A DNA stretch of 64,000 nt, from assembly GCA_951406725.2 (NCBI GenBank), contig OX597820.1, positions 95,108,001-95,172,000 of the forward strand, in the 5' to 3' direction. The position numbers and the translations under genes are program-made. Below are positions 1 through 64,000 of this stretch, piece after piece (positions within the stretch are counted from its first letter, which is position 1; each line of letters begins with the position of its first letter). The DNA is from Octopus vulgaris (lineage: Eukaryota). Below the pieces are notes generated by a model. It was not told the origin of the DNA. It made no database searches and saw nothing but the letters and a program-made list of their open reading frames with translations.

Positions 1-1974
1 CCATAACTATAGTCTCTACATACCAGGAACTTTGATGTTCTTGGTTCTGTCTCCTCTGCCAATTTTCTACCATCACTACAGAAGCTTCTTCTGTCAACTC
101 CACTCAAGCACTCTTGATTCATTCATCTCATCATCCATATTGTGTTACCCAACCCATTACTTCCCAAGGAACACACAAACCTTTTTTTCCAGTTCTTTCT
201 TCTCTAGAACAGAATCCCTCTATAGAATTCAGTCTCTGCCTATGTTCTCCCTGTAACCCATCAACTTACAGTTATTCAAGAATAACTGTAACTGACAGAG
301 AGGTATCATGTATTCAACTTTAGCTTCTTTATTTATTACTCATGCATGTATTTCTACATATATATGTATTACATTCTAAGTATCTATATATAATAAACTT
401 TTTTATTGAAACAAAATGTATATTTCATTGATATCATAAATTATATTGTCATAGTATACATACAACTCATTATAAATTTCCAAAACGAACAATTAATTTT
501 TCATTTTTTCACCATGCATTACAACATTTAGAAGTGGTTTCTTCATTATTATTGCAGCTCAAACAATCCTTTTGAGGTAAGTTACTGATAATTAAGTTTG
601 ATTTGACTTTTTTTCCAACTAAGGCCACTAAAAATCTTACATAAAGTAAGACACTGTTGTGTGGACGCCCCCAGACGATGAAGTAGGCTAGCCCAATATG
701 TAGATATAGAGGGAGAAGTCTAAATGTCGAGGAGTTGAGTAGAGGGCATCCAAGCATGCGATATAACAGTGGTGACGAGGATGAGATGCTCACACAACCA
801 CTGTGTAGTATTGCGATGTAACAGACATGCAAATGAAACAGAAAATGAAAGAAATTTTAGAAGAGGGAATGAGAATACATGCTCAAGAAAGATTAAATGA
901 AAAAGATAGAAGTATGAAGCAGTAAAAGGCTGAAAATGTGAGATGAAGGAGAAATGATGTAAATAATGTAACACGAATGAACAACTATTTTCCTGTTATT
1001 TTACCATTTTTATTTACATCCTCATACTCTCATTCGCAACTTTCATCATGTACATTTTAAAACAAAACTTCCAATTGGAAAAAAAAATCAAATATTCAAA
1101 CAAACCAGCTAAATTGTGGTAAATAACCCAAATTTTAGTAAAACAGTAGCTGTCATTACTGACAACATAAGTATTCTAGTATACATATAAATCATTGAAA
1201 TACAAACATGATTTATAATCCACAACAGATTTGTCTTAGAAAACCTTCAGTGCAAATATACAATTTAACGACCAGTGCCGTATGATCAACATCATGTGAT
1301 CATTAATCCAGTATCATATGACCTACCACTATGTTACATGACCTAGACTATCATCAGCATTCCTGACTGTAATAAAAATGTTTAATTTAGCATTACTACA
1401 ATTATATAGTATAAGAGCAAAAGTTCAGACATATTTTTTGTTATTGCTTGTGCAGATCTAGATGATCCTTAGCCCAAAAGATCTGTGATATATACATTGT
1501 TGAACAATTAGACCCTATCCACAGATCTAGTGCATCAAATATATTGCACCCTATATGACTCTACCTAGCATACTATGATAGTCCAGACATATTGTACTGC
1601 TGTCTTCACTTCTCAGTCAATATAGTTCCACTTGAAATCATTTGATAAGTCAGAGTCATATGATGAGTGTTGCATCACATGACATTAATAAGACTGAGTC
1701 GTATGGCCTTCATTGTATCGTGTCAACTACACAACATTAATAGCTATATTGATTAAACAATATTGACTGCTTTAGATTAGTTAAAATTTCCATTTTTTTC
1801 TTTTGAATTTTTCTTATATGTAAATAGTTATAGCTGAACAAATCAAGCCCAGTATATTATTTGTATGGCTTTAGCAATCTCTGGTGAATGAAAGAAAAAA
1901 ATGGAAATAACATGGATTTAGTTACCATTACAGTAAACCATTGATAGTTTTTTTTTCCCATTGCTCACCAACTT

Positions 1975-2203
1975 TTAACCCTTCAATATTCAGATTACTC
2001 TGTCAAATGTAATGCTTATTTGTTCACATATACTGAATTAATTATGCATTACCTCATAGCTTCAAGATTCCAGTGATCTGGTTGCTTATTTTGAGAATGA
2101 CATTATAGGATAGGTATGAGAGGCCAGATCTGGCCAGTTTGTAAATAAAAAAAGGTAGAATATTTGAGGTCAGGTATACTGTATTTAAATGTTAAAGGCT
2201 TAA
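1975..2203. mobile_element. TTAA-flanked MITE (piggyBac-like ends); related copies at about 11029-11242, 16104-16341, 18465-18680 and 22360-22457
   Basis: TTAA|CCCTT...AAAGGC|TTAA, with a shared internal cagattactctgtcaa motif in all copies. Confidence 0.6.
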
Positions 2204-2947
2204 ACACCACCAAACTAGTTATATAAAATGATTAATATTCATTTATGGCATACACTATTGTATTGGTTTCTAAACCAGTTTTACTTGTGGCTTACCTCCC
2301 ACACCCCAATCCTGTCCTCTTGGCCCTGTCTCACTGTATCATTGTTATCTGCTAGCACCTGACATGTGTGTTCCACCCATATGTAATAAGAAAACTTTTC
2401 ACACACCCTACCACAACAAACCAATCTACATCCCTACATCTCTTTTCTTCCTCACATTTCCTCCTTCATACACTAAACCTACCTCTCACTCCCCAAGCCT
2501 GGCCTCACAGTCTTGCTTCTCTGTACCATTGCTATCCAGTAGCCCTGCCGCACACTAAATATATGCAGGTTTTCACTATGTATATAGTGTATGATTAATT
2601 TATGGAATGAAGTTCTATAAATCCAATCATATTTGTCGAAAATGGAGACTATAAGATGTTAAAAAGTTGTAAGAAGTTTAATCATGCATACAATTGTTTC
2701 GTACATAGATATGAATTCATATTTGAATTTGAAAATTATCGTAGTACTCATCAGTGCAGAGAGAAATAATAATAGGAACTTTAAAAAAAGAGCAGAGAAG
2801 CTGAATCTATGAGCTTCATGTTTGTCTGCTCTTATATGTGTGCGATAGTGATGGGAGTCATGCCAAATTTTAAAACACAACTAACAGATGAATGGTTGGA
2901 GGAAGATGTAAATGTAGAGATATCGATAACACTCTCTCTATAGATTA

Positions 2948-3140
2948 GTGTATATATGCATGTATGTATGTATGTGTGCGTGTATGTATGCATGTATGTA
3001 TGTATATATAGGTATGTATGTATGTATGTATGTATGCATGCATGTATGTATGCATGCATGTATGTATGCATGCATGTATGTATGCATGCATGTATGTATG
3101 CATGCATGTATGCATGCATGTATGCATGTATATATATAAT
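2948..3140. repeat. Compound (ATGT/ATGC)n microsatellite
   Basis: Direct reading; it produces the spurious MHAY/CMYV ORFs. Confidence 0.95.
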
Positions 3141-3539
3141 GTGAGATAATAGTTTCACTATGTATATATTATATACATAATGAAACTATCAAAATGAAAC
3201 CATCCAAAGTGAAACTATTATCTCACATAACAATAGAGATGTTATTGTTTCACTTTGACACATAATACTGAAACAGTCTAAGAGATTGCTCCTGGACCCT
3301 CAGTTGTGCATGTGTAAAATTTGAATGAAATTGGTTGAGTAGTTCTCAAGTTTTGGTGATGCACACATACACACATTTTCAGTTTTATATATACAGATAT
3401 GTAACGGTAAGATTAAGGTAGAATCAGTGGTCACCAATGTAACGGTTGTTGTTGCAGGTGTGCAAGATGGAAGAACAGCCATCAAAGTTTTAAAGAAATA
3501 TTTATTTACCATTACTTTGTATAGTACTATGCCTTAAAA

Positions 3540-4574
3540 TGAGTTTAGATCAGACCCATATTAGACATTGCATGCTTCTATGAATTCAGAATAGGCTCTT
3601 CAGCAATGGAAGCTGCAAGATATTTTTGTTCCTTCTATAGAAATGAAGCTTTAAATTTCCAGACATGCCAACAATATTTCGTCCAGTTTCGCCCAGGGAA
3701 CTTTTCTTTTATAAGTTCCCCTTGATCTGGACCCCAAGTTCTGTAAATATTGAGCTTCTGAAAACTGTAGTTGATGAAAATCCAAAGCAAACTGCACAAT
3801 TAACACATCAGTTCAATTCTAGTCATACTTTGATCATAAAACACCTTCGTGAACTAGGAAAAACATCTGAACTTGGTCAGTAAGTTCCTTATTATCTGAC
3901 TTCTTTTTAGCTTAATGAAGATGTGCCCTTTGTGTGGCATTCAAGAGTAGACTTGTAACCAAACCTTTCCTGAGTACAATCATCACAAGTGATGAAAAGT
4001 AGGTTCTCTATAATCATATCCAACAAAAACAACAATGGTTAGCATTCAATTAAAAAGGAGAATCCATCCCCAAACCAGGACTACATCACAAAAAAAGTTA
4101 TACTCTGTGTTTAATGGAATATGAAAGGTGTCATCAATCATGAAGTGTTAAACCAAAGTGAAACAGTTAACATCCATCACTGGTCAATTTGTAAAGAGGT
4201 GTTGTTCTTATACAATAATGCAAGACCATATATTGCCTAAGTCACTCAAAAAAAGATTTTGGCACTGAATATGAAATTTTTGCCTCATCCTTCTAACTCT
4301 CTTGACTTTGCTCCATCTGACATTCATTTTTTCAAAACATTTTTTCAAAACAGCCTATTAATTCTGAAGAGGTTAAAAATGATATTGTGCCTTTCTTTGC
4401 TTCAATACCTGCAGAATTTTATGCCTAAGGGATTGACAATTTACCAAATAGATGGGATTTTGTTATCAATAATGAAGGGAAACATTATCTTGATTGAATA
4501 TTTCAGTTAAGACCAAAGAAGCATCTGTTTGTTTCTCATCTTGAAATGTGACAGGACTTTCTTTCCAACCAAAT
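3540..4574 (+). mobile_element. Decayed mariner (DD34D) transposon
   Basis: Remnants IITSDEK*VLY, NNARPYIA, LPHPSNSLDFAPSDIHFF and GIDNLPNRW, with stops and frameshifts. Right TIR-like gacaggactttctttccaaccaaat. Confidence 0.85.
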
Positions 4575-5119
4575 CGTACCTTACTTGACAACAAGATACA
4601 GCTTCAGGCTGTAGAAAAACTTACCTCAATAAATCTCATCTGATACATACTAGCATGAAAAATGTGGACATTTAAACAATGATGATGATAAAATCTGTAT
4701 ATTAGGTCTATCAATAAAAATAAGTTAAAATACAGAGCAGTAAGTGCTTACTACTTAATTCTATTTAAAATTTCACTGAGTATCTTCACATTTTCAAAAG
4801 TAATTTTATTATTTTTGCAATGCATGGGTACCTACATCTTGCAGCACAACAGATGTACCATGTTGCACTGTGCATTGTTAAGGAACCACTACACTAGTGT
4901 GATTATTTGATTAATTACTTAACTGTTCATTACAAGAAGTATTGATCAATGAGTAATCAGTATTGTTATTTTGTTTTAGATTAGGAAAATGAAGGTTATG
5001 ATGTTTATGACTTTCCAATGACATTAGCTAATTAAGCAAAATGATAGCAGCTAAGAATTTTAAATGCCAAGTAATTACAGCTAGCACTACAGTGTTTGCT
5101 ACAGTTATACAAAATACTG

Positions 5120-5562
5120 ATTTCAAATTTTGGCACTAAGCTAGCAAGTCTGGATAATGGAGGGTTAAGTTGATTACATTGACCTTAATGCTCAACTAGT
5201 ACTTATTTTATCAACCCCAAAAGGGGGAAAGTAAAATCGACCACAGCAGAATTTGAACTCATAACGTCAAAACAGACAAAATGTCGTTAAGCATTTAGCC
5301 TTGCATGTTAACGGTTCTGCCAGCTTGCCACCTTACCGCCATACAAAAGACTGATTTCAAATTTTCGCACAAGGCCAGCAAGTTCAGGGGAGGGGATAAA
5401 TTGATTACATCAACCCCAGTACTCAAGTGGCACTTATTTTGTCAACCAAAAGATGAAAGACAAAGTCAACCTTGGCTGAATTTGAGCTCAGAACGTAGAG
5501 ATGAACAAAATGCCACCAAGCATCTTGCCCAGTGTACTAACAATTCAGCAGTTCACTGCCTT
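5120..5562 (-). mobile_element. Two old tandem copies of tRNA-SINE family B
   Basis: Reverse complement of the gagttcaaattc B-box and gcctttcatcc...aagtaccag core seen intact at 45.2-45.9 kb. Confidence 0.7.
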
Positions 5563-5958
5563 AGAGTAAACACAAAATATTAATACACAAACACAGTGAA
5601 TAGGTAACAGGCTAAGTCTGTCATTCAGTTTTACATCATTATCAAGCACCTTAGGAGCCCTTAACTGAGTCTTCTCTGGTGCAAGCATTCACACACATCT
5701 CCAGTTTAAAGATACCTTCCTTCCTTTCTCCATACCTCCCACAGAGTACTTGGAGAGTTATAGGCACTTTTTCTAAGTGCACAAGACACAGAAAAACACA
5801 TAGAATAAGGCATTGGCATCTTGAAGTTTACACATCACCATTTCTCCCTATGAATTCTTTGAACTTCCAGTCTCACAACTCAATTTCTATCGTCATAAAA
5901 CATTTTAAAATTTTGTGAACAATAGCAAAAAGGGATAATAAAAAAAAAACATAATTAC

Positions 5959-6125
5959 CTGATACAGTTATCGGGATCAGTATCACAGTCAACATTACAT
6001 CGGAATCTCTCCCATGAGAGCCAACCCATTGGTGGTGTCAAAGCAAGGCCATTATCCAGAGACAACACACTTTGACACAGTAGTAAAATGGATGCTAACC
6101 CAAAAGCAATCTTTAAATATACCAT
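5959..6125 (-). CDS. NAGA: First coding exon of alpha-N-acetylgalactosaminidase / alpha-galactosidase (GH27, lysosomal); downstream exons lie left of the window
   Basis: Minus strand reads [55 protein letters not shown](S): a signal peptide plus the GH27 LDNGL..TPPMGW..WERF.C motif. TPPMGW/ERFRC is closer to NAGA than GLA. Phase-2 donor AG|GTAATT after 5959; acceptor tttttgcAG before 6158 leaves a 33-nt 5'UTR part. Confidence 0.9.
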
Positions 6126-6421
6126 TTTCTTTTCTTTCTTGTATTTTCAGGACAGGTTCTGCAAAAAGATAATTGAAAGTATTAAATTGTTGTTGTCCTT
6201 TTTTTTATTTTTTTTATTTTATATAGTAACAGACATGGCTGTGTGGTTAAGAACTTCACTTTGGAACCACAATGTTTCAGGTTCAGTCCCACTACATGGC
6301 ATTTTGAGCAAATGTCTACTACTATAGCCTCAGGCCAACCAATCAATGCCTTATGAGTGAATTTGGTAAACAGAAACTGTGTGGAAGCCCAACATGTCTG
6401 TATATGTATGTGTGTGTGTAT

Positions 6422-6429
<8 letters not shown>

Positions 6430-6469
<40 letters not shown>

Positions 6470-6472
6470 ATT

Positions 6473-6568
<96 letters not shown>
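6430..6568. repeat. (TA)n followed by a long (AAT)n microsatellite
   Basis: Direct reading; source of the poly-N and poly-I ORFs. Confidence 0.95.
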
Positions 6569-6569
<1 letters not shown>

Positions 6570-6821
6570 GGGAATATAAAATTCCAAATTTACAGGGAAA
6601 AATTCAATTTAGCAATTCTAAATCAAATTTCACAATATATAATATATGTATATAATTAAGAGAAATAACCTCTATTAAGTAATTCAATTGATAGTGAAAG
6701 ATATTATCAATATTAAATCAAATAGAAAAAATTTTAATATATTATAATAAATATTATTCTAAAAATTACTAAATTAAATAAGCATATAAATATATAATAA
6801 ACAAATAAATAAATATATATA

Positions 6822-8127
6822 CAGGGTGCAACAGGTAAATTTTCACCATTTTATATTTTTAATTTTGTGCATGCACGTAAAAGCACCATCCGTTCGTGTT
6901 CGTTGCCAGCCTCGGCTGGCCCCTGTGCCGGTGACACGTAAAAGCACCGTCCGTTCGTGGCCGTTTGCCAGCTCTGTCTAGCCCCGTGTCGGTGGCACGT
7001 AAAAGCACCATCCGTTCGTGTCTGTTGCCAGCATTGCCTGGCCCCGTGCCGGTGACACGTAAAAGCACCATCCGTTCGTAGCCGTTTGCCAGCTCTGTCT
7101 GGCACCTGTGCAGGTGGCACATGAAAAACACCCACTACACTCGTGGAGTGGTTGGCGTTAGGAAGGGCATCCAGCCGTAGAAACACTGCCAGATCTGACT
7201 GGGCCTGACGAAGCCTTCCAACTTCACAGGCCCCAGTTGACCCGTCCAACCCATGCTAGCATGGAAAGCGGACGCTAAATGATGATGATGATGCATATTG
7301 TTTGTTCTTTATTTTGTCAACTACACAGTAGAGTCAGTCAGGCACTCTCTGTGAGAAAAACACCATCATAACACAATTCACTCTGCCAGAAATTTGGAAA
7401 TGACATGCTGTACTACTTGGCATTTGCACTGGAAGCTCCAATATGAAGCACCAGAAGCTACAATACAAAACGCCGGAAGCTCCAATATCAACATGTACCA
7501 AGAATGATAAAAATCAAACATCCACTCAACATCATGGTATTTGAAGTGATCACTAGTGATGGCAATGTTATGCCTTCATTCATCTTCCCACATGGCCTCA
7601 CACTCAACACGGAGACCTACATCAAGTGCCTAGAGGAGGTAGTGCTGCCCTGAGTCAAGAAGGTGGCTGCTAGAAGACCCTATGTCTGGTAACAGGACTC
7701 TGCACCATGCCACACAAGCAGGAGAACCCAGACATGGCTGTCAAATAATTTTTGTGACCACATCACCCCTAACATTTGCCCACCTAACTCCCCAGACTGC
7801 AACCCCCGTGATTATTGTGTGGAATGCAGTTAAGCAAGAGACTAATAAAACTCCTTGTAACACCAAAGATGAACTGACAGCAAAGATTATGGCAGCATTC
7901 ATCGACTTAAAAAAGAAGACCGTCCAGAAGACTTGCAGGAGATTCCAAAGTTGTCTGGAGGCCGTGGTTGAAGCCAATGGCAATTTCATTGAATATATTT
8001 ACTCTTTAGTATTTCAAGATATTTTTATGTAATTTTGGTAAATATATCAATATATCTGTTAAAATGAGATGTCAGTGTTATTTTCATTTTTGCGTAATTT
8101 AGACAACAGTTTATTCATTGTACCCTG
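6822..8127 (+). mobile_element. Internally deleted maT (DD37D) Tc1/mariner element, interrupted by an RTE tail
   Basis: TA|CAGGGTG...ACCCTG ends. Transposase remnant QDSAPCH...PPNSPDCNP.DY with about 37 residues between the two Asp, then CLEAVVEANGNFIE. Confidence 0.85.
6876..7290 (+). mobile_element. RTE LINE 3' tail with four ~60-bp tandem subrepeats, nested in the maT element
   Basis: Ends ccatgctagcatggaaagcggacgctaaa(tga)n; flanked by an ATGCA duplication (6871-6875 and 7291-7295). Confidence 0.8.
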
Positions 8128-8128
8128 C

Positions 8129-8162
<34 letters not shown>

Positions 8163-8749
8163 CTTTATGTTTGTCCCCCATCATTGCTTCACAACCAGTG
8201 TTGGTTTATTTACATCCTTGTAACTCAGCAGTTTGAAAAAAAAAGTACTGTAGTTGATTTGACTAAACCCTTCAAGGTGGTGCCCCAGCATGGCCATACT
8301 CCCATGACTGAAACCAGCAAAAAATAATTTATAGCATCATTGGTTATAGTTTTCCTACAAGTCAACCACTGACTTTCTTGTGAGAGCAACAAGGGACTAC
8401 CTAAAACACAATGCACATGGAACATTCTATGGTAATTCATTCTAAAAGCACCAGTTTCTACAGTTTCTTCGCCTATGTTTGCATCCTTTGTTCGTATACA
8501 TTTTTTTAAAGATATACATAAACATCTACACACACACACACATACATACATACAATCATCCTTATTTTTATTACCACTTTTCCATGATTGCAAGGGTTGA
8601 ACAGGTTGTTTGTAATACAGCATTTCACAATTTGTTTTCATTTTCACTCCTTTATCAGCTTTCACTACTTTTGCCCATGTTTTTCCATTGTGTTTTTTGT
8701 TTTATGTAGGAGGGAACCTTTTTTTCTTTCGCTTGTTACTGATGGTGTA

Positions 8750-9930
8750 GTGTATGCAGGTTGAAGGCTATTGTATGTTTATGAGTTCTGCCAAATGCAA
8801 GCTTTCTTTTCAGGTACATGAAGCTGCTGTCCCCCATCCCAGGGTCTCATGGGCTCACACATCCCACACTCTCAGGGTTGGCACACTTAATGAAAGGTAG
8901 GTCTAGTGAGATTGTTGAGATGCTTGAATGGAGATGTGTAGATTTGTGCTGCATCCAAGAAGTAAGGTGGGGAGCAAGTTCTGCTAGAACACAGGTACAA
9001 GATTTTCTGGAGAGGGAACACTGACAGGGTCAGGGGCGTGGGTATTCTTCTTGCAGAGAAATGGGTTGATAAGGTAATCAAGGTAGTCAGAATTTGTGAT
9101 AGAATACCTGAGATCAGATTAGTGCTGCAACATGGTTTAGCAACCATAATCTCAGCCGGGGCTACCTGATGAACAGAAAGACCAATTTTATGACACTGTC
9201 TTGCAGACTGCCTCGTCAATGAATGACAAGGACCTTCTCTTTGTGGCTGGCGACTTCAATGGGCATGTTGGACAACATGCAGAGGGCTTCCATGGTGTAC
9301 ATGGAGGCTATGGTTTTGGTTCCTGCAATGAGGAGGGAACCTGGCTGCAGGAGTTCTGTGATTCAAATGATTTTATGGTTTGTAATACTAACTTCAGGAA
9401 ACCTGCCAGCCACCTATTCCCCTACCGATCTGGTGAACACACTAGTCAAATTAATTACATCCTCACCAGGAAACAGGAAAGATGGCTACTTATAAATGCC
9501 AAAACTGTCCCAGGTGAAGAATGCACCCCACAGCATAGATTAGTAGTTAGCAATTTCAGGATCAGGGCTAAATGGATGCCCAGCAGAGTAATACATCTCT
9601 AAATCTCTGTCTATTCACATGATCCTTAAGCTTCCAGACCCTTCTCCTCCATGCTGGCTGTCTTCTGTGCCAGTGGCACATAAAAAGCACCATTCAAGTA
9701 TGGCCGATGCCAGTATCGCCTGACTGGCCCTCATGCTGGTGGCACGTAAACAGGACCCACTACACCCTCGGAGTGGTTGGTGTTAGGAACAACATCTAGC
9801 TATAAAAACATTGCCAGATCAGATTGGAGCCTGGTGCAGCCCTCTGGCTTGCCAGCCTTCAGTCAAACCATCTAACCCATGCCGGCATGGAAACCAAACA
9901 TTAAACGACGACGATGATGATGATGATGTG
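8750..9930 (+). mobile_element. RTE LINE: APE endonuclease remnant plus 3' tail
   Basis: CCIQEVRW, VAGDFNGHVG, SQINYIL and PQHRLVV endonuclease motifs with frameshifts; (GAT)n tail at about 9910-9928. Confidence 0.85.
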
Positions 9931-10489
9931 GTCAATTCCTTTGAAACTTTTCAAGGTAGTGTTCCAGCTTGCTCACAGTCTAATGACTGAAACAAGTAAA
10001 TGATAAAAGAAAATATTTAAACATTTTCTCTCCCTTACTTTCATATAAGCATGACAGAAATGATAGAAAGTTTTGATTAGAGATCTGTTAATTAGTTCAC
10101 AGCTTACAAGTTTGTGCCCAATGTGTGAATCACTAGCTGTTTTAGTAATTGTCATGTGAGAGTAATTGATTTCATTAGGTCAACGTCCTTCACTTGGTTG
10201 ACAATTATTTCTAATACATGGTAAGGTTTGTACTTAACATAATGTAGTGAGCCAAGAGATTACAATTATATGGCTCACTGCATTACATTAGCAGCAACTG
10301 TATTACTTAGTTCAAATGCAGAGTGTGTCCCTAAGTATTTTTCCATCATCCTTCTAAGTCACCACATTAATCAGCATCCATTCACTAGCTGATACAAGCT
10401 GACTTATTGCAAACCAGACAAACATTATTTAGTTTTGTGCACAGAGATCCATCACATCTTTTCAGTTTGTATTTCTGTGGCCTTTTCAT

Positions 10490-10877
10490 ACTCTTTTACT
10501 TGTTTCAGTCATTTGACTGCGGCCATGCTGGAGCACCACCTTTAATCGAGCAACTCGACCCCGGGACTTATTCTTTTTGTAAGCCCAGTACTTATTCTAT
10601 CGGTCTCTTTTGCCGAACCGCTAAGTAACGGGGACATAAACACACCAGCATCGGTTGTCAAGCAATGCTAGGGGGACAAACACACAAACACATATATATA
10701 TATACATATATACTACGGGCTTCTTTCAGTTTCTGTCTACCAAATCCACTCAAAAGGCTTTGGTCAGCCCGAGGCTATAGTAGAAGACACTCGCCCAAGG
10801 TGCCACGCAGTGGGACTGAACCTGGAACCATGTGGTTTGTAAGCAAGCTACTTACCACACAGCCACTCCTACGCCTA
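10490..10877 (-). mobile_element. tRNA-derived SINE family A; other copies at 6226-6420(+), 11275-11655(-), 17110-17515(+), 17893-18312(-), 18711-18897(-), 23318-23697(-), 25040-25346 (rearranged), 38087-38447(-), 44180-44563(+), 58300-58590(+)
   Basis: About 400 bp. A box tggctgtgtggtaag, B box ggttcagtccc, central TA/TG microsatellite, 3' tail ggcggtgctccagcatggccgcagtcaaatgactgaaac. Confidence 0.9.
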
Positions 10878-13184
10878 TTAAGGTGGCCATTGAAGCATCA
10901 TGATGGTGATGATGAGAATCTTCTGTATCCATGAATAAGCTAAAATGGTAATAGTCAGCACTTCATATTTACAAACAACTAATTTATATAATTAAATGCT
11001 TTCAAGTTATTTCAACTATTTCTATGAATTAACTCTTTAGCACTTAAACTTGCCATAACTGACCGAAATATTCTACTTGTTTTATGTTCAAACCAGCAAC
11101 ATCTGGCCTGTCACACCTACCCAACAATGTTACTCTAAAAATGCACATCATCAATATCCTGTGGCTATCAAGACAATGCATGATTAATTCCAAACAATGG
11201 GAACAGATAAGCATTACATCTGACAGAGTAATCTGTGGGTTAAAGAGTTGAGGAACTGCCAAAGTATAGAGTCTACTCTCTTACTTGTTTCAGTCACTTG
11301 ACGGTGGGCATGCTGGAGCACCACCTCTAGTCGAAGAAATCGACCCCAGGACTTATTCTTTGTAAGCCTGCTACTTATTCTATTGGTCTCTTTTGCTGAA
11401 CCGCTGTTATGGGGACGTAAACACACCAGCATCGGTTGTCAAGCAATGCTAGGGTGACAAACACACAAACACACACACGCATATATATATATACATATAT
11501 ACGACGGGCTTCTTTTCAGTTTCCGTCTACCAAATCCACTCACAAGGCTTTGGTCGGCCAGAGGCTATAGTAGAAGACACTTGCCCAAGGTGCCACGCAG
11601 TGGGACTGAACCCGGAACCATGTGGTTGGTAAAGAAGCTACTTACCACACAGTCACTACATCCACAAAATGTATACAATTTTATATGCAGAGATGGTTAA
11701 GAACTTCATTTCACAACTATGTGGTTTGGAGTTTGTTTTCACTGACCAATGACTTGTGAGTAAAACTGGTCGATAGAACTTGTAATTTTTATTATTTGTG
11801 GCATTCTTGAGGTTTCGATGGACATGTCGAAAAGACATTACATCTCACTTTTTTCTCAAAAAATTTTTTCGGATTCGTATGTTTTCAAAAACGGTGGTTA
11901 AAAACAACTTTCGAAATTCTATTAAATTCTCCCCGAAATTGTTTGTTTTGAATTTTTTTTTTTTCTTTGAGAGAGAGGGTGGGATAAAAATGAGATAGGT
12001 CGTCAAAAATTCTGAATTTCAGTTCCAAATGCTTGCGATAACTTTCCGCTTTCAATTTGTGATCATTTCCTGTAAATATAACATATTTTTACTTATTCCG
12101 CTCCAACAATCTATACTTATGTGTAAGGGTAAAAGAAAAAAAACTACGGATAATTAAAAAAAAATAATAAATGAAAGTGGTCCCACAGCAAGTCTGAACG
12201 AGATTGCGGAAAGAAACTAAAAAAAAAACATACACTAACTAAACACGATCCAACGAAAGATATGTAGAAATTATACATCGTCAACCGATCTACAAAAAAA
12301 TAACTGCCCTTAATCTTGCTTTTTTATCATGTTTGAACAAGGCTAAAACATCAACACAGATAACACGCCATCGAGGGAAAATCAATGCAGTGGTTTGAAA
12401 TGTTAAGTATAAATCTTAACGCCTTAAAAAAGAATGGAGCGACGATATTAAATAATAGGTTACATAGGGAAAAGCGGCGTAATTAAAATTAGAAATAGAA
12501 GTCACGGAAATGAAAAAAAATGTTTACATTATTTTCATGAATTACCTAAACGAATAAGAGAATATTTCACGATAAATTTACCTATATTTATATATTTTGA
12601 CTTTATCCAACAGTCTTCAGATTTCTTTGCTGGAAATAACGTGACGTTCCAATTGTGCGAAAAGTGATCGTTTTCAAAATTTACTTTTCTTATAGTCCAC
12701 CCATTTACTTCAGCACGAGAAATAGTACTCTTTATACAGTGCAGCTGATATTTTCTACGAGGGGAAATAACTGCCACATACACACCCATATATATTATAT
12801 TCTGAATTTTAGTCTTAACAGCAATTACGTTACGGAAATAGTCTTATTAACACACAAATCGGGCACTGATCGTAAGATTTGTTTGACAAAGTGAATAAGG
12901 CAAGACTTCCTTCCCGCTCCTCACAAAAAAGTGGGGAATGTGGGGACCAAAAGGAAGTCTTTCCGACGGTATAGTCATGGTTAGAAAAACTTCATGGGTT
13001 TTTTTTTTTAAAGACTGACATGAGGTTAAACACCAAAGATGTTCGTCTAATTATAGTGATAAAATTACATCGGTAAAGAGAAATATTACTGGGGCAAAGA
13101 ACAGTAATCATAACAGACTGTAGCACGATGTCTATATAATCCACTTCTCTAAAAATTTATATATTAAAAGATAGGCTAACTTAC

Positions 13185-13300
13185 CAAAAATAATGTTAAA
13201 TTCCTTCACAAATCATACGTACGTGACGAATGACCTAACTCGGCAATTTGTTTTTGTTTACGTATCGAGTTTCGTCAAACAATCATGTGATGATAATATG
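13185..13300 (-). promoter_or_regulatory. Probable NAGA promoter and non-coding exon 1
   Basis: The coding exon begins with a splice acceptor, so an upstream exon must exist. Consensus donor TTG|GTAAGT at 13185/13184 on the minus strand, in a locally CpG-retaining non-repetitive region (about 11.8-13.4 kb). TCATGTGA at 13283-13290. Confidence 0.5.
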
Positions 13301-13530
13301 TGGTCTTTGAAAACAAACAAATAATTTATCTCGCCTCAACCCATAAAACAAAGGTTAAAGTTATCGATGGATATTGTATGAAATGTCTATGGGGAAATTA
13401 TACAGATAAAATTCTTATACGATTCAAAGTACAACATAACTATCGACTCCTGCTCCCCACCCCGGTTTTAGATGATAACTTTCAGAAAAATGGATATTTT
13501 TTAATGAAATTTTCTATGAATATGTGTTTT

Positions 13531-14265
13531 ATCATGTAGATTTCGAACATACAAAACTTTTAGGGAAAAGTGTTTTAGGAGGAGTGGGTGGGGAATTTCA
13601 GAAAATTCACCAGGCGTCCACTTCAATTCGTCTTAACTTTCAAGAAAATAGATATTTTTTAAAGAAATTTTCTACAAATATACCTCGGACTATATAGATT
13701 CCGAGAACATGGGAATTTTGGAAGAAAACAATTGGGGTTACTTTTGAGGACCGTTCCCCACTCGGGGGTGTTTCGGAACAAGTCATGATTAATTGTTTCA
13801 ATCCTGCACTTTGTGCATTTGTGCATCCATAGATTTCTACTGAAGCCGCAAACAATTAAGCTGTCACCAGAAAACTCGTTATGCTAAAAATACCAGCTAA
13901 AGGTCTAAACTGAATAGAATAATTCCCCGTTTGAACTTTTTTAATTACATACATATATGAGTGAAGACTAGAAATCTACGGATGCACAAACGCACAAAAC
14001 GGAGAAAATGAAACAAATATGGACAACTTGTTCCGAAACACCCCCGAGTGGGGAACGGTCCTCAAAAGTAACCCTATTGTTTTCCCCCAAAATTCCTATG
14101 TTCTCGGAATCTACATAATCCAAGGAATATTTGTAGAAAATTTCATTAAAAAATATCTATTTAAGACAAATTGAGGTAGGACGCCGGTGAATTTTCCGAA
14201 ATTCCCCACCCACCCCTCCTAAACACTTACCCCCAAAAGTTTTGTATATTCGGAATTTACATGAT
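13531..14265. mobile_element. Foldback/MITE-like long inverted repeat (arms ~300 bp, spacer ~130 bp)
   Basis: 13531-13839 is the reverse complement of 13969-14265, e.g. gttacttttgaggaccgttccccactcgggggtgtttcggaacaagt versus its mirror. The right arm is cut by a LINE fragment. Confidence 0.85.
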
Positions 14266-14490
14266 GGGCCAGTGGGTTTCCCTGACTTCATATCCTTAAT
14301 TGCTTTATCTACCATGGTGCTATCGATTCGGGTAGCTGGTCCCTTTACTAGATCAACATTTGGCAGACTCTCCTCTTCCCATTCATTCTCCACATTCAGC
14401 AGCTTTTCCTAATGGTTTCTCCAAGCTTCTTTCTTTGCAGAATCATTAAAAGCAAGTGCACCATCATCCATGCAGACACATTTCTCTCCT
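14263..14490 (-). mobile_element. RTE LINE fragment (linker before the RT domain), inverted relative to the adjacent copy
   Basis: EKLLNVENEWEEESLPNVD..GPATRID....DKAIKDMKSGKPTGPS; homologous to 63220-63450. Confidence 0.85.
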
Positions 14491-14502
14491 AACCCTAACC
14501 CT

Positions 14503-15771
14503 CTGAAAATCTGCAGAGAACAACTTCCGTCACTTTCCAGGGAGAAAAACTAGAAGTAGTTGATAGCTTCCATTACCTAGGTGACCAAGTCAGTAGCAGG
14601 GGCAGGTGTGCTGAAAGTGTAATTGCTAGAGTAAGAATAGCCTGGGCAAAGTTCAGAGAGCTCTTACCTCTGCTAGTGACAAAAGGCTTCTCGCTCAGAG
14701 TAAAAGGCAGACTGTATGACGCATGTGTACGAACAGCCATGCTACATGGCAGTGAAACATGGGCCGTGACTGCTGAGGATATGCATAAGCTCGCAAGAAA
14801 TGAAGCCAGTATGCTCCGATGGATGTGTAATGTAAGTGTTCATACTTGACAGAGTGTAAGTACCTTGAGAGAAAAGCTGGACCTAAGAAGCATCAGATGT
14901 GGTGTGCAAGAGAGACGTTTGCGCTGGTATGGACATGTGGCAAGAATGGATGAAGATAGTTGTGTGAAAAAGTGCCACACCCTAGCGGTTGAGGGAACCT
15001 GTGGAAGAGGCAGACTCAGGAAAACCTGGGACGAGGTGGTGAAGCACGACCTTCGAACATTAGGCCTCACCAAGGCAATGACTAGTGACCGAGACCTTTG
15101 GAAATATGCTGCGCATGAGAAGACCCGGCAGGACAAGTGAGACCATCCCGTGGCCTTTGCCAGGGATGTAGCCAGCCCACTTATGCATGCCTTTCCTTCT
15201 TTGGACACGCGAAGACCTGTTAAAGCAAGTGAAGTCGAAATTAAATTCGAAATCGGACTTCATCTGACGACTGGCACCCATGCCAACCTCCCTTCATTGG
15301 ACACTAAACTCTGCTTGCGAAGACCTGTTGGGGCAAGTGAAATCGGAATCGAAAATGAACCAATCCTATGACTGGCACCTGGCAGTTGCCAGTGCCGCTG
15401 GATTGAGTCCTGTGCAGGTGGCAAGTAAAAAAACACTGTTTCGACCCTGTGCTTGAGGAGACCTATTGAGTCAAATACATCAACATCAAAAATCAATGGA
15501 AATTGTAGTTGTGATCCCTGTACTGGTGGCACGTAAAAAGCACCATCCGAATGTGGCCGATGCCAGCGCCGCCTGGCACCTGTGCCGGTGGCATGTAAAA
15601 AGCACCCACTACACTCACAGAGTGGTTGGTATTAGGAAGGGCATCCAGCTGTAGAAACACTGCCAGATCAGACTGGAGCCTGGTGCAGCCTTCTGGCTTC
15701 CCAGACCCTGGTTGAACCATCCAACCCATGCTAGCATGGAAAACAGACGTTAAACGATGATGATGATGATT
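14503..15771 (+). mobile_element. 5'-truncated RTE LINE (C-terminal ORF plus 3'UTR)
   Basis: LEVVDSFHYLG, MLHGSETWAVT, RRLRWYGHVARMDED, RGRLRKTW; (GAT)n tail. Confidence 0.92.
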
Positions 15772-17844
15772 GTTCTCTAGTTCTTTAAATGGACAGAAAG
15801 CTTTTATGATCTCAAACTGGGGTCTGTTCTTCCAAATGCTCAGCACTAACTAAATAAATAACTGACCTAGTGTACTGTATTTTTATAATTGTTGTTTGGC
15901 AAATGAGTCATGAACAGAAGGGTCAACAGGACACATTTAACACAAATAAATGAACTTTTGTTACTTTGCCAGAAAGAACACAAGAGTTGAGAATACAAAT
16001 TGACGAATTTGCAGGGATGCATAGTCAGTCATCTAGAAGTTCAGGTTTCATACTGTACATTGTTGAACAACAGTTATCTAAACAAAGACAAAGGTGACAA
16101 CTCTAACCCTTTGGTGTTTAAGCCGGCCATATCCGGCCCAAATATCCTACGTGTTTTACATTCAAACTCGCCATATCTAGCCTCTCACACCTAACCTACA
16201 TTGACATTCTAAGAATAAACTATCACAGCATTGAAACTTCAAAGCTGTAAGATAATGTATGATTAATTGAAAATAATTTGATTGAAAAAAGTGAAAAAAG
16301 TATTGCATTTAACAGAGTAATCTGAAAAACTAAAGGGCTAAAACTCTTTTTTGAATTAAGATGATGCACTAGGGAACTAATTGATTAAAATCAGAAATAT
16401 TGATCTTTTGCAGATACACTAACAACTCAGGACATTTTGGTCATAGAGATTTTCAACAAAGCATAATAATTTAAGATTGGATATGGAAGCTGTATGTGCA
16501 CATATATGTTTGTATAGAAAATGAAAATAAGGATTAGTGAGAGGTAAGAGAAGGGAGTGTGAAGGGTAGCTCGACAAGAGGAGTTAGAAATAGCTTTAAG
16601 GAAGTGCAAATATCATCATCTCATTAACCTTCTTTCTTGCGGGAGAGGAAGAGTAGTAACAAGATGATGACACATGGAGCAAATGATACACTTTATTATA
16701 TGACTAAATGGCATCATGTGACAAAACACAAAAGAACAATACTGTTGTTATTATTTATCCCCAGGTCCATTCTGGTTGAGTAAAATTTTGATTAAAGGCA
16801 TTTTCCATCTATGACAATCATATTCTGTTTTGTATATCCGGAACCACGTAACCCCTTTTACCCATTTATACCAAACATAAAGAAGAATTTAACTCTAATG
16901 GCTAGACTAATCTACATCCTCTGCTTAACAAACTGTGAAATGTGTCAAGGAAGTCTTCTTTATTTTCCTATGTACAAAAAAAAAAAATGTATTTACACCA
17001 GTTTAAGAATTCCCAGTAAAAGGCTTTAAAAACTGTAGTTTAACTACTTTGAAATTATTGTGTGCTCTCAAATACTCAGTGTGTTGTGCATAACTATTTA
17101 TTATTTACATAGGCGTAGGAGTGGCTGTGTGGTAAGTAGCTTGCTTACCAACAACATGGTTCTGGGTTCAATCCCACTGCGTGGCACCTACTATAGCCTC
17201 GGGCCGACCAAAGCCTTGTGAGTGGATTTGGTAGATGGAAACTGAAAGAAGCCCATCCTAGATATATATATATATATATATATATGTATATGTATGTATG
17301 TTTGTGTATATATTTATGAATCTGTGTTTGTCCCCCCAACATCGCTTGACAACCGATGCTGGTGTGTTTACGTCCTCATATCTTAGCGTTTCAGCAAAAG
17401 AGACCGATAGAATAAATACTAGGCTTACAAGGAATAAGTCCTGGGATTGATTTGCTTGACTAAAGGCAATGCTCCAGCATGGCCACAGTCAAATGACTGA
17501 AACAAGTAAAAGAGTATGTATATATAAATAAACTTTATCTGCTTTGTGTACTTTGTATATTTGAACATAATTCAGTATATAATTACATACTGATTAACTA
17601 CATAATTCAGTTAATTACTTAATTTTTCATAATGCCAAAGAACTTAGTATCAAATATATATAAAATTAACCAAATACAAATTAAAATAAACTTCAGTTAA
17701 TTGCATAAAATTCCCCCCCCAAGCTTAAAGTTCAAAAATTGGTGTAATGTAGCATTAAATGAATGTTTATTTGATTTGGTATGAATTAAGTGAGTCTAAT
17801 TCAAAGAAATGGTTGAAATAACTTTTTTGAGAGAATGTGAGTAG

Positions 17845-17894
<50 letters not shown>

Positions 17895-19214
17895 TCTTTA
17901 CTCTCTTTTATTCTATTGCTTGTTTCAGTCATTTGATTGTGGCCATGCTGGAGCACCGCCTTTAATCGAACAAATCGACCCCAGGACTTATTCATTGTAA
18001 GCCTAGTACTTATTCTATCGGTCTCTTTTGCCAAAACACTAAGTTACAGGGATGTAAACACACCAGCATCGGTTGTCAAGCGATGTTGGGGGGACAAACA
18101 CAGACACACAAACATATACACACATACATACGTATATATACATATATACTACGGGCTTCTTTCAGTTTCTGTCTACCAAATCCACTCAAAAGGCTTTGGT
18201 CAGCCCGAGGCTATAGTAGAAGACACTCGCCCAAGGTGCCACGCAGTGGGACTGAACCTGGAACCATGTGGTTTGTAAGCAAGCTACTTACCACACAGCC
18301 ACTCCTACGCCTATTAAGGTGGCCATTGAAGCATCATGATGGTGATGATGAGAATCTTCTGTATCCATGAATAAGCTAAAATGGTAATAGTCAGCACTTC
18401 ATATTTACAAACAACTAATTTATATAATTAAATGCTTTCAAGTTATTTCAACTATTTCTATGAATTAACTCTTTAGCACTTAAACTTGCCATAACTGACC
18501 GAAATATTCTACTTGTTTTATGTTCAAACCAGCAACATCTGGCCTGTCACACCTACCCAACAATGTTACTCTAAAAATGCACATCATCAATATCCTGTGG
18601 CTATCAAGACAATGCATGATTAATTCCAAACAATGGGAACAGATAAGCATTACATCTGACAGAGTAATCTGTGGGTTAAAGAGTTGAGGAACTGCCAAAG
18701 TATAGAGTCTACTCTCTTACTTGTTTCAGTCACTTGACGGTGGGCATGCTGGAGCACCACCTCTAGTCGAAGAAATCGACCCCAGGACTTATTCTTTGTA
18801 AGCCTGCTACTTATTCTATTGGTCTCTTTTGCTGAACCGCTAAGTTATGGGGACGTAAACACACCAGCATCGGTTGTCAAGCGATGTTGGGGGGACAACC
18901 AAGGGGCATAACTCATAACCTAATCCCATGGTCCTTTATCCTTTCACAGCAGCTGCTGACTGGTTGTGCTAATCTACCTCTGACAATAGAGAGCAGTCAC
19001 CATATTCCCTTCCACATTGGCTAACTCTGATGATTATAAAGTTATATAATCGGATTGTTATGTAACACTCCATTGTACTCTTTACTTGAAACTGATTAGT
19101 AAGATCAGCCGTGATGAATATTTAATGCTAAACATTTCAGATAATATACCCACTCTACTAACAGGTATATGAGTATCTTTTCCCTGACTTATGGTCTCTT
19201 AGACAACTCACACT

Positions 19215-19246
<32 letters not shown>

Positions 19247-20151
19247 GTATGTATGTATGTATGTATGTATGTGTATATATATGTGTATATGTGTGTGTGT
19301 GTGTACACACGCACATACAGATATATACATACATATATAAGTACATTCAAAGCCTCCCTGGACCTCAAGTGGCCTGAACTCTTTACATGAACACCACCCT
19401 GTACTTAACTCCATGTCCCCCTACATGGCCTTGCTATTTGCTTTTGAGCCAAATTAACTAACTAACTAACTAACTAACTAGAGATTAAGATGTCCTTATT
19501 AAGGGATAATAATATCCAATGAATTACTGCTTCATTGCCTAGTATTTTTTATGAATAATACTATTCAAAAAATAATAGGTCTAAATATAAATCTTGGTTT
19601 ATAAATATTCAAAAGAAAATTTAGAAAATGGAGATATAGAATCAATATAATTTATTATCTGCAAAAATCCAACATATTCTCTTGTAGCTGATTCAATTTA
19701 GACTAAAAGATTAAATTACTATAATTAAATCATCATATTAGGCAAAATCTCATCAGAGGGGTAAAAAAGATATACTGTTAGATTATTAGGTATTGTATTG
19801 TCAAATCCTCTCTGCTGAGATGATCTGAAAACACATAATAATATAGACACATAATAAACATGATTATATATTCTGAGTATTCCCAGGGATCATAATGTAA
19901 TCTTTGTAATATCCTTTTGTGCACCCTGATGATTTTCCATCTCAGGATTTTAAAATGCAAGATTATATATGTTTTGTAGCTTTAATTTTAGTTGCAAAAT
20001 GAAACAATTGTAGGTGAATATGTTAGGCAATTGATAAATTAATTTCTATCCATTAGATCTCTCTGTTTTGAAACTTCATTATACATATATATATATGTTT
20101 CATTTTGGCATTTGGTTTGCAAAATTCTTTATGTGTGTTCGTATGTTGAAG

Positions 20152-20321
20152 TATATTCTGTTCTGTCTAGGGAGAGTCATTCTCTTTTAGAGCCTTATAA
20201 TTTAACACACTCCGATAAAATTTCCACTCAAAAAATAAAGAAAGAAATGAGTGGAAATTTTACTGGTGAGTGTGTTAAATCATAAGGCATTAAAAGAGAA
20301 TGACTCTCCCCAGATACAACA

Positions 20322-20328
<7 letters not shown>
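20152..20328. repeat. Hairpin inverted repeat (~79-bp arms, 17-nt loop) between TA tracts
   Basis: 20152-20230 is the reverse complement of 20248-20328 with few mismatches. Confidence 0.85.
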
Positions 20329-20360
<32 letters not shown>

Positions 20361-20363
<3 letters not shown>

Positions 20364-21290
20364 GGGTTGAACAAACTAATGGAAATACCTTAAATTTTCA
20401 AACAAATTTATTCTAATGTGGAGTAGGACTGCCTTTGGCAGTAATTACAGCTTCAATTCTACAAGATATGAACTCATACAAAGTTTGAATTGTTTCCAAA
20501 GGAATTTTTGTCCATTCTTCAGCTAAAACAGTCTCCAGTTCTTGTAGTGATGATGGTGGATGATATCAACTCCTTACTTGCTTTTCTAAAATGCACCATA
20601 AATGTTTAATAATATTGAGATCTGGGGACTGTGGTCACCAGATAAGATGTTCAACTTCACTAGAATGTTCCTCGTGCCATTCAGTAACAACTTTAGCAGT
20701 GTGAATTGGCGCATTATCATCCTGAAAGATTGCATTTCCCTCCAGAAACAGTTCTGCAACCATAGGATGAATTTGATCAGATAAAATGCTTAAATAGTTT
20801 TGACTATTAATTCTGCCATGAAGGGAAACCATTGGACTGACGGATTTCCAAGATATAGCCCCTCTCGCCAGGTCATCACAGATCCTCCTCCATGTTTAAC
20901 AGTTGGAAGAAGGCAGTCTGAGTCAAATGCTTCTTTTGGCTGTCTCCACACATATACTTGGCCGGTGGTTGAAAATAAGGTAAAGGATGACTTGTCTGAG
21001 AAAATAACATTCTTCCACTGCTCTAGGGACCAATTCTGTAAGTTTTTACTCAACTCTAAACACTTTGCAACGTTTATTTTTGAAAGTAGTGGTTTTCTGA
21101 TTGCAGCCCTATTTACTGAATTATTTACAAGAAAAGACAACTTTTTCTCATGGTTAAATTTATTTCAAGGCTGATAACTGATATTTGTTTAGATTTATAA
21201 ATTGTTGCAGATGGTAGAACTCTATCTTTGCTGATGTTTTTTACTCCTATCCAATTTAATTGAATGGGTCATGAGATAGACTATTTTCAG
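20361..21290 (-). mobile_element. Decayed Tc1 (DD34E-type) transposon
   Basis: WKNVIFSDKSSF, TVKHGGGSVM, FQDDNAPIH and SPDLNII motifs; CAGGGGTTG TIR next to (TA)n. Confidence 0.88.
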
Positions 21291-22699
21291 TTTTTCTGGG
21301 TTTTTTTTGGTTTTTTTAATGAAAGTAAAAACTTAAATTCTTGCCTCGCCACAAGTTATTCTGTAATACTTTAAACCCTTAGCATTAAAACTGGGTAGAT
21401 CTGTCATTGTAAAAATAAAACATATCTATCACATTTTATTTTATTTTACCCTACTCTATTTTTTAACTGACTTTTACACATGTTAGTTCCCTGACATTTG
21501 GACCCTCTGAAGTACCCTAGGGGCACATCCATTATCCAAACACTGTCTAATCTCTGTTCATCCCTGTATATCACTGACAGGAGGAAGATAACTTGGAAGT
21601 TTTTGTTGCCTCATGGTAGAAACGGCTGTAAGGAATTAGTACCTGTATACTCATCAATTATTATTCATTTGTTTATATATGTGTGTGTGTGTGTGTGTAT
21701 GTGTATATATCATCATCATTTAACGTCCGCTTTCCATGCTAGCATGGGTTGGACGATTTGACTGAGGACTAGCGAACCAGAGGGCTGCACCAGGCTCCAA
21801 TCTTGATCTGGCAGAGTTTCTACAGCTGGATGCTCTTCCTAATGCCAACTACTCCGAGAGTGTAGTGGGTGCTTTTATGTGCCACCGGCACAAGGGCCAG
21901 TCAGTCGGTACTGGCAACGGCCACACTCAAAAAGTGTTTTTTACATGCCACTTGCATAGGAGCCAGTCCAGTGGCACTGGCAATGACCTCGCTCGAATGT
22001 TTTTTCATGTACCACTGACACAAGTGCCAGTAAGGTGATGCTGGTAACAATCATGCTTGAATGGTGCTTATATGTTCAACTAAACTTTTCAAGGTGGTGC
22101 CCCAACATGGCCATACTCCAATGACTGAAACTAGTAAAAGATAAAAGCTACAACCACCAATTTAGTACATCACATATCCTCTCTGTTATATAGAGTATAC
22201 AATTTATCATTAACATCTAATAGGCAGCTGAAAGAAGCATACAATTTGGAGAATAAGCCACAATAAAAAGATCATATGACTCTCTAAAAGGTTAAAAGAG
22301 TTTATCTGTCAGCATGTGCTTTTGGACTAAGTTGTGCATTATAAAAGTTGTTAAAATAAAAACTGCAAAGATGTGAGATAATGCAGGATTTATCCAAAGC
22401 TGTGTGGAATAAATAAGCATTAGATTAGATAAAGTAATCTGAATGTTGAAGGGTTAAATAGCAAAAGTCAGTCTTGTGGTTTGAAAGATTAATATGATTA
22501 GCATCCTAGCATTGTCAATCATCATCATCATTTAACGTCTGCTTTCCATGCTAGCATGGGTTGGACGGTTCAACTGGGGTCTGGGAAGCCCGAAGGCTGC
22601 ACCAGGCCCAGTCAGATCTGGCAGTGTTTCTAAAGCTGGATGCCCTTCCTAAAAGCAGTTTTCCACAACTTAGTTGTGCATTATAAAAGGAGTTGGCAG

Positions 22700-24850
22700 A
22701 AATAACTTAGATTAAACCCATTAGGAGAAGTTTAATACATGAGTATATTAATGAAAGAAATTTGGGTGAAGCCAAAATTCCATGCTAATATTAGTTACTT
22801 CTTGACCGAAACCTGATCTGACAACAAACTATGGGCAAGAAATGAGACACCTAATTTATTTGATATCACAATGGGCCAGATTCAGTGGAAGTAACTGACT
22901 TAGTGGGAATCTGCCATTTAGACAACATAAACAAGGAATTCCCAGAATGAAGAGGCAGTCTGTATAGGGATGACACACTCTTTATAGTTAGTAATCACTC
23001 GAATAGACGCCTAGAATTATTAAAGAAACAGCTACACAAGTTCTTCAGTAGATTTGGCCTCTCTATTACTATAGAAAGCGAAAATTACTCAATTAACTTA
23101 GACGTGAACTGTAACTTGAACACCAGACTGCATGAACTGTATATGAAACAGAACTCCAACTTAAGGTATATAAATAATTTCAGTAACTATCACCAACAAA
23201 TAAAAAGAGCCCTTTTAAGAAATATTAGCAAAAGAATCTCAAATCTGTCCTGAAATGAAGAAATTTTTGACAAGCACAAGGATAAGTATAATACAGTACT
23301 AAAAAAATGCAGAGTATAACTCTTTTACTCTTTTACTTGTTTCAGTCATGTGACTGTGGCCATGCTGGAGCACCGCCTTTAATCGAGCAACTCGACTCTG
23401 GGACTTATTCTTTTGTAAGCCCAGTACTTATTCTATCAGTCTCTTTTTGCCGAACCACTAAGTAACGGGGACGTAAACACACCAGCAACGGTTGTCAAGC
23501 AATGCTAGGGGGACAAACACACACACATACACATACATACATTATATATATATATATATATATACGACGGGCTTCTTTTCAGTTTCCGTCTACCAAATCC
23601 ACTCACAAGGCTTTGGTCGGCCGAGGTGCCACGCAGTAGGACTGAACCCGGAACCATGTGGTTGGTTAGCAAGCTACTTACCACACAGCCACTCCTGCAA
23701 AATTAAGTACTTTCTCTGTAATAATAATAATAATAATAATGAGAATAATATGAATACCTAAGATGCAAATAATAATAGAAATAATAATGGAATAAAAAAC
23801 AAATTTATAAATTCTAGTAGCAAACACAGATGTAAGAATGAAGGAATGAATAACATAAAAATTCCTAAACAGGCACATGTCATCAGCCCCATAAATTGTG
23901 ATAACAATAGTGACACTAATGATAGGCATAACAACAATATTATTATTAACAATAAAATGAATGGCCCTGATAATAACAATAGACCTATGAGCAATAACCC
24001 CAATCATGCAAATAAAGGAAAATGATACTGTCTGGCTAATACTACTATATGCTATGCAAATTAAAAATAACTTAGTAAGAACAATATTTAAATTAATTAA
24101 CAAATATTTTATAAAAGGAAAAAATAAATACTGGGAAATCATTAATAGTAAAACAGTAAGGTTAGGATATAATCTGATGCATAACCTGGCCACTATCATC
24201 TCCTCCATGAATGATAAAAAATTGACACCTTCTACTTAAATAGGATAGATAATAGTAGTAATACACACACTAATAATAACAACAATCATAATAATAGTAA
24301 TAATAATAATAATAACAACAACAACAACAATAATAATATTAACACCAGTCATAGCAATTGTAATGATACCACACCTAATGACACTCCAATATACATACTA
24401 ACTGTACTAGTTTAGCCCCCCGCACAATAGTACAGACCTTGTGATTGCAGAATTAGCATTAATTGTGTATTTAGTAATAATTGCAATAGAAAAGAAATAG
24501 TTTACCAATGTGTAGTGAACACTCAATCGAGTAATAAGGTATATGTGGGGACCAAGCAGAACCATATGAAACATAAGTAAATTACCATAAGTAAACCTTC
24601 AGAAAAAGGAATAGGAGGAACTCAACAGGATTAAGTAACTATATATGGGACCTCAAGGATAGGAATATTAGCAATGATCTACATTGGAAAATCCTAGCCT
24701 CAGCACCTGGGTATAATGTTAAGAATAAGAAATGCATGTTATGTGAAAGTGAAATCTTCTTCATGCTTAAGGCCAATCCTCCTCTTCTTAACTCTTTGTT
24801 TGCATTCATAAGGCTAAACACACTTTCTCTAAATACCATTAATATCATTA
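22700..24850 (+). mobile_element. Decayed Penelope-like retroelement (Neptune-type RT, Asn-rich linker, GIY-YIG), interrupted by a SINE at 23318-23697
   Basis: FDITMG..VTDLVG, LYRDD, RNISKRISNLS; linker INSKTVRLGYNLMHNLATIISS; C.C...C..VYQC..VYVG, TGLSNYIWDLK, WKIL and CMLCESE. Confidence 0.85.
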
Positions 24851-25933
24851 ATATCAATTATTACTAGTGCTAGTACCCCTCTCAATAACAATAACAATAA
24901 TATTTTCCCTAATATAAACACTAAATATTGATTACTATCTTTTCCTAATGTTATTCATTATGTTTGTTCTTCCTCTCCTAATATTTGTACTTAAAAACAC
25001 TTTGTGTGTACACATATATGTATATATGTGTGTGTGTGTGTATGTTTGCGTGTCTGTGTTTGTGGTGTGTTTACGCCCCATAACTTGGCGGTTCGGCAAA
25101 AAAGACCGATAGAATAAGTACTAGACTTCCAAAGAATAAGTCCTGGGTGTCGATTATATATATATATATATTTACATATATACTACGGTCTTCTTTCAGT
25201 TTCTGTCTACCAAATCCACTCACAAGGCTTTGATCGGCTGGAGGTTATAGTAGAAGACACTTGCCGAAGGTGCGACGCCGTGGGAATGGACCCGGAACCA
25301 TGTGGTTGGTAAGCAAGCTACTTACCACACAGCCACTCCAGCGCCTACTTATACCCAGAATCGTTTATAATCTCAACCTTATTTCTAATGTCTGAATGTC
25401 TTACACCCTAAAATTAACTGAAATACATAGTTACCTCCCTTCAACCATAGTCTACAAGCCTAAAAAACCTATTTTAACCCAAATACGTACACTTTAGAAC
25501 TTGTACTTTCGGACTTTGCTAATAAACTTGTCATTATTACTCAGACCTACCCACAACGTAATAACGCTCGATAAATACTATTCTGGCATATGTTTTAGCG
25601 TGGCATCTCACTAATGATAATATAATATCAGGATATTTAACTAAGATGGAACCTATTGACGGCTGTTTATCCTTTGTTTACCCTTCAACTAAATGCTTCT
25701 TTATTTCTCCCTTAAAGAAAACTACTCGTTAATTAGATATGTATCTCAGATATATTTAAATAAAACACTATTCACATATCTGTAAGTACTTTCCTTGGAT
25801 CTCTTCCTTTTGAACGGCAGTTTGTAACTTAATTTCTAGGTAACTAAAAAATTTTAAACCTCGTATACTGGTAGAATGTGTTTATAAAACATCATTTTCT
25901 CTTGGCTTTATTGAGAAAATTCTATAGGTTGTA

Positions 25934-25967
<34 letters not shown>

Positions 25968-26576
25968 TTATATATAATAACGAACCATGTAGTTCACACT
26001 CTGAAAATGTTATTTCTGTAAAATATTGGGAGTGGGTAAAATTTCCGAGGTTTCCACCTCACCCCACCCCGCTTTTCGGAACTCCAAAAGGGTTTTGCAG
26101 CATATAAGGTCACAGGAATTCATTCAACCAAAAAAAAAATTTTTTTAATTTCCAATGATTCTGGAAAATCGTGCAGGTATTACTCAAAAAAATTTACCAA
26201 AATAGCAACCAAAGTACCACCCTATCTAAATCACACGCCTATTGTACGTAATATCCTAGATTATCCCTAAAAATACGGCTTGCTGAAGGCTGGAATGGCT
26301 TTGGTGATAGGTTTGCTGTATCAGGGTTGATTTGAGGCTAAATAACAACAAAATTATTACTGAGACAGACCAACGACTGGAGCCTGTATGTAATTGCATA
26401 ATCTAGAAAAAGTGCTGTCTCGTAGCAAATTTATTGAAAGGTGGGTGAATGTCGGTAAAATGGCCAGTATGAATGAACCAATTTTGAGGTTACGTCTGTA
26501 AAATAAGAGAATATAAAAGGAGAAGGGGCTCTCCCCATTTTGGACCAGACTCCCGTGACTTTTATGGGGTTTTCCA

Positions 26577-27250
26577 GGTTAATATAGGGCGTTACGATTA
26601 TCAGAAAATCAAAAAAAAAATGTGTGTAATAGGTGTAAAACAACTTCCTATGAACGAATATGAAAAATTTCCAGAATTTCTTCTCTTTATTTTTTTTTTT
26701 GCGAAATATGATTTTATGATTCATGTGTGAGTGTGTGTTCTTGATACTCGTTTAGAACAAGTAGTTTTACACCAATTACACTATTTTTCTTAGTTTAAAG
26801 GCCGTGGACTGAAGATGTGAAATTTCGAAGCCTCTCCCCCACCCCCTTTCGCGAGCGCGCATTTTTTCATGATAGTCGTTTAGAGCAAGTTGTTTTACAC
26901 CTATTACGCTGTTTTTGTTTTTGTTTTTGTGTCCCGGTTCAGACGCTTTCGGAAATTCCCGATATAAATATTCCGAGGCCTCTCCCCACCCCTCTTTTGC
27001 GAGAGCGCATTTTTTTTGTCATATTCGTTTAGAGCAAGTTGTTTTACACATATTACACTATTTTTTTTGTTTTGGTGCCCGGGTCAGCCCCTCAGACGCT
27101 TTCGGAACTTCCCGATGTGAAATTTTCGAGGCCTCTCCCACGTCTTTCGCGTGCGAGAATTTTTTTCATATTCTTCATAGGAAGTTGTTTTACACCTATT
27201 ACACACATTTTTTTTTGATTTTCTGATAATCGTAACGCCCTATATTAACC
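26577..27250. mobile_element. Intact 674-bp MITE with ~90-bp GG-initiated TIRs and an 8-bp TSD (Merlin-like)
   Basis: GGTTAATATAGGGCGTTACGATTATCAGAAAATC... is mirrored at 27250. TSD GTTTTCCA at 26569-26576 and 27251-27258. Internal ~130-150-bp subrepeats (cgtttagagcaagttgttttacac). Confidence 0.9.
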
Positions 27251-27658
27251 GTTTTCCATGAGTAACCTTTCAAAGCGCCTCGCTCTATTGGGAGTTTTTC
27301 TAACTGTTGTCGACTTTGCCTTTCATCCTTTCGGGGTCGATAAATTAAGTACCAGTTACGCACTGGGGTCGATGTAATGGACTTAATCCCTTTGTCTGTC
27401 CTTGTTTGTCCCCTCTATGTTTAGCCCCTTGTGGGTAGTAAAGAAATATATATTTTTCGCTGTTTTCCAATGTTTACACGGACGTTTCTTTTTCGCAAAA
27501 CTATTTGTACTTTTCGTCCTGTATTTGTCCTTATGTGTTTTTTACTTATATTAGCCCTTGTGGCCAATAAAACCAGAATTTATCATCATCGTCGTCATCA
27601 TCATCATCACACAATCACGAACACTAACTCTATTAGAACAAATTTACAACATAAGTTG

Positions 27659-27668
27659 ATGACGTCAT
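27659..27668. promoter_or_regulatory. Palindromic CRE/ATF site upstream of FAM32A
   Basis: ATGACGTCAT about 140 bp upstream of the FAM32A ATG, in CpG-retaining sequence. Confidence 0.5.
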
Positions 27669-27806
27669 TGTTAATGCACGAAAACGTAGTATACATAATA
27701 TTATAGTTTCTTCTTAGGAGCTACGGATCTTTAGAAATCTCTCCTGAATATTCTTTCCCTTCATAGTAAAAAAAATCTCTACAAAAACACTAATAAGGAA
27801 TTTAAA

Positions 27807-27871
27807 ATGTCTGATGTTTACTCATGTGCCAAAGGATCTCTTAAATTGAAAAAGCATGCGAAAGTAAATAA
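27807..27871 (+). CDS. FAM32A: FAM32A exon 1
   Basis: MSDVYSCAKGSLKLKKHAKVN(K), matching the FAM32A KGxLKLK motif; donor AA|GTAAGT, phase 2. Confidence 0.9.
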
Positions 27872-28488
27872 GTAAGTATTTTGTTTGAATACGTTCTTCT
27901 GGTGTGGAAAGAAGAAGAATGTGTTTTTTTGTTGTTTGTTTTTTTGGCACTACCGTATCTTTCATGAGACAGAAACAGTTTTCTCTTTCTCAAATGAAAG
28001 GGCAGCAACGAAACGAGATTCCCCTGCTCTACAGCGTATGCGAACTTGAATGAACTTGTAAACTTCTGTACATTTTGTGTCGACGCGACTGTACAGTTCT
28101 TTAATCAAAAGCATTTCACAACGATCCGTTCCGTTCTATTTTAACATATACTGCTCGCTGAACCCCATTACTTGATATGTTGCTGGATATGTGCACAGAG
28201 CAACGAAACTACTCTGCACATACTCGTCCTGTACCCAAACATTGCTGACTTTCGATGTTATGATTGAACACCTGCTGCCACATGTAAAATGGATCCAACT
28301 ATCCGCGGAGCCCTTTGTAAAGACCGTCCAACCACCTTACTTAGGCAAGGAAGGACAGGCGGTGTTTATCCGATGGTGGTTATGGAGAAAGAGGTTGTGT
28401 GGTGGACCAGATTGAAAGGGTTAAAAAGTAAGGTGTGAGTAGAGAGGGAAGTGCTGCTTACTTACAAATTTGTTGAAAGGTGAGAATG

Positions 28489-28744
28489 GCCGGTCCAAAA
28501 AGCAAAAAAAAAATTGTGTAATAGATGTAAAACAACTTCCTCTAAACGAATAGGAAAAAAAAATGCGCGCACGCGAAAGGGGAGTGGGGGAGAGACCTCG
28601 GAAAATTCACATCGAGAATTTCCGAAAGCGTCTGAGGGGCTGACCCGGGCACCAAAACAAAACAAAAAATAGTGTAATATGTGTAAAACACATATTACAC
28701 AAATTTTTTGTTTTTTTGACCGGGATTAACGCTTTAGTTTAACC
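28489..28744. mobile_element. Shorter relative of the 26577 MITE, opposite orientation, in FAM32A intron 1
   Basis: 28560-28690 is the reverse complement of about 27040-27165; ends in ...TTAACC; gaatgg on both flanks. Confidence 0.75.
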
Positions 28745-30574
28745 GAATGGTCCCAGTGAACTGGTAAGATCTTTGTATGTACCTGTAGAAAACAACAGGG
28801 AGAGGGCACTTCCCTTACTGTTCTGGGTGACCATGCTTTTGTGGGATTTCCACGAGTAGTCTTCAAACGTCTTCCATCTTTAGGGAGAATTATTTCTTCT
28901 TTGAATTCTTTTTGCTTTCTAATTGTTTACCTTTTCTCACACTCCTCTACATAATCTCACACTATCGCCCTCTATCATTCCCAATGTTTCTGTCAACCTT
29001 TTATGGTTAGTAAAGAAATTATTATTATGCCGAGGTCGACTTTGTCTTTCATCCTTTCGGAGTCGATAAAATAAGAGTATCCTTTGGAATACCAAGAGCG
29101 TCTATTTTTGTTTAGCGGTAGATCAACCCTGTTGAAATTGGCTTTTGATTAAATTCATATTAAGACAGTAAGGTTGTGACGTGAGGGAGATTTGGTTGCT
29201 ATTTCTAACAAGTCGAGCTACCCACGTAAGGTTGTGAATTAGCAGATTCTGAATTTGAATATCTTCATTGTTGACATTACTTTTCATCATTCCAGGGGTG
29301 ATAAAAAAAAAAAAAGAACCAGTAGTTAAGCAATTGAGTAAAATAAGTGACTGTTCCCTACTCCTAACATCTATGGTCTTGTTTCTATTATTAAAATTTT
29401 TGTCAGGTTTTAAAATATCTAAACGTGGTACATGGTTTCTAATCATGGATAGCCATTTCACATCTTTTGAGTTTCTAATATCATTAAGGAAGGTATGGAC
29501 CTTTGATTTCAATTATAATACAGTAAATTATTATAATTGTATTTTTTGTTGTTTTTGCTTACATATTAGCATATATTCTAACACTTCCCTCTATTATAAA
29601 TGTGTGCCCTCATACCTTCGTAACAAAACCCTGATATATGAAATTACATAGTTTGAGAAAAGAGGGTTGTTGAGATTGTTGTGACTGATACTCAACTTGA
29701 ATGTCAAATGAAAAAGGAGAGAAAACACAGTGTACTCGGCAACAAGCTTCCAATGACCAGGTGCTCCTACCAAACGAGCTGGTTTGTTATGTTTTGAATG
29801 TCTCCTCTGAATTCAAATCCAGCTTGTATAGCTGGCCAACTCTTTCTTAAATTACCACCAAAACTACTTCCTGGAAAAGACAAAAACATATTGGACTTGA
29901 GTTGGAGAGGAGCTAAACAACAGCAACACTGTTTCTTTCAATCTCTTCAGGGGTGAGAAAATAGTTTTTTTAACCGTCACACATTTAGATGGAGGGAATA
30001 GTCAATTAAATTGAACCCATAACTTGGCCGTGCTTCATCATCTTCGGAAAGACAATTGTAGTTGTTGTTGTTACCATTAAGGTGGAGGTAGTTTTCAGTT
30101 GTGTTTCTTTGTTTGTCCGTGGACAAGATATCTCAAGAACCACTGGATGGATTCGGATGACTGGCACGAAATGATTAGATTTGGGGATCGATCCGGTACC
30201 AGACATGGATCCTGGATTATTTGTTATGATTACGCCCTTACGTTGACTTTCAAGTGATTCTCAATTATCTCCCTTTAGGCTGTTTCCAAAGTTTTATTTT
30301 TGTTTTTTCATTATTAATTTCTACTATCTTAGTAGAAACTGATGGATAAAGAAATCAAAATACATAAACAAATGGCAGCAAAACCGTTCAGAAATTAAAT
30401 AGCAATAACATATTTTTATATTATATATTTTATATATTAACATTTTACAGTATACTTACATATATACATACATCGATCTAAAACAACAGGGATACTAAAG
30501 GAAGGCCAGAATTTAAGAGAAGACCAAGAAGTCTCACGCTATTCATTTATAAATCCCTGAGTAGAACTTATTAT

Positions 30575-30892
30575 TATTACCTCTGCCTTTGAAACTTTGG
30601 CTCGTATTAGATAAGGATAAACTATTTATTACTGTTACTAAATTTTTTACAGTCACCTTCACATTCCTTAACCACTATTGGGATCGATCAGGTACTGGAC
30701 AAAGATTCTGGATTATTTTTCTGTTTGCTTTTACTTAATTTTTGAGAACAGTTGGGTTCATTTTTAGTATTCTCGTTTGTGAGAGCAGTTGAGTTTATTT
30801 CAGATATTCTCATTTTAAAAACCATCTCTGGCTAATCGTTGAAAGGATGTTGGTGTTGCCTTGGCAGAGGTTTGCGCTCTCTGAGTGTTCAT
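30575..30892 (+). mobile_element. Helentron/DINE-like non-autonomous element remnant (related piece at about 30080-30230)
   Basis: 5' ttacctctgcc with inverted subterminal ggcagaggt, followed by the stem-loop gcgctctctgagtgt. Confidence 0.55.
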
Positions 30893-30907
30893 CATTATTA
30901 TTATCAT

Positions 30908-31570
30908 TAAGGCGACAAGCTGGCAGAATTGTTAGCACGCTGAATGAGATGCTATACGGTACTTCGCCCATTGCTACGTTCTGTGTTCAAATTCTATCAA
31001 GGCCGACTTTGCCTTTCATTATTTCGGGGTCGATAAATTAAATACTAGTTGCATACTAGGGTCGATCTAATAGACTGGCCCTTCTTCCCCAAAATTTCGG
31101 GCCTTGTGCTCATAGTAGAAAGGATTATTATTATTATTAAGACGGCGATCTGGCAGAATCGTTAGCGTGCTGGACGAAATGCTTAGCAGTATTTCGCCTC
31201 TGGCTATGTTCTGAGTTCAAATTCTGCCAAGGTTGACTTTGCCTTTCATCCTTTCGGAATCGATTAAATAAGTATAAGTTACACACTGGGGTCAATTCAA
31301 TCTACTTTTCTCCTCCCCCAAAAATTGTGGCAAAATTTGGAACCATTATTATTATTTAAAGGCAGTGAGCTGGTAGAATTGTTAGCATGCCAGGCAAAAT
31401 GCTAGCGGTATTTGATTTGCCACTACGCTCTGAGTTCAAATTTCGCTGGGGTCGACTTTACTTGTCATCCTTTCAGGGTTTATTAAGTAAGTACCAGTTA
31501 CACACTGGGGTTGATGTAATCAAATTTGAGGCCTTGTGCATCCAGTAGATAGGATTATTATTATTATTAC
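30908..31570 (+). mobile_element. Three old head-to-tail SINE family B copies separated by (ATT)n, ending just before FAM32A exon 2; similar cluster at 40815-41590
   Basis: Repeated ggcgagctggcagaa head, gttcaaattc B box and gcctttcatcc core. Confidence 0.8.
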
Positions 31571-31586
31571 TATTTGTTTTTAATAG

Positions 31587-31734
31587 GAAAAGTTCTGGAT
31601 CCAAATCAAAAAAATTGAAGAAATCACTGGAAAAAGTTTCCAGTGACTCAGAAGTTCTGGATCCTTCTCTTCGAAAAGTTGTTGAAAAACAGACAAATGC
31701 TGAATTAGCTTTTGAAAAAGCTCGTGACAAAAGG
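31587..31734 (+). CDS. FAM32A: FAM32A exon 2
   Basis: Acceptor tttttaatAG; KSSGSKSKKLKKSLEKVSSDSEVLDPSLRKVVEKQTNAELAFEKARDKR; donor AGG|GTAAGT; frame joins exon 1. Confidence 0.9.
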
Positions 31735-32799
31735 GTAAGTATATGATTTCTAAATATACTATTTACACCTTACCTTCTCTCTCTTTCATACACACATAAT
31801 GTTTACTTTTATGTCAGTTCGAGTCTGTAGGAGAATTCATCATCATCATCATTGTTTAACATTTGCCTTCTATGCTAGCATGAGTGGGACGGTTTAACAG
31901 GAGCCCATCAGGCAGAAGCTTGCACCAGACTTCTGTGACCGTTTTGGCAGGATTTTTATAGCTGGATGCCCTTCCTAACATCAACCACCCAGCAGAGTGG
32001 ACTTAGTACTTTTTACATGGCACAAGCACAGGCAAGGTCAGTTTTGGCATGGTTTTTACAGATGGATGCCCTTCCAAATGGAATGAAGACAGAAATAGGT
32101 GTGCTGCGACAAAGGAGATACATGGTTACCCGACTTGAGGGAAGTGCAAGAGAAGGAGAGAGCATGTGAGAGACAGCAGGATAAAGATAGTAGCAAAGTA
32201 TTGAGCATACTCACAAAGGTATGAGATCAGAATATAAATAAGATGGTCAAGTAAAGGCAGAGGGAGATATAGATAATAGCAAGTGCCAGGGCATACCCTT
32301 GAGGTTCAAAGGTCATAATATAAGTTGCAGGATATTGCCAAAGAAGCATGATTAGAAGACTGGAGAGGGGAAGTGAGTGGTGAAAACCTACATATATATG
32401 TATGTATATATATATATATATATATATATAGTGTGTGGTGGGGCCACCAGATAGCAATGATACAGAGAAATGGCCATGAGAACAGAACTGGGGAGTGAGA
32501 GGCTGGCATAGTGCACGAAGGAGGAAATGTGAGGAAGAGATATAGATTGATTTGTTGGGGTAGGGTGTGTGCAAAGTTTTCTTGTTACATGTGGGTGGAA
32601 CACACCGGTCAGGGACTAGTAGATAGCAATGATACAGTGAGACAGGGCCAAGAGAGCAAGGATCGGGGAGTGGGAGGTAAGCATAGTGCATGAATTGAGA
32701 ATGTGACGGAGAGAGGAGATGTAGTTTGGTTTGTTGTGGTAGGGTGTGTGAGAAATTTTCTTGTTATGCGTGGGTGGGGTACACAGCACTTCTAGAACT

Positions 32800-33800
32800 C
32801 AGTTTCGTTGACATGGGCAGGTCTTCTCAAGAATTAGAACGGAAATTCCAGGCATTGAAGCTAAAGCTAGAATCAAGAGGTCTTAGGTAAACTTAGCAAG
32901 AAAAAAGGTTTTAGTAACTGGGAAAGTAGAAAGGGCCCTGGTATGTTTCAGAGAAATGGCCTTGCTCAATACACAGAAGGGAGTGGGTATAAATTCCATA
33001 CAATGGATACAAGATATAGGTATAAACTATATCGTATGAGTATAAACTCATTGGTTATGCACATTGTGTGGTATAAAGTCCATACAATGGTCACAAGGTA
33101 TAGCAGGATCATAGGCAAACTAGCAGAGAATATATCATCATATGTAATAATGCACTGAAGCAATACATTCCATGCACCAGTCTATATACACTGGAAACAG
33201 ACTCCCTTGAAAGCCTGGGTGGCTCACGAGTAGTAGTTGATAGCTTTTGTTACCTAGGAGATGTAATCATTAAGGGAGGTGGTTGATCCAAAACTACAGC
33301 TGCCAGAGTAAGAAGAGATTGGAAAAAGTTCAGCGAGCTACTATTGTTGTTGGCAACAAAGGTCTTTTTCCGCAGAGCAAAAGGCAGATTGTATGATGCT
33401 TATGTTAGAACTGCAATACTGCACAGTAGTGAGACATGAGCCTTAAATGTAGAGGATATGAGAAAACTGGAAAGAAATTATGCTAGTGTGCTCCTATGGA
33501 TATGCAATGTAAGAGTACACAATATAGTATAAATGTGCTGAGAGAAAAACTGGACATACGAGGAATCAGATGTAGTGTACAACAAAAAAAAAAATGGAAT
33601 GGTATGAACATGTGATGTGTATGGATGAGGACAGTTGTATAAAGACATGCCGATCTTTAAATATGGCTGGAGTTTGTGGATGAAGGAGACCTAGAAAGGC
33701 ATGAGACAAAGTGGTGAAGGCTGACTTCGTGACACTGAGCCTCACAAAGAAAATGATAAATGATGGAAGTGGTATGAAATTCTTGAGAAAACCTGTCCAT
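32800..33800 (+). mobile_element. Old RTE LINE remnant
   Basis: VVDSFCYLGD, WKKFSELL and ILHSSET motifs with many stops. Confidence 0.75.
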
Positions 33801-34373
33801 TGCAACAAGACTGACTTCTGAAAGCACTGTGTGTATATATTATATATGTGTGTGCACAAATGGATACCTCACTTAATCAACCTCTTTCACATCTCTCCCA
33901 CTGCAGCTCTTCTGCCCCACACCCCCACCCGACTACATTACTTTCTTGTTAGCCATTCTTCATCCACTGATATTGTTCTCTACACCCACCTGCTATAGTG
34001 GTCATCCCATCCCTCTCCCTTCTCCCACTAAATTATATCTCCTTATGCATTATGTTGTCTTTCTTTCTCTCCCTCTGTTGTCTTCCTCCTATGAACTGTA
34101 TCATCATTAATTACCATCCTGTTGCTAGCATCCCTATACTTTTCCTACTACTAACCATCTCCCACTCCCATGACCATCACTCCCTCCATCCACCCTTCGA
34201 TGCTACCTAATCTTTACAGATATTGCCTACCTCCCTTCTCTCTTGCCTCCCCCCATACACTTGCAAACCTCCGCGCACGCACACACACTCACTACAGCAA
34301 GAAAGAAATGTGGTTTTGGGTGGGTAGATGGAAGAGATGTGAAGGCAATTGATTGAAATGCCCATTATATATA

Positions 34374-35220
34374 CAGGATGCGATGGGTAAATTGTTGCCA
34401 TTTTATATTTTTAATTTCAAACATGTACATTGTTTATTTTTGATTTTGTTGACTACACAGTATAGTAGGGTCTGTTGGGCACCATCGGTAAGAAAAACAG
34501 CACTATGATGTAATTCACTCTGCCAGATATTTGGAAATGACATGCTGTACTGCTTGGCATTTGTGCCAGAAGCTCCAGTACAAACATTTCAATCTGAGGA
34601 CATATACCGAGAGTGATAAAAATCAAAACATCCAACCAACATCATGGGGTTTGAAGTGATCGCTAGTGTTGGTGATGTTATGCCTCCATTCATCTTCTCA
34701 TGCTACCTGAGACTCAACACTGAGGCCTACATCAAGTGCCTGGAGGAGTAGTGCTGTCCTGGATCAAGAGGGTGGCTGCTAGAAGACCCTATGTCTAGCA
34801 ACAGGACTCTACACCATGCCACACAAGCAGGAGAACCCAGTCATGGCTGTCAGACAATTTCTGCAACCACATCAGTCCTAACATCTGACCACCTAACTCC
34901 CCAGACTGTAACCCCCTTGATTATTATGTGTGGGATGCAGATAAGCAAGAGACTAACAAAACTCCTTGTAACATCAAAGATAACTGAAGGCAAAGATTAT
35001 GGCAGCATTCACCAATTTAAAAAAGGAGACTATCCAGATGAGATGCAGGAGATTCCAAGGACGTCTGGAAGCTGAGGTTGAAGCTAATTGTGATTTTATT
35101 GAATAAATTTACTCTTTAATATTTCAAGATATTTTTATGTAATTTTGGTAAATATATCTATTACAATGAGATGTAATTTTCATTTTTGCATAATTTAGAC
35201 AATTTATTCATCACACCTTG
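34374..35220 (+). mobile_element. Second internally deleted maT element
   Basis: Co-linear with 6822-8127; TA|CAGGATG...CACCTTG|TA. Confidence 0.85.
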
Positions 35221-35294
35221 TATATATATAAATATCATCCAACCCATGCTAGCATGGAAAACGGACGCTAAACGATGATAATGATGATGATGAT

Positions 35295-36080
35295 CATCAT
35301 CATCATCATCATTTAACGTCCGTTTTCCATGCTAGCATGGGTTGGATGGTTCGACTGGTGTCTGCGAAGACAGGAGGCTGCACCAGGCTCCAGTCTGATC
35401 TGGCAGTGTTTCTACAACTGGATACCCTTCCTAATGCCAACCACTCCATGAGTGTAGTGGGTGCTTTTTACGTGCCACTGGCACTGGGATCACAACTGCA
35501 ATTTCCATTTGATTTTCATTTTGATTTTGATATACTTGACTCAATAGGTCTCCTCGAGCACAGCATGTTGCCATATGATCCAAGGTACTTTTGAATGGGC
35601 TGCAGCTGGTTATGCGAAACTGGTGTAGGATACAGCCATGAACTCACTTCATTTGCCAGGCCTTCATAGTCAAAGCATATCTCTAGAGGTCATGGTCTTT
35701 TGTCATTGCCTCTGTAAGGCCCAACGTTCAAAGGTCATGCTTCATTACCTCATCCCATGTCTTCCTGGGTCTATCTCTACCCCAAATTCCTTCAACTGTT
35801 TGGAAGTGGCACTTCTTCACACAGCTCTCTTCATCCATCCATAGTACATGACCACACCAGCGCAAACGTCTCTCTTGCAAACCACATCCGATGCTTCTTA
35901 TGTCCAACATTTCTCTCTGGGCACTTACACTCTGTTGTGTGTGCACACTGACATTACACATCCAGCAGATCATGCTAGCTTCATTTCTTTCAAGCCTAAT
36001 GATGTCCTCAGCAGTCACAGCCAATGTTTCACTGCCGTGAAGCATGGCAATTCACACACATACATCATACAATCTATTAT
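35295..36080 (-). mobile_element. RTE LINE 3' part
   Basis: MLHGSETLAVT...ERRLRWCGHVLWMDE...RPRKTW, with an (ATC)n tail. Confidence 0.88.
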
Positions 36081-36094
36081 TTGATCCAGTTAGC

Positions 36095-36540
36095 TTCAGT
36101 ATACTTCGGCCATGATTGATGAGCCAGGTTTAATGAAATCATAATGGATTACACCTGCGTCAGACCACCAAACACACACCATCAGCTTCTTTTGATGAAT
36201 TTTGCTTTTTGGACTGTCTTGGTGGCTCATCATTGTCCAGCCATTGTGCTGAATATTTACGGTTGTTCTATTGGATCCATTTCTCATCACGTTACAATTT
36301 GATTCAAAAATGACTCATTTCCAAAAAAAGAACTCATATTTCAAAACTGTACGAATTTCCAACTTATCCATCTCTAAACAAGAATAGCAAAAGATGATTT
36401 ATAAATTCTTTATAAAGTGCAAAATGAGTTAGAATAAAGAAATAGATGTGTCAGCTTTCTAACAAAAAAATAAAGATTGTCAAAATATAATCATGGTGCA
36501 AAATGAGCAGCTGACAAATTTCATACTTGACGACCTAATA
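36095..36540 (-). mobile_element. mariner remnant
   Basis: KLMVCVWWSDAGVIHYDFIKPG; TIR tattaggtcgtcaagtatgaaa at 36540. Confidence 0.75.
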
Positions 36541-36644
36541 TGTGTACACACACACACATACATTCAAACTTTATGTTAACCATGTTTCTGCTCTTTTCAT
36601 TATCTGCTGTTTGTATTTATTTTGTTTTGTTTTTACTTTTATAG

Positions 36645-36698
36645 TTAGTTGAACAGATTATGGAACGTGCCTCCAAGTCACACAAGGAACGAATTATG
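36645..36698 (+). CDS. FAM32A: FAM32A exon 3
   Basis: Polypyrimidine tract plus atAG; LVEQIMERASKSHKERIM (cf. the conserved ASKTHKQRV motif); donor ATG|GTAAC. Confidence 0.92.
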
Positions 36699-39273
36699 GT
36701 AACATTCTCCTTTAATTTAGTTCTAGTTCATTATAATTATCATTGTCACCATCTATCATTGTGTTCATCATCTATCACTTGTCATTGTTATCATCATCAC
36801 TAGCATGATCTTTCATTATCACTAATGTCCATATGGACATCAAGAAACCAATGAGAAGGTCTCTCTGATGCTGTTCAACTTGCTAGAAATAGCAGCAAAA
36901 TCCCCCTCATCCTTTTCCTTCAAATCAGAACAGTAAAGACACATTGAATAATGTCTTAGTCTTAGTTCCTCTGGCTCCTCATGGAGTGTTGAGTGATGAG
37001 AAATCTCTGCCCAGCTCAGTTGCAAGCCCTGTCATGAGCCTGCTCCCTGGCCAGGCTCATGTCTATGAAGACTTCCTTCACTGTCCTCAGTCAGGCTTTA
37101 GGTCTGCCTTCTATGCCTCCACTATAGCTTCTACTCATGAGAGGTTCCCATTGGACTCTATGTGTTTCATGTGGCCAAGCATCTTCACCGTGAAGATATC
37201 TGTAGGTTATTCGACCCAGCCCTTTCCATGACTTTTTCCATTTGTGATATAATTACACCAAGAAAGTCTTAGTATGGTTTTAAGTCAATATCTATGGCAG
37301 TTTCGGGTGTCATCATCATCATCATCGTTTAACGTCCGTTTTCCATGCTAGCATGGGTTGGATGGTTCAACTGGGGTCTGGGAAGCCAGAAGGCTGCGCC
37401 AGGCCCAGTCTGATCTGGCAATGTTTCTACAACTGGATGCCCTTCCTAATGCCAACCACTCCGTGAGTGTAGTGGGTGCTTTTTACGTGCCACCTGCACA
37501 GGGTGTATTGTCTGAAAATTAAGTCATTTCTACCATCACCAGATGTTGTCAGTTTAGTTACTGATGGTCCATCTGTGCAACAGGTTGTACTGGGTTACAT
37601 GTTACTAGTGCCACTGAAGAGCAACCTAACAGAATACATACACACATTATATTAGTGAATGTAGTCTTTGTGCGAGTCAAATATGTCCCAAACATATATG
37701 ACTTGTACAAGGATTGTATACACTACTGCATGCACATTTCAAGATGCCTTCTTGTAGAAGCAATGAATGCATTTCAAGCTTCTTGCCTATTATCAGACTG
37801 TGTACGTTTTGCCTTAAGTGGGAATTTTCAATGGCAATAATTTTAAACATTCTTATTTGCAAAAATGTTGTTTAATGCTTCTTAACATTCTTTTGTCTTA
37901 TTATTTACCCCTAATTAAATATGATGGCTCAAACAAATGTGAACAAATTGTAGCATTGAAAATGGCTGGTATAAAGAATTGTGAGGTGATAAAACAGTTG
38001 CATTAAGGGTTATGGTGAAAGCAAGGGTTGGCCATTTTGAATTGTAAATATGTGTAAAATACTGTCAATAAATATAACAACCAACTTACTCTTTTACTTG
38101 TTTCAGTCATTTGACTGCGGCCATGCTGGAGCACCGCCTTTAGTCGAGCAAATCAACCCCAGGACTTATTCTTTGTAAGCCCAGCACTTATTCTATCGGT
38201 CTATTTTGCCAAACTGCTAAGTGATGGGGACGTAAACACACCAGCATCGGTTGTCAAGCAATGCTAGGGGGACAAACACATACACACATATACATATATA
38301 CGACAGGCTTCTTTCAGTTTCCGTCTACCAAATCCACTCACAAGGCATTGGTCAGCCCGGGGCTATAGCAGAAGACACTTGCCCAAGATGCCACGCAGTG
38401 GGACTGAACCCGGAACCATGTGGTTGGTTAGCACACAGCCACTCCTGTAAATTTTCATTAACCTAAATGTAAAACTTTTTATTTTATGATGAAATAAATA
38501 ATGGGTAATATATGCTACACTCAGAGTGTTTGTGTGTGTGTACATACCTTCAAGCATACATACATATACACACATACATCACTTTTCCAAGCTTTGCTTA
38601 GTCAAACAGAATTTCTGGAGGTAGATTTTCTCCAGCCAAATAACCCTCTTACTTAACCTCCATTATTTACTTGCAATATATTTTCCCCATAGCTGGCATG
38701 TTTTCATGGAAGACTTGAACAAACAATCTTGTCTACACACACACACACATATTTATATGTGTATGTGACACTTCTTTCAGTTTCTATCAACCAAATCCAC
38801 TCACAAGGCTTTGGTTAGTCCAGTTCTATGGTAGAAAACACTTAAACAAGATGCTACACTATGAGACTGACCTATGAACACATGATTATGAAGCAAGCTT
38901 CTTAACCACACACACACATAAATGGTGTGCTTCTTTTAGTTTTCACCTCCCAAATCCATTCACCAGTCTTCATTATAGTAGGAGACACTTGCTCAAGTTG
39001 CCACACTTAGTACTGGGCTCAAAACCACATATTTGGGGAGTGAACATCTTAATCACAGTGCCATAACTACACCTTTTAGTGTAATTCAATATAAGTTAAA
39101 TATCTATAAACTTTTAAAATATAAGACATATTATTTCTTTTAACATTGATGTCTCCCCATAGATTCATTCTTATGTGCTTGCAGCTTGCCCCTTGTATTA
39201 GTAAGGTTCCTCACTATGGCTTTATATGTAAAATTTGAAGCATTTCTTGATTTTATTTCATTCTGTTTTGCAG

Positions 39274-39342
39274 GATTTCAACCGGCACTTGGACACTCTC
39301 ACTGAACACTTTGACATTCCCAAAGTCAGCTGGACAAAATGA
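39274..39342 (+). CDS. FAM32A: FAM32A exon 4 (stop); spliced CDS 336 nt, 111 aa
   Basis: Acceptor ttttgcAG; DFNRHLDTLTEHFDIPKVSWTK* is the highly conserved FAM32A C-terminus. Confidence 0.95.
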   Translation, partial: DFNRHLDTLTEHFDIPKVSWTK

Positions 39343-39389
39343 AAGATTCACAAGGCTTCGTCTCATTTTCTTTGTACAGAACATCTGAT

Positions 39390-39395
39390 AATAAA
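39390..39395 (+). terminator. Candidate FAM32A polyadenylation signal
   Basis: AATAAA 47 nt after the stop codon, followed by T-rich sequence. Confidence 0.5.
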
Positions 39396-41599
39396 TTTTT
39401 TTAAGCTATTTCAATGTTTTTCACTGGGAAATTCATTCAAACTGATGAAGTTTTGCATGGTAAGGATGGAATCAACATCTGTGGTTGTACCATAGAAACT
39501 ACTCTACCACATAGCCATTTGATCAAATCTGTTGCTAATATGATAGTGTTGCCAACATGTAGAATTGATCCTCTTGATTCTGATACTTCTATTGAAAAAT
39601 AGAATGACTGTAAACAGCCTTTTGATGTTTATAGTCAGAAAAGGGAGTGAACATCATCATCATCATCATCATCATCACTTAACATTCATTTTCCATGCTG
39701 ACATGGGTTAGATGGTTTGACAGTAATTGGCCAGCTGGAGAGCTGTCCAAATTCCAATTATTTGTTGTAGCATGATTTCTACAGCTGGATGTCCTTCCTA
39801 ATGCCAACAGCTTTACAGAGTGTACTGGGTGCTTTTTATGTGCCCCTAATTTTTTGTTGTTTATATAGTATTGAAGGTCAATCACATGACATTTAGAGAG
39901 AATAGGTTATTTATGGGTTTTTTATCTTGTTCTTTTAGGTTTTTCCATATTTGTATGGAATATTTGGTTTGCCCTTCCTATCACTAATCTTTACTCATTT
40001 TTCAAGTAAGAGAGCTCTTATTCCTCATCTTCAATGACACAAAGCTTGTAGATAATTTGTTGATGGGGAAAATAACATCATCATAGCTTGCAGCTGAGCA
40101 ATTATGGAAAAGTGCAAACACAAATACACATACACTCTCTCATATACTCACACATGTACACACAAATAATGAGAGGGAGAAAGGCTTCTTTCAGTTTCCA
40201 TTTACCAAACTTACTCACAAGGCTTTGGTTTGCGTGCTGCACGGCAGGCTTGAACTTGAAACCACATAGTTTGTGAGTAAACTTCCTGACCACCTGGCCA
40301 TTCCTCTGCTATTAAGTAAAGTAAAAGTAACTCTTTATTTTTAACACCAAATAATAGAAAGAAGATGGATACAAAATACTGTAGCTTAAGAATATATCAA
40401 CTGGAAACTTCTGGAAATTTAATTTCTTCTATCCAACACTACTGAGAGAAAAATTAAATGAAAATTAATAATTCTTTGACACTGATTTTGATTGGGGGTT
40501 TCTGATTGTATTTTTAAAGATAATCTTACGTGCCGGTGGCACATAAAAAGCACCCACTATACTCACAGAGTGGTTGGCGTTAGGAAGGGCATCCAGCCGT
40601 AGAAACATTGCCAGATCAGACTGGGCCTGGTGCAGCCTTCTGGCTTCCCAGACCCCAGTTGCACCGTCCAACCCATGCCAGCATGGAAAGCGGACGCTAA
40701 ACGATGATGATGATGATGATGAATCTTATTGGTAGAACATAAAAGAAAAACATCTTGAAGTAATTTAATTACTTCTTTTTACTCTTGAAATCATTTTTAT
40801 TCTCTTCTGGACTTAATAAAATGAGTACCAGTCAACCACTGGGATTGGGATAATCAACAATGCACTTTATGTTCTGAGTTCAAATATTGCTGTGGTTGAC
40901 TTTGCCTTTCATCGTTTTGAGGTTGATACAATAAATACCAGTTAAGCACATGTAATTGATTAGTCTCCTCCCCACAAATTTCAGGCCTTGTACCTATAGT
41001 GGAAACGATTATTTTAAAAACCATTAGCTGGCAGAATCATTAGCATGTCCTGTGTTCAACTTCAACGAGGGTCACTTTCACCTTTCATCATTTCACAGTC
41101 GATAACATAAAGTACCAGTCAAATTATTGGTTGATGTAATTGACTTTCCCACTCACTCAAAATTGCTGGCATGTACCAAACTGTGGAAAAATTATTGAAA
41201 AGGCAGAATTGTTACTGTGCCAGACCAAATACTTGGCAGTACTTTTGGCTCTTGTGTTCAAATGCTGCTGAGATTGACCCAGCCTTTCACTTTTCAGGGT
41301 CAATAGAATAAGTACCAGTTTAGCACTGGAGTTGATCTAATTGACTTCCCTCTCCCCTTAAGCTTATTCTTGTACCAAAATTAGAATGAATTATTATTAT
41401 TATTATTAAAACATTTGTAAAATAAATTACCATTCAAATACTGTTGATCTGTTCCACTATATTCTCTCATAAAATCTGTAACCATCAGGCTACAGAAATC
41501 ATTATTAATCAGACAAGTACTGGAGTTGATGCTGTCAACTAACCCACTTCCTTAAACTTCAAGCTTTGTGCTATATTAGAAACAATTATTATTGCAGAT

Positions 41600-42370
41600 A
41601 CAGTGGATTATTCAAAGCCCTCTGCTATCAGCCAGCTTGTACTAACTCAACAACAAAAACACATTGGATCAAAAGGAGCAGCAATCCCAGAGTCAAACAG
41701 TGCATGACCTGGGGATAGATAGGAAGCATCATTTCATATATATATATATATCACCGAGAAGGTACCAATGTACAGGTTGCACTCAGAGAACTTTCAGAAC
41801 AAAAGATCAGGAAACAATGCTGTTCTTATGGAGGACATTTGTCCTCAGCCATCTGGACTACTGCTCTCAACTATTGTCACCTAGTATAAATTTTATAGCT
41901 GAACTTGAGACAGCTCAGCAGTGCTACACTAAGAAAATTGCATTAGTAAAACACTTTAGCTACTGAGAAATTCTAAAGGGGCTGGCACCAAACTTTGGTA
42001 TCAAGAGTTATACAAGTTCCCAAAGAGGGTGTCACTACACTGTTCCAAAGGTTCCACCCATCCCATCTTGAGTGAGGACCAGATAGTGCAACAGCTTGGG
42101 ATTCAAAGGCCCACAGCTATCTAAAATCTTGCAAGTGAACCCAGGAGATCTACATGGTGTGGGGGTTAGATGTTTTCAAGAAGCACCTTGATCTTTTACT
42201 GTCCAAGATCCCAGATGAATCTATATTGTGACAAGAAATGCAAATGAGGGTAGCAATATCAAACTCTCACATTCATCAAAAGTCAACCACATAAGAATAG
42301 CTTTTGAAAAGGTTATAATACTGGGGTTGGCCCAAGATGGTCACAGCCTTTAGGCTGAAATACATAAAAG
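41600..42370 (+). mobile_element. CR1/L2-clade LINE 3' remnant; younger relatives at 53790-53995(-) and 49730-49795(-)
   Basis: VHDLGI, RTFVLSHLDYCSQL, LETAQQCYTKKI, LDLLLSKIPDE. Confidence 0.75.
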
Positions 42371-42832
42371 TGTGTTTGCATATGTATGCATGTATGTGTT
42401 TCTGTGTGTATGTATATATATGTATATGTAAGAGAAATAATTAACATTCAATTGAATTAACTTGAGGCACCAAGTCAGTCAAGTATGGTCTGCACAGCTT
42501 GAAATTAGGTGAATAAAAAGCAAATAAGTAACAAGGATGTCCAGGTTGCCGAAACCGGGTATTATTACTATCCTCATCATCATCATTGTTCGACCGTGGT
42601 CGAGACAATGGAATTTACCATGCTACGCCAGACTTCACGGTCCATCATGGCATTACGGAGGTCCTGTTGCTGGATGCCTGTATCCCTGGAGATTACATCA
42701 GGGTAGGAGAGTGTGCGCCCTCTGGTATTGCGAGTAGATGGCTTCCAGAGGAGAAGAGTAGAAATTACTTCTTTTTAAGCTCTACAACAATGTCCAACAA
42801 ACTGGACTCTCCTACCTTTCACAAGAGATGAC

Positions 42833-43489
42833 ACTGCTAGCATCTCTGTAACCTCTCTAACACGTGCACTCCCTTTCCTCAACCCTTCCCCAATACCTAC
42901 ATCTTTCCCCTTCCCCTATCTCTTCCTCCATATATTCTTGCAAACCCTCATTCCCCTCACCCATTACTACTTCTATTACCTGAAGTGCCTCCTGAACACC
43001 TCATCACCACTATCTATCTCCTTGGAGATACCTCTAATTCATTATCTCTCTCTCCTTTCTCCTAAATACTAGTAGCTCCTCTACAGCAACAACCTGCAGT
43101 ACCCCAATCTCTTCACTTATACCTTAATCCTCATTTAATCTATGCAGTATCATCCCTCCCTGGATTTGTTAACTTGCAAGCTACATGATGATTTCAATAG
43201 TGTCACTGACATAAACAAAGTACCCAGTATGCACTGTAAACTAGTTTGTGTAAAGAAGGGCATCAAGCCATAGAAACCATGTCACAGTAGACGTCTTTGG
43301 TTCAATGAAAAACAGTCTTTAGTGACAACAATTTGATGAGGTGAAAGCAGCTGTGAAGAAGTGAGTACAACAGTATAAGAGCTGAGTTCAGTAAGGACAT
43401 AAAGGCATTGCTTGTGATGGAGGCTGTTGATTAGTACCTTTATATAGAGGAAGACTTACTTGAGCAATTTGTGCAGTTTGAATGGCCTA
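42833..43489 (+). repeat. Left arm of a ~650-bp inverted duplication
   Basis: Reverse complement of 50766-51414 along its whole length, with scattered substitutions and a small indel. Confidence 0.92.
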
Positions 43490-45155
43490 AGAGAGAGCGA
43501 TTGTATGAGGGAAGTTCTTTTGAAGTTGGCGTGCATCGGAAGCATTGATGTACATGTGTGCGTGCGTGTGTGTTTGATGGGGTGTGAGAGACAGAAAGTG
43601 TGGTGTGTGAGTGAAGTGCTTTTGTTAGCGTGTGTTAAGAGACAGAGAGAGTAATGTTGTTGCTGTATGTGTATGTGTGAAAGAGAGAGAGATTCCCTTT
43701 TTATAGTGAGTGACTGAGAGAGAGAGAGGTTCAGTGACACACACGCACGATCGTTGTTATGTGCATGTATGTGTGTGTGTGAATGGCTTCAGTGACACTC
43801 ACACAAAAACACATACCTATGTACACCTATTGCATGCCTGTTGTACGTATACATGTGCGTGTAAGGGAGGGAGGGGGAAAGAAACAGAGAGAGATGGTGT
43901 TTTTTTTTGTTTTTGCTGCTTGTTTGCATATATGTTTATGGGTAATCTTTCGTTTTAACTCGCAATAATGTAAACACTGAGTCGGTGATTTCCGTAACCG
44001 CATGTTGTCTTGTCAATTGTCAAGAGAACGCTAATGGGTTGTGCGTGCGTGCTTGTTCCTGTGTGTGCGCGCGTGCTTATTCTTGTCTGAGTGCGTGCTT
44101 GTTCTTGTTTGTACGTGTGTGTGTGCTTGTTTTTCTGTGTATGTGTGTGTCTGTTTTTTTTTTTTTTTTTGTATTTATATAGGCGCAGGAGTGGCTGTGT
44201 GGTAAGTAGCTTGCTAACCAACCACATGGTTCCGGGTTCAGTCCCACTGCGTTGCATCTTGAGCAAGTGTCTTCTGCTATAGCCCCGGGCCGACCAATGC
44301 CTTGTGAGTGGATTTGGTAGACGGAAACTGAAAGAAGCCTGTCGTGTATATGTATGTATGTGTATGCGTTTGTCCCCCTAGCATTGCTTGACAACCGATG
44401 CTGGTGTGTTTACGTCCCCGTGACTTAGCGGTTCGGCAAAAGAGACCGATAGAATAAGTGCTGGGGTTACAAAGAATAAGTCCCGGGGTCGATTTGCTCG
44501 ACTAAAGGCGGTGCTCCAGCATGGCCGCAGTCAAATGACTGAAACATGTAAAAGAGTAAAGAGATATGTTGTGGAATGTAGAAATAACACACAGAGGAAC
44601 GAACATGCACACACACAGACGGAACGTCAACTTCAAAAGAACTTCCCCGATCCAATCGTGCTCTATCTGTCTGGCTTTTACGCCGACTTGAAAAGATACC
44701 CTTCCCTCCACCCCACATATATTAAAAAATACAAATTTTATGGAAAGTGACGATCTTCTTCAAATGTAAACAAAAGCAGGTACTTCATTTTTGATGTAAA
44801 TGGTACTCATAACAAAAGACTGCCAGTGGGGCGAAATAAACACTACGTAGTGTAATAGTACTACGCTAGGGTATTTAGAAAGTTGAATGTGATTGCGGAA
44901 TATGACGAGGAAAAATTCGGATCTTGGGAATTTTCCGAAAGTCCTCTCCCCCATAAATTATTTTCAGGCTAAAACATTTTTAAGGATTTTTATGCCGTTT
45001 AAATGGTATTTATATGAAATTTCATTGAAAAAAAAACCCAATTTCCTAAAAGTTAGGGAAAAACTCAGATCTTGTGAATTTTCTGAGGTCCTCTTTTCCA
45101 CCCTCCTGTTGCTTTGCGCTTTTTGTTTTTTTTTCCGTATTCGTTTCCTACACAT

Positions 45156-45920
45156 AGTCGTTAGCACGCCGGGCGAAATGCTTAGTGGTATTTCGTCTGC
45201 GTAACGTTGTGAGTTCAAATTCCGCCGAGGTCGACTTTGCCTTTCATCCTTTCGGGGTCGATAAATTAAGTACCAGTTACGCACTGGCGTCGATGTAATC
45301 GACTTAATACCTATGTCTGTCCTTGTTTGTTCCCTCTGTGTTTAGCCCCCTGTGGGTAATAAAGAAATAGGTATTTCGTCTGCTGTTACGTTGTGAGTTC
45401 CGCCGAGGTCGACTTTGCCTTTCATCCTTTCGGGGTCGATTAAAGAAGTACCAGTTACGCACTGGAGTCGATATAATCGACTTAATCCGTGTGTCTGTCC
45501 TTGTTTATCCCCTCTGTGTTTAGCCCCTTGTGGGTAGTAAAGAAATAGGTATTTTGTCTGCGGTTACGTTCTGAGTTCAAATCCCGCCGAGGTCGACTTT
45601 GCCTTTCATCCTTTCGGGGTCGATTAAAGAAGTACCAGTTACGCACTGGGGTCGATATAATCGACTTAATCCGTGTGTCTGTCCTTGTTTATCCCCTCTG
45701 TGTTTAGCCCCTTGTGGGTAGTAAAGAAATAGGTATTTTGTCTGCGGTTACGTTCTGAGTTCAAATCCCGCCGAGGTCGACTTTGCCTTTCATCCTTTCG
45801 GGGTCGATTAAAGAAGTACCAGTTACGCACTGAGGTTATTATAATCGACTAAATCCGTTTGTCCTTGTTTGTCCCTTCTGTGTTTAGCCCCTTGTGGGTA
45901 GTAAAGAAATAGGTATTTCG
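45156..45920 (+). repeat. Young tandem array of four ~180-bp SINE family B bodies
   Basis: Units start at 45187, 45370, 45548 and 45732 (partial at 45912); 17-bp flanking duplication at 45139-45155 and 45937-45953. Confidence 0.92.
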
Positions 45921-46141
45921 ACTCTCTTTAGAAATCATTCGTTTCCTACACATTTTTTTCTGATTTTCGTTTCCGGGTTAAGTTGTAAACATAAAACATT
46001 TTTTTTTTTTTCAGAATCATAATCTCCGCAGTCGAAAAGGTGGGCTTCTGTAGAATTTAGAAACACCCCCCCCCCCAAAAAAAAAGCGGGTGTGGTCCAT
46101 GTCCTTTACCTCTGCCAAACTTTTACTTTACACATACAGAA

Positions 46142-46721
<580 letters not shown>

Positions 46722-47000
46722 GTGGATTTTAATATAAATATGTATTGCAGTATTTATAACAGGTTTAATTTCTATGCATTAATTTGTACTGTCTTCATTA
46801 ACGGCAATAGGTTTATTCCTCGGATTTTATAATTTTTATAAGTTTTTTATATTTATATACATATATTTTTGACCTTTTTGTTTATCGCTCGAAGATTGAC
46901 CGTTTTTTCTAAAGGGCCAATCAAACAAGTCCATTTCTTTTTAAAGGTGTAGCGTTTGTAAGAGTATAGATTGAATTAATATATATGTTCCATTCTAGCA

Positions 47001-47047
47001 AAAACTGTCTGATGAACGGCAACGAGAAACTCAGAGTAACAGATTTT
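47001..47047 (+). ncRNA. Minimal type-I hammerhead ribozyme motif within a Penelope pLTR-like insert (46722-47075)
   Basis: aaaactgt-CTGATGA-acggcaacga-GAAA-ctcagag-TA-acagatttt: intact core and stem I, near-palindromic stem III, A.A mismatch at the base of stem II. Confidence 0.7.
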
Positions 47048-47074
47048 GTTGAATTTTCTGCTGCTTAAAATAAA

Positions 47075-47183
<109 letters not shown>

Positions 47184-47408
47184 ATACGAAAATAAAGTTT
47201 TCCGAGTAAATATGTAAATAGTTGGAAATATATTAATTCAATATTCTCTTCAGTTGCATATTTTCAAATTATTTTTGTAAATTCTTAATGTTTCTAGTTT
47301 TTGTACATAAACTGAAAGATCGCTAGTATTTTGCTTCTTTTCTTTCTGTTTTTCTGCTTTTTTCGTATGTATTGATGGGAAAATGTTTCCAAGTTAGTTG
47401 CTGAAATA

Positions 47409-48392
47409 ATGGCGGAAGTAAATGTATTACCCAAAGAAAGATTAGATGAGTTACGTCGCAAGTTATGGGAAGATTATGAAACAATGAAGGATTGTATCCC
47501 GGAGGAGCAGAGGCAGAAAGTATACAAAGGTTATTTCAACAACGTTGGTATACAAAGAGTGTCTGAATCCGTAAAGAAACATATGGTCTTAAGAATCGGG
47601 GCTTCGTTGGATTTTGACATTGAAGAAATTGAAACCACTATTAAAAATGCTAGGGATCATGAAGGTACTCTCAGTGATATTTTGAAAGTGTTTTTGTCAG
47701 ATAGTTTAATTAGTGATTGGGACTTTTACCAGAAATTGCGCAAGATTCTTCGACGATATGAATTACAATATAAGGGTAACGCTGTGGATCTGAAAGCGCC
47801 CTATGAAAAGTGGATTGAAGTAAACATTCCTATCGACACAATCCTCAAACAACTTGACTGGAGAAATATGAAAGAACCCTATTCATATATTCTATGTGTG
47901 GACGATTTAAATAAACTTGACGATTTAAATAAACTTGAGCCTGGTACACCTATTCCTTCCGCTTATCTGCTGTTTAAAATATATTCAAATTTGATCGTTT
48001 GTTGCAAAAATTGCGAGAATGAAACTATCAAAAAATTCAAAGGTGATCTGGAAAAACTATTGAATGATAAGTTCTATTTTTGTTTCTTCCCCTGGAAGAG
48101 AACATTTATCATAAAAGCTGAAGAACAAGTAAAATGCACATATTCAAACCAAACATTGATTGATATAGTCGACAACATATTTCCGAGTTGCTTTTATTCT
48201 GACTCTCTTTTAGATGGAAATAAGATATCTGATAGAGATAAGAAAGATCGCAAGGAATTATGGAATAAACATTTGATACAATTAAAGACGAAGGAAACTC
48301 TCCATAAGTATAGAGTGGATCTTCCAGAAAAAAAATATGTTAAATTTCGTAAAATACGAAGTGAATCATCATCGGTTGAAGATTTTTTGTAA
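47409..48392 (+). CDS. Intronless 327-aa protein with a Death-domain-like region (about aa 43-120) and a possible CARD-like region (about aa 125-225)
   Basis: Only long, non-repetitive, non-TE ORF in the window. Good Kozak context (ataATGG); in-frame 18-nt duplication at 47901-47936. Helical pattern IQRVSESV..VLRIGASLDFDIEEIETTIKN..D....LSDILKVF...LRKILRR resembles Death domains. The domain call is by eye only. Confidence 0.65.
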   Translation: MAEVNVLPKERLDELRRKLWEDYETMKDCIPEEQRQKVYKGYFNNVGIQRVSESVKKHMVLRIGASLDFDIEEIETTIKNARDHEGTLSDILKVFLSDSLISDWDFYQKLRKILRRYELQYKGNAVDLKAPYEKWIEVNIPIDTILKQLDWRNMKEPYSYILCVDDLNKLDDLNKLEPGTPIPSAYLLFKIYSNLIVCCKNCENETIKKFKGDLEKLLNDKFYFCFFPWKRTFIIKAEEQVKCTYSNQTLIDIVDNIFPSCFYSDSLLDGNKISDRDKKDRKELWNKHLIQLKTKETLHKYRVDLPEKKYVKFRKIRSESSSVEDFL

Positions 48393-48676
48393 TGATTCCT
48401 TTATCGATATGTAGGCAAAGACACTTTTTTCAACTCTTCATCTCAATTTCATATTCTCTTTCAAATCCAACGACATTTCAGCCAACTCAAATTCTCATCT
48501 CCTGGCTCATAATTTTCTAGGTCTACGAACCATTGTATCTTCTCTTAAATAATCTTAAATAATAATATAATGTAAGTTAAATATACACCATTTTATGAGA
48601 AACAAATATTAATATTTAATAATTAATGTTATAAAGTTTAATAATTAAATTAATTTTTTGATCTGCTGTTCAAAGG

Positions 48677-49037
48677 GTAAAGATCCCCCTAAAACCCTAA
48701 CCCTAACCGTAACTACAGAAATGTTTTAAAATTTTTGTCTGAATCATAATGTCCACATTTTCCCACAGATTTAGAAAAAAGAAAATTCTACAAAGATTTT
48801 TGGAAATTTTTTTCAAAATCATAATCTCTGTATTTTTCCGCATATATTGAAAAAAAAAACATTCTGAAAAAAGTAAAAAATGAATTAAATGGGGGTGGGG
48901 GTGTTAATTTTAAAAGGCCTATTTTTGCCAATTTTTTTAGCAGATTCATATTCCCCGTAACTGAAAAGTGGAGTTTGTGTCGGAAAAAAAATTTTTTTAA
49001 AGGTGGTTTTTGGTGAGGAACGGGCGGAAGTCTTGCC
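48677..49037. mobile_element. GG-terminated MITE-like remnant; related pieces at about 44890-46110 and 12899-12963
   Basis: Starts GGTAAAGA and ends GGAAGTCTTGCC. Internal aatcataat subrepeats are shared with 46011-46035, and 46101-46110 ends GTCCTTTACC. Confidence 0.45.
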
Positions 49038-50765
49038 TCATTTTCTCAAGAAATTAATGAAAGGTTGCAAGCATTTAGATTTTTGCAATTTTAGCAAGTT
49101 GAAAGTCTCTATTGCTAACATATTAGAAGTTGCACCTGTCTGCTTTCACGGTAACCCACGTGTGATCATTGTTTACGCTCGCATTAACAATAGAAAATGT
49201 ATAGATTATTGAAACTTGAATGCTTTTGAAGAGGAAATTAATGAATAATTAATAATAATTGATAACGACTTGGAACTGTCACTGGTGATTGAAGTCCAAA
49301 CAGACTTTCCGAATCACCTTCAGAAATATCCAAATTTTCTGATACTACATAGGAGGAAAAGCAAAGAAATATATGAACAGAACAGAAATTCATATTTTTG
49401 TTCTAATCTCTTTAATAACACTGTTAAAAATATCTTTGGGTGTCTGTGTACATACATATACACATACAGACAAACTAAGGGAGAGAGAGAGGGAAGTTGC
49501 AATCCTAAATGAAAGTTAAGTTACAGATGAGCACATTTCACAAAAATTATAAAGGTTGATATTTCTCAAGTGACATATTTTCTTTATTACTTTTATGTTT
49601 TTCCTTATTGCTGGATATAGAAAGAAGAGACAGTATCCATGACCTTCGCAGGGCCTCTAATACTGATGACATTAATGTCATGAATGCTCCTCTTGGACCT
49701 TTGAAAGTTTAGAAAAGTAAATTTAGCGTATTGATTGATTGATTGATTGATTCTAGTTTCAGCTCATGAGCTGTGGCCATGCTGGGGCACCGCCAAACTG
49801 TATACAACAGTTTTAGTAAGTAAGCTGAAAACAAATGCTTAGAACATAAGGGAAATAGCTATGCACTGTCTACAGAAAAGAAGTCAGTAGAAATTCTATA
49901 AGGCGTGCCCAGTGTAAACAATGAATACACAAAAGGTCTAGTGAAATCATAGACAAATTTACAGAGAAGGTAGATTTCATTTGAAGTACATGCCTCAAAA
50001 CAATAAGCACTTACTGTCTGGTTAATAGATTTTCCCAAATACCTAGATGGTTTCTGTAAAATTAGATGACAGCTTTTGCCACTCTGGTGACAAAATTAGC
50101 AATGGCAATGGATGTTTCAAAAGTCTGGTTGGTAGAATAAAAGTGGGTTAGAGAAAGTTCGAAGAGCTATTACCACAGCTGGAAACAAAGAACGAAGAAT
50201 GAAATATAAATGGACTAGCAGACTCATTGGGTATAAGAAGAATCGGATGTAGTGTGCAAGTTGCTATTAGTTACTTTTAAAGTCTTTTTCAAATAGCCTC
50301 AGAGAATAGTTAGATGTCAGTTTACCTGGAAAGAAACAATGCAGTTATTAATAAAAAAATTGGTGCATGCAAGATTTTACAGCTTGAACATCACTCCTTC
50401 ATAGTTAGCCTATGAACTTTTCAGCTCACTCTTGTATAATAGTGTACACCTTGATTAATATCCCCATCTACTTGGTAGCAAGGTTGTGAAAGAAAGCATC
50501 TTCTTTTGTTCATCATTGTTTAAATCTTGGGAAGGTCTTGCAGATTTTTTTCTGACTTCTGGATTCTTAGATGACAATATATATTTACATATACATCATC
50601 ATCATTTAATATCTGTTGTCCATACTAGCATGGGGATGGTTATATTTTTGCCTGTTAATCACACTGTATCTTGAGCTTCACGTCAGCTATATTATTATTA
50701 CAAACACACACACACAGAGTTAAGGGCTGTAGCAAAAGTGGGTATAGCTTTTTTATTGGCTGATG

Positions 50766-51414
50766 TAGGTCATTCAAAGTGCACAAATTGCTCAAGTAAG
50801 TCTTCCTCTATATAAAGGTACTAATCAACAGCCTCCATCACAAGCAATGCCTTTATGTCCTTACTGAACTCAACTCTTACACTGTTGTACTCACTTCTTC
50901 ACAGCTGCTTTCACCTCATCAAATTGTTGTCACCAAAGACTGTTTTTCATTGAACCAAAGACGTCTACTGTGACATGGTTTCTATGGCTTGATGCCCTTC
51001 TTTACACAAACTAGTTTACAGTGCATACTGGGTACTTTATTTGTGTCAATGATACTATTGAAATCATCATGTAGCTTGCAAGTTAGCAAATCCAGGGAGG
51101 GTGGATACTGCATATATTAAATGAGGATTAAGGTATGAGTGAAGAGGTTGGGGCACTGCAGGTTGTTGCTGTAGAGGAGCTACTAGTATTTAAGAGAAAG
51201 GAGAGAGAGATAATGAATTAGAAGTATCTCCAAGGAGATAGATAGTGGTGATGTCGTGTTCAGGTAATAGAAGTAGTAGTGGGTGACGGGAATGAGGGTT
51301 TGCAAGAATATATGGAGGGAGGAAGAGATAGGGGATGGGGAAAGATGTAGGTATTGGGGAAGGGTTGAGAAGAGGGAGTGCACATGTTAGAGAGGCTACA
51401 GAGATGCTAGCAGT
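50766..51414 (-). repeat. Right arm of the ~650-bp inverted duplication
   Basis: Reverse complement of 42833-43489. Confidence 0.92.
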
Positions 51415-51964
51415 AGGATAGTAATAATACTGTTGACATTGGGAAGAAGAGAGATTATATGTTTGGATAGGCTGCAAAAGTGGGGAAGAGACATAAACAG
51501 GTATAATGCATGAGAGATAATTTGGTGGCCTAGGAGGTAGAGATGGCCACTGTAACATGTGAGTGTGAAGAACAATATTACTGGGTGAAGAATGACTAAC
51601 AAGTGAGATAGTTTTGAGTAGCAAAAATGAGATAAAAGTGATATCAGGTTAAGATTGAGGAAGAGCAGCAGTGGATAAATGGTAAGATGCAACATGAGCA
51701 GGAAATGATTGATTGAGAGACTCATATATACATACAAATATATATATAAAAAGCACCAACAGATCGTGGCCGTTGCCAGCCTCTCCTGGCACGTAAAAAG
51801 CACCCACTACACTCACGGAGTGGTTGGCATTAGGAAGGGCATCCAGCTGTAGAAACACTGCCAGATCAGACTGGAGCCTGGTGCAGCCTCCTGGCTTCCC
51901 AGACCCCGGTTGAACCCATGCTAGCTCGGAAAACGGACGTTAAACGATGATGATGATGATAGAT

Positions 51965-53220
51965 AGATAAAACTTACTTGGAAATGGACGTGTGGCGTTC
52001 AATCATATAATAATATAAATAATATATATACATACATATACATATATGTACATACCTATATATATATATGTATATATACATGCATATATGGGTACAGAAC
52101 ATCAAAAAATGTGAACAAAATGAAAAACGAGAACATGAAAAACAATAACATGGAAAACAAACTCTTTTTTCAAACAACAAAAGAAACAAATAGAGAAACA
52201 AGACAGGCAACATAAAGAACAATCCCCTCATCAGTTGCCCCTGTTTTATCTACTCTGTGTTTCGAACATTGGGACAAAACACGACTTCGTTAAAACAGTC
52301 ATTCCCGCAAAGTAAATTAAATAAATTTTGGGATTTTGTGGAGGGTTAAAGTGGTAACAAAAACAGGACAGTAAGATCAAAACAGTAAAAATGGTAAAGG
52401 CTGTTAAGCTATTACGAGGTAATGTAGTGAACGCTGGAAAAAGGAGCTTTGACAGGAAACAGGCAAAAGTAGGTTTTGTCTCTTGTAAAGCAAGAGGAAG
52501 AAAGAACGATAGCTGCTGATTATGTGTGAGCAACAAGAGAGTCAAGGAGGAAGTTTGAGGGAGAGAAAGAGACCGGTGAAGTAGTAAGGAGAAGAAAAAC
52601 AGAAAGAAAGAAGAATAATAGAGACAGTTTTAGAGTGCACATCAGAATTAAGATAAAACTTACTTGGAAATGGGTGCATGACAGTTGATCATATAATAGT
52701 ATAAATAATATATATATATGCATATATACATATATCATCATCATCATCGTTTAGCGTCCGTTTTCCATGGACGCTATATATATATATATATATATACATA
52801 AATCCAAAATAACAGAACAAACACAAGAAAAATACAACACATGGTACATGCAAAGTATTAGCAGACACCCAGTGAAGGAAAGAAAGGTAGTTTTACATTT
52901 CAAGCAAAGCTCTCCATCAGAAACAGCAGACAGAGGAAAGTTGAAGAGAAAAAGAAAATGAAGGAAAAAAATCACCAACAATCCACATGTGGTTACATTT
53001 TGAAGTATATGTATGTGTGTGTGTGTGTATGTATATATATATATATATATACACACACAAACACTATATATATTATATGTATATAGTTGAAATTTATAGA
53101 AAAACAAATGACGAGGACAGGTCTATGAACAACAAGCAAGTGTATTAGTTTGACATTTGGGAAAAATAAAAGTATTTTACATTTTGAGCCTATGCTCTTC
53201 AACAGAAAGGAATAAGAGAA
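51965..53220 (-). mobile_element. Cluster of Penelope pLTR-like fragments with degenerate hammerhead motifs
   Basis: Minus strand: gttt-CTGATGGA-gagctttgctt-GAAA-tgtA-aaac (52890-52924); ttt-CTGTTGAA-gagcataggctc-AAAA-tgtA-aaa (53175-53208); CTGATGA at about 52228. Direct repeat agataaaacttacttggaaatgg at about 51965 and 52651. Confidence 0.55.
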
Positions 53221-54011
53221 AATATACATATACACATGTATGCATACTTATATACAATATATACCCATGTGATGTTTCCAGAAGTTATTTCCATCATGAT
53301 AGGGTTTCTTTACAAGAACCTTGTCTCACCAGATATTTTGGTCCTTTGTTTTTTTCTCTGTGAGGCTCAGGGTCTTAAAGTCAGCCTTCACCACTTCATC
53401 CCCTTATTTTCCTTTTTCACAAGCTCCAGCCACATTTAGTGATCGACCCTTTTTATACAGCTGTCCTCAACCATATGCATTACGTGTCCATACCAGTACA
53501 GTCTTCCTTCATGCATACTACATCTGATTCCTCTTATGACCAGTCTTTTTTTATAGTACATTTATACTATGATCCTCATGCACGTTTAGATTTCACATCC
53601 AACAGAGCATGCTCACTTAATTTCTTTCCAGTCTTCTCATGTCCTTTGCATTCGAGGCCCACATCTCACTACCATGCAGCATTGCCAGCAACAGTAGAAG
53701 CCCTCTGAACTTTTTCTAACCTGTTCTTACTGTAACAACTAAGCTTTCAGAGCAACCACCTCTCTTGCTAACAACATCCCTAATATATTGATTGATTGAT
53801 TGATTCTAGTTTCAGCTCATGAGCTGTGGCCATGCTGGGGCACCGCCATTTGGTGTTGCTACATGGTTTTACTTCACGGAAGCTTTTTAGCAACTGCCAT
53901 TTGGTGCATGAGAGAGTTCGATGCGGCTGCCCTCATCTGCACCTCCTGCCGTGAAGTTGGTTCATCTGGGATACCTGACAGGAAGAGATCCAGTTTCATA
54001 TATATATATAT

Positions 54012-54231
54012 ATGGAGAAAAAAGTCTAGGTAGAAAATGGTAAAATAATTTTATAAAAACCATTTCAGTACTGGTTTCAGTCATTGAGACTTTTTCTACT
54101 GTAAGTAAGGAAAATTTCCAAAATTTAATTGTTTTCCATACAGTTGAAAAAGTCTCAATGACTGAAACCGGTACTGAAATGTTTTTTATAAAATCATTTT
54201 AGCATTTTCTACCTTGACTTTTTTTTCCATA
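54012..54231. repeat. Palindromic pLTR-like pair (~92-bp arms) in (TA)n, each arm carrying a hammerhead motif
   Basis: 54012-54103 is the reverse complement of 54139-54231. Confidence 0.88.
54141..54176 (+). ncRNA. Minimal hammerhead ribozyme motif, U3-A8 core variant
   Basis: cag-TTGAAAA-agtc tcaat gact-GAAA-ccgg-TA-ctg; palindromic stem III ACCGGT. Confidence 0.65.
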
Positions 54232-54329
54232 TATATCAACTCGTGTGTTCCTTTTCAACCTTCTACATATATATATATAGGCTTGAAACTTTTGCTAAAA
54301 CCAAAGTCCTAATAAAGTAGGAGGGCAAG

Positions 54330-55546
54330 GAAACCACAAATCCCTTCAGGTAGATGGCCCTGCTCGATCTGTAGAAAAGGCATAGGCAGAAACTCTATAA
54401 GATGTACCCAGTGTAAGCTATGGACACAAGAGGTGCAGCAATATCAAAGGAAGGCTAACTGGGAAGGTAGTTTTTGTATGTGGCTGATGCTCAGGATCAA
54501 TAAACACTGAAAACGTGCAGAGAACAACTTCCATCACATTCTAGGGAGAAAAACTAGAAGTAGTTGATAGCTTCCGTTACCTAGGTGACCAAGTCAGTAG
54601 CAGGGGAGGGTGCACTGAAAGTGTAGCTGCTAGAATAAGAATAGCCTGGGCAAAGTTCAGAGAGCTCTTGCTCAGAGTAAAAGGTAGACTGTATGATGCA
54701 TGTGTACGAACAGCCATGCTACATGGCAGTGAAACATGGGCTATGACTGCTGAGGATATGCGTAAGCTCGCAAGGAATGAAGCTAGTATGATCCGATGGA
54801 TGTGTAATGTTAGTGTGCAAGAGAGACGATTACGCTGGTATGGTCATGTGGCAAGAATGGATGAGGATAGCTGTGTGAAAAAGTACCACACCCTAGCGGT
54901 TGAGGGAACCTGTGGAAGAGGTAGACCTGGGATGAAGTGGTGAAGCACGACCTTCAAACATTAGGCCTCACTGAGACAATGACCAGTGATCAAAACTTTT
55001 GGAAATATGCAGTGCTTGAGAAAACCTGGCAAGCCAAGTGGGACCATAACCTTGTGGCCTAAGCCAGGGGTGTAACCAGCCCACTTATGAGTACCTTCCC
55101 TTCATTGGACACTGCTTGTGAAGACCTGTTGAGACAAGTGAAATCAAAATCAAATTCGATGACTGGCATCCGTGCTAGTGGAGCACTAAGAGCACCATCC
55201 GAGCGTGATCCTTGCCAGAGTGCCAGTGGCACGTAAAAAGCACCATTCGAGGGTGATCGTTACCAGCGTCGCCTTACTGGCAGTTGTGCAGGTGACGCGT
55301 AAAAAAAATAAGATTTTTTTTGGTCGTTGCCAGTACCGCCTGACTGGCCCTCGTGTCGGTGACACGTAAAAGCACCCACTACACTCTCGGAGTGGTTGAC
55401 GTTAGGAAGGGGATCCAGCTGTAGAAACTCTGCCAGATCAAGATTGGAGCCTGGTGCAGCCATCTGGTTCGCCAGTCCTCAGTCAAATCGTCCAACCCAT
55501 GCTAGCATGGAAAGCGGACGTTAGACGATGATGATGATGTTGATGA
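54330..55546 (+). mobile_element. 5'-truncated RTE LINE with small internal deletions
   Basis: Co-linear with 14503-15771; (GAT)n tail. Confidence 0.9.
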
Positions 55547-55676
55547 TATATATATATATATATATATATAGGCTCGAAACTTTTTCACTTCCCGAGCGTT
55601 AAACTAATACACCTGTTTGTTGTCTACACCTCCTGTCTTCGTCTTTTGTTGGGGTTTTTTTTGTGAATTCTCCCCA

Positions 55677-55716
<40 letters not shown>

Positions 55717-55717
<1 letters not shown>

Positions 55718-56609
55718 TAGCAGTATCGCCCGGGTTTGTAAGGGAAATAACTATATAAGCATTTTTAGAGAGTTATAGCAAAAAAATGCATTAAAAATGG
55801 AATAAAAAATGATGGTAATTTTTTTTTAATCGTTGACTCATCGTAGACATTTTTAGAGAGTTACTTCCCTTATATAATAGCGAAAAAATGCATTAAAATG
55901 GAAAAAATGATGGTAATTTTTTTTTTAATCGTAGACTCATCGTAGACGCGCGCTAATACCCAGAAGGGCTCGATATGAATCACGACTATAAGATACCCGG
56001 TTTTAGTTAAACTGCACCGCAAAATGTGGGAGTAGTTAGGAATCTAAATCGTAGGAGACAGACACACAACTTCACTTTTATATATAAAGATTTGTGCAAC
56101 AACTAAAACATTCGGTTGGGCAAATTATTTGCACGGGAAACCTTCCCTGTGTGGCGTGTTTCCCGATTTTGTAGAATTTGCTTTCGGGCTTTCTTAGCCA
56201 TCTCTGTTTTGGTGTCTTCAAGCCATGAAGTCGTTGTTCTAAAAGAACGCTGGTCTCCTTGACAACGCTTTACGACGTTGATTTCCTTACACTCCCTTCC
56301 CCACAGCTTCACGAGGGAGGGAAGAAGCGGAGAAGCAACACAGGTGCAGGTGTGAGCATGGACGCCAACTCCGCCGCCATCGACACACGAAAAATTATGC
56401 ATTAAAATGGAATAAAAAATGATGTTAAATTATTTTTAAAATCGTAGACTCATCGTAGACGCGCGCTAATACTCAGACGGGCTCGATATGAATCACGACT
56501 ATAAGATACCCGAATTTGGTTAAACTGCACCGCAAAATGTGGGAGTAGTTAGGAATCTAAATCGAAGGGGACAGACACTCACACAACTACAGTTTTATAT
56601 ATATATAGA
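55717..56609 (-). mobile_element. Non-autonomous Helitron with two tandem 5' ends
   Basis: Minus strand A|TC at 56609 ... CTAG|T at 55717; second TC terminus at 56090; ~200-bp direct repeat (about 55885-56070 and 56395-56590); CpG-rich. Confidence 0.75.
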
Positions 56610-57099
56610 TATATATAAAGTTCAAATATAGGTTACAAACCTCCATAAGGGATAATAAAATCCAATGAAAATAATGGTTAGTTACCTATTTAAAAAGTGT
56701 TGACTATTACAATTAATATTCAACAGTAAGGTAACTAGTTAAACTGTGGTTTATATATATTTTAAGAAGATAAGAAAATAGATAATGGATCCTCACTCTA
56801 TTTTCCTATCTTCTTAATACACACACACATAAATGACTGAAGGGTTTTAGAGTTTCGCGATTTGATGCAAAATCAAGCCCTTTGTTACTCATACAGCTAA
56901 AATATATATGTAGTAGTTCTGTGTAGAGCAACATTTTTGACTACCACTAACTACATCTCTAGTTAGATCGTTCGATTTTCTAGAAATAACAGCGAAACAC
57001 CCTGCATAGATACAGTAGTCCTAGATATATGAGAAGAGTATTTGGTCATGTCTTGGACGATTATTATTGAAAACCCGCTCAATTATGAGTTGATCTAAA

Positions 57100-57436
57100 C
57101 AATATCCTCGCCTTAATCATCTGACCAAATGACCAATGAGAAACCTAGTGTTGTGACTTCCGCTGTACTTTTATTCCAGAATTATGTAAATTTATTCGTT
57201 CAGCTTTTTTTGTTTCGTAATCCATTGCACGTGTCGAGAAATTCAGAGTAGCTACTGAGTGAATCTATAACTTAGATCGACAATCTATCGATTGATCTAT
57301 CTCAAACAGGAGATTATAAACTTACGTAAAGTTCCAACACAAAAACCATCAATTTTGTTTTCTGCGAGATTTCAGCGTTAGAACTATAGTTTCCATTTCA
57401 CATTTTATATTCACTCGCAGATTTATATATGTAAGT
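57100..57436 (+). promoter_or_regulatory. Promoter-like region and possible non-coding first exon of an unidentified gene
   Basis: Unique, CpG-retaining sequence with CCAAT (about 57133), ETS-like ACTTCCG (about 57157), E-box CACGTG (about 57228) and a GTAAGT donor at 57431. No coding exon recognised. Confidence 0.35.
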
Positions 57437-60400
57437 ATTCTGTAGAGATATTTTGTATTTATGAATCTTGTCAATCAGTGTTATGTAAATATTCTTTGTT
57501 ATTCATTTACCTGTTTTTTGTTTTTTTTTTCATTACACTGATGCCATACTAAGGCATCATATCAACCTCAGTGCTATATGATATCTTCTTTTTTTTTAAA
57601 AAAAAAGAAAGGTATTCGTATGAGATTTGGCTGCTATTTGTTAGATCAGCAACCGTGTTTCTTTTTGCAATATTAATACTTATGGATGTAATGATATTTG
57701 CACAAAATTTTGAAGTTTAAAGGAATTCTCGGTAAGTTTACTATTAGGCCTATCTCACTTTAAGGTTTGCCGAAAGAACGAGTAATTTCCGACGGTTTCG
57801 AATGGTCAGATTCATTCAAAACATCAAGGAAAATGTATAAACAAAAATTTATTGTCTAAATTTACCACTTTTTTTTTTAATGAAATTCTTACATTTCATT
57901 TTGAAACAGATTTAAGAAGGCAAAAATAAGATAGGTTTACTTTAACTAAAAGCGACAGCGTAAATTTAAGGTTATATAGTGTAATGTAAAACGGGGAACT
58001 ACATTGCATGGCTAAATAGTAGAGGTTATGTAAATGGTTGGAGACGTGATAGGAACTTCACGGAATTAATGACACATACACACGAAATAATTTTCATATT
58101 ATCTCCATCAGAATGTGAAACTAACACTCGTAAAAAAATGCGAGTATTGTCTATTCATAACAATCGCTTAAATATTGGGGCTTGCATCTTTCTTGAGTAG
58201 GATGATGTGTCATAGTTGTAAATGAATTGGTATCTGTTTGAAAACTGATTTCGACGTTAAATATTTGTATTTACTTGACAGATTGACTTGTGGGTATCCG
58301 TTTTGAGCCGACCAAAGTCAGTGGATTTGGTAGATGGAAATTGAAAGAAGCCTGTCGTATATATATATATATATCTATATGATTGTGTTTTTGTGTCTGT
58401 CCCCTCTCCCGTCACCGCTTGACAACCGGTGTTGGTGTGTTTACGCCCCCATACCTTAGCGGTTCGGCAAAAGGGACCTATATAATAAGTACTAGGCTTT
58501 AAAAAAGTCCTGAGATCTATTTGTTTGACTAAAACTTTTCAAGACAGTGCTCCAGCATGGCCGCAGTCAAATCACAAAAACAAGTGAAAGAATAGTCTAT
58601 CGATTCAACTTGGTTAGTTGAATATGTACCTTGATGGGCTAATTCCTGTAATTTGCTGATCGATCAGAAATCATGTATACGTATTCAGTATTGACCTTTA
58701 AAAGTTCAATTTTATCCTGGTATGGTCTCTCCAGAGTGCACTGGAATTAGCTTGTATAATCGAGTGAGCATCCATATTTTGAGGCCCTTGTTGGCAAAGG
58801 AACATCCATTCACAAGGGATCTCGTTTGTTAGCGTACAGAGGAACTAGTTGCAGCACCATCTACTGCATGTCAACTTTTTATTTGCATGTCTGAAGCGTC
58901 ATTAGTTTGGTTGTCCGTATATAATACTGTTGTATGTTCTACCTGGTCATCACTCAGGTATTGTAGGATTGGTATGACTAACAGTGATTCCATATTTATA
59001 TAGAAAGTGAATAGAATACTTCATAGGTCATGAGTGTTGTCACTCAATTTGATGAATGTACTTTGGTGTTTGGGAAATGTAGAACAACTGGTAAAAACAG
59101 TAGGTTTTAGGGAAAATGTTGCTGCAACAAAATAGAAAAGGGAATCATCCAGTGTTTTTTGTTTGTTGATGGCAAAGGAACCATGAAATCGTTCACAACT
59201 GTAGCTAGCCATTATTTGGTTTTCATTGTTTGAATGAAATTGGGAGTTTATTTAATGACAAACAACAGTTTTAGTTGTATTTCCTCTGTTCAGCCAGGTA
59301 AGGTTTTAGTATGCAGTCAGTGGATCATGCACTTTAAGGCAGGTAACAAAGAGCATCATGGATTTCTATTAGATTCTGGAGGTTCATGATTGAACAGTAG
59401 ATTCTAGAAAACATGCCAGTGGCATGATTTTGTGTGCCTTGATGATGTAGAATGTCATAGAAGCAAGGTAGCTCAATCTGTCATTCATACACACTGACAT
59501 TACACATTGAATAGTGTATGCTCACTTCATTTCCATCAAGCTATTGCAAACATATCATATTCAAGATTTTGTTTTGCTAACATTGAACATCACACTTCCT
59601 ACACAAGCATCATACAATTTGGTTGTTACATGGACAGATTTCCTTTGTTACTAATTGAAGTAACAACTCACATTATCATCATCATCAATTTAATGTCTAC
59701 TTTTCCATACTTGAATCAGGCAAGAAGAGTAACTTTTCCATACTGAGTGATAGCAGCATTGTGTCCCACCTACACATCATCATCATCATCATCATTGTTT
59801 AACATTCATCTTCCATGCTAGCATGGGTGGGACATTCCACAATAAAATTTTCATACACCCTACCCTTAGAATCCAAACTACATTTCCTCTCCCAAACTGC
59901 ATCTTTTCTCTTTCTCACTATGATTTCACTATGATTGTACACTGTGATTATCTCTGACTTCCCGTCCCTGTCTTCATTGCCCTGCTCACTGTATTGCTGC
60001 TATCTCCATCCCCCTCTTTATTTCCAGGTTCTTGCCAATCACTGCAATATCCACCCCCATTCCCTACATGCACCCTCTTTGCAATACCTGGCCACATATA
60101 TCATGGTCCCATACTTTGAGGGCTTTCCCTGACAGTTACTACCATTTATCTCTCTCATTTACTCTATCCTTCCATCTTTGCTCTGAATCCCATTCCTTGT
60201 GAGTATACCCTGACACTTCATCATCTTTCTGCTTCTTTGCTCTTCCTTCTGGCTGGGTAACCATGTATCTCCTCTACAGCAGCACATCTGTTTCTGCCCT
60301 CATTCTTAATGACTCTCTTCTTCTTTTGCTCTTCTCTCTGGTTAGGTAACCAAGTCTCTTTTACAGCAGCACACCTGTTTCAATCCTCTTTCTTGTTACC

Positions 60401-61630
60401 ACTCTCTCCCTCCCCCTCTCTGTTTGTCTGTCTCTGTTGGCCAGTTAACCATGTACCTCCGTCATGGTGAGACACCTGTTTCTCTCTGTCACACACTAAT
60501 CTTCCCTCCATCTGACGCAAGATAACCTCCAATGCCCCTGCCCCTCTCAAAATTCTTTGTCTTGCAAGATACTTGGTAACCTTGCCAGTGCTGGTGCCAT
60601 GTAAAAAAAAACATCCAGTTCACAGTGTGAAGTGATTGGCATTTGGAAGGGCATCCAGCAGTAAAAATCGTGCCAAACCTGACGTCACCTGTGCTGATAC
60701 TATCTAAAAAGCACCCAGTCCACTCTATGGGGTAGTTGGTATTAGAAAGGGCATCCAGCCATAAAAATCCATGCCAAAATACACTCAGTAGCCTGGTGTA
60801 GTCTTCTACCTGGCCGCATCCTGTCAAACTGTCCAACCCATGCCAAGATGGAAGACAGACATTAAATGATGATGTTGAATCAGGTAAGAAGAGTACCTTG
60901 GGGAAAACTTTTCTATAGTTGGATGTCCTTCTTGTTGTCACCTTGCACTTGTTTCTTGTGGAGTATTAAGCTCTCAGTTTATTGAACAGCAAACAGCCCA
61001 GACATGTTTCACAGTGAGAAATAGAAACAGATGATACTGTATGAATGAGCCTTTTCTTTACAAAGATTGTGTAATTAGTCAAAAAGCTCAGATATGCCTT
61101 TGTGGTAGGCTCCAAGCAATAGATACTATTTAACACTGTCAGCAAGACCTTTTGTATACAACTTGCAAATATAGATGAAGACAAGGGAAATAGGAAAAGT
61201 CTGAAGTCAAAGTTATATCATTTCATGTGTACAGCAATTAAAAGAGCAAATAAATTACTTCACGTGGCTTCTGAATAGCTGTTACATGTGGTTGAAATAG
61301 CACAATGACACTTGCAAATGGAAGGCTGGGTGCTTTTTTGTGTGTGTAAATTTATTCCTGTATTTATACTGTCCTACAGAAATCAGGCTACTTTTTGTGT
61401 GCCACCCACCATGTTTGTGTGTGTGTATGTATGTATGTGTGTATATATATACATACATACATATATATATATATAATAAGGGGGATCACCATCTGAATGT
61501 GGCTAGGGACAGGGCGGGTGGTGGGGTGTTATGATGCATTTAGCCCCAGGCGATCATCGACATCACCAGAAGGACCGACACCATCTCGGTGTCCTTGCTA
61601 GCCTGCAAAGGAGATCAGCCTCCCGAAGAT

Positions 61631-61668
<38 letters not shown>

Positions 61669-61673
61669 CACAG

Positions 61674-61709
<36 letters not shown>

Positions 61710-61789
61710 CGGGGTGGTGGGGGTGTTATATATAGCAGGCGATCATCGACGTCACCAGAAGGACCGACACCATCTCGGTATATATAGTT

Positions 61790-64000
61790 AATCCAAACAT
61801 GAAAATACTTGTACCCTGAATTCCTCACTATACTCATTGCCAACTCTCACCTTACTGACAGCATCCCTGCACATGGTTTGTACGACTCTCACCAACTACC
61901 TATATATCCCTAGCTTCTGCACTGACTATCAGATAAGGTTGCAGAGGACTCTGTCAAAGACTTTCTCCATGTCAACAAAAGCCAAGTACAGAGGTTTATT
62001 TTTGGCTAGATATTTCTCCTGCAGTTGCCTAACTAGGAATATAGCATCAGTTGTGCTACTCATCATCATCATCATCGTTTAACGTCCGTTTTCCATGCTG
62101 GCATGGGTTGGACGGTTTGACTGGGGACTGGCAAGCCAGGGAGCTACACTAGGCTCCAATCTGATCTGGCAGTGCTTCTACAGCTAGATGCCCATCCTAA
62201 TGTCAACCACTCCGAGAGTGTAGTGAGTGCTTTTTACGTGTTACCTGCACAGGAGCCAGTCAGGTGGCACTGGCATCAGCCATGTTCGGATGGTGCCTTT
62301 TATGTGCTACCAACACAGCAGCCAGTTGGGGTGGGGATGCTGGCATTGACCACGTTTGGATGGTGTTTTCTTATGTGCTACTGGCACGGGAGCTAGTCAG
62401 GTGGCACAGGCAATGACCCACACATGAATGTGTGAACCCCTTCTTGTACCCAAAATTCATCACTATACTAATTGCCGACCCTTACCTTACTGACCACATC
62501 CCTGTACAGCTCTTATCAACTACTTGTCTATCTCTAGTTTCTGCATCGCCCACCAGGTAAGGGATCAGGGGACCCTGTCAAAGGCTTTCTCCAAATCAAC
62601 AAAAGCCAAGTATAGGGGTTTATCTTTGGCTAGGTATTTCTCCTGCAGTTGCTTTACCAGAAATATAGCATCTGTAATGCTTCTACCTGGCACAAAACTG
62701 AACTGCATCTCATCTAAACAGACTCTCTCCCTAATTAGTTGGGCTATGACCCTCTCCATGACCTTCATCACCTGATCCAGCAGTTTGATACCCCTGTAGT
62801 TATTTCTATCTAAAGCATTACCTTTATCTTTTTAGCAGTTGACTATGGTGCTGCTACTCCAGTCATTGGGTTTGACTCCTTCGTGAACTACCTGATTTAC
62901 AATATGGGTGACTTGACCATAACCTACACTACCTACTGCCTATCTCAAATCTAAACTGCATCTCATCTAGCCTAATTCTCTTGCTAATTAATTGAACTAT
63001 GACCCTTTCTGGGATTTTCTTCACCTGGTCCAGTAGTTTGATGCCTCTGTAATTATTTCTGTTTAAGACATAACCTTTGCTTTTGTAGCATTTGACTATG
63101 ATGCTGTTACACCAATCATTGGCTATGACTCCCCCATGGCCAACCTGATTAACTATATGGATGAGTAGACTATACCCTACTCTGCCAGATGTTTTAAGCA
63201 TCTCAGTGGAGATTCCTGATGGGGCAGGGGCTTTCCCTGTCTTCATGTCCTTAATTGTTTTATCTATTAAGCTACTGTCAATTAGGATAGCTGGTCCCTC
63301 AGTTGGGACAACATTTGGCAGATTTTCCTTTTCCCATTCATTCTCCACATTTAAGCAGCCTTTCATAATGGCATTTCTAAGCCACTTTCATTGCAGAATC
63401 ATTAAATGCAAGTGCACCATCATCTATGCAGACATATTTCTCTCCTATGTTATCACAATTTTCTCTCACACACTGCCTTGCAATCCAAAACACTTCAAGT
63501 CTCTGTTCTCACATTGCTGAACATAGGCAAACTTCTTCTTCTTTCTGCTTCTTCCCTGGCTAGATATACCTGTCTCCTAGCTTCTCTTCTGGTTATCTGT
63601 TACCCCAGGCATCCAATCCTTCTGAGCCTGTTTCTTTGCTCGAATAGTCTTGTTGAGTATTGTTCCACCACCACATTACCCGAGGTCTGGATGGGACATT
63701 GCACCAGCTGCAGATTTAGTCTGCGGCACTCAGCAAGTTGTCCCACAGGAATTCCCGGTTGCCCTCTATGTCACAAGTCTGTAGTTTCTCGTCCTTCTCA
63801 TCAAATTCCTCAATTAGGTTGTCCCTAAATCTCTGACAATATAAAGGGTCCTTAAGCTTCCAAATCCTTCTTTTCCAGATTCTCTGCTTCTTGGCATCCT
63901 TCTGGCCTGGAATCTTAAGTCATTAATGACTAGTCTATGCTGGGGGTACATTTTTCACCAGGGAAGGTCTTTCTATTTATGAACAACCATGTATCCTACT
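61790..64000 (-). mobile_element. Stacked RTE LINE fragments (RT N-terminal region, linker, EN end) with a nested tail at 62059-62420
   Basis: NYRGIKLLDQV, DEMQFSFVPGRSITDAIFLVKQLQEKYLAKDKPLYLAFVDLEKAFDRVP. Confidence 0.9.

What the first reader, a model, noticed from the sequence alone, without database searches (positions are those of the whole stretch)
47409..48392. Intronless orphan ORF encoding a candidate death-fold (DD + CARD-like) adaptor
Seen: a 984-bp uninterrupted ORF in DNA where every TE ORF is broken. It has a strong Kozak context, retained CpGs and a frame-preserving 18-nt duplication (DDLNKL x2), and no transposase or RT motif. Inference: aa 43-120 follow the six-helix Death-domain pattern. 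aa 125-225 (IPIDTILKQL...ILCVDDL...AYLLFKIY...F..DL) and aa 248-295 (IVDNIFP....LL....ISDRD) look weakly CARD-like. A compact enzyme-free multi-death-fold protein would be a RAIDD/FADD-style immune or apoptosis adaptor, possibly lineage-specific. The lack of introns, in contrast to the neighbouring genes, suggests retroposition or recent mobility.
Basis: partly seen in the sequence, partly recalled or inferred. Interest (0 to 1): 0.75.

Follow-up and report, generated by a model that had tools for sequence, protein, structure and literature searches.

The report
Fast-evolving single-exon octopus orphan gene
This is an intact, single-copy octopus gene with an intron-free coding sequence and only one known relative; its fast-changing protein likely works by binding other proteins, possibly in defence, but the proposed cell-death adaptor fold is unproven.

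Summary
The ORF is real: 327 codons, single copy. Among 1.84 billion protein representatives it has one independent relative, 55% identical end to end, with identity packed into blocks. Contigs from four small, probably RNA, assemblies span it without a joint. The public annotation (CAI9725997.1, Octopus vulgaris) cuts it at codon 137 and splices it onto a neighbouring zinc-finger gene's exons. Across the four contigs 18 of 20 substitutions change an amino acid, none adds a stop, and both indels keep the frame; the DDLNKL duplication is an allele, absent in three of four. The death-fold reading is not established. No Pfam hit; both CARD-like regions score at chance. Residues 43-120 align in register with octopus death domains, but only weakly and depending on the alignment used (HH probability 0.7-17%). 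Structure models were too poor to decide. The genome already holds recognisable FADD and CARD+DD genes elsewhere, also as single ORFs, and no parent gene was found, so retroposition is unsupported. Verdict: a genuine, mis-annotated, fast-evolving orphan, likely a helical binding protein; about 30% chance of a degenerate death domain.

The parts
47409..48392 (+). Uninterrupted ORF, 327 aa, 39 kDa, hydrophilic, no transmembrane segment predicted by hydropathy
   Evidence: relative P0002 aligns end to end; contigs of 4 runs span it with no joint
47535..47768 (+). aa 43-120: best-conserved helical segment; weak, alignment-dependent resemblance to a death domain; Phe95 stands where death domains have a near-invariant Trp
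   Evidence: 22 identical residues in a row with P0002 at aa 95-116
47916..48056 (+). aa 170-216: second, weaker gapless resemblance to the middle helices of an expanded octopus death-domain family (not CARD)
   Evidence: 8.6 bits; 0 of 150 column shuffles and 6 of 150 block shuffles reach it; HH probability 10%
47901..47936 (+). 18-nt tandem duplication (6 aa), polymorphic
   Evidence: left out in X2, X5, X17, present in X1
47433..47434 (+). site of a 24-nt in-frame insertion (8 aa, a near-tandem duplication) carried by other alleles
   Evidence: present in X2, X5, X17, absent in X1
47312..48660 (+). span covered by single contigs of probable RNA runs (47312-48630, 47384-48625, 47412-48780, 47419-48660)
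   Evidence: table 8; contigs do not show true ends or strand
47820..47821 (+). GT used as splice donor by the truncated public gene model CAI9725997.1
   Evidence: P0003 equals aa 1-137 plus 7 other residues; no joint here in 4 of 4 laid runs
57723..57731 (+). 9-nt middle exon inferred for the public model; ends at a GTAAGT donor that likely belongs to a 5' exon of the downstream C2H2 zinc-finger gene
   Evidence: last exon lies just beyond the window at L090:869
48393..48549 (-). internal fragment of a multi-copy transposase-like repeat (hAT-type by recalled motif), antisense, starting on the base after the stop codon
   Evidence: 32 matches of 84-93% to this stretch among 40 scored; translations; Pfam gave no family
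46703..47075 (+). 3' end of a very young Penelope-like retroelement (RT and GIY-YIG motifs recalled), inserted in a (TA)n tract upstream of the gene, same strand
   Evidence: 40 of 40 scored places 96-100% identical; full copies carry a 727-aa frame; Pfam gave no family

Best explanation
This is an intact, single-copy octopus gene with an intron-free coding sequence whose 327-residue protein stays open but changes fast, and it likely works as a soluble, non-enzymatic helical protein that binds partner proteins in a defence or cell-death pathway. Shown: the open frame, single copy, one full-length relative with blocks of identity, unspliced contigs, and mostly amino-acid-changing variants. Inferred: transcription (the runs are guessed to be RNA), a mostly helical fold (low-confidence models), and a conserved core of about two helical domains (aa 43-120 and about 160-290) with variable linkers and surfaces. 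Predicted: the conserved core holds a binding scaffold and the variable surface tracks a changing partner, as an adaptor or decoy would. The first domain may be a degenerate death domain (about 30%).
For: Open frame far beyond chance. P0002 is 55% identical (181 of 327) with a 22-residue identical run and 4 runs of 10 or more; p about 1e-4 and 3e-4 against shuffled identity. Only P0002 and the locus's own truncated annotation are found among 1.84 billion representatives. Single contigs from 4 of 4 laid runs (4 studies, 3 organism labels; assemblies of 61-99 million letters against a 2.8-Gb genome) cover 1.2-1.4 kb with no joint. 20 substitutions, no stop, both indels in frame. Changed codons fall at positions shared with P0002 in 4 of 16 cases against 177 of 311 elsewhere, p 0.018. 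No hydrophobic segment (max 19-residue hydropathy 1.26). Region 40-135 aligns over 90 of 93 columns of an octopus death-domain profile, score 19.7; 0 of 100 column, 0 of 100 7-column and 2 of 455 14-column block shuffles reach it; single sequences score 12.8 and 13.3 against at most 10.0 for 41 unrelated windows.
Against: Nothing here shows function, tissue or partner; 'defence' rests on fast change plus a weak pattern. 2 synonymous of 20 is not significantly below the neutral 4.5 (p 0.14), and no stop among 20 changes has p 0.23, so relaxed constraint fits the variants too. The contigs mix individuals and species labels, and 4 A>G changes could be RNA edits; no DNA run was laid. Counting either allele raises 4 of 16 to 6 of 16 (by hand, untested). 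The death-domain match collapses with a trimmed, less redundant alignment: probability 0.3-1.4%, 9 of 60 and 83 of 100 shuffles as high. True divergent octopus death domains score 27.6-61 in leave-one-out tests. About 30 segment-profile-mode comparisons were tried, and the region was first picked by eye from the same sequence.
Confidence: 0.45

Rival explanations
1. A fast-evolving host gene with a non-immune role, such as a reproductive protein or an enzyme whose fold is not recognisable at this depth.
For: Same evidence for a real, fast-changing gene. No family match ties it to immunity. Conserved aromatic and Cys/Pro motifs in the C-terminal half do not resemble death folds.
Against: No catalytic motif recognised; no signal or membrane segment; the weak death-domain register coincides with the best-conserved blocks.
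Confidence: 0.2
2. A captured viral or transposon accessory ORF that the host has kept.
For: Intron-free, AT-rich, no host paralog or parent; repeat fragments on both sides.
Against: Single copy. No viral or transposon relative among 1.84 billion representatives or in viral contigs (0 of 164 pattern matches confirmed). The upstream retroelement ends 334 nt before the ATG and is far younger than the gene; its full copies do not carry the ORF. The transposase fragment is internal and antisense, and the protein's C-terminus is colinear with P0002.
Confidence: 0.15
3. A once-functional gene now under relaxed constraint and drifting in this species group.
For: 18 of 20 substitutions are non-synonymous, compatible with neutrality; two tandem duplications segregate; retroelement insertion near the likely promoter.
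Against: No stop or frameshift in 4 contigs plus the reference; both indels in frame; changes tend to avoid conserved positions; the repeat fragment stops exactly at the stop codon.
Confidence: 0.13
4. One reading: a RAIDD/FADD-style DD plus CARD adaptor that arose by retroposition.
For: Weak in-register death-domain pattern at aa 43-120; no introns in the CDS.
Against: CARD regions at chance. The locus is not among 35 Death, 44 CARD or 3 DED matches in its own genome. Recognisable FADD (C26) and CARD+DD genes (C14) exist elsewhere and do not match it significantly. No parent gene.
Confidence: 0.07

Closest known systems
Death domain superfamily (Pfam Death PF00531), as in the expanded octopus death-domain families on C29-C31
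   Same: Helical pattern of aa 43-120 aligns in register over 75-90 columns; a second gapless 46-column match at aa 170-216.
   Different: No Pfam hit; scores well below true members; near-invariant Trp replaced (Phe95 in the first region, Leu in the second); match vanishes with another alignment.
CRADD/RAIDD (CARD+DD) and FADD (DED+DD) adaptors; both reported as conserved in molluscs including a cephalopod (PMC11463336, passages seen)
   Same: Small, soluble, no enzyme domain found, coded in one ORF like the genome's own copies.
   Different: 327 aa against about 185-230; no CARD or DED signal; not the ortholog; restricted to one known relative rather than conserved across molluscs.
CAI9725997.1 / UniRef100_A0AA36B320, hypothetical protein, Octopus vulgaris, 144 aa
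   Same: Same locus, same ATG, identical over aa 1-137.
   Different: Truncated by a splice into exons beside a zinc-finger gene; the unspliced 327-aa form is the one seen in contigs and conserved in P0002.
Taxon-restricted (orphan) single-exon genes in general (recalled)
   Same: Narrow distribution, fast change, repeat-rich flanks, missed or mangled by annotation.
   Different: Long for a de novo gene and shows block-wise conservation, which points to a folded, older protein.

Membership tests
Death domain (PF00531) | Score above the Pfam cut-off | tested here: not met
   No family at E<=10 for P0001, no death-fold family for P0002 or the three segments; locus absent from 35 own-genome matches
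Death domain (PF00531) | Profile-profile match over all six helices in register | tested here: inconclusive
   Probability 7-17% with the 30-sequence alignment (0 of 60, 2 of 455 block shuffles), 0.1-1.4% with the 19-sequence trimmed one (9 of 60, 83 of 100)
Death domain (PF00531) | Near-invariant core Trp (W48 of alignment A3) | tested here: not met
   Aligned residue is Phe95 in both homologs, a conservative change
Death domain (PF00531) | Six-helix death-fold bundle | tested here: inconclusive
   Models at mean pLDDT 35 and 49; fold searches on them cannot decide
Death domain (PF00531) | Homotypic binding to another death-fold protein | not tested
CARD (PF00619) | Sequence or profile match at aa 125-225 or 248-295 | tested here: not met
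   Global scores 1.0 and 9.3; 58 of 60 and 27 of 60 shuffles as high; HMM no better than shuffles; locus absent from 44 own-genome matches
Death effector domain (PF01335) | Profile match, with acidic residue plus RxDL triad (motif recalled) | tested here: inconclusive
   R-x-E-L at 116-119 is invariant by eye, but a 3-sequence profile gives probability under 2% and 6.3 bits at best
CRADD/RAIDD or FADD ortholog | CARD+DD or DED+DD architecture with clear similarity to the family | tested here: not met
   Recognisable copies lie on C14 and C26; best match of the A1 profile to a C14 ORF is 5.0 bits
Retrogene | Coding sequence without introns | tested here: met
   No joint in 4 of 4 laid runs; a 5' non-coding exon is not excluded
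Retrogene | Intron-containing parent gene | tested here: not met
   Only the locus itself with P0001 (4 candidates) and P0002 (8 candidates; second hit E 8); a very divergent or finely split parent could be missed
Retrogene | Poly(A) remnant and target-site duplication | not tested
   Flanks are overwritten by later repeats
Transposon or viral accessory ORF | Several copies, or carried inside element ends | tested here: not met
   Single copy; not in 8 fetched copies of the upstream element
Transposon or viral accessory ORF | Relative in viral or transposon proteins | tested here: not met
   a two-sequence profile has limited reach

The most novel reading that the evidence does not exclude
An octopod-specific protein built from one or two death domains so diverged that no library sees them, under diversifying selection: a decoy or adaptor that tunes FADD/caspase-8 or CARD-DD signalling in an arms race with pathogens, with length-variant alleles segregating in the common octopus group.
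Probability: 0.25. Interest if true: 0.6.

Novelty: new member of a known kind. Interest (0 to 1): 0.33.

Why it matters
At the least it corrects a gene model: the public record holds 137 of 327 codons, so the protein is invisible to searches and proteomics. It is a clean example of a folded-looking, fast-evolving cephalopod orphan with segregating length alleles. If the death-domain hint holds, it would show that cephalopod cell-death and immune signalling uses adaptors or decoys beyond the reach of current profiles, and that inventories of these pathways undercount.

Full report
Observation. The frame 47409-48392 (+) gives 327 aa without a stop. It is the longest of 57 frames of 100 aa or more in the window and far beyond chance. 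The Kozak context (A at -3, G at +4) and raised CpG (o/e 0.97 against 0.45; 16 of 127 windows as high) are as described. The window lies at G000:C7:95108001-95172000 of a 2.8-Gb genome; the public record of this locus names Octopus vulgaris.

It is a real gene. The protein is single copy in its genome. A word-based search found one relative, P0002, 333 aa, from an unnamed 1414-nt contig. An exhaustive HMMER search of 1.84 billion representatives with the pair found only P0002 and P0003; searches for longer and shorter forms added nothing. P0002 aligns from first to last residue, 181 of 327 identical, and the identities cluster: a run of 22 (aa 95-116) and 4 runs of 10 or more, p about 1e-4 and 3e-4. 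Two frames this diverged do not both stay open, with blocks of identity, without selection on the protein (inference).

Transcription is likely. Twenty runs from 8 studies hold half or more of the sampled words. I laid 4 of the 23 listed runs; in each, one contig of 1.2-1.4 kb covers the ORF with no joint. These assemblies total 61-99 million letters against a 2.8-Gb genome, which suits transcriptomes, but their RNA status is a guess and no DNA run was laid as control.

The public model is truncated. P0003 (CAI9725997.1, 144 aa) is aa 1-137 plus seven other residues. These are explained by a donor at 47820, a 9-nt exon at 57723-57731 and an exon just upstream of a C2H2 zinc-finger ORF beyond the window. 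The contigs run straight through 47820 and P0002 is conserved to the end, so the 327-aa form is the main one. A minor read-through isoform is not excluded, because contigs drop rare variants.

Variation. The four contigs (three organism labels) differ from the window at 20 substitutions in the CDS: 18 non-synonymous, 2 synonymous, no stop. With the same base changes placed at random, 4.5 synonymous are expected (p 0.14) and no stop has p 0.23. So purifying selection is not visible in these variants, and an excess of amino-acid change is suggested but not significant. Two indels segregate, both in frame: the 18-nt duplication (window and X1 only) and a 24-nt insertion after 47433 (X2, X5, X17). 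Changed codons mostly avoid positions shared with P0002 (4 of 16 against 177 of 311, p 0.018), or 6 of 16 if either allele is counted (by hand). Four A>G changes could be RNA edits.

Death-fold test. Pfam finds nothing, and the locus is not among the 35 Death, 44 CARD or 3 DED matches in its own genome. I built profiles from 30 of the 35 death domains, 30 of the 44 CARDs and all 3 DEDs. Plain HMM scores were at or near shuffle level. The two CARD-like regions are at chance: 58 of 60 and 27 of 60 block shuffles score as high. A tandem-DED reading that looked good by eye failed too. Region 40-135 does align with the death-domain profile over 90 of 93 columns, score 19.7, probability 9%; 0 of 100, 0 of 100 and 2 of 455 shuffles of increasing block size reach it, the reversed segment scores 2.8, and single sequences beat 41 of 41 unrelated windows. 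Against this, a trimmed 19-sequence alignment gives probability 0.1-1.4%, with 9 of 60 and 83 of 100 shuffles as high. True divergent members score 27.6-61, the core Trp is Phe95, and about 30 comparisons were tried. A second weak, gapless match at aa 170-216 is to death domains, not CARDs (0 of 150 and 6 of 150 shuffles). AlphaFold models were mostly helical but unreliable (pLDDT 35 and 49). I put a death domain at aa 43-120 at about 30%, and the DD+CARD architecture below 10%.

Origin. No parent gene was found. Lack of introns is not unusual here: the genome's FADD and a C14 cluster of CARD+DD genes are single ORFs, and the right-hand neighbours are zinc-finger genes; the left neighbour is the first exon of an alpha-galactosidase-family gene 41 kb away. 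The flanks are later repeats. A transposase-like fragment, antisense, begins on the base after the stop; the hAT label rests on a recalled motif. The 3' end of a very young element sits in the (TA)n tract upstream; full copies carry a 727-aa frame with recalled RT and GIY-YIG motifs of Penelope-like elements and do not contain the ORF. No viral relative was found.

Mechanism. Shown: intact, conserved-in-blocks, hydrophilic protein with no membrane segment. Inferred: a mostly helical two-domain core with variable surfaces. Predicted: a non-enzymatic binding protein, adaptor or decoy, whose fast change reflects a moving partner, most plausibly in defence or cell death (0.45). Rivals: non-immune fast-evolving gene (0.2), captured viral or transposon ORF (0.15), relaxed constraint (0.13), RAIDD/FADD-style retrogene (0.07).

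Comparison with what is known. FADD and CRADD are reported as conserved in molluscs including a cephalopod (PMC11463336, passages seen), and recognisable copies lie elsewhere in this genome, so this gene is not their ortholog. Seven literature searches (listings only) gave nothing on this gene; supplements were not opened. Earlier notes of this scan hold nothing near this locus or like its sequence.

Verdict. A genuine, mis-annotated, fast-evolving octopus orphan gene. Interest 0.33; 0.6 if the death fold proves true (probability 0.25).

Noticed in passing
window 46703-47075; L114-L121: A very young, high-copy Penelope-like element (motifs recalled); many copies form inverted pairs 1-8 kb apart and sit in (TA)n tracts; L115 holds a 727-aa open frame that Pfam and PDB sequence searches do not recognise.
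   Followed up: partly
   Followed up: partly
G000:C26:2421515-2422048 (L123, L025): FADD-like DED+DD gene in one open frame.
   Followed up: partly
G000:C29, C30, C31 (L032-L054) and C24:38.85-39.06 Mb, C26:30.9-33.8 Mb: Large local expansions of death-domain exons and of CARD-bearing ORFs; L067 is a single ORF with two CARDs.
   Followed up: no
window 5958-6146 (-): First coding exon, with signal-peptide-like start, of an alpha-galactosidase A / NAGA-family gene (PF16499, E 1.2e-11).
   Followed up: no
window 57723-57737 and L090:869-1936, L091:2488-3510: Likely 5' exon donor and coding exons of C2H2 zinc-finger genes to the right of the ORF.
   Followed up: partly
window 47384; L022:1499-1528: X2 contig begins with 26 nt that match another chromosome (C1) through a short shared overlap; likely a chimera.
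   Followed up: yes
window 49605: X2 and X5 contigs leave the reference here; the X5 loose end is a dispersed repeat, suggesting a polymorphic insertion.
   Followed up: partly
window 45187-45920: Four tandem copies of a 184-nt unit related to a dispersed repeat.
   Followed up: no
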